From: Candidatus Microgenomates bacterium
GTDB lineage: Bacteria > Patescibacteriota > Microgenomatia > UBA8517
Length of the DNA: 64,000 bases
Reading direction: 5' to 3'
NCBI GenBank assembly: GCA_016784385.1
Contig: JADHUT010000001.1
Coordinates: 20,547 to 84,546, forward strand
Part shown: piece by piece, positions 1-64,000 of the stretch
How positions within the stretch are numbered: the first letter of the stretch is position 1
Layout: each line of letters begins with the position of its first letter
The notes under the pieces: model-generated
What the model was told of the DNA's origin: nothing
What the model saw: the letters and a program-made list of their open reading frames with translations, nothing else
Databases searched by the model: none
Translations under genes and position numbers: made by a program

Positions 1-309
1 ATTTTTTTCATGCAGATGGGATTATATTAGTAGTTCCTTTTCTTTGCAAGCTTATTCTCAAACTTTAGTCTGTACAGTTTTTCCTTTTTTTTCTCAGATT
101 TTTTCTTAAATCTTTCCCTTTCTCTCAACTCAGGAAGTAATCCAGTAGAAATAGTTTTTTTTCTAAAGCGCGTCAACAGAGCATCATCTGATTCACCTTT
201 TTTCTTTTTTACAATAAACATAATTTATATAACCAACCCCCTTTTTAATTAAGGTTTTTATTTTACCATCTTTATCCAAATTATGGTATGATATTTTTTA
301 CTTGCAAAA

Positions 310-1320
310 ATGAGCAAAAACAAGAAAGCTTTAATAACTGGAATCACAGGTCAAGACGGTAGTTACTTGGCAGAGTTTTTGCTTGATAAAGGCTACGAAG
401 TTTCAGGAATTGTTAGAAAAACTTCACATGAAGACTACGCAAATATAGGCCATATTCAAGATGATTTAAAATTATTCCAAGGAGATCTGTTGGATCCAAT
501 ATCTTTGCGAGAAATTATACAAAAGGTTAACCCTGGTGAAGTATATAATTTAGCTGCACAAAGCCACCCCTCAGAGTCTTTCAAACAGCCAATACACACA
601 GCTGAAATTACAGGTCTTGGAGCACACAGGGTTTTGGACGCAATTTTGGATGTAAATCCAAAAGCAAAGTTTTACCAGGCTTCTAGTTCAGAAATGTTTG
701 GTTGGGTAAGAGAAATCCCACAAAATGAAGAAACTCCTTTTAATCCTGCAAACCCATATGCAGCTGCAAAATTATATGCATACGCGATGGTTAGGATATA
801 CAGAAAAAGCTATGACATGTTTGCTTGCAATGGGGTTCTTTTTAATCATGAAAGTCCAAGGCGACACTTAGGGTTTGTCACACAAAAAGTAGCATACGCT
901 GCAGCTTGTGCTAAATTAGGTATTAAAAACAGTGATCATCTAAACGAGGAAGGGGAATTGGTTGTAAAAAATGGAAAAGTAGCTCTTGGAAATTTGGAAG
1001 CTAAAAGAGATTGGGGTTTTGCAGGGGATTATGTTGAAGGTATGTGGATGATGATGCAAGCTGACAAACCAGACGATTTTGTGCTTGCAACAGGGGAGAC
1101 ACACAGCATCGAAGAGCTTTGCAAAGAAAGTTTTGACTACGTAGGTCTTGATTGGAAAGACTATGTGGAGGTAGATAAAAGATTTATAAGACCAACTGAA
1201 ACAGGACCATTAGTAGGAGATGCAAAAAAAGCAAAGAAAATATTAAATTGGGAACCAAAAACTACATTCAAGGAGTTAGTTAAAATAATGGTAGATGCAC
1301 ACGTTGCAAAGTTAAAGTAA
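310..1320 (+). CDS. gmd: GDP-mannose 4,6-dehydratase
   Basis: N-term Rossmann GITGQDGSYLAEFLL; short-chain dehydratase family sequence over full 336 aa. Confidence 0.85.
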   Translation: MSKNKKALITGITGQDGSYLAEFLLDKGYEVSGIVRKTSHEDYANIGHIQDDLKLFQGDLLDPISLREIIQKVNPGEVYNLAAQSHPSESFKQPIHTAEITGLGAHRVLDAILDVNPKAKFYQASSSEMFGWVREIPQNEETPFNPANPYAAAKLYAYAMVRIYRKSYDMFACNGVLFNHESPRRHLGFVTQKVAYAAACAKLGIKNSDHLNEEGELVVKNGKVALGNLEAKRDWGFAGDYVEGMWMMMQADKPDDFVLATGETHSIEELCKESFDYVGLDWKDYVEVDKRFIRPTETGPLVGDAKKAKKILNWEPKTTFKELVKIMVDAHVAKLK

Positions 1321-1321
1321 G

Positions 1322-1495
1322 TCAGCTTTCTTCTTCAGAAGGTTGGTCATCTTCTTTTTCCCAAACTTCACCTTCTGTTTCAATGTTGACTTTGCTTGCT
1401 TTAGCTATTTCAGATATATCTTCTATTGAAAATTTACCACCCTTTTTTTCTCGAAGTTTTGTGATTTTATCAAAAATAGTTTTTTCTTTTGACAT
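1322..1495 (-). CDS. hypothetical small acidic protein (58 aa), not in ORF track
   Basis: ATG at 1495-1493 (minus), stop TGA at 1324-1322; MSKEKTIFDKITKLREKKGGKFSIEDISEIAKASKVNIETEGEVWEKEDDQPSEEES; convergent with gmd. Confidence 0.3.
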   Translation of the reverse strand: MSKEKTIFDKITKLREKKGGKFSIEDISEIAKASKVNIETEGEVWEKEDDQPSEEES

Positions 1496-1639
1496 AGTTA
1501 TATATTATACCAGATATATCTGAACAAGAAAAAAAATAGCTATAAATCCAATTATCCACAAAGTTACATAAGACTATATAGAATAACCGTCAAACAAATT
1601 GACGTTGAAGTTTTAGAACAGAAAGTTGAAAAACTAGAA

Positions 1640-1885
1640 CATAAATTCGTTACGGCATAAAGATTTTTAAAACAGGACACTTCTTTTACAGGTCGTAATA
1701 GAGTTTTATGGTCTTTTTTCAAAGTGGTCGTATTCGGGCCAAAACAAAGGCGTATTTCCCTGTGGGCAGAGCTATACCGAAAAATTAGAACCCAACTTTG
1801 CGATCTATGAGCTCGCCCCTGCGGGGCTCGCTTTCGCTCCGGCTCGTCACTTCGTTCCTCGCCTTCGAGTATTTTTTTTGTGCTT
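1640..1885 (+). other. GC-rich structured segment. Inverted, diverged partial copy of the GC-rich internal segment of the putative RNase P RNA (4570-4720). Ends in a hairpin plus T-run
   Basis: 1810-1845 gagctcgcccctgcggggctcgctttcgctccggctcg matches revcomp of 4617-4653 at about 30/33 nt; weaker colinear similarity extends about 130 nt; ctcgccttcgag followed by tattttttttg at 1857-1880. Confidence 0.5.
1711..1769 (+). repeat. direct repeat copy A (about 60 nt, about 90% identical to 2291-2354)
   Basis: cttttttcaaagtggtcgtattcgggcc..aaaacaaaggcgtatttccctgtgggcag vs copy B. Confidence 0.7.
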
Positions 1886-2011
1886 TTGATCAAACAGTAG
1901 TTTGATATTGTTCTTGCCCCACCCAGCCCAGCGCGAACAATTTATTTATAATTTAAAAAGTACTCCCAAATTTCACATTTGAAATCTTGTTTTCAGGTGT
2001 TAATATGAATT

Positions 2012-2242
2012 ATGGCTGACAATAAAATGCTCCAAATGATTCTAGATAGAATAATTTCTTTAGAAAAAAAGGTTGGGGAAGGGAACAAAGAACTAAAAAC
2101 TGAAATACTTGAAAATAGAAAAAGAATTGAAAAGTTTGGTGTGGGTTTGGCGGCGCTTTCAGATGATGCTCCAACAGTAGAGGAATTTGATGAATTAGAT
2201 AAAAGAGTTGGAAAACTAGAGCATCAGCTTGCTGCACTGTAA
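2012..2242 (+). CDS. hypothetical small coiled-coil protein (76 aa)
   Basis: ORF with aggtg 13 nt upstream of ATG; heptad-like charged sequence; lies inside the repeat-bracketed segment. Confidence 0.4.
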   Translation: MADNKMLQMILDRIISLEKKVGEGNKELKTEILENRKRIEKFGVGLAALSDDAPTVEEFDELDKRVGKLEHQLAAL

Positions 2243-2290
2243 AAATTCACAACCAAACTCCATCTACAGGTCTTAATGGGTGTCTTTACG

Positions 2291-2354
2291 ACCTTTTTTG
2301 ATAGTGGCCGTATTCGGGCGGCCACAAAACAAAAGCGTATTTCCCTGTGGGCAG
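2291..2354 (+). repeat. direct repeat copy B, abutting/overlapping the 3' end of tRNA-Trp
   Basis: ccttttttgatagtggccgtattcgggcggccacaaaacaaaagcgtatttccctgtgggcag; contains hairpin gtggccg-cccgaata-cggccac. Confidence 0.7.
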
Positions 2355-2421
2355 GGGCGAAGGGAATCGAACCCCTATCTAGTCTTTTGGAGAGACTTAT
2401 TCTACCGTTAAACTACGCCCC
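2353..2421 (-). tRNA. trnW: tRNA-Trp (anticodon CCA)
   Basis: minus strand GGGGCGTAGTTTAACGGTAGAATAAGTCTCTCCAAAAGACTAGATAGGGGTTCGATTCCCTTCGCCCCT; cloverleaf with anticodon loop CUCCAAA; closely parallels E. coli tRNA-Trp; CCA not encoded. Confidence 0.85.
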
Positions 2422-2447
2422 TATGATTCGAATTATACCTTAAAAAG

Positions 2448-2475
2448 TTGAAAATATGAACAAATGTATTATAAT
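2448..2475 (+). promoter_or_regulatory. sigma70-like promoter TTGAAA-16nt-TATAAT ending 5 nt before ATG 2481 (leaderless transcript likely)
   Basis: TTGAAA 2448-2453, TATAAT 2470-2475. Confidence 0.5.
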
Positions 2476-2480
2476 AAGTT

Positions 2481-2681
2481 ATGGGACTCACAGATGTAGA
2501 AAAACAAGATTTGCTTGAATCTTTTACTGGGGATGTACTAGATGGAAATACGTATGAAAAAAATCCTAAGCGAAAAGGGAGTTTTAAGGACAAAGAAGGA
2601 TCAAGGCCTCCTCTAAATTTAGGAAAAGAGGCTGGACAGGCTACTTCTAAATCTGGTTTTCCAAAAGGGAAAGTGTTTTGA
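2481..2681 (+). CDS. hypothetical small basic protein (66 aa)
   Basis: ORF directly behind strong promoter; no recognisable domain. Confidence 0.4.
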   Translation: MGLTDVEKQDLLESFTGDVLDGNTYEKNPKRKGSFKDKEGSRPPLNLGKEAGQATSKSGFPKGKVF

Positions 2682-2686
2682 GCTCA

Positions 2687-2929
2687 TTAGTTGACAGAAG
2701 ATAGAATCTTTCGTGCGTCTTTTGATGTTATAACTTTATCATCTTTCATTTGTAATATCGATCTTCTAAACCTCATACTCTCCTCTTCATTTACTCTTGA
2801 TGTCGTATCGGTCACGGTCATGGTGTGGGGATGCTCAATCTTTCCCAGATCTCTACCGGGCTCAGGAAAAGCACAATCACCTGCAGGCATTTTAGCAGCA
2901 CGATTAAATATTTGTTCTAGTTTTCCCAT
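2687..2929 (-). CDS. hypothetical protein (80 aa)
   Basis: charged protein-like composition; convergent with 2481-2681; antisense ORF 2691-2939 judged spurious. Confidence 0.4.
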   Translation of the reverse strand: MGKLEQIFNRAAKMPAGDCAFPEPGRDLGKIEHPHTMTVTDTTSRVNEEESMRFRRSILQMKDDKVITSKDARKILSSVN

Positions 2930-2949
2930 GGTTTACTAATTATATATCT

Positions 2950-3135
2950 TTATTTCAACTTTGAAGACTCTTTGTGTGAAGTTACTTTTTTACAGGTTTG
3001 GCAGTGTTTGTTAAGTTCTAGTTTTCCATTACCCTTTACATCCATATTAACTTTGTTACGTGTGGTCACGTAATTTTGTGATTTACACTCCTTGCAGATC
3101 ATTGCTACTATTTCTCTTGCTCCTTTTTTTGCCAT
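2950..3135 (-). CDS. rpmG: 50S ribosomal protein L33
   Basis: MAKKGAREIVAMICKECKSQNYVTTRNK...LELNKHCQTCKKVTSHKE, Cys4 L33 pattern. Confidence 0.85.
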   Translation of the reverse strand: MAKKGAREIVAMICKECKSQNYVTTRNKVNMDVKGNGKLELNKHCQTCKKVTSHKESSKLK

Positions 3136-3175
3136 GAGAGGAATTATATCACAAAGAGAATTTTAAAAAAGTGGG

Positions 3176-3246
3176 AGCCTAGTAAGAGAATCGAACTCTT
3201 GTCTTACCCTTACCATGGGCACGTTCTACCATTGAACTAACCAGGC
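3176..3246 (-). tRNA. trnT: tRNA-Thr (anticodon GGT)
   Basis: minus strand GCCTGGTTAGTTCAATGGTAGAACGTGCCCATGGTAAGGGTAAGACAAGAGTTCGATTCTCTTACTAGGCT; anticodon loop AUGGUAA. Confidence 0.85.
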
Positions 3247-3290
3247 TAGTATCGAATTTGGATTATATCATTTTATTTAAATGGTTTCTT

Positions 3291-3320
3291 TCTGAAAAGA
3301 AGAGGGGATTTTGGTATAAT
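3291..3320 (+). promoter_or_regulatory. extended -10 promoter (TGgTATAAT) for tRNA-Thr/Tyr operon
   Basis: TATAAT 3315-3320 with TG at 3312-3313; weak -35 ctgaaa; tRNA starts 3331. Confidence 0.5.
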
Positions 3321-3330
3321 ACAATTTCAT

Positions 3331-3402
3331 GCCGGGGTAGCTCAGGGGTAGAGCGATGCTTTTGTAAAGCATATGTCGGGGGTTCGAATCCTCTCTCCGG
3401 CT
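3331..3402 (+). tRNA. trnT: tRNA-Thr (anticodon TGT)
   Basis: GCCGGGGTAGCTCAGGGGTAGAGCGATGCTTTTGTAAAGCATATGTCGGGGGTTCGAATCCTCTCTCCGGCT; anticodon loop UUUGUAA. Confidence 0.85.
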
Positions 3403-3427
3403 CATCCTGTAACATAATTTGTTATAC

Positions 3428-3512
3428 GCTGGGATGGCAGAGTGGTCAATTGCACAAGACTGTAAATCTTGCGTCCGGAAGGGCTACCTAGGTTCGAATC
3501 CTAGTCCCAGCA
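3428..3512 (+). tRNA. trnY: tRNA-Tyr (anticodon GTA), long variable arm
   Basis: GCTGGGATGGCAGAGTGGTCAATTGCACAAGACTGTAAATCTTG...CTAGGTTCGAATCCTAGTCCCAGCA. Confidence 0.85.
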
Positions 3513-3578
3513 CTGAGTAGGACATTTGGATAAAACCCTATTGTCACCCCAGCTAGTGAATTGTGATGATTTTTTATA

Positions 3579-4337
3579 TCAATCTGAACACCATTGTTTC
3601 TTGGTGTTTAAGTATATATCATAATCGTCTCGATTTTGTTCAACAAATTTTTCCACGAAGTCTCTATTTAATGAGAAATTTGGTTTAGTGGTTACGTTAG
3701 TTTTTTTTAATCGATACTTTTTTTTTGTTCTGTTAATTCGTGCGCAATATTCTTCTAATGACTCTACAACACCTATTACTGAAAAATCTGTCCACGAAAG
3801 TGGCTTAATGTATTTTGTTTGATAGTTAGCGAGAGAGTCATCTAAAAGATAATCGGCCAGAGATAGTTTCGTTTCTATTCCAATTGCCCACTCAGGTAAA
3901 GGTCTACCTGAACTACTTCTTTGATTCACATAAAAATATTGAGAAATGGCTCGTTCTAGAGGATTTCTTATAACAGTGATTAGTTTTGCCTCAGAATATT
4001 TACCTGCAAACTCTAAAGCTTTGTGTCCGTGAATTACGCGCCATTCGTCACCAACCTCGTCAACAAGACTCTGTGGTTTTAAAGGTGGTTTAATTAATCG
4101 ATAGAATTTAATTCTATCCTCTGTACTCAGTAAAAAAGTTTTCAACTTAGACAAGATCGGAAATCTTGCTTCTAAACTTACACTTTCTGATGCATGGAAT
4201 AAACCACCTTTATCACGATAATGTAGATACACTGAATTTTGTGGAAAAGATTCTGAGAAAAAAATTCTTGTTGAATATCCCCCTGTTTTGGGAATATGTT
4301 CACTAATATACTTTGTTTGTGTTTCTTTGTTTGACAC
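3579..4337 (-). CDS. sulfotransferase family protein
   Basis: 5'-PSB-like PKTGGYST and 3'-PB-like VIRNPLERAISQY motifs typical of PAPS-dependent sulfotransferases. Confidence 0.6.
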   Translation of the reverse strand: MSNKETQTKYISEHIPKTGGYSTRIFFSESFPQNSVYLHYRDKGGLFHASESVSLEARFPILSKLKTFLLSTEDRIKFYRLIKPPLKPQSLVDEVGDEWRVIHGHKALEFAGKYSEAKLITVIRNPLERAISQYFYVNQRSSSGRPLPEWAIGIETKLSLADYLLDDSLANYQTKYIKPLSWTDFSVIGVVESLEEYCARINRTKKKYRLKKTNVTTKPNFSLNRDFVEKFVEQNRDDYDIYLNTKKQWCSD

Positions 4338-4385
4338 GGGAATTTGTTATTAATATTTGACGAATTGTATCATAAATTTTTTTTT

Positions 4386-4895
4386 AGTGAAATCATATAC
4401 CGTCCGTATGGACGGTAACATGGATGAAATACCATATAATTGGGTAGTTTATGACATTGAAAAAGTGTTGGACGGATATCCTAACCAGCGTTAGCTGGTT
4501 ACCCCACATCCTTTTACGGGGTGAAATTATAAATCACAGCGAAGCTGTGTACCTGCCGGAGGCAGGAAAAATCGCGTCTTAAAAAACAAGCGGAGACGAG
4601 GCCAAAGGCCGAGGCGGAGCGCAAGCGAGCCCCGGCAGGGGCGGTGGGAGCTCAATAAACTCGCACATATTCGTTTCGAATTTGTGCGTACCAGAGCACA
4701 GAGTAGAGTATTATTACTGAGCTTCAAAAAATGGTCCCAATTATCAGAAGAGCCCGGTGAACTTCCTGGGTTATCCAGGTGGGTAGGCTGCTTGATACCT
4801 TTACGGTACCTAGACTCACCTTCCCTTATTCAACGATTAGTCAGGAAGATCTGACCAAAACTCCAATGTTAAAAGGGACCAAATACATTATATAT
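4386..4895 (+). ncRNA. rnpB: RNase P RNA (bacterial type A-like) with GC-rich insert; ends approximate
   Basis: in E. coli M1 order: P3-like hairpin ccgtccgtatggacgg (4400-4415); GGGTGAAA (4514); CGGAGACGAGGCCAAAGG resembling CGGAGCAAGGCCAAAUAGG (4592); exact 15-mer GGGTAGGCTGCTTGA of the P15 CCA-binding region (4781-4795); AT-rich P4 candidates GAAAAAGTGTTGGA / CTCCAATGTTAAAAG. Confidence 0.55.
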
Positions 4896-4908
4896 TGTTA
4901 GGTCAATG

Positions 4909-5538
4909 TTAGACTAGTGGCACTTGTGGAAGAAGTATGTTTATGAAGAAGCTGATGGTTGGTGAAATTATTCTTGAAACCAGGGATCCTCCACCAAAAC
5001 TAGGTAGAATAAGTAAAAATAGTATAACCATCCCATACCTATTTAAAAATAACTCAACGCTCCGAGCTTCTCTTTGGGGCAGTATTCCAACCAGTATTTT
5101 ACCTCCATCCAAAGGATGAACTGGAATGAGGTTAAAGATAGCTAGTGCTACATTTAATATTACAAAAGGAACTGCAATGGCAGAAAGAAGAGGTGAGAAT
5201 CTCGCAAATATTGAAATTACTATTGCAAGGATTAGATTTGATGCAGGTCCCGCCAAAGAGATCAATGCTGAATCACGCCTTGGATTTTTAAGATTATACG
5301 GATCAAATTGCACAGGCTTGGCCCATCCAAATGGTATTACAGGGGCTCCTAGATAGCGCATGATAGCTAGTACTAATAGTAGTGTTGTCCCCACAGGATC
5401 ATAGTGAACAAGGGGATTTAGTGACAATCTACCAGTAAGTCTGGGTGTTGGGTCACCAAGTCTGTCAGCCATCCAAGCATGAGATGCCTCATGTATGGTA
5501 ATGGCAATTGCAAAAGCTAGTATCCAAATAACAATCAT
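4909..5538 (-). CDS. site-2 protease family zinc metalloprotease (peptidase M50)
   Basis: HEASHA (HExxH) in TM helix, multi-TM, LDGG motif. Confidence 0.8.
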   Translation of the reverse strand: MIVIWILAFAIAITIHEASHAWMADRLGDPTPRLTGRLSLNPLVHYDPVGTTLLLVLAIMRYLGAPVIPFGWAKPVQFDPYNLKNPRRDSALISLAGPASNLILAIVISIFARFSPLLSAIAVPFVILNVALAIFNLIPVHPLDGGKILVGILPQREARSVELFLNRYGMVILFLLILPSFGGGSLVSRIISPTISFFINILLPQVPLV

Positions 5539-5606
5539 TGATCAATTTCTGTTCATCTAGTATAATCCAAATCTGGTTTTTAGTCAGCAAGGAATTAATC
5601 ACACAC

Positions 5607-5819
5607 ATGGCATATATTTGTAGTAATTGTAAAAAAGGGACAGTACACGGGGCAAGCAGGTCTCACAGACGTGGTGTGGCTGGAAAAAGGTGGAAAAAAA
5701 GAGCACAAGAAATAAAGAGACTATTTAAACCAAATCTTCAAAAACATGATGGAGTCCTTCTGTGTACCAAGTGTATTAAAAAGCTGAATAACCCCCTTCT
5801 TGGTAAAAAAGAAAAATAA
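5607..5819 (+). CDS. rpmB: 50S ribosomal protein L28
   Basis: MAYICSNCKKGTVHGASRSHRRGVAGKRWKKRAQEIKRLFKPNLQ; internal start chosen within ORF 5538-5819. Confidence 0.8.
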   Translation: MAYICSNCKKGTVHGASRSHRRGVAGKRWKKRAQEIKRLFKPNLQKHDGVLLCTKCIKKLNNPLLGKKEK

Positions 5820-5821
5820 AT

Positions 5822-6661
5822 TTACTTTTCAATTAAGTAGGCTTCTTTGAATTGTTTCCAGGAAACTGGATTTTTTCCTTCAAGTTGAACCTCATCTAAA
5901 ACGAGTTTGTTTTCTTTTGTGTGACATTTTAGTATCTTCAATCTTTTTTGTTGTTTTTCTGTCTTTGATTTATTTATTTCTATGTTTGTCCATATTCCAG
6001 GCCAAGGTGTGTATGCCTTCATCTTTCTAACAATTAACTCTGGATCATCTTTTTTTAAATCCACAAATCCATCTCTTTTGGTTATTATTTTTGTATAAGT
6101 GGCATCAGCGTCGTTTTGAGGTTTCGGCCCAATGATATTTTTTTGGTAGAGGGGGAGTATTTCAACAAGTATATTTTTTGATCTATCAAAAAGTCTAACC
6201 CTCAAAGTTTCGGCAGTATCGCTTTTTTGTAGTTCATCTTTAAATGAAGTTATGATTGGCCCTCCATCCATTTTATCGGTTAATTTTATAATAGTAGCCC
6301 CCACGCTTTGGGGTTCCTCGATGATATTTTGCTGGACAGGGGAAGCACCTCTGAATTTGGGCAATAAGGACGGGTGAATATTTAAGATTCCAAGGGGAAA
6401 TTTGTTTAGAATTTTATTAGGTATTATTTTTCCATATGAGGCCAGTATTCCTATATCTGCAGGAGGAATTTCGTCAAAATTAAAGTGAATCGGAATATTT
6501 TTCTGGTGAGCATACTTATCAACTGCTGAGAATGTTTTTATTTTTTTCCTGCCAGCTATCTTGGGAGATTTTGTCACAACTGCAACTATTTCATGATATT
6601 TTTTTAGTTCCTTGAGGATGGGAACTACATATTGGGGGGTTCCAAAAAAAACTATTTTCAT
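5822..6661 (-). CDS. fmt: methionyl-tRNA formyltransferase
   Basis: MKIVFFGTP N-term, HPSLLPKFRGASPVQ motif; start at internal Met abutting def stop. Confidence 0.85.
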   Translation of the reverse strand: MKIVFFGTPQYVVPILKELKKYHEIVAVVTKSPKIAGRKKIKTFSAVDKYAHQKNIPIHFNFDEIPPADIGILASYGKIIPNKILNKFPLGILNIHPSLLPKFRGASPVQQNIIEEPQSVGATIIKLTDKMDGGPIITSFKDELQKSDTAETLRVRLFDRSKNILVEILPLYQKNIIGPKPQNDADATYTKIITKRDGFVDLKKDDPELIVRKMKAYTPWPGIWTNIEINKSKTEKQQKRLKILKCHTKENKLVLDEVQLEGKNPVSWKQFKEAYLIEK

Positions 6662-7203
6662 ACTATTGTAACTTCTTCCCACTCTTCATTTTTATCAATT
6701 CTGTAAAGTTTCTTTTTTTGCTCTATAAGTTTGTCCACAAACAATATTCCATCTAAATGATCTACCTCATGCAATATTATTTGTGCGTGAAAATCTTCAA
6801 ATATTTCAATCATATCTTCACCTTTTTCGCTTAAGTATTTAAGAGTTACCCTGTTTGCTCTTTTAAGTGGTCCGTAGTAGCTAGGTAGAGATAAACACCC
6901 TTCTAATATTTCATGCTCATGGTCGTGTGCTTTGATGGTCTTTTTCTTTGTCTTTGTTTTTTCAACTTTAATTATTTGTGGATTTATGACAAGCCTGGAA
7001 AAACCTTCGAAATCAACCCAAAACATTCTAATATTTTTGCCTATCTGTGGGGCAGCTAAACCGACTCCGGCAGGCTCTTTTTGAGCTTTTAGTGTGTCTT
7101 TAAGGTCAGTGATTATTGTTTTTATTTTTTTGTCAACAGACCCAACGGGTTTTGAAATTTGTCTCAATTTTTTGTCTGTAGAAGGCACAATTTTTTTAAC
7201 CAT
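6658..7203 (-). CDS. def: peptide deformylase
   Basis: GVGLAAPQIG, EGCLSLP, HEVDHLDG motifs. Confidence 0.9.
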   Translation of the reverse strand: MVKKIVPSTDKKLRQISKPVGSVDKKIKTIITDLKDTLKAQKEPAGVGLAAPQIGKNIRMFWVDFEGFSRLVINPQIIKVEKTKTKKKTIKAHDHEHEILEGCLSLPSYYGPLKRANRVTLKYLSEKGEDMIEIFEDFHAQIILHEVDHLDGILFVDKLIEQKKKLYRIDKNEEWEEVTIV

Positions 7204-7226
7204 GGTCTAATTATACAGTTTTTCGG

Positions 7227-9221
7227 TTAATTTAGCTCTTGGAGGTATTTTTTAGTAAGTTCGTCTTTAGGGTCAATGTTGTTTAAAATATACTCAAATT
7301 GTTCTCTTGCCTTTTGGGGCATTTCAAAATCTTTGTAAGTTAGTCCCAATGCAAACCTGCCCTCTTTATAATTTGGTTTTAATAAAACTGTTTTCTCTAA
7401 AGTGTTTAACCCCTTTTGATTTTGCCCAGTTTTAAGATACATTAGACCTAATTGATAATGTAGTTTTGGATCTGTTGGTGAAATTACTATTGCAGATTCA
7501 ATAACTGAAATGGATGTATTAAGATAATTACGGTCGAATTGGGAAAGTTTTGCCAAAACCCCAGAGTATACTTTTTTGACATTAATATTATATGGGGCCA
7601 TTGTGTATGCTTTTTGGGACATTTCAATTGAAGAACCAACATCTTTTGTGGCTTTTTCAATATTGTCACTTTGTGCTGACATTAGTGCAACTTCAGCAAA
7701 ACTCATTGAAAGCTCAGTTAAAAATATTGGTTCTTTTGGATTTAGTGTTATTGCCTTCTGTAGTAGTTCAGATGCCTTGGTGAAATTTCCTGATTTATTG
7801 AGGAGTTTGGCTTTATTGTAGAAAAGATCTGCATACCAGTATTTTCCGACCATAAATAGAAAGGTAATTGAAACAATGATTGTTGTGAATAATGCTAGTT
7901 TTTGGCCTGTGTTTAGTTTTTGTTTCTCACCGCTTTTTTTAGTGTCTTGAGCGGTTGATACAGTCGCCATAGCTGGTAATAAAAAGGTAAGTAGCGACAC
8001 TGGAACAACTGAGAATCCAAAAAAATTTGTTGCTAGTATGGAAAGGTAACCGGCCAAATATTCATATTTTTTTGTTTTGTATATTAGTATGAAAGAAGTG
8101 GCAATAAGAACCATATAAGATAGAAATCCAAAAGTTCCTGTAGTTGCTAGATAGTTTAGGTATTCATTGTGTGCTTTGTTGTAAATAAAGTCCCATTCAG
8201 AAACCAGGTTGTGGGCAAGCGGCTTGTGCATTGGATACGCAAACGCGAATGTTTCAACTCCTGTTCCTAGAATTGGGTATCTTTTCCAAGTTTCAATGGC
8301 TCCAGTCCATACATTCTTTCTTATTTCACCTGACTCTGTTCCACCAGTTTCCAGAGCTGGTCCAGTTTGCGGTACAGGAGCATTGTTTGTTTTAGGCAGC
8401 TTCGTTGTAAAAAACACAAGCAAAAATAATGAGTTTAGGATTACAAATATTTTAAGCAGTCTTCTTTTGTGTTTTGTTTTTGAAAAGTTGTAGGTTTTAA
8501 AGTAAAGACTCCAAAATACTATTGTGGAAACCCCGAATCCTAAAAGTCCTGAACGAGATTTTGTAAAAAGAAGTGTTGTAAAAAACACAACAGAGATAAT
8601 TGTCCAGACAATCCTCCTGTTTGTACTGGTGTTTTGATCAACAATAATTACCCATGTAAGTGGCATTGTTAAACTTAGAAATGCAGCAAGCCAGTTTGGT
8701 TGACCGAATGTGGAATATACTCTGGAGGCTACATCCTGAACCCAACAGTCAGTGCTCCATCCAAGCCCCATAACCCCACAAGTTATGCCTATATGGAAAT
8801 GCTCCAAAATTGCCAAAATTGAGGACAGTAGTAATCCAGATATCAAATACCAAACAATCTTTTTAATTTGATCTTTTTTAACGTTTGAAACAAATGCCCA
8901 ATAAAGTAGGGAATAACAAATTTGTGAAATTAGTCCACCATTAAATCTAGAGTAGTATCCCAGCAGTGAAGTATTTGAATCCAGTGAAAAGATGGTACTA
9001 AGTATCAGGGCTGATAGATACAGAACAACTGGGATGTCTAGTATTGTGTGACGAAATATAAGTTTTTTGGCTTTTATTGAATTTACAACCCAAGACGTTC
9101 CAATTAAAATTGTAAAGATATATAAAGTAATTATTTTATTGAACTCAAAAAGTTCAGAAGTGTTTTTAAAAAAAACCAGAGGTATTAAAAACAATAAAAT
9201 TTTAAATAAATTTGAAATCAT
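7227..9221 (-). CDS. O-antigen ligase-like polytopic membrane protein with C-terminal TPR repeats
   Basis: about 10 TM helices with Wzy_C-like region plus TPR-like C-terminal 200 aa. Confidence 0.6.
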   Translation of the reverse strand: MISNLFKILLFLIPLVFFKNTSELFEFNKIITLYIFTILIGTSWVVNSIKAKKLIFRHTILDIPVVLYLSALILSTIFSLDSNTSLLGYYSRFNGGLISQICYSLLYWAFVSNVKKDQIKKIVWYLISGLLLSSILAILEHFHIGITCGVMGLGWSTDCWVQDVASRVYSTFGQPNWLAAFLSLTMPLTWVIIVDQNTSTNRRIVWTIISVVFFTTLLFTKSRSGLLGFGVSTIVFWSLYFKTYNFSKTKHKRRLLKIFVILNSLFLLVFFTTKLPKTNNAPVPQTGPALETGGTESGEIRKNVWTGAIETWKRYPILGTGVETFAFAYPMHKPLAHNLVSEWDFIYNKAHNEYLNYLATTGTFGFLSYMVLIATSFILIYKTKKYEYLAGYLSILATNFFGFSVVPVSLLTFLLPAMATVSTAQDTKKSGEKQKLNTGQKLALFTTIIVSITFLFMVGKYWYADLFYNKAKLLNKSGNFTKASELLQKAITLNPKEPIFLTELSMSFAEVALMSAQSDNIEKATKDVGSSIEMSQKAYTMAPYNINVKKVYSGVLAKLSQFDRNYLNTSISVIESAIVISPTDPKLHYQLGLMYLKTGQNQKGLNTLEKTVLLKPNYKEGRFALGLTYKDFEMPQKAREQFEYILNNIDPKDELTKKYLQELN

Positions 9222-9263
9222 ATACTACTTGCTAAGTATAACCATAGCTGATATACAAAAGCC

Positions 9264-10358
9264 ATGAGAAAAGTGAATTTATTTAAGTACAAAAAATTCA
9301 ATAAACTACCCAATCCTGTCAATTTTTTACTAGGATTATTTTCATCCGACCTGGGGATTGATTTAGGAACTGCAAATACTTTGGTTTTCATATTGGGTAA
9401 AGGAATAGCTATCAGAGAGCCTTCGGTTGTTGCTAGAAATAAAAAAACAAAAGAAGTATTGGCAATTGGTCTTTCTGCTAAAAAAATGACAGGAAGGGCT
9501 CCTGGTGCCATCGAGGTTATTAGACCTTTAAAAGACGGAGTTATCGCAGATTTTGATGCTGCAGAGGCAATGCTTAACCATTACATAAAAAAAGTTCACA
9601 CGCCAACCAGTAATATTCCAATGATTCCAAGACCTCGTGTGGTTATTGGTATTCCTTCTGGTGTTACTGAGGTAGAAAGAAGGGCTGTGGCAGACGCAGC
9701 AATTGAGGCAGGTGCCAGAAAGGCTGATCTTGTTGAGGAACCAATGGCGGCAGCGATTGGAGCTGGTCTTAAAGTTGATGGTCCTGAGGGTATGTTTATA
9801 GTTGACATTGGAGGTGGAACCAGTGAAATTGCACTAATTTCACTGGGAGGTATAGTTTTGGGTAAATCGCTTCGTATTGCAGGCGATGAGATGGACGAAG
9901 CAATCATTAATTTTGTAAAATTAAAGTATTCACTTCTTCTTGGTCAACCAACAGCAGAAGAAGTGAAAATCAAAATTGGCTCTGCTTCTAAATTCAAAAA
10001 AAGCAAATCAGCAACAGTTCGAGGAAGGGACTTGGAAAGTGGTTTACCTAGATCAATTAAGCTAACCAGTGGCGAAGTTAGAGAAGCACTATCCCCAATC
10101 ATTAATGAAATTATTTCTGGCATAAGCCAAACTTTAGAAGAAACACCCCCTGAACTTGTTTCAGATATTATGAAAAATGGAATATATATGGCAGGTGGAG
10201 GGGCCTTGATTTACGGGATAGATAAAGCAGTTGGGGATGCTACCAATATGCCGGTAACAATTGCCGATGATCCACTAACTTGTGTTGCAAGAGGGTGTGG
10301 AAAACTATTAGAGGACCCAGGGCTTCTGTCTAAAATTAAAGTGGCTAAGGGGATGTGA
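9264..10358 (+). CDS. mreB: rod shape-determining protein MreB
   Basis: DLGIDLGTANTLVF actin-fold N-term and full-length similarity; true start may be downstream. Confidence 0.9.
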   Translation: MRKVNLFKYKKFNKLPNPVNFLLGLFSSDLGIDLGTANTLVFILGKGIAIREPSVVARNKKTKEVLAIGLSAKKMTGRAPGAIEVIRPLKDGVIADFDAAEAMLNHYIKKVHTPTSNIPMIPRPRVVIGIPSGVTEVERRAVADAAIEAGARKADLVEEPMAAAIGAGLKVDGPEGMFIVDIGGGTSEIALISLGGIVLGKSLRIAGDEMDEAIINFVKLKYSLLLGQPTAEEVKIKIGSASKFKKSKSATVRGRDLESGLPRSIKLTSGEVREALSPIINEIISGISQTLEETPPELVSDIMKNGIYMAGGGALIYGIDKAVGDATNMPVTIADDPLTCVARGCGKLLEDPGLLSKIKVAKGM

Positions 10359-10413
10359 TTTCTTTTGATTTTAGTTTCATAATTTTTCAAGTTTATGATA
10401 ATCTGCAAGAGTA

Positions 10414-11955
10414 ATGCAAAATCTTTCAAGTGTAAAAAATGACAGTTGGCTGGGATGGTTTTTGAGAGGGGTTTTAATTCTTGGAACCCTCTTTTTGTTT
10501 GTTCGTCTTTTTGAGCTGCAAATTATAAAGGGAGATTATTTTAGAAAACTGGCAGAAGGCAATAGAATTAAAAAAATAGTTATCCCCGCCGCTAGGGGCA
10601 AGATATTATCTCGTAGTGGTGAGGTTTTAACCGGCATCGATTTTGCCCATATAACAGGGTATTTGGCAGAAACCACAGAGGGAGAGGTTGGAGTAATTGA
10701 TCCAAAATGCCCCCACAAAGGTCCATACCAATTAGGTCAAATTGTAGGTCGTGGTGGACTGCAAGAATATTATAATTGCACCCTAACTGGTATTGATGGA
10801 GAAGAGTTGTGGGAAGTTGATAGCATGGGAGAGAAATTGCGATTCTTGGGTAGTCGTGATCCTGTCGCTGGAGAGAATTTAAAAACCACAATTGATTTGG
10901 AGCTACAAAGACAAATTGCAAAAAGTATGGATGAAAAGCCTGGTGCGGTTGTGGCAACAGATCTTGGTGGAGAAGTAATGGCCATCTATTCATATCCTTC
11001 TTTTGATCCCAAAAACATAGTACCCTCTTTAAAAGACGAGGATTTACCACTTTTTAACCGTGCTCTGGGTGGAATATACCACCCAGGTTCTATCTTTAAG
11101 CCTTTGATTGCAATTTCAGCGCTTGAGGAGGGTAAAATTGATAAAGACTTCAAATATACAGACAGTGGTGTCTTAACAGTAAAAACACTATATGGATCAT
11201 ATAGTTATGCAAACTGGTATTTTACTCAATATGGAGGAGTGGAAGGTGAAATTGATTTAACTAAAGCACTAGCCCGCTCAACCGATACTTTTTTTTACAA
11301 AATTGGTGAATTTGTTGGAATAAATAACCTGCTTGAATGGATGAAAAAGTTTGGGTTAACAAAACTTACAAACATTGATCTTCCTGGAGAAATTCTTTCT
11401 CTTGTCCCTTCACCTGATTGGAAATTAAAAGTAAAGGGAGAAAAATGGTTTCTGGGTAACACTTACCATTTTTCAATAGGTCAGGGAGATTTGGCATTAA
11501 CTCCAATTGGAATTCACAGAGCAAATTTAGTAGTTGCAAATGGTGGTCAACTTTGTGATCTAAAGCTGGCAGATGAGCCAAAATGCAAAAGATTGGGCAT
11601 AAAAAAAGAAAATATTGCATTGGTGCAAAGTGGAATGAATAAAGTGTGTGAGACTGGAGGAACCGGGTATACTTTTTTTGATTTTGGGCAGAAACATAAT
11701 GGCCTGCAAGTTTCTTGCAAAACTGGAACAGCTGAGACCAATGATGATGAAAAAACACATGCATGGTTTACTGTGTTTGTCCAACAGAGCCAGACGGTAA
11801 AGAAAGAAATAATGTTGACTGTGCTAGTTGAAAAATCAGGGGAAGGCTCAAAAGTTGCGGGACCAGTTGCAAGAGAAATACTAGACTTCTATTATGAAGA
11901 CCAAAAAACCACTCAGCCTACACCTGTCGTCGAGAAAGATTTAAACAATGAGTAA
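10414..11955 (+). CDS. mrdA: penicillin-binding protein 2 (transpeptidase)
   Basis: N-terminal TM anchor, PBP dimerisation and transpeptidase architecture; follows mreB. Confidence 0.8.
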   Translation: MQNLSSVKNDSWLGWFLRGVLILGTLFLFVRLFELQIIKGDYFRKLAEGNRIKKIVIPAARGKILSRSGEVLTGIDFAHITGYLAETTEGEVGVIDPKCPHKGPYQLGQIVGRGGLQEYYNCTLTGIDGEELWEVDSMGEKLRFLGSRDPVAGENLKTTIDLELQRQIAKSMDEKPGAVVATDLGGEVMAIYSYPSFDPKNIVPSLKDEDLPLFNRALGGIYHPGSIFKPLIAISALEEGKIDKDFKYTDSGVLTVKTLYGSYSYANWYFTQYGGVEGEIDLTKALARSTDTFFYKIGEFVGINNLLEWMKKFGLTKLTNIDLPGEILSLVPSPDWKLKVKGEKWFLGNTYHFSIGQGDLALTPIGIHRANLVVANGGQLCDLKLADEPKCKRLGIKKENIALVQSGMNKVCETGGTGYTFFDFGQKHNGLQVSCKTGTAETNDDEKTHAWFTVFVQQSQTVKKEIMLTVLVEKSGEGSKVAGPVAREILDFYYEDQKTTQPTPVVEKDLNNE

Positions 11956-12520
11956 TCTACAACAGAAGGACGAATTATATGTACTAGGTGAAATGCTAGA
12001 CCGGGACAAAAAGGCAGTTGCTGTTGTAGGGTCTCGTCTTATTACTCCAAGAGGAAGAAGGCTCACTACACTTTTTACAGAGGCACTAGTGGAGGCAGGT
12101 TACACAATTGTTTCAGGGCTTGCTCGTGGCGTGGACAGTGTTGCACACACTACTGCTTTGGAGAAAAAAGGAAGAACAATTGCAGTACTGGGATCTGGCA
12201 TCGATGTGATTTATCCTCCAGAGAATAAAGCTTTAGCAGAGCGTATTACTAAAAATGGAGCGTTAGTGTCGCCTTTCCCAAAAGGAACTCCACCAAGACC
12301 AGAAAACTTTTTGGCAAGAAACAAAATTGTTGTTATGCTTTCTGTTGCAGTTTTAGTGGTTGAAGGAAAAAGAAGGTCAGGTACTCTTTCAACTGCAAGC
12401 CATGCTGCAAATGAAGGAGTGGAGGTGTATGCAATCCCGGGGTCAGAAGCTACTGACTGGCTTATTAATCAAGGAGTTAATTCTGTGGCAACTCCAGAAA
12501 AATTAGTTGAAAGTTTGTAA
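11948..12520 (+). CDS. dprA: DNA processing protein DprA (Rossmann-like domain)
   Basis: AVVGSR..TPRG..GARGVDSVAH...VLGSGID pattern. Confidence 0.75.
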   Translation: MSNLQQKDELYVLGEMLDRDKKAVAVVGSRLITPRGRRLTTLFTEALVEAGYTIVSGLARGVDSVAHTTALEKKGRTIAVLGSGIDVIYPPENKALAERITKNGALVSPFPKGTPPRPENFLARNKIVVMLSVAVLVVEGKRRSGTLSTASHAANEGVEVYAIPGSEATDWLINQGVNSVATPEKLVESL

Positions 12521-13539
12521 TAGGTATTTTTGCCTTTTGCGTGTCTTTTGATTATTCTAAGTTTTATAAGCTTCCCAAAATCCAAAATTCTTGTAGCCTT
12601 TGCTCTGTCCGTTAGCCTTCTATAGTCACTGTTTTTAATGGCTCCGTATTTTTCTATATATTTTATGATGCTCTTCAAGTGTGGTTTAAGTTGAGTGTTT
12701 GGATTTTTTTGTAATTTATTTTTGTTTATATTCTTTTCAACTCTAAGTAATTCATCAATGATTCCATCAGTAAAATATTCAAGCCATTTTGTGAAATCAA
12801 CTGTATTTACTATTTCATAATAATTGCCAAATACTCCAACATTCTCAAAATATTTGGTCACATTTTGATTATAAAAGTTTTCAAATCCGAAAATATTGAA
12901 AGTATTTAGCCCCATTTTGGCTAATAGAAAGGTTGTAATTAGTCTTGTTGTTCTTCCGTTTCCGTCTGCAAAGGGGTGAATGATTACAAATTGTTTATGA
13001 AAAATTCCTGCTAAAATCAACGGGTCGATTAGTTTTTCATTTTTGTCAATAAAGTCAATTAATTTGACAACAAGACCATTGCAATCTTTCGCATCAGGAG
13101 GTAAATAGACTATTTTTTGCTCTTTTGGGTTATTGATAACAATTGGCACATTTCTTATTTTTCCAGATTGATGTTTAGGAAGCAAACTCTCAGTGACTCG
13201 TTTTTGTGTATCTAAAATTAACTCGAGACTTAATTTTACCTTTTTTCTTTTGGTTAGTTTTTCAAGTTCTATTAAAGATTTGTTGTAATTGGACACCTCT
13301 TGCTCACTGTCACGCATGTCCGAGGGTTTATTTTTTAGAATTTTTTTAACCTCTGTTAGAGGTAGGGGGTTACCTTCAATACTTGTAGATGCAAAGGAAG
13401 AAATTTCTCTTGCAGAAAGTTTCATTCTTACTAGAACTGGTTTTGAGAGTTTTTGTGAATTGAGGTTAATTATCAATGAATTTATCCTTTTTATGTTTGA
13501 TAAAAGCTTGTTTGTAATAGAGAAATTATAATTTGTCAT
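12469..13539 (-). CDS. Fic family protein (class II, with inhibitory alpha-inh motif)
   Basis: HPFADGNGRTTR Fic motif; N-terminal STSIEGN fits [ST]xxxE[GN]; start set to Met at 13539 to avoid overlap with topA. Confidence 0.75.
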   Translation of the reverse strand: MTNYNFSITNKLLSNIKRINSLIINLNSQKLSKPVLVRMKLSAREISSFASTSIEGNPLPLTEVKKILKNKPSDMRDSEQEVSNYNKSLIELEKLTKRKKVKLSLELILDTQKRVTESLLPKHQSGKIRNVPIVINNPKEQKIVYLPPDAKDCNGLVVKLIDFIDKNEKLIDPLILAGIFHKQFVIIHPFADGNGRTTRLITTFLLAKMGLNTFNIFGFENFYNQNVTKYFENVGVFGNYYEIVNTVDFTKWLEYFTDGIIDELLRVEKNINKNKLQKNPNTQLKPHLKSIIKYIEKYGAIKNSDYRRLTDRAKATRILDFGKLIKLRIIKRHAKGKNTYYKLSTNFSGVATELTP

Positions 13540-13624
13540 TAGTCTAATATTAGTCGAATAATAGTCGAATGTCAAGTGGAATTGCTTGACATGGAGTGTA
13601 AGATAGGTTGTTATTATTATACAC

Positions 13625-15649
13625 ATGAAATTAATAATCGTCGAATCACCAACAAAAGCTACTACCTTAAATAAATTTTTGGGGTCAGGGTATGATGTGG
13701 ATTCTACAAAGGGCCATATTAAAGACCTTCCCAAAAGCAAACTAAGTGTAGATGTGGAGCATGACTTTAAACCCAATTATGAAGTAGTAGAAAAACAATC
13801 TGCGATAATTAAAAATTTGCAAAAGAAAGCAAAAGAAGCAGAAGGGATTTTCATTGCAACTGACCCTGATCGTGAAGGAGAAGCAATCGCACAACATGTA
13901 TATGAGATATTGACGGAAGGAAAGAAAGATAAAATTAAGCCGGATACTATAAAAAGAATTACCTTTCATGAAATAACACAATCTGCAGTTGAGGATGCTA
14001 TTGAAAAGTCGGGTAGTGTAGATATTAATCTTGTTAATGCTCAAATTGCTAGAAGAGTACTGGATAGATTAGTGGGTTATACCCTTTCTCCGGTTTTATG
14101 GAGAAAAGTGAGAAGAGGCCTTTCTGCAGGAAGAGTTCAGTCTGTTGCAGTTAGACTTATTGTTGAAAAAGAAGAAGAGATTAAAAAGTTTAAAGCAGAA
14201 GAGTACTGGCAAATTTTTTCAGAATTGAAGGGCAATAAAAATCAATTTGTAACTGAACTGGTTAAAATTGATGGCATTAAGGCTGTTGTAAAAAACAAAA
14301 AAAATGTAGACGAAATTGTTGCTGATCTAAAAACTGCAAAATATATAGTAGCGGACATTAGAAAAAAGGAAGTTAGCAAAAAACCTTATTCACCTTTCAC
14401 AACTTCAACACTAACTCAAACCTCGGCAAGATTTTTTTCCTGGTCAGCTAAAAAAACAATGAGAATGGCACAAGGGCTTTATGAAAAGGGATTAATTACC
14501 TACCATAGAACAGATTCACACAGCCTTGCAAAGTCAGCAGTAGACAGTGCAAGAGAGTTTATAAAGAAAGAGTACGGGAGTGATTATTTGCCAGAGGGTC
14601 CAGTTGTTTACAAAACAAAAAGTAAATCTGCACAAGAAGCGCATGAAGCCATAAGAGTAACAGACGTCAAGGTAAAAACAGATCAAGTTGAAGGCAGTTC
14701 TGATGAACAAAAGCTATATGATCTTATAAGAAGAAGGTTTTTGGCTTGTCAGATGAATCCTGCTAAATATAGTGAAACCAGTATTGATGTGAGTGCTGGA
14801 AAATACATATTAAGAGTAGGTGGACAAACAATGATCTTTGATGGGTGGAGAAAACTATTCCCAACTGATGGAGAAGCAGTTATGCTACCCGAAATAGAAA
14901 AAGGGGACAAACTAGATCTAATCAAAACTTGGGGTGATCAAAAGTTCACACAACCACCAGCAAGATTTAATGAAGCCTCACTCATAAAGATGTTGGAAAA
15001 ACTAGGGATTGGAAGACCATCTACATATGCTCCTATCATTTCAACAATACAGGCTAGAAGTTACGTCGAAAAAAAGGATGCGCAGTTTTTACCGACAACA
15101 GTGGGGGTTGCTGTCACAAAATTTTTAATGGCCAATTTCATGGAAGAGTTGGAATACAACTTCACTGCAGAGATGGAAGATGATCTTGATAAAGTTGCAA
15201 CAGGCAAGTTAGATTGGACAAAAATGATGGGGAAGTTCTGGGGTCCATTTGGAAAAAAAGCAGAAAGTGTTACTAAAAACGCAGAAAGAATAAAAATTGA
15301 AACTGAAAAACTAGGTAAAAAGTGTCCAGATTGTAAAGATGGTGAGTTGGTAATTAGAGTTGGAAGATTTGGCAAGTTTATAAGCTGTTCCACTTTCCCA
15401 GAATGCAAACACACTGAAAAATTCTTGGATAAAATTGACATGATTTGCCCTGATTGTAAAAAAGGAGAAGTGATAATCAAAAAAACAAGAATAGGAAGAA
15501 GTTTCTTTGGCTGTTCACTTTATCCTGATTGTGAATTTGCCTCATGGAAAAAACCAGTGGATGGAAAGTTTGATAAAAAGAATAACCAAAATAAGAATTT
15601 TGTGAAAAAACAAGAAACGAAAGAAAATGACGTGACCAAGGAAAAGTAA
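13625..15649 (+). CDS. topA: DNA topoisomerase I
   Basis: Toprim N-term MKLIIVESPTKA, full-length topo IA, C-terminal Cys4 zinc ribbons. Confidence 0.95.
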   Translation: MKLIIVESPTKATTLNKFLGSGYDVDSTKGHIKDLPKSKLSVDVEHDFKPNYEVVEKQSAIIKNLQKKAKEAEGIFIATDPDREGEAIAQHVYEILTEGKKDKIKPDTIKRITFHEITQSAVEDAIEKSGSVDINLVNAQIARRVLDRLVGYTLSPVLWRKVRRGLSAGRVQSVAVRLIVEKEEEIKKFKAEEYWQIFSELKGNKNQFVTELVKIDGIKAVVKNKKNVDEIVADLKTAKYIVADIRKKEVSKKPYSPFTTSTLTQTSARFFSWSAKKTMRMAQGLYEKGLITYHRTDSHSLAKSAVDSAREFIKKEYGSDYLPEGPVVYKTKSKSAQEAHEAIRVTDVKVKTDQVEGSSDEQKLYDLIRRRFLACQMNPAKYSETSIDVSAGKYILRVGGQTMIFDGWRKLFPTDGEAVMLPEIEKGDKLDLIKTWGDQKFTQPPARFNEASLIKMLEKLGIGRPSTYAPIISTIQARSYVEKKDAQFLPTTVGVAVTKFLMANFMEELEYNFTAEMEDDLDKVATGKLDWTKMMGKFWGPFGKKAESVTKNAERIKIETEKLGKKCPDCKDGELVIRVGRFGKFISCSTFPECKHTEKFLDKIDMICPDCKKGEVIIKKTRIGRSFFGCSLYPDCEFASWKKPVDGKFDKKNNQNKNFVKKQETKENDVTKEK

Positions 15650-16162
15650 TTAATACTTTTCAATTTTTTTGGACAAGAACTCTAGTTTTATTTTAGCCTT
15701 TTTTAACATTGCTTCTGACTCAGCTCCGGCGTGATATTTATTTCTTGCCAACACCCTTTTTACACCTGAGTTTATGAGGAGCATTGCACAAGTTCTACAA
15801 GGGGTCATGTTTACATACACAGTAGATCCTTCTATAGAAACTCCCCTTTTTGCGGCTTGGCAAATTGCATTTTGTTCTGCGTGTACAGTCCTCATACAAT
15901 GATCAGTTGTAGACCCATCTTCGTGGGTAAGCTTTTTCATCTGATGTCCCACATCATCACAGTGTGGTAATCCTGCAGGGGAACCAACATAACCTGTAAC
16001 TAATACTTGTCTGTCTTTTACAAAAACACAACTTGCTCTTCCTCTGTCACAAGATGCTCTCTTGGAAGTAGCATCCATTATTTGCATAAAATACTCATCC
16101 CACGAAGGCTTTTTGTGTTTATTTTTAGATAATATTTTTGATGGTTTTTTCGACTTGCTCAT
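15650..16162 (-). CDS. deoxycytidylate (dCMP) deaminase
   Basis: HAEQNAI and PCRTCA zinc-binding motifs. Confidence 0.85.
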   Translation of the reverse strand: MSKSKKPSKILSKNKHKKPSWDEYFMQIMDATSKRASCDRGRASCVFVKDRQVLVTGYVGSPAGLPHCDDVGHQMKKLTHEDGSTTDHCMRTVHAEQNAICQAAKRGVSIEGSTVYVNMTPCRTCAMLLINSGVKRVLARNKYHAGAESEAMLKKAKIKLEFLSKKIEKY

Positions 16163-16679
16163 GTAAATCTACAATTTTTTTATTGTTTGTAAATATATAA
16201 TCTGCTAAAGATATGCATTTTGCAAGGTTCTGTTTTGCAGGATTTTGTGATTTCATCTCCCTTTTTTCATCCACGACAAATTTTTCAAAACTTACATGAT
16301 CAGATTCAATTGCCCTCTTATTTATTCTTTTGTATCTTTTTTCAATATCTGCATCCACTGCAAATAACACAAATTCTCCCTTGCTCTTTAGTGAATAAAT
16401 TTCAGCTGGAGTTCTAAGGCTTTCTATTATGAAATTTTTACCAGTTTTGATTGCGGTTTTGTAAATCTGCTCAATTAAGTAGCTTGGACCATGTTTTAAA
16501 CGCAGATCATTTGCAACAACAACCATGTTATCTCTATTTATTTCAAGACCTCTTTTGACAATTTCTTTATTTATGAAATCTCGTACGGAGTAGTGGCCAA
16601 ATTTTTTTTCGGTAACAAGATAGTCAACGACTGTTCCTTTTCCAGCACCCAAAGTTCCTGTAATTCCAATTACTAGCAT
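16125..16679 (-). CDS. P-loop nucleoside/nucleotide kinase (CoaE/adenylate-kinase-like)
   Basis: Walker A GITGTLGAGKGTV at N-terminus; small kinase size. Confidence 0.55.
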   Translation of the reverse strand: MLVIGITGTLGAGKGTVVDYLVTEKKFGHYSVRDFINKEIVKRGLEINRDNMVVVANDLRLKHGPSYLIEQIYKTAIKTGKNFIIESLRTPAEIYSLKSKGEFVLFAVDADIEKRYKRINKRAIESDHVSFEKFVVDEKREMKSQNPAKQNLAKCISLADYIFTNNKKIVDLHEQVEKTIKNII

Positions 16680-16694
16680 TTATCGATTACAATA

Positions 16695-17129
16695 TTGATT
16701 ATGGTTAAAGTCAAGTTTCAAAAATTAAATAAAAATGCAAAGATCCCCTCGTTTGCACACATTGATGATGCAGGGTTTGACATATATACAAACAAAACCA
16801 CTGTTGTAAAAAAACTAATTCCGACCATTGTATCTACTGGAATATCTTCTGAATTTCCGGTCGGGTACTTTGTATCATTTCGTGACAAATCAGGACTAGC
16901 TGCAAAACACGGTATTCATGTAATGGGTGGAGTAATTGATGCAGGTTACAGAGGTGAATGGGGAATAATACTAGTCAATCTTGGAAAAAAGGTTTATAAA
17001 TTTGAAAAAGGAGACAAGGTAGCGCAGGCAATTGTTCACAAACTTGAAAGTGTAAAACTAACAATATCAAATTCTCTCTCCAAAACAAAAAGAGGAAAAG
17101 GCGGGTTTGGAAGTACTGGGAAAAAATAA
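16695..17129 (+). CDS. dut: dUTP diphosphatase
   Basis: AGFDIY, GVIDAGYRGE motifs. Confidence 0.9.
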   Translation: MIMVKVKFQKLNKNAKIPSFAHIDDAGFDIYTNKTTVVKKLIPTIVSTGISSEFPVGYFVSFRDKSGLAAKHGIHVMGGVIDAGYRGEWGIILVNLGKKVYKFEKGDKVAQAIVHKLESVKLTISNSLSKTKRGKGGFGSTGKK

Positions 17130-17140
17130 TTCCTCTTGAC
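17055..17140 (+). repeat. direct repeat copy 1 (86 bp): last 23 codons of dut plus 3' flank
   Basis: 80/86 identical to 17835-17920. Confidence 0.85.
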
Positions 17141-17164
17141 AGAAATACGGAATTACCGTAAAAT
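17136..17164 (+). promoter_or_regulatory. consensus sigma70 promoter TTGACA-17nt-TAAAAT driving the antitoxin gene (leaderless or very short leader)
   Basis: TTGACA 17136-17141, TAAAAT 17159-17164, ATG 17172. Confidence 0.6.
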
Positions 17165-17171
17165 AGAATTT

Positions 17172-17426
17172 ATGCAAAATGTATTTGATGAACAAATAAT
17201 TCAGCTTCAGCCCAGAGGTGTTTTTACTATTCCAAAAAAATTAAGAGAGGGTTTATTTGATGATATGGGAATTGCCAAGATAATGAGGTTGGGCAGAAAA
17301 TTGGTAATAGAACCTGTGCGAACATTACCATATCAGGCTAGAAGTTACACAGACGATGAATTGGGAGATTTTTATAAATTAGATGACAAAGAGACAAAAA
17401 AACTTAGAGCCAAAGGTATTATTTAA
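17172..17426 (+). CDS. SpoVT/AbrB-type (MazE-like) antitoxin
   Basis: QLQPRGVFTIPKKLREGL swapped-hairpin motif; overlaps downstream PIN gene by 44 nt; ATG start chosen over TTG of ORF track. Confidence 0.6.
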   Translation: MQNVFDEQIIQLQPRGVFTIPKKLREGLFDDMGIAKIMRLGRKLVIEPVRTLPYQARSYTDDELGDFYKLDDKETKKLRAKGII

Positions 17427-17832
17427 TGCTTCAGTTGTACTCTCTGGATTAAGATCTCCAAATGGTGGATCAGGTAAATTATTAGATTTTGTCGGAGAAA
17501 AGTTAATTAATGGACAAATAAGTGAAATTATTTTAGATGAGATATTAAAACATAGTCAGAAACTTGGGATACCAAAAACTACTGCACAAAAGAAATGTTT
17601 GAAATATTTTGAACCAATATTGTCTGAACCGGGTTTAAAAAAGGTAGATAAATATACAAAAAAAGTAATTGATGAGGGAGATGCTCATGTATTAGCTTCA
17701 TATGAAGAAGGAAGTTGTAATTACTTGGTCACATTAGATAAAAAACATTTGTTATCACTTAAAGGAAAAATAAAAGGATTTAATATTTATACACCTGGGG
17801 AATTAATACAATTGTTAAAAATAAAGATATGA
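17383..17832 (+). CDS. PIN-like domain protein (putative toxin; first acidic residue apparently N)
   Basis: VLFNASVV...DAHVLASYEE...YLVTLDKKHL PIN-like pattern. Confidence 0.5.
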   Translation: MTKRQKNLEPKVLFNASVVLSGLRSPNGGSGKLLDFVGEKLINGQISEIILDEILKHSQKLGIPKTTAQKKCLKYFEPILSEPGLKKVDKYTKKVIDEGDAHVLASYEEGSCNYLVTLDKKHLLSLKGKIKGFNIYTPGELIQLLKIKI

Positions 17833-17834
17833 AA

Positions 17835-17920
17835 AAACTAACAACTTCAAATTCTCTCTCCAAAATAAAAAGAGGAAAAGGTGGGTTTGGAAGTACTGGT
17901 AAAAAGTAATTCCTCTTGAC
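17835..17920 (+). repeat. direct repeat copy 2 (86 bp); would encode KKLTTSNSLSKIKRGKGGFGSTGKK with no start
   Basis: 93% identical to 17055-17140; ends at the same ttcctcttgac boundary. Confidence 0.85.
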
Positions 17921-17951
17921 GGTTAGTGTTTAAATTGGTAAAAAACTCTCA

Positions 17952-19493
17952 GTGGAAAGACGAGTATTAACTGAACAAGAAGCTTGTCAGGATATTTTGA
18001 ACCAATACCTAAGTTTAGGTGAAAAATTTCAAAATTTTCCAACGGTAACTTTAAGATTAAATTCTCACACTCCCGATGGTGAGGTAATACAGGCAGAGTC
18101 AGTGGGCGCCTCAACAGCATATCAGTGTTATGCGGGAGGTGTTGCAAGGATGGTTAACCGAGATGATAAAAGATCTTTAAATATCGCACGAGATACACTC
18201 AATGCAGGACACCACACAACTAGAATGCACACACACTACACTTGGAAGATTGTTGGAGCAACGAGGTCTGTTACACACGATGTTTTTCATGCAACCCCTT
18301 TTTACAATTCAGAACAACAAAGTCAAAGATATGTAGAGGCAAGGGAGGGATTTTTTTTAGTTCCGAATGAGCTAACATCAGAACAAACAAATATTTACAA
18401 AGAAGCCGCGGACTTTGCTAATGGGTCATACTTTAGGCTGTTGGGAGATTTAAAACCTTTGGTAGAAGAAAGAGTAAGGGCCATGAATCCAGAAGGTGGA
18501 TGGAAAGTGGAAGGAACAAGATATAGACTTGGGGGCAAAATTGACAAACTAAGCCAAGAGATAGCAAGGTATGTTTTACCTTTAGCCCAGCATACTACAT
18601 ATGACCACACCCTAAACGAACTTCAATTATTAAGGCTTTTTCAAGCGAGTAACATGGAAGGATTTACTAATGAGGCGAAATATTTAATAGCATCGATGAT
18701 TGGTGAGGTTTCTAAGGTTGACCCATCAATTTTAAGAGAGTTGAGAACACCTGCAGATATTGATGAATCTGAAAATAAAGTAACTGACAAAATACAGATT
18801 GATAAATTGCTTGATGGAAAAATGTCTGCACTCCTTCAGTCTCCGGAAAATGTTGACAGAGAATTGTTAGGGAGGATGGCAAACAGTAGTTTGTTGGCAA
18901 ATGTTTTTGATGTGGGTATGTTTGATCCACAAGTTTCAAGAATGAGAGAGTTTAATTTTGCTTTTGCAACAAAACTATCTCATGCAGGAGATTCACAAAG
19001 ACAACGGCACAGAAGAACAGCCGCAGGGGTTATGCCTATTGGCCAAATTTATGACGGAGAGGCTGATTTTATAACACCCCTTGTCATCAAAGAAAATCTC
19101 CAAATAAATAGAAAATATGAAGAAATGGTGGTCAATATGTTTGAAAACGTCAAAAAGGCGCTAAATGCAGGTATCCCTAAAGAATTTGCATTACTTCTTT
19201 TACCTAACGCAATATCTGTTCGGACTATTGAGTCTGGAGATTTATTTGATTGGATACATAGATGGAAACAAAGACTTTGTTATCTAGCTCAAGAAGAAAT
19301 ATTTTTTGCTTCAGTGAATCAGGTGGAAGATGTGTTGAAAAAAATACCTGAACTTACTCCAGCTCTACAAGCTCCTTGTGGAATTCGGAAGATGCATGGA
19401 GTAAAACCAAGATGTCCAGAAGGCGAAAGATGGTGTGGAAAACCAGTTTTTAATTGGGAAATTGGAGAGTATTCTGAAAATAGACTAATATAA
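17952..19493 (+). CDS. thyX: tandem-duplicated ThyX-like protein (flavin-dependent thymidylate synthase family), divergent
   Basis: half 1 AGHHTTRMHTHYTW..YNSEQQSQRY..VLPLAQHTTY; half 2 QRQRHRRTAAG..LLLPNAISVRT..QEEI; each half resembles the ThyX core HETPFEH/RHR/YNELSGRY/VLPLNLYT. Confidence 0.55.
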   Translation: MERRVLTEQEACQDILNQYLSLGEKFQNFPTVTLRLNSHTPDGEVIQAESVGASTAYQCYAGGVARMVNRDDKRSLNIARDTLNAGHHTTRMHTHYTWKIVGATRSVTHDVFHATPFYNSEQQSQRYVEAREGFFLVPNELTSEQTNIYKEAADFANGSYFRLLGDLKPLVEERVRAMNPEGGWKVEGTRYRLGGKIDKLSQEIARYVLPLAQHTTYDHTLNELQLLRLFQASNMEGFTNEAKYLIASMIGEVSKVDPSILRELRTPADIDESENKVTDKIQIDKLLDGKMSALLQSPENVDRELLGRMANSSLLANVFDVGMFDPQVSRMREFNFAFATKLSHAGDSQRQRHRRTAAGVMPIGQIYDGEADFITPLVIKENLQINRKYEEMVVNMFENVKKALNAGIPKEFALLLLPNAISVRTIESGDLFDWIHRWKQRLCYLAQEEIFFASVNQVEDVLKKIPELTPALQAPCGIRKMHGVKPRCPEGERWCGKPVFNWEIGEYSENRLI

Positions 19494-19611
19494 TTTTTTT
19501 AAAATTTTAGTAACAAAAAAAGAAGGATTTGAAAATACTGGTAAAAGTTAATTGTCTACTTGCAATTTCTGTTTGAAAAGGTTATTTTTGTTTTTGCTCC
19601 TGCCCGAGTAT

Positions 19612-20268
19612 ATGGAAAGAAATTCTGGATATTTTATAACACTTGAAGGGGGGGAAGGTTGTGGTAAAACTTCTCACGTACCTGGCTTAGCTGATCGTCT
19701 TCGTGAAAGAGATTTGGTTGTTTTTCCAACTCGCGAACCAGGTGGAACGTCTATTGGTGAGCAGATAAGAGAGGTTCTACATAATATGAAAAATAAGGAA
19801 ATGCATCCACGGACAGAAACTTTATTATTTCAAGCTGCCAGGGTACAATTTGTTGAAGAAGTCCTCAGACCAAAGATTGACTTGAGTGAGATTGTAATTT
19901 CAGACAGGTATGCTGATTCTACGCTAGCATATCAAGGATACGGGCATAGACAAGATGTTCAAGAACTTTTAGGGATTATTATTTATGCCACTGGTGGTTT
20001 AGTTCCAGATCTAACGGTTTTATTAGATGTAGATGTAGAAATTGGATTAGCCAGAAAACGGAGCTCAAGTGAATGGAACAGACTTGATGATTATCCCCCA
20101 GAATTTCACCACAGAGTTAATGAGGGGTATTTAGAAATGGCCAAAAAAGACCCAGATCGTTGGGTAGTCATAAATGCCAATGAAACAAAGGGTCGGGTGT
20201 TTGATAATTTGGTGGAAGTTGTCGAAACAAAACTAGAAAAAGCTGGAATTTTAAAAAGACAGAACTGA
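19612..20268 (+). CDS. tmk: thymidylate kinase
   Basis: ITLEGGEGCGKTS P-loop, DRY motif region; Met 19612 preferred over upstream TTG. Confidence 0.85.
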   Translation: MERNSGYFITLEGGEGCGKTSHVPGLADRLRERDLVVFPTREPGGTSIGEQIREVLHNMKNKEMHPRTETLLFQAARVQFVEEVLRPKIDLSEIVISDRYADSTLAYQGYGHRQDVQELLGIIIYATGGLVPDLTVLLDVDVEIGLARKRSSSEWNRLDDYPPEFHHRVNEGYLEMAKKDPDRWVVINANETKGRVFDNLVEVVETKLEKAGILKRQN

Positions 20269-20300
20269 CAACAAGGAGTGTAGTTGGTATAATTACACTC

Positions 20301-21536
20301 ATGGATAAAGTACAAGAACTCATAGACCAAGAAAAACAACGACAACAAGACACTCTCTGTTTGATTCCTTCTGAAAACTACGCTTCAAATAAAGTTATGG
20401 ATGCAGTTGGTTCAGTACTCATGAATAAATATTCAGAAGGGTACTCAAGTAAAAGATATTACCAAGGAAATGGTGTTGTGGATGAATTGGAAAGTTTAAC
20501 AATTAAAAAAGCCAAAAAACTTTTTGGTGTAGAACATGTCAATGTGCAACCATATTCTGGATCTCCTGCAAACTCAGCCGTACTTTTTGGTTTGTTGGAA
20601 CCAAATGACAAAATAATGGGATTATCCCTTTCTTCTGGTGGACATTTGACCCATGGTCATCCAAATATTACTTTTTCTGGTAAATTTTTTAAATCAGTTC
20701 AGTTTGGAACTGATGATGGTGGTGTAATTGATTATGGCGAAGTTGAAAAGCTAGCAAAAGAGGAAAAACCAAAACTTTTAATAATCGGAACTACTGCATA
20801 TCCACTAATTTTAGATTGGAAGAGATTGGGTGAAATTGCTGACCTGGTTGGTGCATATTTGGTAGCTGATATTTCTCATGTTGCAGGTTTGGTTGTAGCT
20901 GGAGTGTATGAAACCCCAGTGAATGATGCTCATGTAATTACAACAACAACACACAAAACTCTCAGAGGACCCCGTGGAGCCATGATAATGGTTACAAAAA
21001 AGGGTCTAAAAAAAGATCCTGAAATTTCAAAGAAAATTGACAGGGCAGTTTTTCCTGGAATGCAAGGAGGACCACACAATAACACCACAGCAGGAATCTT
21101 GCAGGCTTTAATTGAAGCGGAAAGTGAGGATTTCAAAAAGTATGGGCAACAGGTAGTTTTTAGTGAAAAAGTTTTGGCAAAAGAACTGGTTGGTGGTGGT
21201 CTGACATTGGTTACAGGGGGAACCCAGTGTCATTTGATGGTAATTGATCTGCGACCCCAAAAACTTTCTGGTTCAACTGTATCAGAAGCTTTGGAAGAGG
21301 TTGGTATTATTGTCAATAAAAATGCGGTACCAAATGATAGTGCACCTCCTTTCAACCCGTCGGGTATTAGGATTGGCACACCAGCATTAACTACTCGAGG
21401 AATGGGGGAGATTGAAATGAAAAAAATTGCATCATGGATATTGCAAGTTGTGGAAGCAGTAAAACTTCGAGACAAAACAGAATTAACAAAAATAAAAAAA
21501 GAGGTTGGTGAAATGTGTAAAAAATTCCCTCTATAG
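20301..21536 (+). CDS. glyA: serine hydroxymethyltransferase
   Basis: full-length SHMT, PLP region TTHKTLRGPRG. Confidence 0.95.
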   Translation: MDKVQELIDQEKQRQQDTLCLIPSENYASNKVMDAVGSVLMNKYSEGYSSKRYYQGNGVVDELESLTIKKAKKLFGVEHVNVQPYSGSPANSAVLFGLLEPNDKIMGLSLSSGGHLTHGHPNITFSGKFFKSVQFGTDDGGVIDYGEVEKLAKEEKPKLLIIGTTAYPLILDWKRLGEIADLVGAYLVADISHVAGLVVAGVYETPVNDAHVITTTTHKTLRGPRGAMIMVTKKGLKKDPEISKKIDRAVFPGMQGGPHNNTTAGILQALIEAESEDFKKYGQQVVFSEKVLAKELVGGGLTLVTGGTQCHLMVIDLRPQKLSGSTVSEALEEVGIIVNKNAVPNDSAPPFNPSGIRIGTPALTTRGMGEIEMKKIASWILQVVEAVKLRDKTELTKIKKEVGEMCKKFPL

Positions 21537-21546
21537 ACAATAATCA

Positions 21547-22344
21547 ATGACAAATATATTTGATGGAAAAAAGTTCGCGAGAAAAAAAGAGCTAGATTTA
21601 GAAAAAAAAGTACAAAAACTTCGTTCAAAAAAAATATTTCCACACTTTGCCTCTATTTTGATAGGATCAGATACAGCAAGCCTAATGTATATAAATATGA
21701 AAAAGAAAAGGGGGGAAAAGATTGGTATTGAAATGAGTGTTCACAAGTTTCCAAAAGCGACCAAAAGTGAAGATATTGTTGAGTTAATTAAATTATTAAA
21801 TGACGACAAACAAATTCATGGGATTATGATTCAACTTCCAATCCCATCACCTTTAGATAAACACACAGATGAATTTATTAAAATGATCGCTCCCAAAAAA
21901 GATGTGGATGGTCTTAAAGCTGATAGTTTATACATTCATCCAACCTCAAAAGCTATTTACGAAATATTGAAATTAGCCGAAAAAAAAGAAGAAAAAAGAT
22001 TTGTTACTGTTGCAGTAGTTGGCGCAACTGGCATGGTAGGGAATTCTCTCTCAAAAGTTTTGGGAAATCATGGATACAATACTATAAAATGTAATAGCAA
22101 AACTACAAATTTAAAAGATAAAACAAAAGTTGCTGATGTTGTGATTAGTGCGACTGGAAAATCTGGTTTAATCACAAAAGACTATATCAAAAATGAAGCA
22201 GTAGTAATTGACGTTGGTTCACCACAAGGAGATGTGAATTTTGAAGATGTAAAAGACAAAGTATCGTTCATGACACCAGTGCCAAATGGTGTTGGACCTG
22301 TTACAATTAGTTGTCTACTTGAAAATGTTGTAAATGCAATTTAG
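21547..22344 (+). CDS. folD: bifunctional methylene-THF dehydrogenase/methenyl-THF cyclohydrolase
   Basis: FolD family sequence, Rossmann VVGATGMVG. Confidence 0.85.
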   Translation: MTNIFDGKKFARKKELDLEKKVQKLRSKKIFPHFASILIGSDTASLMYINMKKKRGEKIGIEMSVHKFPKATKSEDIVELIKLLNDDKQIHGIMIQLPIPSPLDKHTDEFIKMIAPKKDVDGLKADSLYIHPTSKAIYEILKLAEKKEEKRFVTVAVVGATGMVGNSLSKVLGNHGYNTIKCNSKTTNLKDKTKVADVVISATGKSGLITKDYIKNEAVVIDVGSPQGDVNFEDVKDKVSFMTPVPNGVGPVTISCLLENVVNAI

Positions 22345-22390
22345 AAATTACTAAAACTCAAATAAGTATGGGTAAGAGAATAACTTTTAA

Positions 22391-22909
22391 ATGAGTAAAA
22401 GAAAAAAATCAATAACAAAACAAACTGTAGAAAGTTTTGTAAAAGACATAGCGTCAGGAAAGCCCACTCCAGGAGGTGGGGCAGTAGCAGCTTTCACCGG
22501 AGCCACAGCTGCAGCACTAGTTGAGATGGTGTGCACCTTAACTATTGGTAAAAAGGAATACGGTCGATTCGAAAACAAATTACAAAATATCCAAAAAAAT
22601 TCTTTGGAATACAGAAAAAAACTACTGAAACTCGCGGATGACGATGTGGCTGCATTTACTTCAGTAATGGAAGGGTACAGAAGTGGAGACAAAGAAAAAA
22701 TCAAAAGATCATTGAAAAGAGCAATGGAAGTATCCATGGAAGTTAAAAAGTTAGTTACTGAGTTGCAAAAAATGGCTATAACAGTATCTAAGTTTGGAAA
22801 TAAAAATGCAATCAGTGACGCTAAAACTGCAATTTATCTTTGTGGAGCTTCTGGAAAGTCAGCCTGGGAGAATGTGAAGATAAATAAGCAAGCTCTAAAA
22901 AATCTGTAA
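22391..22909 (+). CDS. cyclodeaminase/cyclohydrolase family protein (FtcD/FchA-like)
   Basis: KPTPGGGAVAAFTGATAAALVEM signature of formimino-THF cyclodeaminase domain. Confidence 0.65.
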   Translation: MSKRKKSITKQTVESFVKDIASGKPTPGGGAVAAFTGATAAALVEMVCTLTIGKKEYGRFENKLQNIQKNSLEYRKKLLKLADDDVAAFTSVMEGYRSGDKEKIKRSLKRAMEVSMEVKKLVTELQKMAITVSKFGNKNAISDAKTAIYLCGASGKSAWENVKINKQALKNL

Positions 22910-22915
22910 ACAGTA

Positions 22916-23125
22916 TCAAACTCCTTTTTTCACCCACTCATCTCTTCTTATGGAATTTTGCAAATTATTGAGTCTGTATTCGTTGGCTTTCTTTGGATCG
23001 GTGTGTATATTGGCTATTGCTCTTGTGGTTTCTGTGAGGAGATTTAAATATTTACCAACTTTAATGTCGCCTTTTATGCCTTTTACTTCACCAATTGCGT
23101 TGCCCGGGTCAATATCAACTCCCAT
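22916..23125 (-). CDS. hypothetical protein (69 aa)
   Basis: ORF only. Confidence 0.25.
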   Translation of the reverse strand: MGVDIDPGNAIGEVKGIKGDIKVGKYLNLLTETTRAIANIHTDPKKANEYRLNNLQNSIRRDEWVKKGV

Positions 23126-23252
23126 ACGGAATAATTATAAAGACAACTTGTATTTTTTTCAACTTTTATGTAAAATACTTCTTAAAGCACGCAGATTTAG
23201 TTTCCTGGTACTTACAGAATCTGTGGAAGGACAAGGAAACAATTAATTTCAA

Positions 23253-24065
23253 ATGTCTACTAAAAAAACAAAAGTTGTAAAAAAGATTGTTAAAAAATCT
23301 ACTCCTAAAAAAGTGGTGAGCAAATCTGTTTCTAAAAAGACGGAAAAGAAGGTTGTTGTCAAAAAAGCTGTAAAGGCACCCAAACCTCCAAAAAAAACTT
23401 CAGAAGTTTCATTGGAGGCACTTCTTGAGTCAGGAGCTCATTTTGGTCATCAAGTAAGACGGTGGAATCCTAAAGTTAGAGATTATGTATATGGAGCTCA
23501 AGATGGGGTACACATTTTTGATCTTGTTAAAACCAAAGCTGCATTAGAAGAAGCTTTGAATGAAATTAAAAAAGCAAAGGCCTCTGGAAAGTCAATACTT
23601 CTTCTTGGCACTAAAAAACAAATAAAAGAAAAGGTTGCAGAAGTGGCAATATCAAGTGGTGTTTCATATGTAAATGAAAGATGGTTGGGGGGAACTATTA
23701 CAAATTTCGATCAAATCAAAAAATCTATTGCCAAACTAGATGACTTAAAAACAAACATGGCAAGTGGGGGGTTTGCTAAATACACTAAAAAAGAAAGAGT
23801 ATTGATAGAAAGAGAGATTGCAAGATTAGAGCGCTTCTTCGGAGGAATTTCAACTCTTAAAGAAAAACCAGACATGATAATTGTAGTTGACATCAGAAGA
23901 GAGGCTACTGCAATAAGAGAAGCTAAGAGGAAAGGTGTAGCAACTGTAGGAATAGTTGATACAAATGCAGATCCAGATGATGTAGATTTTCCAATTCCAA
24001 TGAATGATGATGCAACAAAAGCACTAGTCTACGTCCTTGATCTTATTGGAGAAGTTTTGAAATAA
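23253..24065 (+). CDS. rpsB: 30S ribosomal protein S2 with about 55-aa lysine-rich N-terminal extension
   Basis: S2 core begins LLESGAHFGHQVRRWNPK; preceded by KKTKVVKKIVKK... tail. Confidence 0.9.
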   Translation: MSTKKTKVVKKIVKKSTPKKVVSKSVSKKTEKKVVVKKAVKAPKPPKKTSEVSLEALLESGAHFGHQVRRWNPKVRDYVYGAQDGVHIFDLVKTKAALEEALNEIKKAKASGKSILLLGTKKQIKEKVAEVAISSGVSYVNERWLGGTITNFDQIKKSIAKLDDLKTNMASGGFAKYTKKERVLIEREIARLERFFGGISTLKEKPDMIIVVDIRREATAIREAKRKGVATVGIVDTNADPDDVDFPIPMNDDATKALVYVLDLIGEVLK

Positions 24066-24086
24066 ATAAATATACAATAAAATAAT

Positions 24087-24539
24087 ATGGCAAAAATAGA
24101 CACAAAACAAATCAAAAAGTTAAGAGAAGAAACTGGAGCCGGTGTTATGAGAGCAAAGGAAGTTTTAGTTGAAACTAAGGGTAATTACAAAAAAGCTGCA
24201 GATATATTAAAAAAAGAAGGATTTGAGAAAATGGCAAAGAGAGCGGGTCGAGAAACAACGGAGGGAAGAGTATTTACATATGAGCACCATACTGGAAAAG
24301 TTGGAGTATTAGTAGAACTTTTTAGTGAAACTGATTTTGTTGCAAAAAACAAACTTTTTCAAAATTTAGGCAAAGACATCGCCCTACAAGTTGCTTCAAT
24401 GGGAGACAAAAAAGTTGAAAGCCAAGATTATATCAAAGACCCAAGCAAAAAAATCTCCGACGTAATCAAAGAAGTAATAATCAAAACTGGTGAGAATATT
24501 AAATTAGGTAAGGTTGTCAGAGTAGAGCTGGGAAAGTAA
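24087..24539 (+). CDS. tsf: elongation factor Ts (short form)
   Basis: UBA-like N-term IKKLREETGAGVMRAKEVL; EF-Ts core. Confidence 0.85.
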   Translation: MAKIDTKQIKKLREETGAGVMRAKEVLVETKGNYKKAADILKKEGFEKMAKRAGRETTEGRVFTYEHHTGKVGVLVELFSETDFVAKNKLFQNLGKDIALQVASMGDKKVESQDYIKDPSKKISDVIKEVIIKTGENIKLGKVVRVELGK

Positions 24540-24540
24540 C

Positions 24541-24777
24541 ATGGCTGCAGTTGAAGCGAGAATAGTTGTATCTGACAGCACGGCAGAAGAAAAAATTACC
24601 AAAGAAGGTGCTAATTGGGTATTTGGATGTGATAACGACCCATATCCGTTGGTGGAGGGCCTTGCACGTACCAGTGGTACAGTTTATTGTAAAATTTTGG
24701 GGAAAAGATCATTTTTGATAAACGGAATATGTATAAAGAGTTCCTGTTCAAATCATTCTAGTAATAGTAGTATATAA
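24541..24777 (+). CDS. hypothetical Cys-containing small protein (78 aa) in the position normally held by pyrH
   Basis: start 2 nt after tsf stop; no UMP-kinase similarity. Confidence 0.3.
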   Translation: MAAVEARIVVSDSTAEEKITKEGANWVFGCDNDPYPLVEGLARTSGTVYCKILGKRSFLINGICIKSSCSNHSSNSSI

Positions 24778-24789
24778 TTTGTTTACAGT

Positions 24790-25356
24790 TTGAAACAAAA
24801 AATGGATGAAACTTCACTAAATGCAAAATTTCAAAAAGTAGTTGACATCGTTTCAACAGACATTAGTTCTATCCGAACTGGTCGTGCAACACCGTCGTTG
24901 GTTGAAAATATTGTAATTCCTGCATATGGAGGAACACAGAATATGAAGGTTTTAGAAGTTGCTTCCATTACGACACCTGACCCAACCACACTAGTTATTT
25001 CTCCTTGGGACAAATCAATTATTGGAGACATTAAAAAAGGAATATTGGAAGCAAATGTGGGACTTAACCCAAACATTGATGGGGAAATAATCAGAATCAC
25101 AGTTGCAAGCTTGACCACAGAAGACAGAGAAAAATATGTAAAACTACTTTCTCAAAAGATTGAAAGTGGAAAAGTAATGATGAGGCAAGTGCGTGGAGAT
25201 CAAATGCAGTCTATAAAGAAAAGTTTTGAGGATAAAAGTATTACAGAAGATGAAAAGTTTGATCAAGAAAAAAGTTTGCAAGAAACAGTGGATAAATTTG
25301 TTAAAATTTTGGAAGAAAAAGGTGAAGCCAAAAAAACTGAACTACTCCAAATTTAA
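24790..25356 (+). CDS. frr: ribosome recycling factor
   Basis: RRF family sequence (RTGRATPSLVENI, ITVASLTTEDREKYVK). Confidence 0.9.
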   Translation: MKQKMDETSLNAKFQKVVDIVSTDISSIRTGRATPSLVENIVIPAYGGTQNMKVLEVASITTPDPTTLVISPWDKSIIGDIKKGILEANVGLNPNIDGEIIRITVASLTTEDREKYVKLLSQKIESGKVMMRQVRGDQMQSIKKSFEDKSITEDEKFDQEKSLQETVDKFVKILEEKGEAKKTELLQI

Positions 25357-25649
25357 GCAAACTCAATTTCTGGTAAATGAAGATGTGTCTCTATTCTGCG
25401 AACCTTTTTGAGTGTTTTTATGTCTTCTTTATCAAGCGTATTTGAAACAATTTTGAGATATTTTTGTATTTTTTTTGTAACAATCTCTATATTTTTGAGC
25501 CTACTTTTTACTTCTCGCAATTCATTAGCAACACGCATACCAGCCATGGTTATGTCTCCACCTATTTCAGTTTTAATGTTTTCGTTATCTGTCCCAACTT
25601 CTTCTCGTATGATTTCTCGTAGTTTCTTCAAATCTACTTTAGTTAACAT
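25353..25649 (-). CDS. hypothetical coiled-coil protein (98 aa)
   Basis: ORF only. Confidence 0.35.
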   Translation of the reverse strand: MLTKVDLKKLREIIREEVGTDNENIKTEIGGDITMAGMRVANELREVKSRLKNIEIVTKKIQKYLKIVSNTLDKEDIKTLKKVRRIETHLHLPEIEFA

Positions 25650-25720
25650 AACTTAATATTATATTGTGAACATTTTTTGTCAATTGGATTGATTGTTTTT
25701 TTCCCGTATACTCATTTCAT

Positions 25721-26821
25721 ATGTTTGGATCAATTGTAGTTTTTATTCTTCTTCTTTCAACTTTAATTTTGGTTCATGAACTAGGACACTTCTGGGTTGC
25801 AAAGAAAAATGGTATTTGGGTTGAAGAGTTTGGTTTTGGACTTCCACCCAGAATAATTGGTAAAAAAGTGGGGGATACTATCTATTCACTTAACCTACTA
25901 CCCTTTGGTGGTTTTGTCAGGCTTCATGGAGAGTTAACCGCTGATGGAGTAACTAAACCCAAAAGGGCATTTATTAATAAATCAAAAAAAGTAAAAACTG
26001 CAGTAATAGTTGCTGGAGTCATAATGAATTTTTTGTTGGCAGTTGTTGCATTTGCGATTGTCTACTCAACAGCAGGAATTCCAAAAGAGACCAATAAAGT
26101 ACAAGTAATGGACGTTAATCCTGGTTCACCTGCACAAGTGGCAGGACTAATCCAAGGTGATGTAATAACCAAAGTAAAAGACATAGAAATCAGCTCAACT
26201 ACAGGCTTTATTAATGAAATAAATGCCAATTTGGGTAAAAGAACTGTCTTGGAAGTTGTTTCTGGGGAAGAGACCAAAAAAGTAACCATCAAACCAAGAG
26301 TGGACCACCCCGAGGATGAGGGGCCACTGGGAGTTGTTATCTCTTCAGTTGAAATTTACTACCCACCAGTATGGCAAAGACCTTTCTATGGAATATATTT
26401 TGGGTTTAAAGAAGCTCTCTTTTGGGGTGGAAATATCATTGTTGGTTTTTCCTCAATTTTTAAAGATTTGTTTTCAGGTCATGCCCCACAAGACATTGCA
26501 GGACCAGTTGGAATATTTGCAATTACCTCAGAAGCTGCAAAAACTGGCATTATGTCACTACTCAATCTGTTGGGGATCATCTCTGTTAACTTGGCAATTT
26601 TAAATATTATTCCATTCCCCGCACTTGATGGTGGAAGACTTTTGTTTATTTTGATTGAAGGAGTCGTTGGTAGGAAAGTACTACCAAAAGCGGAAGCAGT
26701 AATCCATGCTGTTGGAATGATCGTGTTGATAGGACTGTTGTTGGCAATTACGATTCATGACATTCAAAGATTGGTAGCTGCTGGTTCATTATCTGGATTT
26801 TTAGAATCTGTAATTAAATAG
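25721..26821 (+). CDS. rseP: RIP metalloprotease RseP (M50 site-2 protease with PDZ)
   Basis: HELGHF HExxH in first TM, PDZ region, LDGG motif. Confidence 0.85.
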   Translation: MFGSIVVFILLLSTLILVHELGHFWVAKKNGIWVEEFGFGLPPRIIGKKVGDTIYSLNLLPFGGFVRLHGELTADGVTKPKRAFINKSKKVKTAVIVAGVIMNFLLAVVAFAIVYSTAGIPKETNKVQVMDVNPGSPAQVAGLIQGDVITKVKDIEISSTTGFINEINANLGKRTVLEVVSGEETKKVTIKPRVDHPEDEGPLGVVISSVEIYYPPVWQRPFYGIYFGFKEALFWGGNIIVGFSSIFKDLFSGHAPQDIAGPVGIFAITSEAAKTGIMSLLNLLGIISVNLAILNIIPFPALDGGRLLFILIEGVVGRKVLPKAEAVIHAVGMIVLIGLLLAITIHDIQRLVAAGSLSGFLESVIK

Positions 26822-26834
26822 TACAATATCATTC

Positions 26835-28286
26835 ATGGGTGATTTTACAAAGTTAACTTCAAAAACCAAAAATATTTCTAAGTGGTACTTGGAAGTAATA
26901 GATAGGGCGAAACTTGCAGATTATGGTCCTGCGAAGGGGACAATGATCATTAGACCTTACGGATATGCAATTTGGGAAAATGTGGTTAGTGCAATGGACA
27001 AAGAAATCAAAAGTTCTGGCGCTGTTAATGCATATTTTCCAATGTTTATACCAAACTCCCTTTTTTCAAAAGAAAAAGACCATGTAGCAGGCTTTGCCCC
27101 AGAAACTGCAGTAGTTACTCACGGTGGTGGTGAGGAACTTGCAGATCCTTTAGTAGTTAGACCAACTTCAGAAATGATTATGTATGACGCATATTCCAGA
27201 TGGATTTCATCATGGCGAGATTTACCACTCGTTATTAATCAGTGGAACAACATTGTAAGGTGGGAAAAAAGAACCTATCCGTTTTTGAGAACAAGTGAGT
27301 TTTTATGGCAAGAAGGGCACGGGGCACATGCCACAAAGAAAGATAATTGGGAAAGAGTTATTTGGGGCATAAAAATGTATGAAAAAATATACAAGGAGTT
27401 TTTTGCACTTGATGGATTAATAGGAACAAAGAGTGAATCTGAAAAATTTGCAGGAGCCCAAGAGACTTTGCCTTATGAAATTTTAGTTGAAGGGGGCAAA
27501 GTCATCCAAAGTTGTACAAGTCATGACTTGGGACAAAACTTTAGTAAGGCTTTGGGAATTTCTTTCCAAGATAAAAATGGAAAAACAGAATATGTGTGGC
27601 AGAATTCCTGGGGTTTTTCAACAAGATCAATTGGTGCACTTGTAATGAGCCATGGAGATGATAAAGGACTAGTGCTTCCACCAAAACTTGCACCAGTAAA
27701 GGTAGTGATAATTCCTATATTGGGTAAAAAAGATACAGAAATACTTAAATATTGTGAAAAGATAAAAGGAAATATAGAAAAGTTGGATAGCGAATTTCCC
27801 GGGGGTGTTGAAATTTCAAGCGATAATGAAAAGAGTTTTGGACATAGAATTAGTGAATCAGAACTTCGTGGAATTCCAATTAAAATCACAGTTGGAACAA
27901 GGGAGTTGCAAGAAAACACTGTAAGTATTGGATTTAGATTAGATGGCATGAAACCAACTATTGCACGAGTTTCTGAGTTATCTGAAAAGACAGAAGAATA
28001 TTTAGTAGATATCCAAGAAAGAATGTTTATAAACTCTGAAGAGTTTTTGAAAGAAAACACATTTGAAGTAAATGATTTTGAAAAATTCAAAAAAATTATG
28101 AAAACAACAAAGGGGCTTATCAAAGCATATTGGTGTGAAGAGAAAGATTGTGAGGAAAAAATAAAAGAGGAAACAAAAGCCACAACAAGATTAAAGAAAT
28201 TAGATGTAAAAAAAGAAAGTGGGGAAAAATGTATTTATTGTAATAAAGTAGCTCATTATTTGTGGTACTTCGCCCAAGCCTACTAA
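26835..28286 (+). CDS. proS: prolyl-tRNA synthetase (archaeal/eukaryote-like type)
   Basis: class II aaRS motifs, C-terminal zinc-binding ProRS domain ending ...YCNKVAHY. Confidence 0.9.
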   Translation: MGDFTKLTSKTKNISKWYLEVIDRAKLADYGPAKGTMIIRPYGYAIWENVVSAMDKEIKSSGAVNAYFPMFIPNSLFSKEKDHVAGFAPETAVVTHGGGEELADPLVVRPTSEMIMYDAYSRWISSWRDLPLVINQWNNIVRWEKRTYPFLRTSEFLWQEGHGAHATKKDNWERVIWGIKMYEKIYKEFFALDGLIGTKSESEKFAGAQETLPYEILVEGGKVIQSCTSHDLGQNFSKALGISFQDKNGKTEYVWQNSWGFSTRSIGALVMSHGDDKGLVLPPKLAPVKVVIIPILGKKDTEILKYCEKIKGNIEKLDSEFPGGVEISSDNEKSFGHRISESELRGIPIKITVGTRELQENTVSIGFRLDGMKPTIARVSELSEKTEEYLVDIQERMFINSEEFLKENTFEVNDFEKFKKIMKTTKGLIKAYWCEEKDCEEKIKEETKATTRLKKLDVKKESGEKCIYCNKVAHYLWYFAQAY

Positions 28287-28331
28287 CATATTCTTGACAG
28301 ATAATTGTACGTATGATAATCTGATTATAAT

Positions 28332-28628
28332 ATGCAATTATTACCTAACATAACGACTTCTACTGAAGTGCAAAGAAATTTTAAAAAAGTAGCTAAAAGG
28401 GCCAAGTCTATAGATGACGCCTTAATTATTTTTGCTAATAATAAACCCGATCTCATCATTGCAGACTATCGTTGGTATGCACATATTGTAGGCCAGGGAA
28501 TGACTAAAAAAAGAAATAAATCTGGAATAGATGCAATTTTTGGAACTTGGAGTAAAAAAGAAGCGAATGAGTTTAACAAATATATTGATGAAGCTTTCGA
28601 ACAAATTAACCCAGAGGATTGGAAATGA
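28332..28628 (+). CDS. Phd/YefM-like antitoxin
   Basis: TSTEVQRNFKKVAKRAKSIDDALIIFANNKPDLII; overlaps vapC by 10 nt; TTGACA at 28294 and TATAAT at 28326-28331 just before ATG. Confidence 0.55.
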   Translation: MQLLPNITTSTEVQRNFKKVAKRAKSIDDALIIFANNKPDLIIADYRWYAHIVGQGMTKKRNKSGIDAIFGTWSKKEANEFNKYIDEAFEQINPEDWK

Positions 28629-29026
28629 CGAGAATTATTCTTGACACTAATGCATATAGTGAATTATGTAAAGGGAATTCCTTTGTAAAAAAAATATTCA
28701 AAAAGGCAAATACAGTATACATTCCGGCAGTTGTGCTTGGAGAACTGTTTTACGGATTCAAACGGGGTAACAAGGAAAACGATAATTTAAATTTACTAAA
28801 AATGTTTTTAGATCAAAAAGGCCTAAAGATTGTTAATATAGATGGGAAAACTGCAAGTATATATGCAGAGATAAAATTGGAGTTGACTAAAAATGGTACA
28901 CCTATTTCAGAAAATGATATTTGGATTGCTGCAAGTGCTATTGAAACTGGTTCAACCGTAATTACTTACGACAAGCACTTTTTAAAAATTCCTAAAATTA
29001 AAGTTTGGAAAAATTTGAAGAAATAA
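28619..29026 (+). CDS. vapC: PIN domain toxin VapC
   Basis: IILDTNAY...E...DIWIAASAIETGSTVITYDKHF PIN acidic residues. Confidence 0.75.
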   Translation: MEMTRIILDTNAYSELCKGNSFVKKIFKKANTVYIPAVVLGELFYGFKRGNKENDNLNLLKMFLDQKGLKIVNIDGKTASIYAEIKLELTKNGTPISENDIWIAASAIETGSTVITYDKHFLKIPKIKVWKNLKK

Positions 29027-29220
29027 ATTATAATTTAATACCTCATCTGTTTGACTCTTCTTAAATCCTCTACCACTAGTTTGATATTGTCTTTTCGTCC
29101 AGGTTCTTTTGTCTTGTGCTCTGTAAGCTCTTTTCTTGTTAGATCAGTGTAGTGTACAGAATCCATTAAAGAGTATCCTCTTGTTAAAAACTTTTTTAAA
29201 AATTATACTGTTTTTAAAGT

Positions 29221-29562
29221 ATGAAAGACTGTATTTTTTGTAAAATAGTGGAGGGAGTAAACCCTGCTAAAAAGGTATATGAAGATGATGACGTTTTGGT
29301 ATTTGAAAACATCAATCCCGTTGCAGAAATTCATTTATTGGTTTGCCCTAAAAAACATATTGAATCTTTTTTGAAAATTGATGAAAGTTTTAGTTTGACC
29401 CCGATGGTTGAAGCTACTCAAAAAATAATTTCGGAAAAAAATATTCAAGAAGGTTATAAACTTGTGTTTAATGGAGGCAAATACCAAACTGTTCCACATT
29501 TACACTGGCATTTGTTAGCAGGAAAATTGGAAGACAATGAAGACGTTTTAAATAAAACATGA
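29221..29562 (+). CDS. HIT family protein
   Basis: histidine triad HLHWHLL. Confidence 0.85.
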   Translation: MKDCIFCKIVEGVNPAKKVYEDDDVLVFENINPVAEIHLLVCPKKHIESFLKIDESFSLTPMVEATQKIISEKNIQEGYKLVFNGGKYQTVPHLHWHLLAGKLEDNEDVLNKT

Positions 29563-29999
29563 TTGCAAATACACTACAAAAACAAATTGGAGATGCAATG
29601 AAAGCTCGTGATAGCGTAAGGGTTTCCACTCTAAAAATGCTTTCAACCGCTTTTGCATATGAAAAAATTGAGGTTAAAAGGGATTTAACAGATGAAGAAG
29701 AATTGGTAATCATTGCCAAAGAAGCAAAAAAAAGGACGGAAGCTGTTGAAATGTATAAAAAAGCTGGAGCAGTTGACAAGGTTGAACAAGAAACTGCTGA
29801 ACTTAAAATTTTAAATGAATATTTACCAGAACAAATGAGCGATACCGACCTTGAAAAATTAGTTGACGGGGCTATTTCCAAACTTAACCCAACAGGAATG
29901 TCTGACATGGGGAAAGTAATAGGAATGGTAAAGGCAAGTGCTGGAGCAACAGCAGAAGGGAGCAAAATTGCGAACATGGTTCGCGAGAAGTTGTCTTGA
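29559..29999 (+). CDS. GatB/YqeY domain protein
   Basis: YqeY family sequence. Confidence 0.75.
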   Translation: MIANTLQKQIGDAMKARDSVRVSTLKMLSTAFAYEKIEVKRDLTDEEELVIIAKEAKKRTEAVEMYKKAGAVDKVEQETAELKILNEYLPEQMSDTDLEKLVDGAISKLNPTGMSDMGKVIGMVKASAGATAEGSKIANMVREKLS

Positions 30000-30385
30000 T
30001 GGTTACTGTATATGTTTCGAAACAAAATCCATATCCAGTAAGTGCTGTAAAAATCAAAAAGTTTATACAAAATTTTTTCCAAAAAGAAGGCATTGTTTCT
30101 GATTCTTTTGTATCAGTTGCGTTAGTTGGAAAAGAAAAAATGAAATCTTTGGCTAAGAAGTATTATCCAACCGACAATAAAGTACACAATGTGTTTTCTT
30201 TTGTTGAGAGTGAAAGTGTGGGGTTTGTTAATCCTAAGGGAGTTGGAATTAACTTGGGAGAAATTGTAATTTGCTATCCAGTCGCAGTGACTGAAGCTTC
30301 AAAAGAAGGGATACTGGTAGAAGAAAGAGTATTGGAATTATTAGGGCATGCTGGTGAACATTTATTAGGGAGGCACCATAAATGA
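29996..30385 (+). CDS. ybeY: endoribonuclease YbeY (rRNA maturation factor)
   Basis: C-terminal HAGEHLLGRHH resembling HxxxHxxGxxH zinc motif. Confidence 0.7.
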   Translation: MMVTVYVSKQNPYPVSAVKIKKFIQNFFQKEGIVSDSFVSVALVGKEKMKSLAKKYYPTDNKVHNVFSFVESESVGFVNPKGVGINLGEIVICYPVAVTEASKEGILVEERVLELLGHAGEHLLGRHHK

Positions 30386-31824
30386 CATTTTATTTAGAAT
30401 ATAGACCAAAAAATATTGATGAATTGGATATTACTTCTGTCCGTGAGTCTTTAGGAAAAATTATTAAGTCTGGCCATATTCCACATGCTTTTTTGTTTGC
30501 AGGACCCAAAGGAACTGGGAAAACTTCTGCAGCAAGGATACTAGCAAAAGTAATAAATTGTGAAGCTAAATTGAAAATTGACAAAAAACCATGCAACAAA
30601 TGCGGGCAATGTAAATCAATTACCAGTGGGACAAATATCGATGTATTGGAAATGGACGCAGCCAGTAATCGTGGGATTGATGACATTAGAGCACTACGAG
30701 ATGTGGTAAAACTCTCACCCGCTTCAGCTCTTGCTAAGGTATACATAATTGATGAAGCCCACATGTTAACAACTGAAGCGTGTAATGCGCTTCTAAAGAC
30801 GCTGGAAGAACCACCAGAACATGTATATTTCATTTTGGCAACTACAAATCCGGAGAAACTAATAGAAACAATTAGAAGTAGAACTACATTAATTTCTTTC
30901 CAAAAAGCTACTAATGAAGAAATAATCAGATCCTTAAAAAGGATAGTGAGAGCTGAAAAAATTAAAATAATAGACAAAAACCTAGATAGTATTGTAAAAA
31001 TATCCAAAGGATCATTTAGAGATGCAGTTAAACTTTTGGAAAGGGTAGTTTCAGAAGGACTAGGATTTTTGAAAGCCGAGAGTGTTAATCTGAAAAGTTT
31101 GCTGGAAGCTATTGAAAGCAGAGATATAAAAAAGATACTTTCGGAGATTTCTTCAAATGTGCAAAACGGAGTTTTGGTTAGTAATTTAATGGAAAGCATC
31201 CTTGATGAGTTGAGATCTGATTTGTTGGCAACTGTTGGAATAGGAGAGAAAAACACCAATCTTTCAAAAACTGATCTTTTGGAGCTTATCAGATTATTAA
31301 TTCAGGCTCACGACGAAATAAAAATTTCCCCCATAGAGCAACTACCACTGGAGCTGGTATTTGTCAGATGGGTAGGTGGTATGGAAGAGGAAGAAGAGGA
31401 GGAGGAAGAAGTAGTGGAAAATCAGAATATGGAAGAAGGAGAAGTTGGAGATGAAATAGAAATAGGAAAAGATACAGAAGTAAAAAAATTAGATGAAACT
31501 ACCTGGAAGAAGTTTTTAGCAGCAGTAAAACCAGTCAATGCTTCAATAGAGGCACTTCTTCGATCTTCTAAATTAATTGGATTTGAGGGAGATGATTTGT
31601 GTCTTGGTGTATATTACAAATTTCACAAAGAAAAACTGGAAGAGTTAAAGACTAAAAAGATTCTGGAAGACATTGCAACACAAATACTTCATAGAAAAAT
31701 TTGCCTTAGATACAATCTTTCAGATCAACCAGAAAAGACCACAGAAGCCGTCACTGAAACTGTGGTGTTGACTGAGGGTGAAGATGAAGATATCATAAAG
31801 GCTGCTGAGGACATCTTTAGCTAA
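30382..31824 (+). CDS. dnaX: DNA polymerase III subunit gamma/tau
   Basis: AFLFAGPKGTGKTS Walker A, clamp-loader AAA+; acidic EEEEEEEEE tract. Confidence 0.9.
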   Translation: MTFYLEYRPKNIDELDITSVRESLGKIIKSGHIPHAFLFAGPKGTGKTSAARILAKVINCEAKLKIDKKPCNKCGQCKSITSGTNIDVLEMDAASNRGIDDIRALRDVVKLSPASALAKVYIIDEAHMLTTEACNALLKTLEEPPEHVYFILATTNPEKLIETIRSRTTLISFQKATNEEIIRSLKRIVRAEKIKIIDKNLDSIVKISKGSFRDAVKLLERVVSEGLGFLKAESVNLKSLLEAIESRDIKKILSEISSNVQNGVLVSNLMESILDELRSDLLATVGIGEKNTNLSKTDLLELIRLLIQAHDEIKISPIEQLPLELVFVRWVGGMEEEEEEEEEVVENQNMEEGEVGDEIEIGKDTEVKKLDETTWKKFLAAVKPVNASIEALLRSSKLIGFEGDDLCLGVYYKFHKEKLEELKTKKILEDIATQILHRKICLRYNLSDQPEKTTEAVTETVVLTEGEDEDIIKAAEDIFS

Positions 31825-31835
31825 AATCAAAAAAC

Positions 31836-32123
31836 ATGTTTAACAAAATGAAACAGGTTGGAGAGCTTAACAAAATGAGGCAAGAGGCCAAAGCACTTCA
31901 GAAAGAATTAGAAAAAATTGTCACCACTTTAGACAAAAATGAATGGGTTGTTTCAGTGGCGGGGGATCAAAAAATTAGATATATCAAAAAGGACGGGGAA
32001 GATCTTGAAGATTTGACAGACTTAATAAACCAAGCCATGAAAAAAGTCCAAAAGGAATCTGCAAAAAAGATGATGGAAATGGGTGGTGGACTTAGCGGTC
32101 TCTTGGGTGGAATGGGGAAGTAA
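31836..32123 (+). CDS. ybaB: nucleoid-associated protein YbaB/EbfC
   Basis: family sequence and dnaX-ybaB-recR synteny. Confidence 0.85.
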   Translation: MFNKMKQVGELNKMRQEAKALQKELEKIVTTLDKNEWVVSVAGDQKIRYIKKDGEDLEDLTDLINQAMKKVQKESAKKMMEMGGGLSGLLGGMGK

Positions 32124-32128
32124 CACCA

Positions 32129-32755
32129 ATGCGTATAGCAAAACCTCTTGCGTCTCTTATAGAATCGTTTGAAAGCCTTCCTGGTATTGGACCCAAGTCA
32201 GCGCAACGCCTTGCATATTATCTTCTTCATGTGCCCCAAACCTACTTGGATGATTTTTCAGAAAATTTAGTGAGACTGAAAAAAGATACAGTTCTTTGCA
32301 AAGTTTGTAAAAATGTATCAGAGACAGATCCGTGCCCTATTTGTGAAGATTCGGGCAGAGACATGTCAGTTTTATTAGTTGTTGAGCAACCACTAGATTT
32401 GATTGCTTTTGAGAGATCTGGAAAATTTAGAGGAGTTTATCATGTGCTACACGGTGCCATTAACCCATTAGATAACATAGGTCCTGATGAAATTTTTGTT
32501 GACGATCTATTTAAAAGACTTGGTGAGAAAAGTGGTATAGAAGAGGTAATAGTTGCCACAAATCCAACAATGGAGGGGGAAGCAACTGCAATGTACATAA
32601 ACAAAAAAATTACAGAATCAAACAAAAAAAATAGAATAACCGGCAAAGCCGTAAAAGTTACAAGACTTGGTATGGGAATACCAACAGGAGCTGATTTAGA
32701 GTATGCTGATGATACAACGCTAACTCAAGCCTTGGAGGGAAGAAGAGAATTGTAA
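32129..32755 (+). CDS. recR: recombination protein RecR
   Basis: HhH LPGIGPKSAQRLA, C4 zinc finger CKVCKN..CPIC, Toprim. Confidence 0.9.
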   Translation: MRIAKPLASLIESFESLPGIGPKSAQRLAYYLLHVPQTYLDDFSENLVRLKKDTVLCKVCKNVSETDPCPICEDSGRDMSVLLVVEQPLDLIAFERSGKFRGVYHVLHGAINPLDNIGPDEIFVDDLFKRLGEKSGIEEVIVATNPTMEGEATAMYINKKITESNKKNRITGKAVKVTRLGMGIPTGADLEYADDTTLTQALEGRREL

Positions 32756-32761
32756 AACAAC

Positions 32762-33307
32762 ATGAACACTACTGCCCAAATAAAACAAACATCAAAACCA
32801 ATTTCTCAATTTAAAAAGTCTGTACAACAAATGGCCCAAGAGCCATTGGAAATTTTAAAAACTGCACAGTCACAAGTATCTGGGAAAGAAGTGGGGTCTT
32901 CAGTCGATGAAATTGGTGTACCACAAGCCAATGAAGGTACAACTTCACAGCAAACAGAACAAAGAAAAACAGATGTAGCAATTAGTGATAATAGAAATTT
33001 AGAAAGTTTGCAAAATGAAATGAGGGAGATAAGAAGGCAAAAACTTTTCAACTCATTGCTTGCCAGAATTCAGGGTGGAGAAGATGTTCCAGTAGAAGAG
33101 TTCCAAGAACTATCACACGAACAAAGAGATGTTTTAAAAGCACAACTAGAGGCTTACAAAAAACGAAGTGCCCAACAGTCTATTCAAAAACCTCTGGTTG
33201 AACCATCTACTAAAAGAGGCAGGGGGTTGGCAGGTTTTGGAAAAAGAAAAACGATGGCAGAAAAACAACAAACCAGGGTTGAAATGCCTCTTCCCCCTTC
33301 AGGGTAG
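32762..33307 (+). CDS. hypothetical low-complexity Q/E-rich protein
   Basis: ORF only. Confidence 0.35.
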   Translation: MNTTAQIKQTSKPISQFKKSVQQMAQEPLEILKTAQSQVSGKEVGSSVDEIGVPQANEGTTSQQTEQRKTDVAISDNRNLESLQNEMREIRRQKLFNSLLARIQGGEDVPVEEFQELSHEQRDVLKAQLEAYKKRSAQQSIQKPLVEPSTKRGRGLAGFGKRKTMAEKQQTRVEMPLPPSG

Positions 33308-33342
33308 TTGAGAATAATCGTCTGGAAATGTAGTATATAGCC

Positions 33343-34746
33343 ATGGGTTTAAAACTATACAATTCTCTTTCAAAAAAAACAGAAGAGTTTACTCCTATTA
33401 AAAAAGGTAAGGTGGGTATTTATTCATGCGGACCAACAGTATATTGGAATCAACATATCGGCCATATGTATGCATATGCTAATTGGGATGTGTTGGTCAG
33501 ATTTTTAAGATATTCAGGATTTGATGTGAAGTGGGTTATGAATATAACAGATGTGGGTCATATGACTTCTGACGAAGACATTGGCGAAGACAAAATGGAA
33601 AAAGGAGCTAAGAGGGAGGGAGTTTCTGTTTGGGATATTGCAGAAAAGTATATAGAGCAGTTTAAAGATTCAATGAAGCTACTGGGGATTTCTTTTCCAG
33701 ATGTATTGTGCCGAGCAACAGAAAACATAGAAGAGCAAATTGCTCTCAACAGCTTAATCGAAAAAAATGGTTATTCATATTTAACCAAGAAAGGTTTAGT
33801 TTTTGACACTGGCAAGTTTGCCGACTATGCAAAGTTTGCAAACTTAAATCTTGATGAAATGAAAAGCCGGGATGATGTGGAAAAGTATCAAGACAAAAAA
33901 AAGGCTTGGGATTTCTTTCTTTGGGCCATTAACCCAAAACACGCCATGTTGTGGGAAAGCCCTTGGGGAGAAGGGTATCCTGGTTGGCATATTGAATGTA
34001 CTGCCATGTCTACTAAATATTTAGGCAAGAAGTTTGACATCCATACCGGCGGGATGGAACACATTGGAGTACACCACACCAATGAAATTGCCCAAGGATT
34101 CGCCGTTTTCGGGGACATGACAGCCAACTATTGGCTTCATAACTCATGGCTTACCAGCTCTGGTGGAACTAAAATGAGCAAAAGCCTTGGAAACTTTGTA
34201 ACTGCGCAGGAACTGGTGGAAAAAGGATATGACCCGTTGTCTATGAGATATTTAATTCTCACGTCACACTATCGAAAGGGCCTGAGTTTTTCGTGGGAAG
34301 CTCTTGATTCAGCCCAAAGTGGCCTTTTTAATTTAAGGAGTCTTTTGAAAAGCGCTAAAAACCAAAAGTCACGAAACACTCTTTCTGATGAAAAACTGAA
34401 AAAGGTTGATGAGTATAGAAAAAGATTCGTGGACTCATTAAACAATGATCTAAACACACCTCAAGCCCTGGCTGTTTTGTGGGAAGTTGTCAAAAGTAGT
34501 ATTCCTTCGGTTGATAAATATGAGTTGGCTATGAGTTTTGACGAAGTTTTAGGTTTAAAGTTAGACCAGGTTGGAACTACAAATAAACTCAGTGGTAAAA
34601 AACAACCAACCAAAAACAAAGACATAGAAAAACTTCTTAAAGAAAGAGAGAAACTAAGAGAGAGTGGAGATTACAAAAAAGCAGACGAAATAAGAGATAA
34701 GTTAGTAATATTGGGTTACGATATAAAAGATAAACCAATGAAATGA
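33343..34746 (+). CDS. cysS: cysteinyl-tRNA synthetase
   Basis: CGPTVY, HIGH-like HIGHMYAY, KMSKS. Confidence 0.9.
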   Translation: MGLKLYNSLSKKTEEFTPIKKGKVGIYSCGPTVYWNQHIGHMYAYANWDVLVRFLRYSGFDVKWVMNITDVGHMTSDEDIGEDKMEKGAKREGVSVWDIAEKYIEQFKDSMKLLGISFPDVLCRATENIEEQIALNSLIEKNGYSYLTKKGLVFDTGKFADYAKFANLNLDEMKSRDDVEKYQDKKKAWDFFLWAINPKHAMLWESPWGEGYPGWHIECTAMSTKYLGKKFDIHTGGMEHIGVHHTNEIAQGFAVFGDMTANYWLHNSWLTSSGGTKMSKSLGNFVTAQELVEKGYDPLSMRYLILTSHYRKGLSFSWEALDSAQSGLFNLRSLLKSAKNQKSRNTLSDEKLKKVDEYRKRFVDSLNNDLNTPQALAVLWEVVKSSIPSVDKYELAMSFDEVLGLKLDQVGTTNKLSGKKQPTKNKDIEKLLKEREKLRESGDYKKADEIRDKLVILGYDIKDKPMK

Positions 34747-34798
34747 TAAGAACTATTAAAAAGATCTTTTTATATGATACAAAGGACAAACCTGCCAG

Positions 34799-35446
34799 AT
34801 GATAAGAGCCTTAGTTTATATTAATTTAGTAGTAACACTTTGTTTAGTTGCCTTTGTTTCCTGGTTTTTTATAGACCAAAGGTCGGTACCACCATCACAT
34901 AACACCAATACATCTATTGAAAAAACGTCAGGTGATACTTCCAATATTGATTCTTGTGGTGAGGAATGCAAAAAACAAATACAGCAGGCTGTTTCATCAT
35001 CTTTAGCCACAATCTCGGCAGACACAAGCCAAGTAGTTGCAACTGCACCAACAGTATCGCCTCCTACAGCAGAAAAAACACAATATGCATATATTCCTCT
35101 TTCCGGGCCTGTAACCACAACTTCCACAGAGTGGACAGATATGCCTGGTACTGATTTTTATTTAAATTTAAATGTTGATTATGGAAAAGATTCATATGTT
35201 ACCTGGGCACCTTCTTTAAAAGTTGCTCATGGTAATGGTGTGGTAGCTGCAAGGATATATGATGTAACAAATAAAATTTCAGTTAATGGAAGTGAAGTGT
35301 CTGTATCTAATGAATCTGATTTAACACAAGTAGAATCTGGATCTTTGAGTTTTTGGGCAGGGAATAATCTGTATAGAGTTCAGCTTAAATCCCTAAATAC
35401 TTTTGAAGTTACATTTGGTAGCGGAAGAATAAAAATTGCCTACTAA
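34799..35446 (+). CDS. hypothetical membrane-anchored extracellular protein
   Basis: single N-terminal TM then S/T-rich region. Confidence 0.45.
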   Translation: MIRALVYINLVVTLCLVAFVSWFFIDQRSVPPSHNTNTSIEKTSGDTSNIDSCGEECKKQIQQAVSSSLATISADTSQVVATAPTVSPPTAEKTQYAYIPLSGPVTTTSTEWTDMPGTDFYLNLNVDYGKDSYVTWAPSLKVAHGNGVVAARIYDVTNKISVNGSEVSVSNESDLTQVESGSLSFWAGNNLYRVQLKSLNTFEVTFGSGRIKIAY

Positions 35447-35486
35447 TCCAAAGAACTTTTTTTAATTACAAAGTAATCTGTTTTTC

Positions 35487-35834
35487 TTACAAAGCAATTT
35501 TTTTGATTGAGAAATTTGACTTGATAGGTTTTGGCTTACTAGTTGAAATTACCCCAACAAAATCAATCAATGGATATTTTTTTCGTACCTCTGCCATAAA
35601 CTTTTCAGACAATTTGCTGGTGTAACCACCAAAACCTGCCTTTTCAGATTGACTGCAAAGCTTTGTCTCCCAACTGCGAATCACATCCATAATCTTTTCA
35701 CCTTCAATATTAAACTCCGCTTGTAAACCATTTTGGTCCAGGGCGTATCTGTCATACATTTTTTCAAATTCCAAAAATAACTCTTTTTCTGACTCTAACA
35801 TCCTGTTGAAATAGTCTTTAAATTTTGTTGCCAT
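35487..35834 (-). CDS. hypothetical protein
   Basis: start set at internal Met (MATKFKDYF...). Confidence 0.35.
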   Translation of the reverse strand: MATKFKDYFNRMLESEKELFLEFEKMYDRYALDQNGLQAEFNIEGEKIMDVIRSWETKLCSQSEKAGFGGYTSKLSEKFMAEVRKKYPLIDFVGVISTSKPKPIKSNFSIKKIAL

Positions 35835-35899
35835 AATGTCTGTAACCATTAAAGCTAATCTAGTGCTTGATAACAAGAGTTGAAATGTGTCATGATTAG

Positions 35900-36574
35900 A
35901 TGTATATGGCAGAAGAAACAATTAATGTTGTTGGCACCACGGCTCCAAAAGTGGACAAAAAACCAAATTTCAAAATTATGGGCGCAATTATTGGAATTGT
36001 TGTTTTGGCCATTGGGGTTATTGCTGGAATTATCTTGGTTCGCCAACAGCAAGATATAAGAGAAAAAGCCCAATGTGTTGAGCAATGTCCAGGTTCTGAT
36101 GGGGTTTTGCGAAATTGTAGTGAGCCAATAATTGATCCTGCAAATCTACAAAGTATATGTAACTTGGCTGGAAGAATAGAATATTGCGGTGGTGCACGGT
36201 TTTGTTGTCCATCTGCAGGAGGCGATTGGACCTCCAATCTATCGCTTTGTCCTCAATCTACTTCTACCCCTACAGCAACTGCCACTGCCACATCCACCGC
36301 TACTGCAACAAGCACATCTAGTGGATCTTCATCTCCTACAGCAACATCAACAAGCACATCTAGTGGATCTTCATCTCCCACAGCAACATCAACAAGCACA
36401 TCTAGTGGATCTTCATCTCCTACAGCCACCTCCACAGCAACAAGTACATCAACTTCTTCTGGTTCAACTGCAACACCATTCCCGGTTCCTGATACTGGTT
36501 CTTCACTACCTACAATTTTTGGTATGGGTGCTGGTATTTTGATAATAGTTGCATCATTGTTCCTCGCACTATGA
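35900..36574 (+). CDS. cell-surface protein: N-terminal TM, 8-Cys domain, Ser/Thr-rich tandem repeats, C-terminal hydrophobic anchor
   Basis: TSTSSGSSSPTATS x3; C-term VPDTGSSLPTIFGMGAGILIIVASLFLAL. Confidence 0.55.
   Translation: MYMAEETINVVGTTAPKVDKKPNFKIMGAIIGIVVLAIGVIAGIILVRQQQDIREKAQCVEQCPGSDGVLRNCSEPIIDPANLQSICNLAGRIEYCGGARFCCPSAGGDWTSNLSLCPQSTSTPTATATATSTATATSTSSGSSSPTATSTSTSSGSSSPTATSTSTSSGSSSPTATSTATSTSTSSGSTATPFPVPDTGSSLPTIFGMGAGILIIVASLFLAL
36309..36434 (+). repeat. 42-bp in-frame tandem repeat x3 inside the surface-protein gene
   Basis: acaagcacatctagtggatcttcatctcc(t/c)acagcaacatca repeated. Confidence 0.85.
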
Positions 36575-37317
36575 CGGATATCATAAATATAACCCTTCTT
36601 GCCCTACTAGGTAGTGTTATTGCTCTTCTGGGGGGTATTGTATTTTTATACAATAAAAAACTCTCTGCTGTTTTAGAAAAATATTCTGTATCTTTTGCGG
36701 CTGGGGTGTTAGTTACGGTTTCATTAATAGGACTTCTTCCTGAAGCAGTTCACATACTAGGTGAAAATGCCTTTTGGGTGATGACGATAACATTTTTATC
36801 AGTATTTCTGTTTGAACATGTTTTTTTTGGAATTCATCATCATGATGATGAACATCATGTGAGAGGTAAGGAATTTTCAACTTTTTTTGTGATTGTGGGG
36901 GACACCATTCACAATTTTATAGACGGAATTGCAATTGCTGTGACTTATTTTGTTTCACCGGGGCTAGGATTTGTAACTGCACTTTCTACATTCCTGCATG
37001 AAGTACCTCATGAAATTGCAGACTTTGGAATTTTGCTGAAGTCTGGTTGGAGTAAAAAACGAATAATAATTATTAATTTAATATCTGCTTCAATGACAAT
37101 AGTTGGAGCACTCTTGGTTTACTTTTATAATGACAATACAATCCTTAATGGAACTTTAATGGCAGTTTCTGCTGGAATATTTCTATACTTGGGAGCTTCT
37201 GACTTTTTACCAAAAATTGAGACTGAAGGAAAAAACAAATTCAAGTCTATTCTTCCACTTGTACTTGGGGTAGTTGCCATGATGTTGACTTTCAAGCTTA
37301 TTCCTCACGGTCACTAA
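36571..37317 (+). CDS. ZIP family metal (zinc) transporter
   Basis: His-rich loop HHHDDEHH; HEVPHEIADFGIL motif. Confidence 0.8.
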   Translation: MTDIINITLLALLGSVIALLGGIVFLYNKKLSAVLEKYSVSFAAGVLVTVSLIGLLPEAVHILGENAFWVMTITFLSVFLFEHVFFGIHHHDDEHHVRGKEFSTFFVIVGDTIHNFIDGIAIAVTYFVSPGLGFVTALSTFLHEVPHEIADFGILLKSGWSKKRIIIINLISASMTIVGALLVYFYNDNTILNGTLMAVSAGIFLYLGASDFLPKIETEGKNKFKSILPLVLGVVAMMLTFKLIPHGH

Positions 37318-37753
37318 ATTCTTTTAGAGCTTTCATTTGAATTTCATTGAGATGAACCTCAGGTCTATTTTTTTTGATTGTCTCAATAGCTTCTGAAACA
37401 GTTTTCCCCTTAGAAATTAAAAAGGCTGCTACGAGAGTAGGTGAGCGACCATGGCCAAATTTACAATGAACATACACTTTTTTGTCTATATTAACCATTC
37501 TGTCAATTAATGCTACACCTGCCTTAATTTGTGGGACAGATGGAGCAGTTTTGTCAACTGTGGGTAGGCGAAGATAGATTTCAATTTCAGCAACAGGGTT
37601 TTGCCCTTCTTTCTCTAAATCAATCTCAGCAGTAATTCCCAGGTCTGTAAGAGCTTGAGTGTGGGTTTTATCCAAGCAACATATATTTGTTCCCAAAAAA
37701 ATGTTATTTGTAACTTGGCTAAATTCAAATTCCTGTTTATGTTTATCGTTCAT
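37298..37753 (-). CDS. dual-specificity protein phosphatase
   Basis: CX5R loop VHCKFGHGRSPT. Confidence 0.8.
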   Translation of the reverse strand: MNDKHKQEFEFSQVTNNIFLGTNICCLDKTHTQALTDLGITAEIDLEKEGQNPVAEIEIYLRLPTVDKTAPSVPQIKAGVALIDRMVNIDKKVYVHCKFGHGRSPTLVAAFLISKGKTVSEAIETIKKNRPEVHLNEIQMKALKEFSDREE

Positions 37754-37821
37754 AGGTTTTTCTTGAACTCGGTTAAGACGCTATGTGTAAAGTCTACCAT
37801 TTTTGATCAAATAGGCTATAA

Positions 37822-39291
37822 TTGACACCTGTGCTTCAAGTAATTGATCTCACATTTGGATTTGGAAGTAAACCTCTTTATGGGGGGGTTAACTTTGTTG
37901 TGGGAAAAGGTCAAAAGATAGGACTGGTCGGACCAAATGGATCTGGCAAATCTACACTTCTTAGTATCATAAGAGGAGAGGAAGAAAGCTTTACGGGGAA
38001 AGTAAAACGAATTGGAAACATGACTCTTGTTCCTCAAGAAATAAAACATGACCCCAATATGGAAAAGTCAAAAAGCGTGAGGGAGTATGTAGACTCAAAC
38101 AACTCTTTCCAAGACTTTGAAATTCAAAAAATGTTTAAAGGATTAGAGCTTGGAGTTAAATTAGAGATAGATCCAAAAAAGCTTTCCGGTGGACAAAAAA
38201 CAAAACTTGCACTTGCCAGAGCGTTACTTAAAAAGCCTGACATCTTACTACTTGATGAACCAACCAACTTCATGGACAAAGCTGGTAAAGCGTGGGTTAT
38301 GAAATTTTTGTCTGAGTACGAAGGTGCTGTAATTGTTATTTCTCATGACTTGGAGTTGATGGATCGCTCAATTGATAAAATATTAGCTATTGCACCACAC
38401 AACTCAACAATAGAAGAATACAAAGGAACTTATTCTGATTACGAAAGACTAAAAAGCCAAAGAGAAGAAGGCATTAGAAAAGAACTTTTAGTAAAAGAAA
38501 AGCATCTAAAAAGAACAGAAGAAAGATATAATACTTCAAGAGCTGTAGCTACAAAATCAATACTAAAGCGAAAAGTTGAAAGAGAAAGAGAAGCATTGCC
38601 TGATGCACCGCCAGAGATTAGAAAAATTTCCATAACACTACCTGACCCTAAAAAAGTGGGAGAGATTCCTATAAAAACGGTTGGAGTCAATAAAAATTAC
38701 GGCAAGTTAGAAGTTTTAAAAAACCTTAATTTTACAATCATAAGAGGAGATAGAATTGCACTAATAGGATCAAATGGAGCGGGTAAAAGTACATTTATTA
38801 AAATACTGATGGGACTAATCGAGCCAGACGGAGGAGAAGTAATTAGAAATTCAGAGCTTGCAGTTGGATACTACTCACAAGAGTTTGAAACATTTGATTT
38901 CGATAAAAGCGTAATTGATACTTTTTGCGAGCTTACAAACAGGGAAGAAGGTTTTGCAAGAGGATATCTGGGTAAATTCATGCTGTCGGGTAGTAAAGTA
39001 TTTCAAAGAGTAGGAAGTCTTTCGGGCGGAGAAAAAACAAGACTATCAATAGCTTGCCTTACAGGGAAAGACAATAATCTGTTAATACTTGATGAACCGA
39101 CAACGTACTTGGATACATTAAGCCAAAGAATAATTTTAGAAAGCTTGAAGCAGTACAAAGGAACAATGATAATAGTATCCCACACACCTGAGTTTATGAA
39201 AGAGTTGGCTCCATCAAAAGCTCTTCTTTTTCCAGAACAAAAACAAGTTTTTTGGGATGATGAGTTACTAGATAGAATAGTAGAGGTGTAA
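37822..39291 (+). CDS. ABC-F family ATPase (two ABC domains, no TMD)
   Basis: two Walker A (GPNGSGKST, GSNGAGKST) and two LSGG signatures. Confidence 0.85.
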   Translation: MTPVLQVIDLTFGFGSKPLYGGVNFVVGKGQKIGLVGPNGSGKSTLLSIIRGEEESFTGKVKRIGNMTLVPQEIKHDPNMEKSKSVREYVDSNNSFQDFEIQKMFKGLELGVKLEIDPKKLSGGQKTKLALARALLKKPDILLLDEPTNFMDKAGKAWVMKFLSEYEGAVIVISHDLELMDRSIDKILAIAPHNSTIEEYKGTYSDYERLKSQREEGIRKELLVKEKHLKRTEERYNTSRAVATKSILKRKVEREREALPDAPPEIRKISITLPDPKKVGEIPIKTVGVNKNYGKLEVLKNLNFTIIRGDRIALIGSNGAGKSTFIKILMGLIEPDGGEVIRNSELAVGYYSQEFETFDFDKSVIDTFCELTNREEGFARGYLGKFMLSGSKVFQRVGSLSGGEKTRLSIACLTGKDNNLLILDEPTTYLDTLSQRIILESLKQYKGTMIIVSHTPEFMKELAPSKALLFPEQKQVFWDDELLDRIVEV

Positions 39292-39422
39292 ACAAGATCG
39301 CATTTTTGTTCAAAATAAACCTACTCTGCAGTAAATATGGATATTATTCCAACAACTGTTACTATTCATTTTAGAAAATATAACAAGGACTTATAGTTTT
39401 GGGAATAAATATGCTATAATAA

Positions 39423-40406
39423 TTGAAAACTGTGACCGATGAACATCTAACCAGGAGAGATTTTTTAAAACTTTCATCTTTGGCCCCATTTTCCAAACTT
39501 GAGACTTTGATGGGTTTGATAGACACAAATGAGATGATAAAAAGATATGTGTCAGATCGAGAAACCCTGGCTTATCCCACTTTGGCCCGCAAAAATCCCC
39601 TCACGGCTGAAGGTTTAGAAAAAACAACAAGAGTACCTAGCGAGAGTGAGATGATAGAAAAACTAAATAACCCTGATTTCTTTACCAAGTCAATAAACGG
39701 AGCAAGGCCAATACACACCAATCAGTTTGATGATACTGAACACAACTTCCATCCCGATATGCCTGAAAGTGAAGCAGACATAATTAAACAAAATTCATGT
39801 GGACCAGCTGCAATAGCAACTGTTTTAAAAACTTATAGATACTTTGAAACAGGAGTAGTAGCAGACATTAGAATTAGTGCAGTGAGAGATTTTCTAGAAC
39901 AGCATAAATATATAGAAAAAGGAAAAAAACACAACTTTCTTGAATGGGACGGCTCCATGTATCCCTTTGCTTTAACACAGGCATTCAGTTTATTTAGTCA
40001 ATTCGGTTATCCCATTTCAGTTGTTAACATCAGCCCTTCCAGAATGTCAGGATATGGGCTTGATTCATTCATCGTCCCCCTAAATAGAGATATTGTCTTA
40101 AGGAGTCAAGAATTAGCCAGCAAAGGGGGTATCCTGTGTACTTTTCAACTTAAATATGGGGGAGGTCATCTTCCACTCATGACAAACCTCAATTATGATG
40201 AAGATGGGATGATTCGAGCCATGGTCATAGATTCTCGTGGAGGATTTGTTCAAGAAAACGTCTGGCTTCCTTCATACATAGACGACTACAACGGCAAAGA
40301 CGGTTTAATGGGTATTTTTGGTATTATTCCAAACTTCAAACAAAAAAACATGAGTTCACTTCGAATGGATAAACATGAAAGAATTAAAGGAAATCCTTTT
40401 AACTAA
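39423..40406 (+). CDS. Tat-signal protein with papain-like/C39-like cysteine peptidase features
   Basis: RRDFLK twin-arginine motif; QNSCGPAAIATVL Cys and downstream GGGHLP His. Confidence 0.45.
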   Translation: MKTVTDEHLTRRDFLKLSSLAPFSKLETLMGLIDTNEMIKRYVSDRETLAYPTLARKNPLTAEGLEKTTRVPSESEMIEKLNNPDFFTKSINGARPIHTNQFDDTEHNFHPDMPESEADIIKQNSCGPAAIATVLKTYRYFETGVVADIRISAVRDFLEQHKYIEKGKKHNFLEWDGSMYPFALTQAFSLFSQFGYPISVVNISPSRMSGYGLDSFIVPLNRDIVLRSQELASKGGILCTFQLKYGGGHLPLMTNLNYDEDGMIRAMVIDSRGGFVQENVWLPSYIDDYNGKDGLMGIFGIIPNFKQKNMSSLRMDKHERIKGNPFN

Positions 40407-40686
40407 ATAGAAAAAGCTACACTACTGTATACATATATTTGTTCCAGGGTCACTTAGAAACCGATGTTTGGACTAATTACGAGGCTCTGTATACCTAGTT
40501 GAACAGCCACAATCTCAAGAGCCACTACACAGGAGTCGTTCTCGAGGCATTCTGGTATGCCTGATTCAAGTCTAAAACCTAAAGCGGTTCGTATTTAGAG
40601 GAGTAACTTTTTTCAGGTACGAATTTTGACCAAATAACTCATTACCCAAGACAGGACTCGAACGACTTGATACGATACATTAGCAA

Positions 40687-41277
40687 ATGAAGATTTATCT
40701 TATTAGACACGGACAAACCACTGGTGATGTAGAGAACAGGTATGGGGGAGCCTATGATGATGAGTTGTCAGACAAAGGTAAAATTCAAGCTCACGAACTT
40801 TCCAATAAGATAGGCAATTCTGGTATACAGATTCTTTTTTGTAGTCCCATGATACGAGCACAACAAACTGCAAAAATACTAAAGACCAAACTAGATTGTG
40901 AGATAAAAACAATTGAAAATTTAAAAGAAAGAAACAAGAATGGGATTCTAACTGGCATGACAAGGGACGAAGCAAAAACAAAGTATCCTGAATTGGTTGC
41001 AGAACTTAAGGATTACAGGAGTCAAATACAAGGGGCAGAGTCTCAAGAGGATTTTGCAGAAAGAATTAAAAAAGCGTTTATGGAAGTTACAAGTGCTGTA
41101 AATTATTCGACAATTGGCATTGTTACCCACGGTATGCCTTTTTGGGTAGTCTTTGAAGACATTCTGAACGAAAGTGGAATTGTTGATATTGCAGATTGTG
41201 CATATGCGGTTTTAAATAAAGAAGGCCAAAAACTAACACTAGAGAGATTGGAAGGTATTGAACTTAAAACGGATTAG
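40687..41277 (+). CDS. histidine phosphatase family protein (phosphoglycerate mutase-like)
   Basis: LIRHGQT catalytic RHG motif. Confidence 0.8.
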   Translation: MKIYLIRHGQTTGDVENRYGGAYDDELSDKGKIQAHELSNKIGNSGIQILFCSPMIRAQQTAKILKTKLDCEIKTIENLKERNKNGILTGMTRDEAKTKYPELVAELKDYRSQIQGAESQEDFAERIKKAFMEVTSAVNYSTIGIVTHGMPFWVVFEDILNESGIVDIADCAYAVLNKEGQKLTLERLEGIELKTD

Positions 41278-41535
41278 TTTCGAACACCCCCACATCCCAA
41301 CTTACTATATATTTACGCACACAGATGTTAAAATACCTCTATGTCAAATCTTTCTGTAGGGACAGTCTTTTCTTAACCCCAACATTTGATTTTTTCTTCA
41401 AAGTGCCAATTACTAAAAAAAGAAAAGAAAGAGAAATCACTCGAAGAGATAGTCTGGGGAGGATACTGGCATCCAAAGTTCCTGATGGCCTACATGATTT
41501 TGAGATGTCACAGATTCTGGGTTACGATATATAAT

Positions 41536-42846
41536 ATGGATATAGCTCCAACAGAAATACGTAAAACATCAAAAAAAGAAGCATTATATAAATTACCACA
41601 AGATGAGTCCCTGGGACAGAAAGATCTTAAAACAGCAACAGACAAACTTCAAAATGCAATAAAGGATCCTGAGATCGGAATTGATCAAGTATTAAGTGTT
41701 TTCGAAAATGAGTACATACTAAACATTGACCTAAGTGATTATAGGCACCCCGATAAAGAAATAATGCTGTTCACCGGCTTACCAAAACGGGTGTTTTTAG
41801 ATGAAGGTTTTTCCGATGTCGTTGTAGATTTACCCAATGCTGATGATAAAAGGCTGGAAGGGTTGCCAAAGATCATAAAATTGCACCTTGCAGAAGATGA
41901 TAAAGGTGGATGGGGTCATGCACAGTTTCGTAAGTTTTCTGAAGATCCGAGATGGACACGATACTGGGAGCTTGTTAAAAAGTACACGGAAAAATCGTCA
42001 GAGATAGAAAAACAACATCCGAAAACAGTTGAGGCTTATTCTGGCAACACAGATGACGAAAAAATTGAAGTTGCACGAAGCGTACAAGACAGGAGGATCG
42101 CTGAAAACTATACTCGGTGGCTCGACGAGATCAAAGAAAAGTCGGTTGGAAAAGATTTGATTTCATCAGGACAGTGGTTAGGTAGTGGTACTTTTTTGTC
42201 AAACATAGAAAAAATGCTAGAAAGAGGGGGTAAGTTGAAATCAGCCTACCATGTTTTGAATTCAGGTGGGAAAAAAGAAGATATTCATGGAGATATAAAA
42301 GGTGGAGATGCTCATAAGGCATCTATATTTTTTTTCCATTGGAAACATGAATATTCAAAAAATAATGTGGATACAGCAGGTAGATATGGTACTCAAGTTA
42401 GTGGCAATGTGGAGCTTACTGACGTTGGGATATTTTATCCAGTAGACACCATATATAAAAATAAACTCACAATTGGATCTTATTTGGGGGACAAATCAAC
42501 ATCTGAGTTTTTTGTTACAAAATCACCGCAGGTAGTAACAAAAGGAAAATTTTTACCTAAGAGCGAAATTTTAGAAATTGCCAAAAATGATAAAACAGAA
42601 CTACCACTGAGTCAGGCTTTCTTCAGGGTTGATAGTCGACAAAAATACGATGAAATAAAAGAACTATTCGGGAGACATGGATACACGAAAGACTGGATTA
42701 ATGACCATATATACCACCAAAAGACCCGCAATAGAGAAGAGATTGGCACATGGTTAAAGTCCAGACCTTATTCCAAAGCACAGATTCCTCCTCATGAGTC
42801 TGTGAGTTACGGTCTAAATAACTATCTATGGGAGCCTATAAAGTGA
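41536..42846 (+). CDS. hypothetical soluble protein (436 aa)
   Basis: start moved to ATG 41536, 4 nt after TATAAT at 41526-41531. Confidence 0.45.
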   Translation: MDIAPTEIRKTSKKEALYKLPQDESLGQKDLKTATDKLQNAIKDPEIGIDQVLSVFENEYILNIDLSDYRHPDKEIMLFTGLPKRVFLDEGFSDVVVDLPNADDKRLEGLPKIIKLHLAEDDKGGWGHAQFRKFSEDPRWTRYWELVKKYTEKSSEIEKQHPKTVEAYSGNTDDEKIEVARSVQDRRIAENYTRWLDEIKEKSVGKDLISSGQWLGSGTFLSNIEKMLERGGKLKSAYHVLNSGGKKEDIHGDIKGGDAHKASIFFFHWKHEYSKNNVDTAGRYGTQVSGNVELTDVGIFYPVDTIYKNKLTIGSYLGDKSTSEFFVTKSPQVVTKGKFLPKSEILEIAKNDKTELPLSQAFFRVDSRQKYDEIKELFGRHGYTKDWINDHIYHQKTRNREEIGTWLKSRPYSKAQIPPHESVSYGLNNYLWEPIK

Positions 42847-42858
42847 TAGAATACACCC

Positions 42859-43857
42859 ATGTCATCTCTTTCAGTAGGACTAGTAGGACTAGCAAATGTT
42901 GGTAAGAGCACACTTTTTAATGCTCTTTTGAAAAAGCAACAAGCATATGTTGCTAATTTTCCTTTTGCCACAATTGAACCTAATATTGGGATAATCCCGG
43001 TTCCAGACGAAAGACTGAGGAGTTTAGCAGAAGTCATTAAAAAATCTGAAAAAATGGATGGGTTACCACCTGAAGTTCCTGCAGTTGTTCAGTTTGTTGA
43101 TATTGCGGGACTCATTGAAGGAGCACACAAAGGAGAGGGGTTGGGTAATAAATTTTTAAGCCACATTAGGCAAGTGACGGCCATTTGTCATGTAGTTAGA
43201 GCTTTTAGTGATCCTGATGTAATAAAACAAGGCGTAACTGATCCTGTGAGTGATTTTGAGGTCGTAAAAACCGAACTAGAGCTTGCAGACATAGACACAG
43301 AGGAAGGTCACAAAAAAAAGAAAAACCAAGACATGGAAAGTTTGCCTCTTTTTTCAAAAAAACCAATATTGGTTGTTTTAAATATTGATGAAAAAGAAGT
43401 TGCTAACGCTTCTGGATTGGAAAAAAAATATGCAGAGGAGTTTGGTTTAGAAGAAAATCAAGTAATTGCAGTTTGTGCAAAAGTAGAAGCAGAACTGGCA
43501 GAACTTGGAATTGATGACCAAAAGGCGTATCTGGCTGATCTTGGAGTACAAAACTCGGGTTTAGAGAGAATTATTTCGAAAGCCTTTAAAACACTCGGCC
43601 TAATTACTTTTTTAACTGCAGGTGAAAAAGAAGTTAGAGCGTGGACTATTAAAAAAGACACTAATGCTCAAGCTGCTGCAGGAACAATACACACTGATTT
43701 TTCAGATAAATTTATCAAAGCAGATGTGGTTAATTTTGATGATTTTGTACAAAATAATGGATGGAAGGCTTGTCGTGAGTTGGGTAAGGTCAGAAGTGAG
43801 GGGGTTGATTACATCGTCGAGGACGGGGATGTAATAGAGTTCAAAGTGGGAAGGTAA
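42859..43857 (+). CDS. ychF: ribosome-binding ATPase YchF
   Basis: G1 GLANVGKST, C-terminal TGS domain. Confidence 0.9.
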   Translation: MSSLSVGLVGLANVGKSTLFNALLKKQQAYVANFPFATIEPNIGIIPVPDERLRSLAEVIKKSEKMDGLPPEVPAVVQFVDIAGLIEGAHKGEGLGNKFLSHIRQVTAICHVVRAFSDPDVIKQGVTDPVSDFEVVKTELELADIDTEEGHKKKKNQDMESLPLFSKKPILVVLNIDEKEVANASGLEKKYAEEFGLEENQVIAVCAKVEAELAELGIDDQKAYLADLGVQNSGLERIISKAFKTLGLITFLTAGEKEVRAWTIKKDTNAQAAAGTIHTDFSDKFIKADVVNFDDFVQNNGWKACRELGKVRSEGVDYIVEDGDVIEFKVGR

Positions 43858-43929
43858 GATGGGGATGTATTATTTTTTAATCTATACCTCTTGTTAGTAT
43901 TGTCAACATTTGTTAAACTAGCCCCTGAC

Positions 43930-44217
43930 ATGAACAAATACGAATTAACAATAGTAATGCCTGAGAAAACTACTACTGCAAAAAAGAAATCAGTACTGGA
44001 AACTATTGAAAAAATAGTTAAGATGGGAAAAGGAACTGTTGGAACAGCTGATGACTGGGGAGTAAAAGACTTGTCATACCCAATTGAAAAACAAATTAAA
44101 GGATTGTTTGTTCTATTACCTCTAGAACTTGAAGCCTCATTTGTTTCCCAACTAGACACAAAGCTTAAAATGGATGAGAATGTAATCAGATATTTAATAG
44201 TAAGGATGAAAGAATAA
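43930..44217 (+). CDS. rpsF: 30S ribosomal protein S6
   Basis: MNKYELTIV..., rpsF-ssb-rpsR synteny; internal start. Confidence 0.8.
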   Translation: MNKYELTIVMPEKTTTAKKKSVLETIEKIVKMGKGTVGTADDWGVKDLSYPIEKQIKGLFVLLPLELEASFVSQLDTKLKMDENVIRYLIVRMKE

Positions 44218-44222
44218 CAAAA

Positions 44223-44732
44223 ATGGCTAAAAGTTTAAACAAAGTACAACTAATCGGCAACATGACTCGTGACCCTGAACTAAAGTTCACTCCAAGTGGC
44301 ACTGCAGTTTGTACCTTTTCCATAGCAACAAACAGACAATGGACAACAGATCAGGGTGAGAAAAAAGATGAAGCAGATTTTCACAGAATTGTTTCTTGGA
44401 GCAAGTTAGCAGAAATTTGTGGACAACTTCTTAAAAAAGGTCGAAAAGTATATGTTGAAGGTAGACTTCAAACAAGATCTTGGGAAGCACAAGATGGAAC
44501 AACAAAATACATGACTGAAGTGGTAATTTCAGACATGATACTTCTTGATTCAAGAGGTGGAGGAAGTACTGATGAGGCAAACTTAGGTGGAGCGCAACAA
44601 GTGGATGAATTTGATGTACCTGCTGATTTTGATGCAAAAGAAAAGCCTGTTTCTAAAGTATCTAAAAAAGATACAAAACCAAAAGGCAAAGCTGCTTCAA
44701 AAGACGAAGGAGATGAAGACATTCCTTTTTAA
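44223..44732 (+). CDS. ssb: single-stranded DNA-binding protein
   Basis: OB-fold N-term, acidic C-terminal tail DEDIPF. Confidence 0.9.
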   Translation: MAKSLNKVQLIGNMTRDPELKFTPSGTAVCTFSIATNRQWTTDQGEKKDEADFHRIVSWSKLAEICGQLLKKGRKVYVEGRLQTRSWEAQDGTTKYMTEVVISDMILLDSRGGGSTDEANLGGAQQVDEFDVPADFDAKEKPVSKVSKKDTKPKGKAASKDEGDEDIPF

Positions 44733-44770
44733 TTAATTTTTTAAAAAAATAAATACAAATATATTTATAT

Positions 44771-45013
44771 ATGGCAAAAAAGCAAAAAAAGAGAAGAAAG
44801 ATAATTAAAGTTAGACCAATTTCGGTTAACTGCGCTTTTTGTGAGACCAAAACTGATCCAGACTACAAAGCTTACGAATTTCTTTCTAAATATGTTTCTG
44901 AGAGAGGAAGAGTAGCTGACAGAGAAAGATCAGGAAATTGCGCGAAGCACCAGAGAAAGATGACAACTGCCATAAAAAGAGCAAGACACCTGGGGCTAAT
45001 TTTGTATGCCTAG
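44771..45013 (+). CDS. rpsR: 30S ribosomal protein S18
   Basis: S18 family sequence. Confidence 0.9.
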   Translation: MAKKQKKRRKIIKVRPISVNCAFCETKTDPDYKAYEFLSKYVSERGRVADRERSGNCAKHQRKMTTAIKRARHLGLILYA

Positions 45014-46238
45014 ATTAAATTTTTCAATTGCCCGAAAAGTACTTCTGTATTCTGTTTTAACGACAATAATTTTTGTTTCTGGTTATACACTGGGAGTTAG
45101 GGGATTTAGACTAGAAACTGCAAGTTTCCCTAGTGTTGAAATTTCAAGAACAACTCCGAAATCCCGTTCTGACATAGATTTTGCACTTTTTTGGAGAGTT
45201 TGGGATACCTTGGATTCTTCATATTTTGACTCAAGTAAAATTGATCCAGTAAAAATGGTTTACGGTGCAATTTCTGGTATGGTTGCAGCAGTGGGGGACC
45301 CTTACACTGCCTTTTTACCACCTGAAGAAAACAAAGTAATAGAAGAAGATCTTTCCGGTTCTTTTGAAGGTGTTGGAATACAAATTGGTTTTAAAGGAAA
45401 ACAACTTGCAGTAATTGCTCCACTTCCTGATACTCCAGCAGATGAGGCTGGTGTGATGGCAGGTGACTTCATAGTTGGTATCTTAGATGAGACCAAAGGC
45501 GTTGACACTACAACAGTTGGGATTAACATCTCTGACGCTGTAAAGATGATTAGAGGGAAAGCTGGAACAAAGGTTACACTGTTTCTACTTAGAGACGGAA
45601 AACCAGAAACTATTAAAGTTGAAATAGAAAGAAAAGCTATTGATGTTCCTTCAGTAATCGTAACTTATGTTGGAGAAAATGAAGATATCGCACACATAAG
45701 ACTACTTAAATTTGGAGGAGAAACATACAGTGAATGGCAGACTGAGATAAAACAAATTAATAAACATGAACCAAAAATTAGCAAAATTGTACTAGATCTT
45801 AGAAACAACCCAGGTGGATATTTACAAGCTTCAGTGGACATTGTCGGAGATTTTGTAAAAACAGGATCTGTTGCAGTAATTGAAGACAAGGGAGGAGACA
45901 GAACTAACTTTAAAACAGAAAGATTCGGAACACTGCAAGACAAAAGTGTAGTAGTACTCATTAACCCAGGTTCTGCATCAGCCTCAGAAATATTAGCTGG
46001 AGCCTTGAGAGATTTAAAGAGAATCAAATTAGTGGGAGAAACATCGTTTGGAAAAGGGACAATACAAGAGCCCCTGCAACTTGAAAAGGGAAGTAGTCTC
46101 CATATAACAACTGCAAAATGGTTAACTCCAAATGGAACTTGGGTAAATGAAAAAGGAATAACACCTGATTTGGAAGTTAAAGATGATCCAGAAACCCCTG
46201 AAGATGAACAACTTCTTGAGGCTATAAGGCAACTTTAA
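45006..46238 (+). CDS. ctpA: carboxyl-terminal processing protease (S41)
   Basis: PDZ plus S41 catalytic region (GSASASEILAG..., TSFGKGT). Confidence 0.85.
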   Translation: MPRLNFSIARKVLLYSVLTTIIFVSGYTLGVRGFRLETASFPSVEISRTTPKSRSDIDFALFWRVWDTLDSSYFDSSKIDPVKMVYGAISGMVAAVGDPYTAFLPPEENKVIEEDLSGSFEGVGIQIGFKGKQLAVIAPLPDTPADEAGVMAGDFIVGILDETKGVDTTTVGINISDAVKMIRGKAGTKVTLFLLRDGKPETIKVEIERKAIDVPSVIVTYVGENEDIAHIRLLKFGGETYSEWQTEIKQINKHEPKISKIVLDLRNNPGGYLQASVDIVGDFVKTGSVAVIEDKGGDRTNFKTERFGTLQDKSVVVLINPGSASASEILAGALRDLKRIKLVGETSFGKGTIQEPLQLEKGSSLHITTAKWLTPNGTWVNEKGITPDLEVKDDPETPEDEQLLEAIRQL

Positions 46239-46262
46239 AGAGAAAATATTTTAAAAAATAAT

Positions 46263-46961
46263 TTAAATTTTCTTCAATTCCCCAGCAATTTTTTCAAAAT
46301 TACCTTCCATTACTTGTTCTAAATTGTGCCAGGATTTGTTTATTCTGTGGTCTTTGATTCTGTTTTGTGGGAAGTTATATGTTCTTATTTTTTCAGATCT
46401 CATTCCTCTACCAATGGAGCTTCTGTAACCCGCAATAGTTTTTTCTTTTTCAACCTCTTGCAGTTCCCAAAGTTTAGAACGAATGAGAGAAAGCGCGATT
46501 ACTCTGTTTTGTTCTTGGTGTCTTTCTTCTCGCGAGTGAACTGAGAGACCTGATGGTTTGTGAGTAAGTCTCACCGCACTAGACACTTTGTTTACATTTT
46601 GTCCACCATGACCACCTGCCCTTATAAACTGCCAATCCAAGTCAGCTGGATTTATATTAACTTCGCTTTCAGCGACTTCTGGAAGAGCAACAACTGTTGC
46701 AGTAGAGGTGTGTATTCTTCCTCTTTTTTCGCTTTGTGGTACTCTTTGGACCCTGTGAACACCTGACTCATGTTTTAGTGTATCAAATACACCAGAACCT
46801 GTAATTTTTAAAACACCTTCATCAACTGGAGTAGTCTTCCAGTTATTTTTGACAGCAAATCGCATATACATTCTGTATAGGTCAGAAGCCCATGTTTTTG
46901 CTTCATCACCGCCGGTTCCACCACGAATTTCTAAATATACTGTTTGTGAAGAATTATCCAT
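46263..46961 (-). CDS. prfA: class-I peptide chain release factor, RF1-like, lacking N-terminal domain 1
   Basis: starts at equivalent of RF1 residue about 105 (YLEIRGGTGGDEA); GGQ present (RAGGHGGQNVN); decoding region VQRVPQSEKRGRIHTS (RF1-type, PQS instead of PxT); upstream in-frame stop and L31 gene leave no room for domain 1. Confidence 0.75.
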   Translation of the reverse strand: MDNSSQTVYLEIRGGTGGDEAKTWASDLYRMYMRFAVKNNWKTTPVDEGVLKITGSGVFDTLKHESGVHRVQRVPQSEKRGRIHTSTATVVALPEVAESEVNINPADLDWQFIRAGGHGGQNVNKVSSAVRLTHKPSGLSVHSREERHQEQNRVIALSLIRSKLWELQEVEKEKTIAGYRSSIGRGMRSEKIRTYNFPQNRIKDHRINKSWHNLEQVMEGNFEKIAGELKKI

Positions 46962-46980
46962 CAAAATGTTTTTTGAAAAG

Positions 46981-47319
46981 TTAAGCTTTTTTAGTAGCTT
47001 TTTTCTTGGTTTGTTTTCTTACTTCTGTTAGGGTGTCTGGTCTTGATAGTTCTTCCTGAAGCTTTTTTTCTCTTTTGGCCTTTCTTTTGTCGGCTTTACT
47101 GGTAGATTTTTTTGCCTTTGCACCCTTTTGTTTTGCTTTAAATGCTTCTACTCTTCCAGCTGCATCAACAAATTTCATTTTACCAGTGAAGAACGGATGA
47201 CAGCCAGAACATACATCAATTGCCAATTCAGGCACAGTTGCGCCAATTGTCATTGTGTTTCCACAAGCACAAGAAACTTTGCATTCATTAAACCATTTTG
47301 GATGTATTTTAGCTTTCAT
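46981..47319 (-). CDS. rpmE: 50S ribosomal protein L31 with about 45-aa lysine-rich C-terminal extension
   Basis: MKAKIHPKWF...CxxC..CSGCHPFFTG L31 core. Confidence 0.85.
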   Translation of the reverse strand: MKAKIHPKWFNECKVSCACGNTMTIGATVPELAIDVCSGCHPFFTGKMKFVDAAGRVEAFKAKQKGAKAKKSTSKADKRKAKREKKLQEELSRPDTLTEVRKQTKKKATKKA

Positions 47320-47413
47320 GCTGAGGGTATTTTACCTTTTCTTTTTGATTTGAGCAATAACTACAATATTGTTCAGGCAAACTCTGATATGTCAACCCCA
47401 TAGAGACAAACTC

Positions 47414-47635
47414 TTAACCAGCTGAGGCAATCAAATTGTTTGCAACTTCTCTCAACAGGGCGGCTTCCTTGGGATTGCCTTGGAATTGTGCGTCAGTTGC
47501 AAGTGGTCTTAGGTGTAAACTTAATTGAATTCTTTCCAACCTTTGATCTTGTGTAGGTCTGTTGCCTGACAGGTGATGATCTATTATATTTAGTTGTAGT
47601 TGTCTGTTCCACTCCTTTAACGTATCATGACTCAT
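47414..47635 (-). CDS. hypothetical protein (73 aa)
   Basis: ORF only. Confidence 0.2.
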   Translation of the reverse strand: MSHDTLKEWNRQLQLNIIDHHLSGNRPTQDQRLERIQLSLHLRPLATDAQFQGNPKEAALLREVANNLIASAG

Positions 47636-47636
47636 A

Positions 47637-48569
47637 TTATTCTGTAGTATATCTTTTCTTCTTTACTTCTGCAATCGTCACTCCAATGGCTATTATTATT
47701 CCTCCAATTATAAATACTGGGGTAATACTTTCTCCCAACCACAAAACTGCCAATGGCGCTGAAAATAGGGGGTATAGGTATGAAAAAACAGAAGCTTCTG
47801 ATATTTCAATGGTTTTTTGTGCTTTGTTGAAAAGGTAGTAAGCTAGGCTACCAGAAACAATTGCCATATACCAAACACCTGCTTGATTGATAAAGCTGAT
47901 ATTGAAAATAGTTTTTAATAACCCAGGGTTATTAAATAGTGCAAACGGGATGAGGGATATAAATCCTATTACAAAAGAGAGGTTGGCCAAAGTTGCTGGG
48001 TTTACACCCTTTCTAAGAAGTTTTTTTGCCATTACTGCAGCTATTGCCGCAATAATTACATATCCAAATATCAAAAAGTTACCTGTTAGTCTTGGTATTT
48101 CACTACCATTTTGTAATATCGGCCCCACTACCGTTAGAAATGATCCCAAAAGGGCTATAGACATTCCAATTTTTTCTCGTTTTGTTATTCTTTCTTTCAA
48201 AAATAGTACTCCCGCAACAGATATAACCAGAGGGTTGGTCAGGGTAATTAGGGAACTGTCCAGTACTGTAGTTTTGTCTAGCCCCAGAAATAATAATCCC
48301 AACGACACAGTAGAAGTTAGAAATCCATACAAAACTAAACTGAGAAGTGTTTTTGGATTTTTAGGTAAATGCCAACCTGTAAATGAAAAAAGTATTATTG
48401 CAAAAATTGTTGCTATTCCAAAACGATATGTTAGAAATGTTAGTGGATCAACACCCCCGAGAGTAAATTTAATAATAGGGGAGGCAATACCCCAGATAGC
48501 TGCTACCAATATTAATAATAAGTAGGCTTTAGCGCGAGGTTTTAGTGAAGTTATTTTAGAAGATTGCAT
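47637..48569 (-). CDS. EamA/DMT family transporter
   Basis: 10 predicted TM helices, duplicated EamA pattern. Confidence 0.75.
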   Translation of the reverse strand: MQSSKITSLKPRAKAYLLLILVAAIWGIASPIIKFTLGGVDPLTFLTYRFGIATIFAIILFSFTGWHLPKNPKTLLSLVLYGFLTSTVSLGLLFLGLDKTTVLDSSLITLTNPLVISVAGVLFLKERITKREKIGMSIALLGSFLTVVGPILQNGSEIPRLTGNFLIFGYVIIAAIAAVMAKKLLRKGVNPATLANLSFVIGFISLIPFALFNNPGLLKTIFNISFINQAGVWYMAIVSGSLAYYLFNKAQKTIEISEASVFSYLYPLFSAPLAVLWLGESITPVFIIGGIIIAIGVTIAEVKKKRYTTE

Positions 48570-49828
48570 ACTTCTTCAATTGTAACTTTCTTTTGTTCTT
48601 TTGTCTTCATGTTTTTTAGGGTCACAAGTTTATTTTTCACCTCTTCGGGTCCGATTATTACAACATATGGAATTTGTTTTTTGTCAGCATATTTTAGCTG
48701 TTTGTCTAAACGAGTGTTTTCATCAGGAAATAATTCTGTGTTTATTCCATTATCTCTTAATTCTCTGGCGATTTTTATAGAACTCTCAAGCTGTTGTGGT
48801 GAAAATACAGAAACCAAAACATCGGACTGAACAGTTTTAAGAACAGGATATTTTTTGAAAAATCTTAGAACCTCTTCTATAACCATATCTCCCATCGCAA
48901 AACCAACACCTGCAATCTTTTGTTTTCCACCGACATCTGATGTTAAGTTGTCGTATCTGCCTCCACCCCATATCGACCTAAAACTTACTTCTTTTACCCA
49001 ACCTTCAAAAACGGTTTTTGTATAATAATCTAATCCTCGGACAATTGAAGGGTCAAATTCTATGTATTCTGACACACCAAATAATTTCAACCTATTTTTT
49101 ATACCCATTAACCAATCGGATTTCTCGTAGAGTTTTGTGTTGTTGGTCATAGCGATGATATCTTTTGTTTGTTTATTTGAAAGATCTTGATCAAGGAGCA
49201 ATTTTTCAAATATCTCTTTGCCCACTTTATATTTTTTATCGATTATTTTCAGTATTGCTTTTGTCTTGTCTTCAGCAACACCAATTTCTGACAAAGAGTT
49301 TAAAATTAATTCTCTGTCGTTTACTTTAATTACAACCTCCTTCGGGGTGAGCCCAAGCTCCTTATAAAAAGTTGCTGCAATAGCGATAGCTTCAGTGTCG
49401 GACAGAAGGCTATTTGATCCCAATATATCCACGTCCCATTGAAAAAACTCACGACCCCTTCCTTTTTGGGGTTGTTCGTATCTAAACCTTCTTCCGTAAG
49501 TAAACCACTTGACAGGAAAAGTTAACGAGCCTTCTTTCTGGACAATCATTTTTGCAAGTGTGGGGGTCATTTCGGGTCGTAAGGCAATTGTTCTGTCTGA
49601 GTTGTCTTTCCACGTAAACGCTTGTTTTTTTACCAACTCTTCACCTGATTTTGCAGCGTATAAATCTAGAGACTCCACAGTTGGCCCTTCATACTCTTGG
49701 AACCCAAAAGCTTCAGAGACTTTTTTTATTTTTCCATACAGCCACGACTGAAAGGCCATATCTTCTGGATAGAAATCCCTAAATCCTTTTAATGTTTGTA
49801 ATTTATTTTTCTTCATACATCCTTTCAA
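48551..49828 (-). CDS. hisS: histidyl-tRNA synthetase
   Basis: class II aaRS motifs plus anticodon-binding domain. Confidence 0.9.
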   Translation of the reverse strand: MKGCMKKNKLQTLKGFRDFYPEDMAFQSWLYGKIKKVSEAFGFQEYEGPTVESLDLYAAKSGEELVKKQAFTWKDNSDRTIALRPEMTPTLAKMIVQKEGSLTFPVKWFTYGRRFRYEQPQKGRGREFFQWDVDILGSNSLLSDTEAIAIAATFYKELGLTPKEVVIKVNDRELILNSLSEIGVAEDKTKAILKIIDKKYKVGKEIFEKLLLDQDLSNKQTKDIIAMTNNTKLYEKSDWLMGIKNRLKLFGVSEYIEFDPSIVRGLDYYTKTVFEGWVKEVSFRSIWGGGRYDNLTSDVGGKQKIAGVGFAMGDMVIEEVLRFFKKYPVLKTVQSDVLVSVFSPQQLESSIKIARELRDNGINTELFPDENTRLDKQLKYADKKQIPYVVIIGPEEVKNKLVTLKNMKTKEQKKVTIEEVCNLLK

Positions 49829-50186
49829 GTATTTGGTTTATATTACAACATTTATTAACTCTAAAGAAAGTAATGCCTGCGTTTTTTGCAAAGTAAAAAT
49901 CTTTTTTCGTATCTCCAACATAAGCAATTATTGGTAATATTGGAAATAGTTTTGGATTGGGTTTTTTAAGGATTGAGTCCTCAGAGGTGATAATAGTGGA
50001 GAATAATTTATTTATACCCAGTTTTGACAAAATGTTCATTGTTTCAGTTTTTTTTGCTCCGGTTATTATCCCGAGATTGTATTTAGTTGAAATTTTTAGT
50101 AACAATTCTTTTTTCACCAGAAGTTTAGCAGGTCTCATTTTCACAATTGTTCCAGCAAAATCAAAGATTATATATTTTTTTAGCAT
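49803..50186 (-). CDS. HAD-like hydrolase (short, motif I variant FDFAGT)
   Basis: HAD motif I-like IFDFAGT and C-terminal GDTKKD. Confidence 0.5.
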   Translation of the reverse strand: MLKKYIIFDFAGTIVKMRPAKLLVKKELLLKISTKYNLGIITGAKKTETMNILSKLGINKLFSTIITSEDSILKKPNPKLFPILPIIAYVGDTKKDFYFAKNAGITFFRVNKCCNINQILERMYEEK

Positions 50187-51451
50187 GGTATAGGTATAGT
50201 ATTAAAATCTCCATCACTTATGATTTTTTCTTCTGATACAGAAACCATTGTTCCCGCGACCCTGTTATTTATGATCCAAACATTGAATTTGCTGTTTGGT
50301 TTTTTTATTAAGGCAGGTTTGTTGGACGATGTGTCAAAAACAAACATTGGTTGTACCTCTGACGAAGTGAGTGCTGGTTGAAGGATATACTCATTCGGAA
50401 ACATTAATGCATCTTCCCACAAGTTTGAAAACATCTCAGTATTAGATATTGCAACTTGTCGTGAGGAAAAACCATCACCCTTTAATACCCAACTTGGGGT
50501 ATTGAGATCTATACCCAATGAATCATATTCGGGAAAGTTGTATGAAGGACAAAAGAGATCCGGCCTTTTTAAGTATGCTTCGGTTAGAACTGGCTTTTTA
50601 TCAAACCTTGGATTTAAAGATGGAAAAACAGTGATTTGTGTATTGTTGAAGACAGACTTTACCCAGTCTGGCACTTCAGACCCCCTAATCATGCTAGGAT
50701 CCCCGTCAAAGTAGATTGAAGGGAAAGTTTTTATATATTCAGACCTGTATTTTTCCGGATCTAGTATCTCAACATATGAAAACAAATCTGAAGCTTTCAT
50801 TCTTTCAGCCATTCTTTCGAGCGATTTTGTTTCACCCGTACTACGAGATCCGGAAGCCGTGTTTATGTATATTATCCCAAGTTTCTGCCTAGATCTATAT
50901 TGGTCAGAGAGAAGTTTTGTGGGACTAGTATCAATATTTCCTAAAACGACTTTTTTTAACCCTTCTAATATTTGTATTCCGTCTACCCACTGGGTATTTA
51001 TTTCTATTATTTTTGGTCCCTCGTCTGTTAACACAATATCAACCCTTGCAGCATTGGGTTTACGTGATATATCAGATAGATATTTTTCCGTAGCGGTCAT
51101 ATCTTGGGTGGGGGGTGTGCATTCCTTCAGACATATTAACCCTTCTCTTGCTACGGTTTCAATGTTTTTTAACGTTTTTTTTGGAAGTTTAAAAGGTGTA
51201 ACACAAAAATTTATTGCAGAATTCCCAAATATGGCACCCTCATCTTCAAGTTTGCCCTGCATGATCACTGATTTTGCTGAATAATCTAGAGCTTCTAGTT
51301 TAATTGATCCGAGTTCTTCAAACAATCTTGCTCTACTGCTTAATTCTGTTCTCGATGACGCAGCTTCTGATTTTAATGATCGTGCAATAGTAATCTTTTG
51401 TTTTCTGGCCCTTCTTAGAAATTTAGGTGTTTTTACATAAGAATTTTCCAT
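50180..51451 (-). CDS. ATP-grasp domain protein with about 230-aa C-terminal extension
   Basis: ATP-grasp signature ARVDIVLTDEGPKIIEINTQ; start moved to Met 51451 because longer ORF overlaps tRNA-His. Confidence 0.5.
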   Translation of the reverse strand: MENSYVKTPKFLRRARKQKITIARSLKSEAASSRTELSSRARLFEELGSIKLEALDYSAKSVIMQGKLEDEGAIFGNSAINFCVTPFKLPKKTLKNIETVAREGLICLKECTPPTQDMTATEKYLSDISRKPNAARVDIVLTDEGPKIIEINTQWVDGIQILEGLKKVVLGNIDTSPTKLLSDQYRSRQKLGIIYINTASGSRSTGETKSLERMAERMKASDLFSYVEILDPEKYRSEYIKTFPSIYFDGDPSMIRGSEVPDWVKSVFNNTQITVFPSLNPRFDKKPVLTEAYLKRPDLFCPSYNFPEYDSLGIDLNTPSWVLKGDGFSSRQVAISNTEMFSNLWEDALMFPNEYILQPALTSSEVQPMFVFDTSSNKPALIKKPNSKFNVWIINNRVAGTMVSVSEEKIISDGDFNTIPIPC

Positions 51452-51526
51452 AGCGGCGCTGAACTCACTTTTTATAAGTAGTTCCGCTTGTGAGGCAGTG
51501 ATAAATTTATTAAATTCCCTCATAGG

Positions 51527-51599
51527 GGAGAGTGAAGGGAGTCGAACCCTCATTTTTGGCTCCACAAGCCAATGCTTTAACCGTTAAGCTACACCCTCC
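51527..51599 (-). tRNA. trnH: tRNA-His (anticodon GTG) with encoded G-1
   Basis: minus strand G-GAGGGTGTAGCTTAACGGTTAAAGCATTGGCTTGTGGAGCCAAAAATGAGGGTTCGACTCCCTTCACTCTCC; G-1:C73. Confidence 0.85.
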
Positions 51600-51604
51600 A
51601 AACA

Positions 51605-51676
51605 ACAAAAAACCCTCGTTCCAATCACCAAAGCACGTAAGCTTTAGTAAGGAACGAGGGTTCTCATTTTGTTTTT
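51605..51676. terminator. bidirectional rho-independent terminator-like hairpin
   Basis: ccctcgttcc..28 nt..ggaacgaggg followed by ttctcattttgttttt; aaaaaa precedes on the other strand. Confidence 0.6.
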
Positions 51677-51920
51677 AAACAAAAAAAGAGACCTCCGCGG
51701 TCCCATCCTTGTTCCGTAAATTTTATAATAATTTTGAGCTATGCTCTTAAACTAGTTTATTTGTTTACGGCTCTTGATCCATCTCCACTTTTGACTGCGA
51801 CAATGGTTGGTATCTTTTTACACTTTTCCCTGTGTTCTCGATTTTGCGAGACTCCTTGTGGATCGTGACTCCACTCAAACGGATGTATTTAAATGTGAGA
51901 AAGTAGTATATCAGTTAAAA

Positions 51921-52889
51921 TTACTCTGTCAAGTTTTTCTCAATTGTGAAATTTGACAATACAAAGATAGTTCGAAGAGATAAGATTTTTTCTTGTATTG
52001 TTCCGACTATAATTAGTTCCATTCCAACTTCCAAGTCTGCGATATTAGGCCCAACCCAAGTTTTTGGAAAGTCCAGTGAAATTGTTTCTCCCTGTTGGTT
52101 TGTAAAACTGACATTCTTTTTTTCAATTTCAGAAATGGTTGACCAGACAGCTTGGTTTACATTGTCCTCAATAGGCTTTGTTATAAGTATTCTTTTAGTG
52201 TCCAAAACTTCATTGCCATTTTTAAATCCCATCGCGACTATAAAATCCCCAATTGCCAAGTCTACGTCTGATACATATGAAGTAAGCTCCGTTACCATGA
52301 TTTGTTGTATTCCATTGTCATCCGATCTTATTTGAATAGTGCTGTCTGCAATGTCAGTGACAGTACCAAAATATGAGGTTGGTTGATTTAATGTTGAATC
52401 AAGTTTTTGCTGCACTTTTTCTCTTACAGTACTTGCCGATGAGGTGGATGTTTCGTCGTCATTTAGGTATTTTTCAAATTCTGAAGAGTAGACAATATTG
52501 AGTTTTGTGGTTGCACTTTGACCATTAGCATTAAATGCTGTGATATTAATTATATTTAATCCACCAGCTAGTGTTATTTCTTTTTGGAAAGATCCGTCTC
52601 GACCAGTTTGTTCTTGAAAGTCCTTTGATTCTGTTGAAATAATTATTGTAGAACCTTGTTTTGTAAGCCCCTCAATTGTGATCTTTTCATCTACAGAAAC
52701 ACTCAAGTTGGAAGGTTTTGCGATAGTAACTGAAAATGATGCATCGGGGGTTGGAGAGGAGGAGGTTTGAACGTCTGTATTTGTTGAACCACCACTTTTC
52801 AAGTTAGCCGTTAGTCTCCAAACACCAAACGCCAATACAAGCCCTGCGGCTACTCCTGCAAAAATTGCTAAAAATACTTCTTTTTTCAT
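51921..52889 (-). CDS. hypothetical membrane-anchored extracellular protein
   Basis: start at MKKEVFLAIFAG signal-anchor; S/T-rich. Confidence 0.45.
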   Translation of the reverse strand: MKKEVFLAIFAGVAAGLVLAFGVWRLTANLKSGGSTNTDVQTSSSPTPDASFSVTIAKPSNLSVSVDEKITIEGLTKQGSTIIISTESKDFQEQTGRDGSFQKEITLAGGLNIINITAFNANGQSATTKLNIVYSSEFEKYLNDDETSTSSASTVREKVQQKLDSTLNQPTSYFGTVTDIADSTIQIRSDDNGIQQIMVTELTSYVSDVDLAIGDFIVAMGFKNGNEVLDTKRILITKPIEDNVNQAVWSTISEIEKKNVSFTNQQGETISLDFPKTWVGPNIADLEVGMELIIVGTIQEKILSLRTIFVLSNFTIEKNLTE

Positions 52890-52969
52890 CTCATGCCCAC
52901 TTTGTTGAGAGGCAGGGCCTAATATAGTTACACTTTGTCCTCTTGTCAAGCTAGCAGCTCTTTGTTAGT

Positions 52970-53656
52970 ATGGCAGAAAGCAACATGGATATTACATATT
53001 TAGGACATTCTTCATTCAAGATAAAAGGAAAAACTGCTGTTGTGGTTACAGATCCATTTGACCCAAATGCAGTTGGTTTGAAGTTTCCCAAGATAGAAGC
53101 AGACATAGTAACCTCTTCACATGATCATGATGATCACAGAAAGCTAAGTTTAGTTGATAACTACAAAAAAGCATTTATTGGTCCTGGAGAATATGAAGTG
53201 ATGGGAGTGTCTTTTATAGGTATACCTTCGTTGTTTGGAATCCCTTCTTTCCATGACACTAAAAACGGAGAAGAGAGAGGTAAAAATACAATCTTTGTAA
53301 TAGAAGTTGACGGTATTAGAATTTGCCACTTAGGAGATTTGGGACACAAATTGTCAGAAGGTCAACTCAAAAAAATTGGAGATATTGATGTACTTTTAAT
53401 TCCTGTTGGTGGTGAATATACAATTGATAGTAAATTGGCAGTTGTTGTGATGCAACAAATTGAAGCCACTTATGTTATCCCAATGCATTATCAAGTGGAG
53501 GGACTTAAGCCGTCTACTTTTAAAAAACTCCAACCAGTAGAAACTTTTCTAAAAGAAAGTGGAATGACCGTTGAGAAATTAAACAAATTAACCATAAAAG
53601 AGGAAATGATGATAGACGATCAACCTGCCTCAATCGTCGTAATGGATACAAAATAA
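52970..53656 (+). CDS. MBL-fold metallo-hydrolase
   Basis: HxHxDH motif SSHDHDDH. Confidence 0.8.
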   Translation: MAESNMDITYLGHSSFKIKGKTAVVVTDPFDPNAVGLKFPKIEADIVTSSHDHDDHRKLSLVDNYKKAFIGPGEYEVMGVSFIGIPSLFGIPSFHDTKNGEERGKNTIFVIEVDGIRICHLGDLGHKLSEGQLKKIGDIDVLLIPVGGEYTIDSKLAVVVMQQIEATYVIPMHYQVEGLKPSTFKKLQPVETFLKESGMTVEKLNKLTIKEEMMIDDQPASIVVMDTK

Positions 53657-53680
53657 GAGTAATAAATTATCAAAAAATAT

Positions 53681-54991
53681 ATGGCAGATCAGTTACGAGT
53701 ACCTCCTCATTCTACAGAGGCAGAAAGCAGTGTTTTGGGAGCACTTCTATTGGACAAAGATGCAATCATTGCAGTTGCTGAATTTTTGAAAGGGGAAGAC
53801 TTCTACGACGAGCGGCACAAACAAATTTACGGCGCAATACTATCTCTTTTCGAAGAAAGAACTCCAGTTGATGTATTGACAGTAACTGAGCGACTAAAAA
53901 AGAAAAAGGTTTTAAAAAATGTTGGTGGAGCCACATATTTATCTCAACTCACAAACAGAGTTCCAACAGCAGCGCATGTTGAGCATTATGGAAAAATAGT
54001 TAGAGACACTGCAACAAAAAGAGCATTAATGACTGCAGCAACTCGCTTGGTTGATTTTTCAATGGACGAAGGGCTAACTGCAGCCGATCTTATGGACAAA
54101 GCAGAGTCAGAAGTTTTTTCAATTTCTCAAAAAAATATTTCGAAAGCGTTTACTTCTGTAAAAGACACCCTCGCTGAAAGCTTTGATAGATTAGACGAAC
54201 TCCACAAACAAGGAGAAGGTCTAAGGGGTGTTCCTACAGGATTTGCCGATCTTGATAGTGCACTCGCTGGATTTCAAAAAAGCAATTTAATAATACTAGC
54301 TGCAAGACCCGGCGTTGGAAAAACTGCTATGTCTTTAGGGTTTGCACAACACATAGCAGTAAAAGAAAAAAGGCCTGTTGGATTTTTCTCTCTTGAAATG
54401 AGCAAAGAAGAATTAGTAGACAGACTGTTGGTTGCACAAGCAGATATTGATGCATGGAAGCTTAAAACCGGGAAACTTTCAGAAAGCGACTTTACTAAGC
54501 TTTCTAACGCCATGGGAGAGCTTGCAGAAGCCCCACTTTTCATAGACGATACACCAGCACTATCTATACTTGAAATGAGAACAAAAGCAAGAAGACTGCA
54601 GGTTGATAGTGGTGTTGATTTGATAGTTGTTGATTACCTCCAACTTGCAAGAAGTAGGGGGTTGGAAAATAGAGTGCAGGAAGTAAGTGAAATTGCAGAA
54701 GGACTTAAAAATCTAGCCCGTGAACTTAAAGTTCCAGTAATAGCTCTCTCCCAACTTTCCAGAGGTATAGAACAAAGGGGGGTGAAAAGACCACAACTTT
54801 CGGATCTTCGTGACTCAGGAGGCATAGAACAAGCAGCGGATGTAGTTATGTTTTTGTGGAGAGAAGATGATGAAAAGATTGAAAATATAAAACTTGATAT
54901 AGCAAAACACAGAAACGGTCCACTAGCGTCAGTTCCATTATTCTTCAAGGGAGACAGGATTAAATTTTTTCCAAGAGATACAAAACATTAA
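53681..54991 (+). CDS. dnaB: replicative DNA helicase
   Basis: full-length DnaB, Walker A ARPGVGKT. Confidence 0.95.
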   Translation: MADQLRVPPHSTEAESSVLGALLLDKDAIIAVAEFLKGEDFYDERHKQIYGAILSLFEERTPVDVLTVTERLKKKKVLKNVGGATYLSQLTNRVPTAAHVEHYGKIVRDTATKRALMTAATRLVDFSMDEGLTAADLMDKAESEVFSISQKNISKAFTSVKDTLAESFDRLDELHKQGEGLRGVPTGFADLDSALAGFQKSNLIILAARPGVGKTAMSLGFAQHIAVKEKRPVGFFSLEMSKEELVDRLLVAQADIDAWKLKTGKLSESDFTKLSNAMGELAEAPLFIDDTPALSILEMRTKARRLQVDSGVDLIVVDYLQLARSRGLENRVQEVSEIAEGLKNLARELKVPVIALSQLSRGIEQRGVKRPQLSDLRDSGGIEQAADVVMFLWREDDEKIENIKLDIAKHRNGPLASVPLFFKGDRIKFFPRDTKH

Positions 54992-55022
54992 AAGGGGATT
55001 GTTCACTCTCATTAATATTTTG

Positions 55023-55107
55023 TGCCGCGAGACGGACTCGAACCGTCACGAGGGTTTAACCTCACACGATTTTGAGTCGTGCGTGTCTACCATTCCACCA
55101 CCGCGGC
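55023..55107 (-). tRNA. trnL: tRNA-Leu (anticodon CAA), long variable arm
   Basis: minus strand GCCGCGGTGGTGGAATGGTAGACACGCACGACTCAAAATCGTGTGAGGTTAAACCCTCGTGACGGTTCGAGTCCGTCTCGCGGCA. Confidence 0.85.
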
Positions 55108-55161
55108 AAGTAATGTATTATCTCATTTGACAGCAAAGTTTTCAAAGTATAGATTATAAGT

Positions 55162-55425
55162 ATGGTTTCCAAAGCTTCAAAAACAACACAGGTCTCAGAA
55201 GGATTAGTGCAAAAGATAGTTGTTGATTCAGAAAAAAGACTTACTAAACAAATCGAAGAAATTGATAAAAAGAATGAAAAAAGATTTGATAAAGTCATGA
55301 ATCATTTAGATAAAATGGCTGGGGGATTTAAGAAGTTTGATGAAGAGCAGATCATGTTGTCAGGACAAATGTCTGATAGAACAGATAGAATTGAAAAACT
55401 TGAAACATTTGCCTTCTCAAATTAA
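55162..55425 (+). CDS. hypothetical coiled-coil protein (87 aa)
   Basis: ORF only. Confidence 0.35.
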   Translation: MVSKASKTTQVSEGLVQKIVVDSEKRLTKQIEEIDKKNEKRFDKVMNHLDKMAGGFKKFDEEQIMLSGQMSDRTDRIEKLETFAFSN

Positions 55426-55452
55426 AAATCTCCTGTTATAATTCTTCCTTGT

Positions 55453-56019
55453 ATGGCAACAATTAACGCTACTAGTTTAAGAGCAGGTACTGCATTTCTA
55501 TATGAAGGCAAACCTTTCAAAGTTACTAAATACTCTCTTATTAAAATGGGTAGAGGTGGAGCTACAGTAAAAGTAACTTGTGTAAACATAGAAACTGGAG
55601 CAAACATAGAACATGCTTTTTCTTCAAACCTTTCTTTTCAAAAAATTGAACTAATAAGAAATAGTTTGCAATATTTATACAAAGACGGAAAAACTGCATT
55701 TTTCATGAATCCTATTAATTACGAACAAGTTGAAGTTCCACTAACAGTTTTAGGAGATAGTATTTTTTATCTTAAAGAAGGTTCAAACGTAAATATAATG
55801 TTTTGGGATGATCGGGCAATGAGTGTTGATCTACCCCCTAAAGTAGTCTTAAAAGTTATTGAAGCAGACCCAGGAGTAAAGGGAAATTCAGCCAGTAATT
55901 TTTTAAAATCAGCTAAGCTTGAAAATGGCTTGGCTGTAAAAGTTCCGCTATTTATCAAAGTTGGAGAAATGATAAAAGTAGATACGAGAACAGGTGTATA
56001 CATAGAGAGAGCAAAATAA
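55453..56019 (+). CDS. efp: elongation factor P
   Basis: EF-P family, three-domain length, KMGRGGA loop. Confidence 0.9.
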   Translation: MATINATSLRAGTAFLYEGKPFKVTKYSLIKMGRGGATVKVTCVNIETGANIEHAFSSNLSFQKIELIRNSLQYLYKDGKTAFFMNPINYEQVEVPLTVLGDSIFYLKEGSNVNIMFWDDRAMSVDLPPKVVLKVIEADPGVKGNSASNFLKSAKLENGLAVKVPLFIKVGEMIKVDTRTGVYIERAK

Positions 56020-56032
56020 TTTTACAATTGTT

Positions 56033-56497
56033 TTACGACAGAAAAATCCAAAATAGAGTTGTGGCAACAGTTAAAACTTGAGTTGAAAGCCCCCAAAATA
56101 TAGTAGTATCCACCTGAATTGATTTTTGCAGTTTTATCCAATTTTTGAAAAATTTATGTCTCATTCCAAGGTAAAAGTATGGAGCTTCCAAAAGATCAGG
56201 TATCACTGATGCAAAACAACAAGCAAGTATTGTTAAAGTGTGGGCTGCACTAGATGAAGCTTGAAAGGCAATATAGCTTCCCAGTAGTAGTGATGTTGTT
56301 GCGTCGACTATGACCAAAGCTGTAGTTTTTTTTGTAGGTCTGCCGAATTTTCTTGTTTCTGTGTTTAGGTGAGGATTCCAGTGGGGAACCATGTCAAGGA
56401 AAAAATGGCTTGCAAATGAAAGGGGAATGGAAATCCATGGGTTAGGTATTTTAGTAGCGATTGCAGCGCCTAGGGCTACATGTGGAGTTTCCAGCAT
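56033..56497 (-). CDS. membrane-bound metal-dependent hydrolase (YdjM/DUF457-like)
   Basis: TM protein with conserved His/Asp (HFFLDMVPH). Confidence 0.5.
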   Translation of the reverse strand: MLETPHVALGAAIATKIPNPWISIPLSFASHFFLDMVPHWNPHLNTETRKFGRPTKKTTALVIVDATTSLLLGSYIAFQASSSAAHTLTILACCFASVIPDLLEAPYFYLGMRHKFFKNWIKLQKSIQVDTTIFWGLSTQVLTVATTLFWIFLS

Positions 56498-57111
56498 TAG
56501 ATTATGATATTATAAAGCTCGTGATAATTGCAAACATATTAGGAATTTTTGTTTTTCTGTTTGTCCTTTGGCACAGGTTAAGACAGGACTACCATTTTGA
56601 AAAAACCTTCACACTAGCCTTCTATACGCTGACAGGGGTTTTGATTTCGTATTTGGTTGCAAAACAGTTTTTCCCTGAGTTCTGGTTTTGGGTAGAATCC
56701 TTGGGTGTTTTAGTTGGTTTTAGTATTGGAGTAATCAGACAAAAAATGAGAGTGTATGAAAGCTTTGAGGGAGTACTGATAGGACTCTTGATTTGGCTGT
56801 CACTCACGTTTATGGCAGATTCAGTGGTTAATGCTTCTTTGGCTTCATTTTTAGCATTTTGGATAACAGTGTTTAGTGTGTTTTTGTTTTTCTTTTTGGA
56901 TGCCCACTACAGAAGATTTTCATGGTACAAGTCTGGGAGAGTTGGTTTTTCAGGTCTTGCGGTAACAGGTATATTTTTTTTGACAAGATCAGTGGTTGCA
57001 CTTTTAAATATCGCTGTGATATCCTTGGTTGGTAGTTTAGAAGGTATCTTGTCGGGGTCATTGTCTTTCATATCTTTTTTACTACTTTTTAATCTATCTC
57101 GGAAAAAATGA
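56461..57111 (+). CDS. hypothetical polytopic membrane protein
   Basis: 6 predicted TM; true start probably downstream of 56497. Confidence 0.4.
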   Translation: MQRLGLHVEFPALDYDIIKLVIIANILGIFVFLFVLWHRLRQDYHFEKTFTLAFYTLTGVLISYLVAKQFFPEFWFWVESLGVLVGFSIGVIRQKMRVYESFEGVLIGLLIWLSLTFMADSVVNASLASFLAFWITVFSVFLFFFLDAHYRRFSWYKSGRVGFSGLAVTGIFFLTRSVVALLNIAVISLVGSLEGILSGSLSFISFLLLFNLSRKK

Positions 57112-57530
57112 AAAAAACAAAAAAACAAAATAAAAAAACACCAGTAAAAACAAAAGTTCCTAAAAATCAGATTAGGTTTCCAGCAAGACTACTCCGTCCA
57201 GTTGCCATGTTTTTGAGAGAAAATTTAAATAAAATAAACATCAGAACCAAAAATATTTCTTCAGAAGATCCATTTGTAAATACAGCAAGGATACATGACA
57301 ACGCAAGCCCCGATGCAGATGCAGAAGAGCAATTCGGCCATGCAAGAGTCACAGCTATTAAAGAAGAGCTTAACAAAAAGTCAACACAAATTAAAAAAGC
57401 TTTGAAATTTATAAAAAAAGGAAAATATGGCACTTGTGAAGATTGTCAAAAACTCATAAACACAGACAGGCTTTCAGTGGTTCCAGAAGCCACCCTTTGT
57501 GTCTCCTGCGAGAAGAAGAGAGAGAAGTAG
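57108..57530 (+). CDS. dksA: DksA/TraR family C4-type zinc-finger protein
   Basis: C-terminal CEDCQKLINTDRLSVVPEATLCVSC Cys4. Confidence 0.7.
   Translation: MKKTKKQNKKTPVKTKVPKNQIRFPARLLRPVAMFLRENLNKINIRTKNISSEDPFVNTARIHDNASPDADAEEQFGHARVTAIKEELNKKSTQIKKALKFIKKGKYGTCEDCQKLINTDRLSVVPEATLCVSCEKKREK
57508..57529 (+). repeat. 22-bp direct repeat copy 1 (3' end of dksA-like gene)
   Basis: gcgagaagaagagagagaagta identical to 58233-58254. Confidence 0.8.
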
Positions 57531-57581
57531 ACACTCCTTGTATTGACAGACGTTTCCTTGCTGTAGTATAATTTCCTTACT

Positions 57582-57842
57582 ATGACATATTTAGCTACCA
57601 TAACAAGCAAAAGACAATTTACTATTCCTGTGGAAGTTTTTAAATTGGCAAAATTAAAAGCCAACCAAAAAGTTTTGGTTTCGTTAGAAGATTCGAAATT
57701 GGGGGCTTTTAAGGTGCAATCAATGAGACAATTAGTTGAGGATATGGCAGGTTCTGTTCCAGTAGCAAAAGAATACAAAGGCTTAAGTTTAAACCACATG
57801 GTTGAAAAGTCTAGAAACGATTATTATAAAAACGAAAAATGA
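57582..57842 (+). CDS. SpoVT/AbrB-type antitoxin
   Basis: TITSKRQFTIPVEVFKLAKLKANQKVLV; overlaps PIN gene by 4 nt. Confidence 0.6.
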   Translation: MTYLATITSKRQFTIPVEVFKLAKLKANQKVLVSLEDSKLGAFKVQSMRQLVEDMAGSVPVAKEYKGLSLNHMVEKSRNDYYKNEK

Positions 57843-58255
57843 TTTTTATTGATACAAACTTTTTTTTGAGATATTTTTTAGATGATGTTAATTCTCAAAG
57901 CGAAGAAGCAAAAGATCTTTTTTTACGCGCTTCTGATGGAGAATTCAAACTTTTTACTTCTACAATAGTTCTTTTTGAGGTTTATTGGGTGCTTTTAGGG
58001 CAATTTAAGAAAAATAAACAGAAAATAGGAAACGTTATGGATAAATTACTAAGCATGAAATTTATCGATATAGAAAATTCAGATCTTTTAGAGAAAGCAA
58101 TGGTGTATTACAAAACAACAAATTTGGGACTTGTTGATGTTTATAATATTGTGTATTCACGAAGTAAAAATGCTAGAGAATTTAAGACATTTGATAAGGA
58201 TTTAATCAAAAAACTTCTAAAAAATAAAGAAAGCGAGAAGAAGAGAGAGAAGTAA
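57839..58255 (+). CDS. vapC: PIN domain toxin VapC
   Basis: IFIDTNFFLRYF, E, VYNIV..D pattern; last 6 codons EKKREK encoded by the repeat. Confidence 0.75.
   Translation: MIFIDTNFFLRYFLDDVNSQSEEAKDLFLRASDGEFKLFTSTIVLFEVYWVLLGQFKKNKQKIGNVMDKLLSMKFIDIENSDLLEKAMVYYKTTNLGLVDVYNIVYSRSKNAREFKTFDKDLIKKLLKNKESEKKREK
58233..58254 (+). repeat. 22-bp direct repeat copy 2
   Basis: identical to 57508-57529. Confidence 0.8.
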
Positions 58256-58284
58256 AGTATAAATTGTAGTAAAATACACATAAT

Positions 58285-58998
58285 ATGCTAGATCCAACAA
58301 TTATTTTTGAAGATGAAAGTTTTTTTGTAGTGGATAAACCAACAGGCTGGATTAGTAATGACGCATCAACCACAACCACACAACCAGTAATCCAAACTTG
58401 GGTTCGTGAAAATTTTGATTATCCCTTGAAAGGGGACAAAGAATACAGAGATGGCCTAGTTCATAGACTAGACAAAGAAACATCTGGAATTTTGCTTGTG
58501 GCGAAGACTAAGCAGGTATTTGAGGCCCTCCAAGGCCAATTTAAAGAGAGAGTTGTTAAAAAGACATATGTAGCTTTGGTTCACGGCAAAGTAGAGCCCC
58601 AAGAGGGGGTAGTGGACCAGCCAGTAGGTAGACTTCCATGGAGAAAAGATAGGTTTGGAGTTTTACCGGGAGGGCGTGATGCAGTTACAAATTATAAAGT
58701 GGTTTCAAACCACACTGACAAAATTACAAATGAGCAATATTCTCTTTTAGAACTTACCCCCAAAACAGGCAGGACTCATCAGATTCGAATTCATGCAAAA
58801 CACATTGGTCATCCACTAGTTTCTGATACTTTCTACGCAGGCAGAAAGACCGCGCGAAAAGATAGAATGTGGTGTCCAAGGCTTTTCTTGCATGCACAGG
58901 GCATTAGTTTTGTGCATCCAACAAGTGGAGAATCAGTTTTTTTTAAATCCAAACTACCATTCGATCTGAAAACCTCTTTACAGAAGCGTGAAAAGTAG
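58285..58998 (+). CDS. RluA family pseudouridine synthase
   Basis: HRLDKETSGILLVAKT catalytic Asp motif. Confidence 0.85.
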   Translation: MLDPTIIFEDESFFVVDKPTGWISNDASTTTTQPVIQTWVRENFDYPLKGDKEYRDGLVHRLDKETSGILLVAKTKQVFEALQGQFKERVVKKTYVALVHGKVEPQEGVVDQPVGRLPWRKDRFGVLPGGRDAVTNYKVVSNHTDKITNEQYSLLELTPKTGRTHQIRIHAKHIGHPLVSDTFYAGRKTARKDRMWCPRLFLHAQGISFVHPTSGESVFFKSKLPFDLKTSLQKREK

Positions 58999-59021
58999 CT
59001 TACACTGTTAGATATACTTTA

Positions 59022-60698
59022 ATGGAATTTAGTTATATATCTGCACTTTTGGTTATGGCCGGCCTTTTTGGTATTTTGGCCAAAAAAGCCAGGCAACCGC
59101 TTTTAGTAGGATATTTAATTGCAGGAGGTGTTGCTTCATATTTAGGTTTTTTTAGTGGGGGTGAGTTTGAATCTTTAGGTAAAATCGGTGTGGCACTACT
59201 TTTGTTCTTGGTGGGACTTGAAATGGATTTAAAAGAGATTCCTACTATTGGAAAAACTGCATTGATTACTGGTCTGGGGCAAATTGGGTTTACTTCTTTT
59301 TTTGGGTTTCTAATTTCAAGGGGATTGGGGTACCCAGTGATAACGTCACTGTATATTGCAGTTGCACTGACTTTTTCTTCTACCATAATAATAGTTAAGC
59401 TTCTTTCAGAAAAAAGAGATTTAGACAGTTTGTACGGGAAAATTTCTGTTGGGTTTCTTCTTGTTCAAGATTTGGTTGCAGTGTTGATTTTGATGTTCTT
59501 GGCAGGATTTCGCACAGGTAATACAGGGCTCCTTCCATTTCTATTTTTGCTAACAAAAGCAGCATTACTGTTTTTCTTGACTTGGTACTTGTCTAAAAAA
59601 ATACTTCCCGGCATTTTCGAAAAAGTAGTGGGGCATTCACACGAACTACTTTTTGTTGTGAGTATTGCATGGGCTTTAGGAATATCGGCTCTTGTGGGTG
59701 GACCACTTGGATTTAGCTTCGAAATTGGAGGATTTTTGGCAGGGCTTTCTCTTTCGAACATTTCAGAGCACTTAGGAGTTGCAAATAAAACAAGACCCCT
59801 TAGGGACTTTTTTCTTACATTGTTTTTCCTTTCTTTGGGTTCTCAACTGGTAGTTGGAGAAATTGGAACTATAATAATTCCAGCTTTGATTTTCTCAACA
59901 TTTGTTTTCATTGGAAATCCAATTATTGTAATGAGCATGCTGGGTTTTTTGGGTTACAAGAAAAGAACGTCTTTTTTAGCGTCTGTCACAGTGGCTCAAA
60001 TTTCTGAGTTTTCCTTCATTCTAATGGCAATGGGAATTAGTTTGGGACACATTGAAGGATCAGTTGCATCAACAATTATTTTAGTGGGAGCTATCACAAT
60101 GACACTTTCAACCTATCTGATAACTGGTGCTGAAAAAATATATACCAAGATAAAATCTTGGCTGACTGTATTTGAAAAACATGGTTCACCAGATGAAACA
60201 TGTTTGCATAGTGAAGAAGATTTGGACAATCACATCATTTTGATAGGGTGTGACAGAACCGGAAAAAGATTGTTACCTTTTTTCAAAAATAATGGGCACA
60301 ATTTGTTGGTGGTTGACCATGACCCAAATGTTTTTAAAAGATTATCAGCAGACAAAGTGAGAATAATCTTAGGTGATGCCACTGATGTGGAGATATTGGA
60401 ATTGTTAAATATTAAAAAATCAAAAATGTTGATTTGTACAGTATCTTCCATGTCTCAAAATCTTTCAATTCTAGAGCATGTAAAAGCCATAAAAGCGAAT
60501 ACAACTTTCATAGGTAGTGCACAAACCAGAGAAGATGCAACACATCTCTATGAAAAAGGTGCTGATTTTGTAATTGTTCCTGAGGTCTTGGCTGGGGAAT
60601 ATTTACGACACATATTCCTTTCTCATGGAGTAGCACACGAAAGATTCAAAAAAATGGGTAAGTCTCATTTTAACAGACTGATGTATGCCAAAATCTAG
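59022..60698 (+). CDS. CPA2 cation:proton antiporter (Kef-like) with C-terminal RCK/TrkA-N domain
   Basis: about 12 TM N-terminal domain plus Rossmann-like IILIGCDRTGKRL. Confidence 0.8.
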   Translation: MEFSYISALLVMAGLFGILAKKARQPLLVGYLIAGGVASYLGFFSGGEFESLGKIGVALLLFLVGLEMDLKEIPTIGKTALITGLGQIGFTSFFGFLISRGLGYPVITSLYIAVALTFSSTIIIVKLLSEKRDLDSLYGKISVGFLLVQDLVAVLILMFLAGFRTGNTGLLPFLFLLTKAALLFFLTWYLSKKILPGIFEKVVGHSHELLFVVSIAWALGISALVGGPLGFSFEIGGFLAGLSLSNISEHLGVANKTRPLRDFFLTLFFLSLGSQLVVGEIGTIIIPALIFSTFVFIGNPIIVMSMLGFLGYKKRTSFLASVTVAQISEFSFILMAMGISLGHIEGSVASTIILVGAITMTLSTYLITGAEKIYTKIKSWLTVFEKHGSPDETCLHSEEDLDNHIILIGCDRTGKRLLPFFKNNGHNLLVVDHDPNVFKRLSADKVRIILGDATDVEILELLNIKKSKMLICTVSSMSQNLSILEHVKAIKANTTFIGSAQTREDATHLYEKGADFVIVPEVLAGEYLRHIFLSHGVAHERFKKMGKSHFNRLMYAKI

Positions 60699-61548
60699 AA
60701 AAACTGTCAGAATAAAAAGAAAACAACGAGTACAAAAAACAAGGAAGAGTATTGGCCTTTTGTATGTTTTTGGTGTTGTTTTTATAATTTCAACTCTCTT
60801 GTTTTTTGCATTTAAATTAAGCCTTTTGGATAAGTTTTCATATGTAAAAGAAACCAAAGAGGGTGGGGCGGAAATTTTAGTATATGATCCTAAAAATACA
60901 AGTGTTGTCAGTATTTTAATTCCAGGAGAAACTCAATTGGAACTATCATTCAATTTAGGGGATTACCGACTTAAAAATGCCTGGAAGCTTTCTGAGTCAG
61001 AAGATTTGGAGGGTGTTTTAATTGTTCGTAGTTTAGTTAAAAACTTCTCGATTCCAGTTTATTTGTATAAAACTGAGAGCAAAACCAATTTAAATATTTT
61101 TCAGAGAATCAAAGTTTGGATGTTGGATAGTGGAACAGGGGGGGTGTCTGAAAGCCAATTTGACCTTGTGGATACAAGTGTACTTAAAGCCAAAAAACTT
61201 CTGGATGGAAACAGGGGATTTGTTGTGTACGGTGAAATTCCGGCGTACATAACGGTTAATTTTGAACAACAGTCATTTAGTGAATTTGTACCCATGGTTG
61301 ATATTGTTGACAAGACTGGTGATTATAAGATCTCAGATACGGTTTCAGGTGTTTTTTCTACCATGGGAGCTAAAGTTTCATCGTATTCAAAACAGCCTCC
61401 ACAAAAGCTCAATTGTGTAGTTTCTGGAAAAAATCCAGAGCAGGTAAAAATAACATCCAAGATTTTTGATTGCCACATTGGTCAGAAGCCAGAAGGGGAG
61501 AGTGATATTCGCCTAGAGATTGGCACTGATTTTGTAAATAATTTTTGA
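60685..61548 (+). CDS. hypothetical membrane-anchored protein
   Basis: basic N-term plus single TM. Confidence 0.4.
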   Translation: MPKSRKTVRIKRKQRVQKTRKSIGLLYVFGVVFIISTLLFFAFKLSLLDKFSYVKETKEGGAEILVYDPKNTSVVSILIPGETQLELSFNLGDYRLKNAWKLSESEDLEGVLIVRSLVKNFSIPVYLYKTESKTNLNIFQRIKVWMLDSGTGGVSESQFDLVDTSVLKAKKLLDGNRGFVVYGEIPAYITVNFEQQSFSEFVPMVDIVDKTGDYKISDTVSGVFSTMGAKVSSYSKQPPQKLNCVVSGKNPEQVKITSKIFDCHIGQKPEGESDIRLEIGTDFVNNF

Positions 61549-61560
61549 TAATTTTTCAAG

Positions 61561-62253
61561 TTAGAAGCCATCTTCTTCAACCCCGGTTTCGGGTCTATCT
61601 TTGTTGACAAGGCCTGGTGGGGTATATGAGATGTACTCAATTTTTTCAGAATGAAAAGATGGGGTGTTAATAAAATCTTTTCCTCTTTCAATTTCTTTTA
61701 GAAACACTTTTATTGTTGTATTTTCGACAGATTTTACAAATACTTCATATTTATTTCCACCACTAACCAAAGTTTTGATTCTTGCAGCTAAGTCATCAGG
61801 TAGTCTGCCAATGTGCTTACCATTTGAAGTAGTAATACTGACCCTGTGTGAATGAGTATTGAGTAGCATTTTGTCTCCAGCATCCAGAGTTGCCAGGAAT
61901 TTACTGTCTCCAGGATTTAGAAGTATTACTATTTTTGTTTTTCCTGGTTCTTCTAGAAAAGTTGAAGGACCTGCAGCTTTGTCAGATGCAGTCTTCATGT
62001 TGATTTTAGTTTTTTTATATTTTACGAGTGCTTTGTTGGCAATTGCATTTGAGGGATCAATTTTAATTACCTTCTTGCAACACTTTGTGGCAGCAGCTGT
62101 CTTTCCAATTTCTGCGCTTGCGCGGGCAAGTCTATTTAAAGCGTCAACGTCTTCTTTGTTGGTTTTTAAAATTTTTTCGTTAACTTCAATTGCTTTTTCC
62201 CATTCACATTTGAGAGCTAAGTTAATTGCTTTTTGGGCAAGATTTTCATCCAT
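61561..62253 (-). CDS. TPR repeat protein
   Basis: TPR-like N-terminal 100 aa; start set to MDENLAQ. Confidence 0.5.
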   Translation of the reverse strand: MDENLAQKAINLALKCEWEKAIEVNEKILKTNKEDVDALNRLARASAEIGKTAAATKCCKKVIKIDPSNAIANKALVKYKKTKINMKTASDKAAGPSTFLEEPGKTKIVILLNPGDSKFLATLDAGDKMLLNTHSHRVSITTSNGKHIGRLPDDLAARIKTLVSGGNKYEVFVKSVENTTIKVFLKEIERGKDFINTPSFHSEKIEYISYTPPGLVNKDRPETGVEEDGF

Positions 62254-62274
62254 GATTATAAGTAAAGAGTATAA

Positions 62275-63123
62275 GCAAAGCTTGAAAAAGTTCAAGTACG
62301 AACTTTTAATGAAGGTGATTCAGACAGTTCAAATGATGAAATACATGTATATTTCAAAGAACTGGGTTCTGTTGGTCTCACTGAAGGAATGCACAACTGG
62401 AAAGTAACCTCAACAAATGTTGCAGGAGTAACAACAACACAAAACAGTATCTTTAGTATTGACAATCAAAAACCAAACATCAAAAATCTAAACTTAGCTG
62501 GCATTGGTAATATACAAGGAACAAACACAAGCAACACATCAAACAATGTATACCACCTCCACTCCAGTAACAGACTACCAACACTCAAAGGTACTGCCAC
62601 AGACCCCTACTTTGGTTCCACAAAAACAAATCAAAATGGAATCGTGGACATTTTTGAAAAAATTGCCTCTGGTCCAAAGAGTATTACACTGCTAATGGAA
62701 AGACTGGTTAGTGGAAACAACTACACCCACTACTCAACCAAAACAATTAACTTTTCAACTCTGGTGGATACACAAGACGTGGAAAAGTACAAAGACTTCA
62801 CAATTTCCCCCTCCTTCCCTCTCATTAATGGATACTACAAAGTTACACTAACACTAACTGACATGGTTGGAAATTCGTACAAACAACCCACCTTCTTTCT
62901 CGACTTAAATTCAAACTACACCAAAACACTACTTGATACAGTTTTTGAAAAAGAAAAGAAAACAGAAAACAAAGAAAAACAACAACAAAAAGAAAAAGAA
63001 ACAGTGGAGTTTACTTTGGGTGGAGAGGGCAAAACAAACAAGACAAGTGTAATCATCTTTTCCGGTCTTGTCCTTTTGGTTGTTACTGGAGTGTGGTGGA
63101 GGAAGAAATCTAAATCTGTTTGA
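62275..63123 (+). pseudogene. surface-protein gene fragment: open frame from 62275, first ATG at 62389, no signal peptide, C-terminal TM anchor plus basic tail
   Basis: in-frame protein-like sequence continues upstream of ATG to a stop at 62272-62274; C-term VIIFSGLVLLVVTGVWWRKKSKSV. Confidence 0.35.
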
Positions 63124-63184
63124 AAAAGTGTTTTAATAATTTTATACTTAATTTAATAGTTCAGTTGAGATATAATACTCCTAT

Positions 63185-63895
63185 ATGTCAGGGCATAGTC
63201 ATTACGACACCATAAAAAGGCAAAAAGAGGGTAAAGATGCAAAGAGGGGTAACCTTTTTAGTAAATTATCCAAAATGATTACTATTGCCATCAAAACTGG
63301 TGGTAGTTCTAATCCAGAAACTAATTTCAAACTGAGAGTTGCAATTGATCAGGCAAAATCTTTCAACATGCCAAAAGAAAATATTGAAAGAATACTAAAG
63401 TCCGCAGAAGACAAACTTGCAAATGTTGAGGAAATTACATATGAAGGGTATGGTCCTCAAAGTGTGTCAGTTATAGTAGAAACTGCAACAGACAATAAAA
63501 ACAGAACTGCGCAGGAAGTTAAAGGAATGTTTGAAAAAGCGGGGGGGAGTATGGGTGGTCCTGGCTCAGTTTCTTTTAATTTTGAAAGCAAAGGCTATAT
63601 GTTACTTAAAAAAACTGACGATGTAGAAACACAAACTCTGGAATTAATAGATCTTGGGGTAGAAGACCTGGAAGAAGTTGATGATGGTTTGGAGGTATTT
63701 GTTCCTTCCAATTTACTTCGTGATGTACGGGAAAAAATTCAGACGGCTGGCTTTGAAATTTTGAAGATGGAACTTAAAATGGTACCTAAAAACTATATAG
63801 AAATTGAAAACGAAGACAAAAAACAAAAAGTAATCAATTTTTTGGAAACCTTGGAAGAACACGACGATGTTCAAAGGGTATTTTCAAATTTTTGA
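63185..63895 (+). CDS. yebC: YebC/PmpR family DNA-binding regulatory protein
   Basis: MSGHSHYDTIKRQKEGKDAKRG... conserved N-term of YebC/TACO1. Confidence 0.85.
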   Translation: MSGHSHYDTIKRQKEGKDAKRGNLFSKLSKMITIAIKTGGSSNPETNFKLRVAIDQAKSFNMPKENIERILKSAEDKLANVEEITYEGYGPQSVSVIVETATDNKNRTAQEVKGMFEKAGGSMGGPGSVSFNFESKGYMLLKKTDDVETQTLELIDLGVEDLEEVDDGLEVFVPSNLLRDVREKIQTAGFEILKMELKMVPKNYIEIENEDKKQKVINFLETLEEHDDVQRVFSNF

Positions 63896-64000
63896 TACAA
63901 TAACCGTATGTCAAAAAGATTTAGGTTTATACTGACTTCTACAATCCTTTCAGTTGGATTTATAATAATTCAATTTTTACAGGATTCGTACAAATTTCCC

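Follow-up and report, generated by a model that had tools for sequence, protein, structure and literature searches.

Displaced copies of the dut 3' terminus at an apparently twice-occupied dut-tmk junction in a Candidatus Microgenomates bacterium

What placed a small toxin-antitoxin (TA) gene pair between two copies of the end of a housekeeping gene in a Candidatus Microgenomates bacterium? The locus lies in a 64,000-nucleotide stretch of contig JADHUT010000001.1 (assembly GCA_016784385.1), referred to here as the window, and positions are those of the window. An initial annotation described an insert at the 3' end of dut, flanked by an 86-nt duplication of that end. The dut product is identical to P0001, which carries the NCBI name 'dUTP diphosphatase [Candidatus Microgenomates bacterium]'. 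The gene and the two blocks are as follows (L015 is the closest relative found).

16701-17129, plus strand: dut, encoding a trimeric dUTPase of 142 aa (Pfam PF00692, 1.2e-24; TIGR00576, 8.7e-41).
17054-17140, plus strand: c1, the functional dut terminus, 81/87 identical to c2 and contiguous with the L015 dut alignment to 17135.
17834-17920, plus strand: c2, a displaced dut terminus, 81/87 identical to c1 and 84.6% identical to the L015 dut terminus (5359-5436).

The repeat is as described, with 80 of 86 positions identical between 17055-17140 and 17835-17920, in register at an offset of 780, and one matching base added on the left extends it to 17054-17140 and 17834-17920. c1 is composed of the final 76 nt of dut, stop codon included, followed by TTCCTC and then TTGAC. 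The shared TTGAC at the right edge of the block forms the -35 of two distinct promoters (TTGACA of the cassette and TTGACG of thyX), and the 14-nt non-coding tail is free of differences between c1 and c2. A longer repeat of 112 nt was rejected, the extra in-register match of CAATTGTT (17029-17036) being judged coincidental because those letters code for IQLL, a stretch conserved in the family of the PIN protein. A 32-nt core of the repeat occurs exactly twice in the window and not once in 100 shuffles. When the 3' termini of 76 genes were scanned against the 4 kb downstream, the dut terminus scored 51/55, and all other genes and all upstream controls scored 33 or less; among the window's 76 genes, a displaced copy of the 3' end exists for dut alone. 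An assembly artefact is ruled out by 11 contigs from separate samples and assemblers, which are 100% identical over 16600-19700. A dispersed repeat is likewise ruled out, the core being found twice in the window and otherwise, among the 53 loci fetched, only in contigs of the same strain. The block is not a dispersed element, by the window, the 76-gene scan and the 53 loci alike, which goes against one of the refuting conditions named in the initial annotation. Elsewhere in the window, a second duplication of a terminus plus its flank is present beside tRNA-Trp. An Rfam search over 1-22000 returned tRNAs only.

Between the two copies, at the dut-thyX junction, lies a self-contained promoter-to-stop unit (17136-17832) with the following parts.

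17136-17164, plus strand: cassette promoter and operator, an 11/12 match to consensus and a module common to five homologous cassettes.
17172-17426, plus strand: antitoxin of 84 aa, MazE/SpoVT-AbrB-like (hhalign of family alignment A3).
17383-17832, plus strand: PIN_3-family toxin of 149 aa (PF13470, 5.6e-9; TIGR00305).

The promoter, previously read as TTGACA-17-TAAAAT, is borne out, with the -35 TTGACA at 17136-17141, the palindrome TACGGAATTACCGTA at 17146-17160 and the -10 TAAAAT at 17159-17164. The five homologous cassettes share the module TTGACAGAAwTA...palindrome...TAwwAT-N7-ATG, and all five have the palindrome between -35 and -10. The antitoxin ATG lies 7 nt downstream of the -10, and the sequence therefore implies a leaderless transcript. 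The AbrB-type label of the antitoxin is reasonably supported by hhalign against MazE/SpoVT-AbrB-type antitoxins (89% probability, E = 2.4e-6, 69 columns); sequence searches of Pfam, NCBIfam and PDB returned no match to it. The PIN label of the second gene is right (PF13470 PIN_3 at 37.3 bits, cut-off 27; TIGR00305 at 33.2 bits, cut-off 29.15), with no PDB relative found by sequence. The 243 PIN homologues come nearly all from CPR sources, the nearest being 68% identical, and their alignment has invariant D52/E53, D97, D100 and D119, together with an N-terminal strand that has an invariant F-N-A-S. The usual PIN N-terminal strand is D-x-N, where the first catalytic Asp is expected. The toxin and antitoxin genes overlap by 44 nt, and this overlap and the PIN N-terminus are conserved across the family. 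With its PIN toxin, overlapping genes and operator palindrome in its own promoter, the unit is a predicted type II VapBC-like TA module. Its boundaries, from TTGACAGAA to the PIN stop codon, are kept in five other Microgenomates loci with flanks that are not conserved. The duplication is ruled out as a property of the TA element, being absent at the homologous cassettes L025, L030, L038, L041, L046 and L048; other loci carry the unit without any duplication, so the element does not include the repeat. A second VapB/PIN pair in the window (28332-29026) has no flanking terminus duplication.

The displaced copy still encodes the dut C-terminal peptide in the dut frame (KLTTSNSLSKIKRGKGGFGSTGKK, then the stop codon), as had been claimed. 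The companion statement that it has no start codon is wrong, and an in-frame ATG (17829-17831) opens a small reading frame.

17829-17909, plus strand: predicted 26-codon junction ORF, MKKLTTSNSLSKIKRGKGGFGSTGKK followed by a stop codon (from translation), with the ATG and the PIN stop codon overlapping as ATGA.

Downstream of c2 the junction continues through thyX to tmk, with the ATG of tmk at 19612.

17916-17944, plus strand: thyX promoter, read from sequence, with -35 TTGACG (17916-17921), a 17-nt spacer and -10 TAAAAA (17939-17944).
17952-19493, plus strand: thyX, 513 aa, with two Thy1 stretches (PF02511, 1.1e-39).
About 19515-19559, plus strand: c3, a decayed copy of the dut terminus that immediately precedes the tmk promoter (BLAST to L015; identity to c2).
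19560-19588, plus strand: tmk promoter, with -35 TTGCAA (19560-19565) and -10 TATTTT (19583-19588), conserved with L015 without gaps.

The GTG start of thyX lies 7 nt after the -10, and c2 now provides the upstream part and the -35 of its promoter. A homologous thyX module, TTGyAA-N17-TAAAAG-N6-GTG, is present in L012, L013, L021 and L022. The third terminus c3, between thyX and tmk, was missed in the initial annotation. It has its stop-codon equivalent at 19549-19551 and is identical to c2 at 23/30 positions (P = 2e-8). The c3 region matches the dut end plus tmk promoter of L015 at 55/76 positions, gapless and with differences mostly G to A, and the BLAST alignment on this side begins 27 nt ahead of the dut stop codon of L015.

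The retention of c2 could be taken as a sign that the block is kept for a function of its own, either by serving thyX as the UP-element/-35 module of its promoter or by encoding, through translational coupling, a 26-aa peptide with dUTPase motif V. This proposal concerns the maintenance of c2 and not its origin, and we consider it very improbable. It would account for the state of c2, which has accumulated at most 1-3 changes and no indels while c3 is heavily decayed, and it fits the content of c2, which includes the thyX -35 preceded by an A-rich stretch, as well as the in-frame ATG overlapping the PIN stop codon. However, c2 is possibly just young, the predicted 26-codon ORF has no ribosome-binding signal, c3, its counterpart ahead of tmk, did decay, and in relatives the thyX -35 directly follows the stop codon with no such upstream block.

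The order of events can be read from relatives. L015 (dut 83% identical at the amino acid level) has the same gene order with dut followed directly by tmk, so that the related-genome comparison suggested earlier yields a single dut terminus and no TA cassette. Three segments of the window, two with their ends at 17135 and 17915 and one with its start at 19525, align with this single terminus. thyX is absent between dut and tmk in both L015 and L052, and the latter has a third state of the junction (dut-orf65-tmk). The earlier picture of one insertion stands insofar as the TA pair was inserted at the dut 3' end within a duplication, but it does not stand as a single event: the empty L015 site is also without thyX and a dut remnant follows thyX, and there were therefore two nested or serial events. 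From its sequence, the locus reads as dut[c1]-TA-[c2]-thyX-[c3]-tmk, with two apparently serial insertions at the same junction, that of thyX being the earlier. The informative loci L015 and L052 came only from the dut-based protein search, and ThyX-based scans of genomes and metagenomes for closer relatives gave nothing above 59% identity. No sister strain with an empty TA site is present in the data, all 11 of the 11 contigs checked being identical, and the topA-dcd ORF of L015 holds no TA remnant.

Which machinery could have made these insertions? A Pfam search found no integrase, transposase or recombinase within 10 kb on either side, nor did ten larger ORFs contain one, and the genes between the repeats are only the antitoxin and PIN genes (or thyX). 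IMG/VR, INPHARED and PLSDB gave no phage or plasmid carrier related to the locus. A transposon or IS insertion was rejected, there being no transposase, no terminal inverted repeats and duplications of unequal length (82-87 nt for TA and about 45-55 nt for thyX), in agreement with the earlier view that this is not a transposase-type target-site duplication; it is ruled out further because other copies of the unit have no duplication. An integron attC or other structured site was also rejected, since neither the block nor its surroundings contain a relevant inverted repeat and the DNA fold of 17040-17170 (z = -2) has no long hairpin. The term 'cassette capture' used earlier therefore fails in the integron sense, the unit having its own promoter, with neither an attC-like fold nor an integrase.

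A further candidate is site-specific integration by an integrase in trans. Here the dut 3' end would serve as attB, and c1, c2 and c3 would be attL/attR-type repeats delimiting tandem CIME-like elements that lost, or never had, their own integrase. The topology fits integration at a gene 3' end, with a replacement terminus, a far pseudo-terminus and the youngest element beside the intact gene, and there is a precedent in e14/icd, with its pseudo-icd' of 163 bp (PMC6379469); the duplication beside tRNA-Trp would suit such an activity too. Against this stand the failure to find an integrase in the range and ORFs searched, the insertion of exactly one promoter-to-stop unit without spare DNA, the presence of the TA unit at five other sites without repeats, the unequal duplicated lengths of the two events, the lack of phage or plasmid relatives in the databases above and a block with no notable inverted-repeat core. 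We regard an integrase in trans as improbable.

The explanation that we favour, with about even confidence, is that an additive insertion left the 87-nt repeat as its scar, through host homologous recombination anchored in dut and with no dedicated recombinase. The donor DNA would have come from a related Microgenomates genome already carrying the TA unit behind dut, and would have entered either as a circularised fragment, by a Campbell-type single crossover, or through a one-ended homologous event with a microhomology joint. c1 would then be the imported allele, which regenerated dut, and c2 the resident terminus, displaced and still fronting the thyX promoter. The left joint would lie at the -35 hexamer just past the dut stop codon, with the 5-nt microhomology TTGAC, and the right joint 76 nt inside dut, leaving the dut terminus and TTCCTC present twice. 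An earlier event of the same type may have brought thyX into the ancestral dut-tmk junction, leaving the now decayed c3. In experiments, this topology is obtained when a circular molecule that includes part of its target integrates by a single crossover, with duplications of 109-950 bp (PMC3240628), and the dut locus, with a duplicated block that is the dut terminus and no recombinase found, matches the insertion-duplication topology of those products. Classical homology-facilitated illegitimate recombination (HFIR) usually yields an insertion plus a deletion (PMC3240628), and an argument from selection is therefore needed: survivors would be restricted to events that kept both dut and the adjacent promoter of the essential downstream gene, and the proposed filter would remove other products, so that duplications rather than deletions are observed.

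The same scar could have arisen in situ, by replicative template switching or by repair of a staggered break. Synthesis would have run through dut to the -35, switched at TTGAC onto a TA template in foreign DNA or at another locus, continued through the cassette as far as the PIN stop codon and jumped back to a point 82-87 nt before the site of departure to copy the dut terminus again, so that both copies would initially have been the resident allele and have diverged since. Such an origin is possible, although on the unlikely side. It is consistent with the microhomology TTGAC at the left joint and an A-run at the right joint, with a cassette that has no recombination sites, with identical non-coding tails of c1 and c2, and with the fact that no donor arrangement was observed; the variation in duplication length, from about 45-55 nt (thyX) to 82-87 nt (TA), is what back-jumps predict.

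Two lines of evidence bear on the choice between in-situ duplication and import. The first is the polarity of the six differences between c1 and c2, all of which are compatible with a working dUTPase motif V: 3-5 are derived in c1, on six sites only, two of them polarised solely by the decayed c3, and the bias is not significant (about P = 0.1). Most polarisable differences are thus derived in the selected c1 and not in the supposedly neutral c2, which counts weakly against template switching. The second is the mosaicism of the locus among relatives. The mazG-thyX segment of L013 is closest to that of L020 (87-91% nt), and its topA is closest to that of L012; L012 and L013 also have in common a TA' cassette whose similarity (88%) is above that of their flanking genes. 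Beyond its thyX, L012 carries a remnant of a MazG-like end of the L013 allele type, and its functional end is of the L021/L022 allele type, a mismatch that template switching leaves unexplained. It likewise leaves unexplained the single syntenic neighbourhood of the TA family, which occupies different slots of the same neighbourhood in 5/6 sampled lineages; under import, this pattern would follow because transfer would depend on flanking homology. We lean weakly from the mosaicism and the substitution polarity towards homology-anchored import, with c1 arriving together with the cassette.

In support of import, Patescibacteria have been reported with competence and homologous-recombination genes (PMC12455944), and the window itself encodes DprA (PF02481). 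Several observations speak against import. A homology of 82-87 nt is short for a RecA-mediated crossover, the identical non-coding tail of c1 and c2 fits in-situ duplication at least as well, and natural transformation brings linear single strands and not circles. Protein, genome and metagenome searches yielded no donor in which dut adjoins TA or thyX, and the nearest PIN homologue is only 68% identical. The evidence suggests that one route of gene gain at this locus is host recombination, which probably followed the uptake of DNA from related genomes.

The locus preserves, at base-pair resolution, a record of an ultra-small CPR genome gaining a defence or addiction module and the essential-pathway gene thyX, gains that left dut and the flush-packed promoters of its neighbours unharmed and that involved no visible mobile-element machinery. 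With four states in relatives, the dUTPase-thyX-tmk junction is a recurrent slot of gene exchange. For annotation, it cautions that relic gene tails can mimic small ORFs or att sites. A bolder reading, which we consider distinctly unlikely, is that the dut terminus is a reusable, homology-addressed landing pad, in an integrase-free array (dut-c-TA-c-thyX-c-tmk) with one copy of the block after each promoter-to-stop unit. If so, units could loop out and re-enter related genomes via RecA acting between c copies, providing streamlined, naturally competent CPR bacteria with a general route to swap single operons while packed essential genes stay undisturbed; other examples would be the tRNA-Trp duplication and the MazG-like terminus displaced in L012, and the array would be an integrase-free analogue of cassette arrays.

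Integron cassettes resemble this locus in being small gene units added serially, with a similar repeat after each and the newest next to the entry point. The units at the dut locus have their own promoters, however, and their repeat is a piece of a host gene instead of an attC hairpin; intI and attI are lacking, and the repeat is absent from the TA unit in other genomes. In tandem islands and CIMEs at tRNA or tmRNA genes, direct repeats of a gene terminus likewise delimit successive inserts, and integrase-less elements persist between such repeats. The dut locus differs in its protein-coding target, its single-operon inserts without a backbone, the lack of an integrase in cis and its unequal repeats. 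The insert itself resembles VapBC-type TA modules in that the antitoxin comes first, the genes overlap, the toxin is a PIN protein and a palindromic operator lies inside the promoter, but its toxin is of the PIN_3/TIGR00305 type with an invariant N-terminal FNAS, and its antitoxin has no curated-family match.

For the scar, two precedents are closer. In a Campbell-type single crossover, homology on one side leaves part of the target duplicated around the insert (109-950 bp in E. coli; PMC3240628), and in HFIR the other joint is formed at 3-10 bp of microhomology (PMC3240628). Both are known from laboratory constructs, and natural HFIR products typically carry a deletion, whereas the dut locus carries a duplication; its homology is only 82-87 nt, and the donor molecule, circular or linear, is hypothetical here.

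The closest analogue is the integration of prophage e14 (and phage 21) at the 3' end of E. coli icd, which has the topology of dut[c1]-insert-[c2]. As a prophage of several kilobases, e14 encodes an integrase of its own and has defined att sites. The dut insert, in contrast, spans 0.7 kb, consists of a gene pair from promoter to stop and lacks a recombinase, an att core and phage genes, and the duplicated length at the dut locus differs between the two events. In icd, as proposed here for dut, the insert supplies a new 3' end, which keeps the host gene whole, and the original terminus of 163 bp is displaced and non-functional, with few, mostly conservative substitutions (PMC6379469). The scar at dut has a known analogue and is not a new kind of mobile element.

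The initial annotation described an AbrB-antitoxin/PIN cassette at the 3' end of dut, bracketed by an 86-nt duplication of that end. The duplication stands as described: 17055-17140 and 17835-17920 agree at 80 of 86 positions when one is shifted by 780 nt onto the other, and one further base on the left (17054-17140 and 17834-17920) gives 81 of 87. The window has two occurrences of a 32-nt core of the repeat and no more; 100 shuffles yielded none. When the last 45 nt of each gene plus 10 nt of flank (n = 76) was slid over the 4 kb downstream, the dut terminus scored 51/55, while all other genes and all upstream controls stayed at or below 33. The genes concerned are:

16701-17129, dut, with the first copy (c1) as its true end (PF00692, 1.2e-24; TIGR00576, 8.7e-41)
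17172-17426, putative antitoxin gene
17383-17832, overlapping PIN_3 toxin gene
17952-19493, thyX

The second copy (c2) still encodes the dut C-terminal peptide, as had been proposed (KLTTSNSLSKIKRGKGGFGSTGKK followed by a stop, in the dut frame). The two copies differ at two second-codon and four third-codon positions, with no indels and no stop codons, and their 14-nt non-coding tails are the same. Over 16600-19700 there is 100% identity among eleven contigs that come from different samples and assemblers, so an assembly artefact is rejected; no strain variation is seen among them in this interval.

To judge by how the sources of related sequences are named, the host is a Microgenomates/Woesebacteria-type CPR bacterium. 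In L015, the closest relative found (tblastn protein identities dut 83%, topA 84%, dcd 88%, kin 85%), synteny with the window is identical from dprA to frr, except that tmk directly follows dut. A relative with dut and a single terminus without the cassette thus exists, with the qualification that L015 lacks thyX as well as the TA pair. By BLAST, three window segments all match the single L015 dut terminus:

15642-17135, dut with c1
17839-17915, c2
19525 onward, beginning 27 nt short of the L015 dut stop and continuing into tmk

The last of these reveals a third dut remnant, c3, at ~19515-19559. It is identical to c2 at 23 of 30 positions (P = 2e-8, its position being fixed by synteny), and its region aligns with L015 without gaps from inside dut through tmk -10 (55/76 identical). 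Most of its changes are G to A, as expected if it decays neutrally at a genomic GC content of 36%. From c3 and the L015 mapping we read the locus as dut[c1]-TA-[c2]-thyX-[c3]-tmk, that is, two serial insertions at one point. In both events this point has TTCCTC on its left and the following gene's -35 on its right, and the dut terminus was re-copied each time (~45-55 nt with thyX, 82-87 nt with the TA pair), the thyX insertion being much older. Relative to a dut-tmk ancestor the structure is an insertion, and the insertion reading of the initial annotation is right; the third copy, the empty-site relative and the exact unit boundaries are added here. Another relative, L052 (dut 71%), has a further junction state, dut-orf65-tmk.

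The proposed cassette promoter, TTGACA-17-TAAAAT, matches the consensus at 11 of 12 positions, and the antitoxin ATG lies 7 nt past the -10, implying a leaderless transcript. Homologous pairs in four relatives (L030, L038, L046 and L048) all start with TTGACAGAAwTA, a palindrome, TAwwAT, 7 nt and ATG, so the TTGACA at 17136 is the cassette's own; these units stop at the PIN stop codon, and the flank is not conserved. Of the right boundary ttcctcttgac ascribed to both copies, TTCCTC is indeed duplicated, but TTGAC is a 5-nt microhomology that the cassette TTGACA (17136) shares with the thyX -35 TTGACG (17916), and not duplicated host sequence. The 84-aa antitoxin product has no match in Pfam, NCBIfam or PDB by sequence searches, but its six-member family alignment matches MazE_antitoxin-type proteins of related loci (hhalign probability 89%, E = 2.4e-6), making the AbrB/MazE-type label reasonable, not proven. 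The PIN-like gene encodes a 149-aa PIN_3/TIGR00305 protein, and almost all of its 243 homologues come from CPR sources. F-N-A-S is invariant at the N-terminal strand of the family alignment, a place where PIN domains would be expected to have their first catalytic Asp. The family has no sequence relative in PDB, and its active site may be non-canonical. The flanking duplication is absent from every homologous TA locus examined and from the second TA pair of the window (28332-29026), which comprises a VapB-like protein (PF02697, weak) and a PIN protein (PF01850, 1.7e-19) between proS and a HIT-family gene.

Across relatives, the TA family keeps its neighbourhood while its intergenic slot differs:

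L048, between topA and dcd
L030, between MazG and glyA
L038, upstream of dcd/dut-thyX
L025, after thyX, opposite strand
L046, an unrelated site

Another AbrB/PIN pair, distinct from this family and named TA', precedes thyX in L013 and follows it in L012. The two TA' cassettes are 88% identical, above the similarity of their flanking genes; L013 mazG-thyX is nearest to L020 (87-91% nt), and L013 topA to L012. With such mosaic segment identities, recombinational exchange among related genomes is directly visible at this locus. In L012, TA' is preceded by GTCACGCAATAGGTAA (L012:7540-7600, compared with L013:5180-5240), ~11-16 nt that look like the terminus of an L013-type MazG-like allele and partly overlap a cassette operator half-site. 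Upstream of thyX is the complete MazG-like gene, whose functional end is of the L021/L022 type, unlike the remnant, which resembles the displaced termini of the window but spans only ~11-16 nt. In L013, TAATTTCCCTC occurs at 5940-5960 (before the thyX -35, after the TA' stop) and 7525-7550 (before the tmk -35, after the thyX stop), and no such motif precedes thyX in relatives without the cassette, which suggests a short junction duplication accompanying the L013 rearrangement. The MazG-like gene beside TA' in L013 (4905-5205) is broken, its ORF ending at 68 aa, with residues 1-66 and 81-112 recovered by tblastn as two separate pieces, and is probably a pseudogene.

The dUTPase slot (window 16701-17129, L012:5621-5959) shows non-orthologous displacement at one syntenic position:

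trimeric dUTPase, in the window, L015, L016 and L052
MazG-like pyrophosphohydrolase, in L012, L013, L020-22, L030 and L048
dcd/dut-type protein, in L038

Thymidylate synthase likewise alternates between thyX, thyA-folA (L017, L053) and none (L015, L016, L030, L052), and in more distant relatives thyX or thyA adjoins a MazG-like or dcd/dut gene that occupies the dUTPase slot. The dut homologue at L016:917-1369 (80% identical) has an A-run frameshift just before motif V that alters the C-terminus; the gene may be a true pseudogene, or the homopolymer may have been misassembled. The window ThyX (513 aa) contains two Thy1-matching stretches; its relatives are between 314 aa (L048) and 585 aa (L038) long, and some members of the family seem to be tandem-domain forms.

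Elsewhere in the window, a second terminus-plus-flank duplication lies on the minus strand downstream of tRNA-Trp (2348-2423), at 1685-1769 and 2255-2357. Here ~10 nt of the 3' end and ~90 nt of downstream flank occur twice (83% identical, with indels), bracketing a ~480 bp insert with a 76-aa coiled-coil-like ORF (2012-2242, + strand) and, at ~1806-1870, unusually high GC; Rfam gave no match in this region. A 42-nt tandem repeat of at least three units lies within an ORF at 36250-36417.

The inserted TA unit contains no recombination sites, no recombinase is encoded within 10 kb on either side or among ten larger ORFs, and neither an attC-like structure nor a phage or plasmid carrier was found. 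Cassette capture, one of the two routes initially suggested, probably gives way to ordinary host recombination, and an integrase acting in trans is very unlikely. The locus is, with high probability, an additive insertion scar made without a recombinase of the element's own, c2 and c3 being displaced dut termini. In E. coli, duplications of 109-950 bp arose when a circle bearing part of the target joined the chromosome by one crossover, while classical homology-facilitated illegitimate recombination leaves the insert accompanied by a deletion, joined over 3-10 bp of microhomology (PMC3240628). The topology here is as would arise from such a crossover with a circular molecule; DNA from a diverged relative would have been imported by homology, c1 arriving together with the cassette. 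In these compact genomes, 0-10 nt separate a stop codon from the -35 of the gene that follows, often an essential one. Only products retaining both gene end and downstream promoter would survive, which would select duplications. As for polarity, c1 has the derived state clearly at three nucleotides (two in ACT to ATA, one in GGT to GGC, against L015, L016 and L017) and probably at two more as judged by c3 (GGT to GGG, AAG to AAA); c2 has it at one (ACA to ATA). This excess in the selected copy over the relic fits an imported c1, although with six sites it is not significant. Duplication in situ with later decay would predict the opposite, more change in the relic. We consider template switching in situ rather unlikely. 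Topology, survival filter and polarity together lead us to favour homology-anchored import, at about even odds. Patescibacteria are reported to have competence and homologous-recombination genes and to have gained nucleotide-metabolism genes by transfer (PMC12455944), and a DprA-domain gene (11948-12520) lies ~4 kb upstream of the locus. A Fic/DOC-domain ORF (12469-13776, minus strand) is convergent with this gene and overlaps its 3' end, an arrangement also present in L015.

The nearest documented analogue of dut[c1]-insert-[c2] is prophage e14 in icd, where the element brings a new 3' end for the gene and leaves a 163-bp pseudo-icd' at its far side (PMC6379469); unlike e14, the dut locus has no integrase, att core or element backbone. 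The likeness to an integron array is superficial, the defining features of integrons failing here. The locus is of note mainly for its clean serial record, and for the slim chance that the dut terminus is a landing pad that can be used repeatedly without an integrase. The structure is of a known kind, of which the dut-terminus version is new, and the TA pair likewise adds a member to a kind already known.

Follow-up and report, generated by a model that had tools for sequence, protein, structure and literature searches.

Between the dksA and rluA genes of a Candidatus Microgenomates bacterium there very probably lies a self-contained type II toxin-antitoxin (TA) unit of ~0.70 kb, flanked by a 22-nt target duplication of the dksA end. 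We tentatively propose that this unit was moved by host recombination (insertion-duplication) without an enzyme of its own, a mechanism that we place appreciably short of an even chance; the whole explanation, that is, the identity of the TA unit and the host-recombination mechanism together, comes nearer to even and still falls just below it. The site lies within the window, the whole 64-kb stretch of DNA that was analysed, where its features are the following.

57108..57530, + strand: DksA/TraR-type zinc-finger gene, the target (Pfam PF01258 zf-dskA_traR, E 7e-10)
57508..57529, + strand: left 22-bp repeat copy, from the last 7 dksA codons to the second base of the stop
57530..57581, + strand: left end of the inserted unit, with promoter and repeats
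57582..57842, + strand: putative antitoxin, 86 aa, with sub-threshold AbrB-type matches and a 4-nt overlap with the toxin gene
57839..58255, + strand: PIN-domain toxin (VapC-like), 138 aa (Pfam PF01850, E 8e-13)
58233..58254, + strand: right 22-bp repeat copy, 22/22 identical to the left copy
58256..58284, + strand: spacer of 29 nt, with a promoter-like element TTGTAGTAAAAT at 58264-58275
58285..58998, + strand: RluA-family pseudouridine synthase gene, the downstream neighbour (Pfam PF00849)

The two copies of the 22-mer GCGAGAAGAAGAGAGAGAAGTA, both on the + strand, are 725 bp apart; the first ends the DksA/TraR-like gene and the second ends the PIN gene, as a sequence-only reading of this DNA had noticed and a search of the window confirmed. 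With up to 3 mismatches allowed, only these two matches occur in the 64-kb window, which within that stretch disposes of the objection, raised in that reading itself, that the 22-mer might be a common low-complexity motif. None of 100 dinucleotide shuffles contained two matches, and sequence identity breaks off sharply at either edge of the 22-mer. Tails rich in K, E and R are common in the source genome (RluA ends ..QKREK), and a purine-rich Lys/Glu/Arg low-complexity tail might in principle have arisen twice independently; such a coincidence is effectively refuted, because the 22/22 identity covers all synonymous positions while orthologous dksA tails differ at 2-5, no third match and no shuffle reproduces the pair, the tail is missing from 21 PIN homologues, and a related locus (L097) carries a longer, 45-nt copy in the same place.

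The direction of the duplication can be read from the homologues of the two genes. The zf-dskA_traR match reaches the final residue of the target ORF, which ends ..CVSCEKKREK with the stop TAG (NCBIfam DksA-like/yteA matches were below threshold), and a CEKKREK C-terminus is present in nearly all of 120 DksA homologues; by this comparison the tail is native to DksA. The PIN ORF ends ..NKESEKKREK with the stop TAA, and its homologues terminate ~7 residues before the window toxin, so that the toxin reads into the copy of the dksA end. As judged from these alignments, toxin residues 1 to ~131 are native and the last 7 (SEKKREK) together with the stop come from the duplicated dksA tail; the suggestion that the downstream 22-mer supplies the toxin C-terminus thus agrees with the tails of the homologues. 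The same layout is found on ~20 independently assembled contigs from several samples, which rules out an assembly artefact.

The DNA between the copies holds the 86-aa ORF and the PIN ORF, a pairing kept in 74/80 related loci. In the toxin, D5, E47, D100 and D119 are invariant or nearly so in 22 homologues (alignment A1). The assignment of its partner as AbrB-type stood less firmly: the matches to TIGR01439 (E 0.029) and PrlF (E 0.06-0.12) are both below threshold, and the six best PDB matches of a profile of 41 homologues (A2), all of them AbrB/MazE, have weak E values of 0.012-0.05; an AbrB/SpoVT/MazE-type swapped-hairpin domain is the probable identity of the N-terminal part. Upstream lies a perfect sigma-70-type promoter (TTGACA at 57543-57548, 18 nt, TATAAT at 57567-57572; 12/12 in the promoter scan), interleaved with three TCCTTG/TCCTTA repeats (57535-57540, 57555-57560 and 57574-57579) that we presume from their arrangement to be antitoxin operators; this layout of repeats and promoter is kept in related cassettes at many sites. 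The unit resembles VapBC in having a small antitoxin gene that overlaps the small toxin gene after it, in a PIN protein with a conserved acidic tetrad, in a promoter within short repeats suited to autoregulation and in its patchy, mobile distribution. As a module it is ordinary, apart from the sub-threshold AbrB matches and the foreign 7-residue toxin tail, and by analogy with VapBC it would be a putative type II TA operon with toxicity, neutralisation and autoregulation. A third PIN pair is present in the window at 28332-29026, with no flanking repeat above background.

In most relatives rluA abuts or overlaps dksA directly (gap distribution), and the closest relatives (L093-L096), with host proteins 82-86% identical, have a single dksA tail, the rluA ATG 2-3 nt after the dksA stop and no cassette. 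These are the empty sites that the sequence-only reading had proposed looking for, and since they show one copy, the contrary case, cassette-free relatives with both tail copies, does not hold. The 29-nt spacer was considered for a time as a conflict with simple target duplication, given the 2-3 nt of the closest empty sites; this objection lost its force as a contradiction, though not entirely, because many relatives have spacers of 30-90 nt with a similar TGnTAAAAT element. That element lies 6-9 nt ahead of the rluA ATG in many empty-site relatives, and TTGTAGTAAAAT, 9 nt before the ATG in the window, is also found ahead of rluA in L097, L015 and L165; it may act as a promoter.

Filled sites are intermixed with empty ones in one clade with the same left junction, and the trees of cassette and host disagree in part. 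The same left junction at dksA is shared by nine lineages, from which the cassette at this site is probably old, and the perfect 22-mer is therefore less likely to stem from a fresh first insertion than from the copies having been homogenised, or the unit re-inserted, recently; the chance that a perfect 22-mer persisted in an old insertion was estimated at about 0.02-0.05. While the two window copies are mutually identical, they differ from the dksA tails of relatives at 2-5 (about 4) of 22 sites. In L097 the cassette is followed by a 45-nt diverged copy of the dksA tail; in five other same-site relatives (L013, L014, L179, L180 and L117) no significant right-hand copy was found, and the toxin tail KEEKKEK of L180, considered as such a copy, aligned to its own dksA tail at background level only. 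Among the ~20 contigs, none encodes the exact DksA or PIN of the window without the cassette or with a relocated one; all those with an identical DksA carry the cassette, and neither a circular or excised form nor a strain-level filled/empty polymorphism was seen.

A companion case is present at the dut gene of the same window, where the features are the following.

17029..17140, + strand: left dut-tail repeat, made up of the final 101 nt of the dut gene (16695-17129) and the 11 nt after it
17141..17832, + strand: AbrB-like ORF (17172-17426) and PIN_3 toxin (17383-17832; Pfam PF13470, TIGR00305)
17809..17939, + strand: second dut-tail copy, which doubles as left repeat for the insertion that follows
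17952..19493, + strand: thyX-like gene, 513 aa (Pfam PF02511)
19459..19553, + strand: third dut-tail copy, decayed, overlapping the end of the thyX-like ORF

The order here is dut, TA, dut', thyX, dut''. The first two tails (17029-17140 and 17809-17920) are 85% identical over 112 nt; the PIN_3 toxin ORF terminates within the second, which retains the reading frame of dUTPase motif V. No domain or profile match was obtained for the antitoxin of this cassette (cassette 1). The thyX-like gene is absent from the closest relative, L174, which has one dut tail with tmk 36 nt later, and the third copy runs on into the native dut-tmk spacer and tmk; it is identical to the L174 dut tail at 58/90 positions, a score reached by 0-1/580 random windows. 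On these comparisons the thyX-like gene is a second, non-TA insertion at the dut site. Thus, the view that two unrelated cassettes of the window bear the same signature was borne out, and the dut-site cassette is real, whereas a mechanism specific to TA cassettes does not survive the finding that a thyX-like gene is bracketed by dut-tail copies as well.

The signature also recurs beyond the window, in line with the recurrent mechanism that the sequence-only reading suggested. Imperfect direct repeats of neighbouring host sequence, 30-134 nt long and 80-93% identical, flank 15/77 related AbrB-like/PIN loci in other Patescibacteria genomes and 0/550 control placements, the null for the repeat scores being placements of the same geometry within the loci. 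The repeat targets include FtsH (3 loci), a DksA-like gene, an aminopeptidase, UbiA, the 5' end of a flippase gene and dUTPase. The left repeat ends 52-120 nt ahead of the antitoxin ATG, the right repeat begins at most ~12 nt from the toxin stop in 9/16 cases, and capture of a toxin tail is repeated in related loci (for example, ..EFEKIVG from FtsH). Some repeats match the downstream gene in its promoter or 5' end, or an opposite-strand gene at its 3' end, which contradicts the idea that insertion occurs only 3' of genes. Related cassettes that are 74-81% identical occur in unrelated contexts, and no motif common to the repeats of different sites was found.

These properties might be expected if a staggered break had led to duplication of the target de novo. 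A linear or circular cassette would be caught between nicks 20-130 nt apart, or by two replication template switches; fill-in would duplicate the interval, the copies would later diverge, and a compact genome would spare only those events that duplicate rather than delete flanking essential sequence. Motif-free repeats of variable length, as in published restriction-modification (R-M) cases, taken from 3' ends, 5' ends or promoters on either strand, fit this view, as do the window 22-mers, which are identical and about 4/22 off the relatives' tails, as if both had been copied from resident sequence. It also accounts for arrival at new sites and hence for related cassettes in unrelated contexts. 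We consider it nonetheless rather unlikely: no bacterial enzyme is known to make such long, variable staggers, a hotspot would have to be assumed for the junctions used again by nine lineages at dksA and by two cargoes at dut, and the distribution of differences between repeat copies speaks against it. By codon position 1/2/3 of the functional gene, these differences number 14/12/38, a third-position excess greater than expected for one constrained and one decaying copy; it suggests that one repeat copy derives from a diverged functional allele, though the excess, from 64 differences, is not large (p about 0.01, the expectation being a rough one).

No machinery for mobility was detected at the site. 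The insert at dksA contains the two TA genes only and no mobility gene; neither cassette has terminal inverted repeats other than weak AT-rich pairs, none of them terminal, and no recombinase family was found among the genes of the 64-kb window (precomputed Pfam matches and our own scans). An insertion sequence or DNA transposon was rejected because terminal inverted repeats and a transposase are lacking and the duplications measure 22-134 nt, and an integron cassette because no palindromic attC-like element lies at the cassette end, no integrase is encoded in the window and the repeats are host gene tails. Relatives of the cassette PIN family were not found in viral contigs, so that a phage vehicle is without evidence. 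The only Rfam families in the window are six tRNAs; a third repeat pair in the window adjoins tRNA-Trp.

In site-specific recombination in trans, the enzyme, a tyrosine or serine recombinase, would have its gene at another place in the genome or come from a phage or plasmid, and the gene-tail copies would be attL and attR of a non-autonomous element (a cis-mobilisable, CIME-like element or a mobilisable island). Integration at 3' ends with the gene restored, together with tandem accretion as at the dut site, is classic for integrase-driven islands, and the identical left junction in nine lineages and the repeat pair beside tRNA-Trp point the same way. The cassettes differ from such islands in that no integrase lies in or near the unit and no conserved core is common to different sites, the repeats being 22-134 nt long and 80-93% identical. 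One cassette family uses many unrelated targets, and one recombinase would not be expected to act on dksA, dut, ftsH, ubiA and other sites; with no recombinase in the cassette or window and no relative in viral contigs, we regard this possibility as improbable.

The unit might also mobilise itself, with an operator-bound AbrB-like/PIN complex marking the left end and the PIN protein nicking the DNA so that a long duplication results. The ends of the unit match the first operator-like repeat and the toxin stop tightly, the catalytic acidic residues are intact, and PIN domains are structural relatives of flap nucleases. This is very improbable in view of the same signature around a non-TA, nuclease-free thyX-like cargo and in two PIN families, neither of which matches the Pfam model of the other, and of the PIN pair at 28332-29026, which lacks a flanking repeat; in addition, the VapC-type PIN toxins characterised so far are RNases.

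We therefore return to host recombination. In this model, a cassette copy bearing a short piece of a gene tail, possibly a circle freed by recombination between flanking repeats, would cross over once with the resident, highly conserved tail (Campbell-type 'insertion-duplication'), and the single crossover would remake one repeat on either side of the cassette. The unit ends on the right where the toxin naturally stops, so that the toxin ORF continues into the duplicated dksA tail and gains 7 codons and a stop, and the duplication of the tail allows the unit to fit into a genome with almost no intergenic space while dksA stays untruncated. Recombination between the repeats would excise the unit precisely and give back empty sites, joining the dksA tail directly to AGTATAAATTGTAGTAAAAT, and a circle or tandem junction of the unit would read ...AATAAAGAAAGCGAGAAGAAGAGAGAGAAGTAGACACTCCTTGTATTGACAG; it may instead homogenise both copies, which would account for the identical 22-mers. 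After insertion, post-segregational killing by the TA pair would favour retention, as is established for TA systems.

The analysis showed the repeat, the empty site, the recurrence, the lack of mobility genes and the captured toxin tail; the model adds by inference a circle, a crossover and a part played by competence and RecA. We counted in its favour the third-position excess among the differences between repeat copies, the interspersion of filled and empty sites with partly incongruent trees, the two serial unrelated cargoes at one dut tail and the presence of DprA, RecR and SSB genes in the window; published cases of long target duplication are mostly from naturally competent species (PMC2853133). 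Campbell-type insertion-duplication likewise starts from a circle with short homology and leaves, after a single crossover, an insert between two copies of a segment, one partly donor-derived; it differs in being a laboratory tool in naturally transformable bacteria rather than a known natural route for TA cassettes, and the natural formation of a circle that it would need here is hypothetical. Against host recombination, 22 nt of homology lies at the lower bound of what RecA-type recombination can use for a crossover, a first arrival at a homology-free new site is left unexplained by the model, and the very tight ends of the unit resemble a defined mobile unit more than random circularisation. 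We also counted against the favoured explanation the two same-site relatives L179 and L117, which lack a right-hand dksA-tail copy, as well as the absence of circular or excised forms and of filled/empty polymorphism from the ~20 contigs.

The mobilisation had been thought undescribed, a view that has to be given up because recombinase-free insertion with target duplication is already known for R-M genes (Gene 259:99 (2000); Furuta, Abe & Kobayashi 2010, PMC2853133; review PMC3874152). The likeness is close: a small selfish 'addiction' unit without transposase or integrase, flanking direct repeats that are a single copy in the empty-site relative, variable and often imperfect repeats overlapping the 3' ends of neighbouring genes, and gene fusions at the junction. 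The differences lie in the cargo (here a type II TA pair with a PIN RNase-type toxin, and once a thyX-like gene), in the host, an ultra-compact Patescibacteria genome, and in the serial insertions that form a short array at one tail. With this cargo, the published idea that double-strand breakage by the restriction enzyme is the driver cannot apply here. The dksA repeat, at 22 bp, is below the 30-bp cut-off of PMC2853133; repeats of the length it covers (>30 bp) occur at the dut-site cassette (112 nt), in L097 (45 nt) and at 13 related loci (30-134 nt). In the literature that we searched, this footprint is not documented for vapBC-type cassettes, whereas for R-M units it is known.

Other systems share single traits with the cassettes. 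Integron cassettes (TA cassettes of Vibrio superintegrons) and XerC/D pdif modules (Acinetobacter plasmids) are of similar size, promoter-poor or minimal, often TA pairs, and form arrays parted by repeated sequence; their repeats, however, are dedicated attC or pdif sites for IntI or XerCD, whereas the repeats described here are pieces of the adjacent host gene. In Microcystis aeruginosa, a ParE/ParD pair downstream of the MaOC1 orthocaspase gene lies between identical 152-bp direct repeats (PMC7935541) and is likewise a chromosomal TA pair directly 3' of a host gene with direct repeats on both sides. Those repeats begin 14 bp past the stop codon and hold internal inverted repeats (PMC7935541); they are not established as target duplications, and that paper reports no empty site or recurrence.

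A far-reaching generalisation, that recombinase-free cassette capture operates at the ends of housekeeping genes across Patescibacteria or, more strongly, that the TA unit directs the event, appears to us improbable. If true, each capture would remake the gene tail, so that successive captures would build short arrays, a functional analogue of the integron with host-gene pieces as attachment sites; in either case, 'insertion with long target duplication', which has gone without an explanation for 25 years, would become mechanistically accessible.

No explanation has so far been given for the entry of small selfish or defence-type gene pairs into chromosomes when they carry no mobility gene, and the long target duplication of R-M units, the only named precedent, has come without a mechanism and been tentatively ascribed to DNA cutting by the restriction enzyme. 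The same footprint on an RNase-type TA family (15/77 versus 0/550) and on a thyX-like gene argues for a host-driven, cargo-independent process. In addition, the case illustrates in what way an essential gene or a downstream promoter outlasts an insertion of this kind and an inserted ORF gains a new C-terminus; public metagenomes contain many independent events, through which the mechanism can be tested by comparing the left copy, the right copy and the empty site.

Two plus-strand copies of the 22-mer GCGAGAAGAAGAGAGAGAAGTA, at 57508-57529 and 58233-58254, each close an open reading frame:

57108-57530, plus strand: DksA/TraR C4 zinc-finger ORF, closed by the first copy, with the Pfam match reaching the last residue
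57839-58255, plus strand: PIN-domain ORF, closed by the second copy

The duplication reported in the sequence-only reading is confirmed. These are the only two matches in the window; no third match with up to three mismatches was present within the 64-kb window, and no dinucleotide shuffle of the window reached two. The reading frame is the same in the two copies (..CEKKREK-TAG in the DksA-like protein, ..SEKKREK-TAA in the PIN protein), and sequence similarity ends abruptly on either side. About 20 contigs, assembled independently and coming from several samples, carry the dksA-cassette-22-mer arrangement, which rules out an assembly artefact as its source. CEKKREK or a near variant forms the C-terminus of nearly all 120 DksA homologues listed, and the 21 homologues of the PIN protein, none with a CEKKREK-type tail, stop about seven residues sooner (..KKLLKEKK, ..KKLLKNKN). 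Because the tail is native to DksA and missing from the PIN homologues, the downstream 22-mer is a duplicate of the dksA end; the native stop of the toxin ORF would fall at the junction, with the ORF running on into the duplicated tail.

The inserted unit has a G+C content of 29%, compared with 36% for the window. A promoter scan found a perfect TTGACA-18-TATAAT promoter directly after the left 22-mer, interleaved with three TCCTTG/TCCTTA repeats in a layout that is kept in related cassettes. Next comes an 86-aa ORF, whose N-terminus gives only sub-threshold matches to AbrB/PrlF models and whose family profile, searched against the PDB, matches AbrB and MazE structures best; the PIN ORF overlaps it by 4 nt and conserves the acidic tetrad. 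There are no terminal inverted repeats (TIRs) at the cassette ends and no recombinase within the unit, and the Rfam families in the window are tRNAs only.

Among the wider relatives, the dksA and rluA genes are nearly always adjacent (gap of -26 to +90 nt in 53 loci with both genes), and in the closest relatives (loci L093-L096, host proteins 82-86% identical to those of the window) rluA starts 2-3 nt after the dksA stop, with one tail copy only and no cassette. Cassette-bearing loci (the window, L097, L013-L015, L117/119, L179, L180 and L110) belong to one clade, interspersed with empty sites, and share a left junction consisting of the stop codon, 0-7 nt and then TCCTTGTnTTGACA. Their right sides vary. 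In L097 the tail copy spans 45 nt, has diverged and carries a 1-nt deletion, with an extra ORF after it; L015 retains only a short tail remnant; and in L179 and L117, which have no right-hand tail copy, the toxin stop overlaps the rluA start. Cassette divergence approximately tracks host divergence in L179 (63-68% versus 66-69%) but not in L097 (48-50% versus 72-79%). The cassette probably entered the clade once, long ago, and was later lost precisely on repeated occasions and replaced on some, while its right-hand tail copy decayed. Since orthologous dksA tails differ between lineages at 2-5 of the 22 positions, it is very improbable that both 22-mers of an old insertion stayed identical by chance; it is more likely that the copies were homogenised recently, by gene conversion or by excision and re-integration via the repeat, or that the cassette was recently re-inserted. 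Several lineages have further unrelated ORFs after the TA pair (L097 3225-3506, minus strand; L013 4400-5398; L014 4397-4690), one of 93 aa without a Pfam match and one a membrane-protein gene of about 1 kb, and the junction therefore behaves as an accessory-gene hotspot. In addition, a TGnTAAAAT-type element lies 6-9 nt before the rluA start codon in many lineages (window 58264-58275; L097, L015 and L165; empty-site loci L115, L116, L127 and L140), which suggests leaderless or near-leaderless rluA transcripts; the dksA stop and rluA overlap in other lineages (GTGA/ATGA).

The PIN alignment, used to scan species-representative genomes, picked up 80 loci, almost all from Patescibacteria, and 74 of them carry an AbrB-like gene upstream of PIN. 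Flanking repeats were sought by local alignment of the 435 nt upstream of the unit with a 360-nt stretch around and beyond the toxin stop, using a cut-off score of 36, against about 30 for the 99th percentile of the null. The insertion interpretation of the sequence-only reading is partly supported, the footprint being real, recurrent and recombinase-free. Of 77 testable loci, 15 reached a score of at least 36, compared with none of 550 control placements of the same geometry in the same loci. The repeats (30-134 nt, 80-93% identical, mostly 723-783 nt apart) are pieces of whichever sequence adjoins the unit, including:

FtsH 3' end, in three genomes
3' end of a second DksA-like gene
3' ends of an ERAP1-like aminopeptidase gene and a UbiA gene, both on the other strand
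promoter and first codons of a polysaccharide flippase gene

No common motif was found among repeats of different sites. The inserted unit has tight ends: the left repeat ends 52-120 nt ahead of the antitoxin ATG, and in 9 of 16 cases no more than about 12 nt separate the toxin stop from the start of the right repeat. Several toxins have captured target-derived tails, such as ..EFEKIVG(K/R)KK from FtsH, also present in the PIN homologues P0018 and P0020. Related cassettes (74-81% DNA identity) sit in unrelated contexts, and the unit therefore moves between sites. One cassette (L027, about 3747-4384), on a contig labelled 'Candidatus Nanoarchaeia archaeon', has 81% DNA identity to that of L029 in a Patescibacteria MAG, with unrelated flanks, which reflects mis-binning or else a transfer from one host to a very distant one.

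The dut site of the window carries a repeat made of the last 101 nt of dut and a further 11 nt (85% identity between the copies). The two copies enclose an AbrB-like/PIN_3 pair (cassette 1) that the Pfam PIN model of the dksA-site toxin does not match. A second cargo follows:

17952-19493: thyX-like gene (513 aa, two Thy1 stretches), directly after the second dut-tail copy
17809-19582: thyX-like gene with the second and third dut-tail copies that bracket it, part of a short array of insertions at one gene tail

The thyX-like ORF terminates inside a third, decayed dut-tail copy (58/90 identical, a score reached by 0-1 of 580 random windows), which leads directly into the native dut-tmk spacer and then tmk. 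In the closest relative (L174, same sample as L093), tmk lies 36 nt after dut, with neither the TA pair nor thyX. Because the TA pair and the thyX-like gene are each bracketed by dut-tail copies, two cargoes entered serially at one dut tail, duplicating about 100-130 nt each time. The process is thus not TA-specific, and the proposed mobilisation mechanism for TA cassettes alone is not borne out. The left junction of the TA insertion (17136-17141; L174 3930-3950) falls inside a -35-like hexamer (native TTCCTCCTTGCAA; window TTCCTCTTGAC followed, past the junction, by A), which possibly marks crossover microhomology; the hexamer is common to target and cassette, and the cassette promoter is therefore a hybrid.

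A third TA pair in the window has no flanking direct repeat above background:

28332-29026, between proS and a HIT-family gene: 98-aa ORF plus 135-aa PIN toxin (Pfam PF01850, E 2e-19; NCBIfam VapC-like matches below cut-off)

Another repeat pair (1624-1769 and 2206-2354), with copies of about 146 nt that are roughly 72% identical, show indels and are spaced about 582 nt, stops at the 3' end of tRNA-Trp (minus strand, 2348-2423) and takes in the 3' end of a 76-aa coiled-coil-like ORF (2012-2242); between its copies lies a stretch (1770-1900) with 49% G+C, versus 36% for the window, and no Rfam or Pfam match. A third insertion-with-duplication may account for this pair, or a partial tandem duplication. 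Separately, an ORF at 35900-36574 contains three tandem 42-nt units (36250-36417) coding a Ser/Thr/Ala-rich stretch.

With respect to mechanism, a classical transposon is ruled out by the lack of TIRs and transposase and by the long, variable duplications, and the data also exclude an integron cassette and an element-encoded integrase. A recombinase acting in trans from outside the window is unlikely, as the repeats of different sites are unrelated, their lengths vary five-fold and the genes of the window include no recombinase family. Two host-driven models remain. In the less likely one, a duplication would arise de novo, through a staggered break or template switching, and only events that spare the flanking genes would survive selection; we tentatively favour Campbell-type insertion-duplication, whereby a circularised cassette carrying a piece of gene tail would recombine with the resident tail. 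Repeat copies differ at 14, 12 and 38 sites at codon positions 1, 2 and 3 of the functional gene, a synonymous-position excess that appears greater than expected for one constrained and one decaying copy. This excess favours the Campbell-type model, as do the repeated use of the same junctions, the alternation of filled and empty sites within one clade, the concerted evolution of the two 22-mers, the predominance of naturally competent species among published cases (PMC2853133) and the presence of DprA, RecR and SSB among the following genes:

11948-12520: DprA (DNA processing protein A), which fits natural transformation in the lineage
32129-32755: RecR
44223-44732: SSB
13625-15649: topoisomerase I

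A Fic-domain gene (about 12469-13776, minus strand) adjoins dprA. Nevertheless, the Campbell-type model leaves the first arrival at a new site unexplained, 22 nt is marginal for RecA, and no circle was seen.

The mechanism had been thought undescribed, a view that does not hold given R-M insertions with long target duplication, originally reported by Nobusato et al. 2000, extended by Furuta et al. 2010 (PMC2853133) and summarised in PMC3874152. Their repeats span 30-400 bp, can overlap the 3' end of the adjoining gene and can create gene fusions; in Microcystis, a ParE/ParD pair downstream of a gene is flanked by 152-bp repeats (PMC7935541). The 22-mer is shorter than the 30-bp criterion (PMC2853133), whereas cassette 1 and 13 related loci pass it. 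In the literature, incompletely covered, we found no account of a long-duplication footprint for vapBC-type cassettes or for Patescibacteria. The dksA-site footprint is real, recurrent and recombinase-free, and neither TA-specific nor without precedent. The present insertions work like the R-M cases, but they carry an RNase-type toxin pair and a thyX-like gene as cargo, so that the restriction-enzyme explanation falls away, and they occur in an ultra-compact genome where serial insertions form an array.
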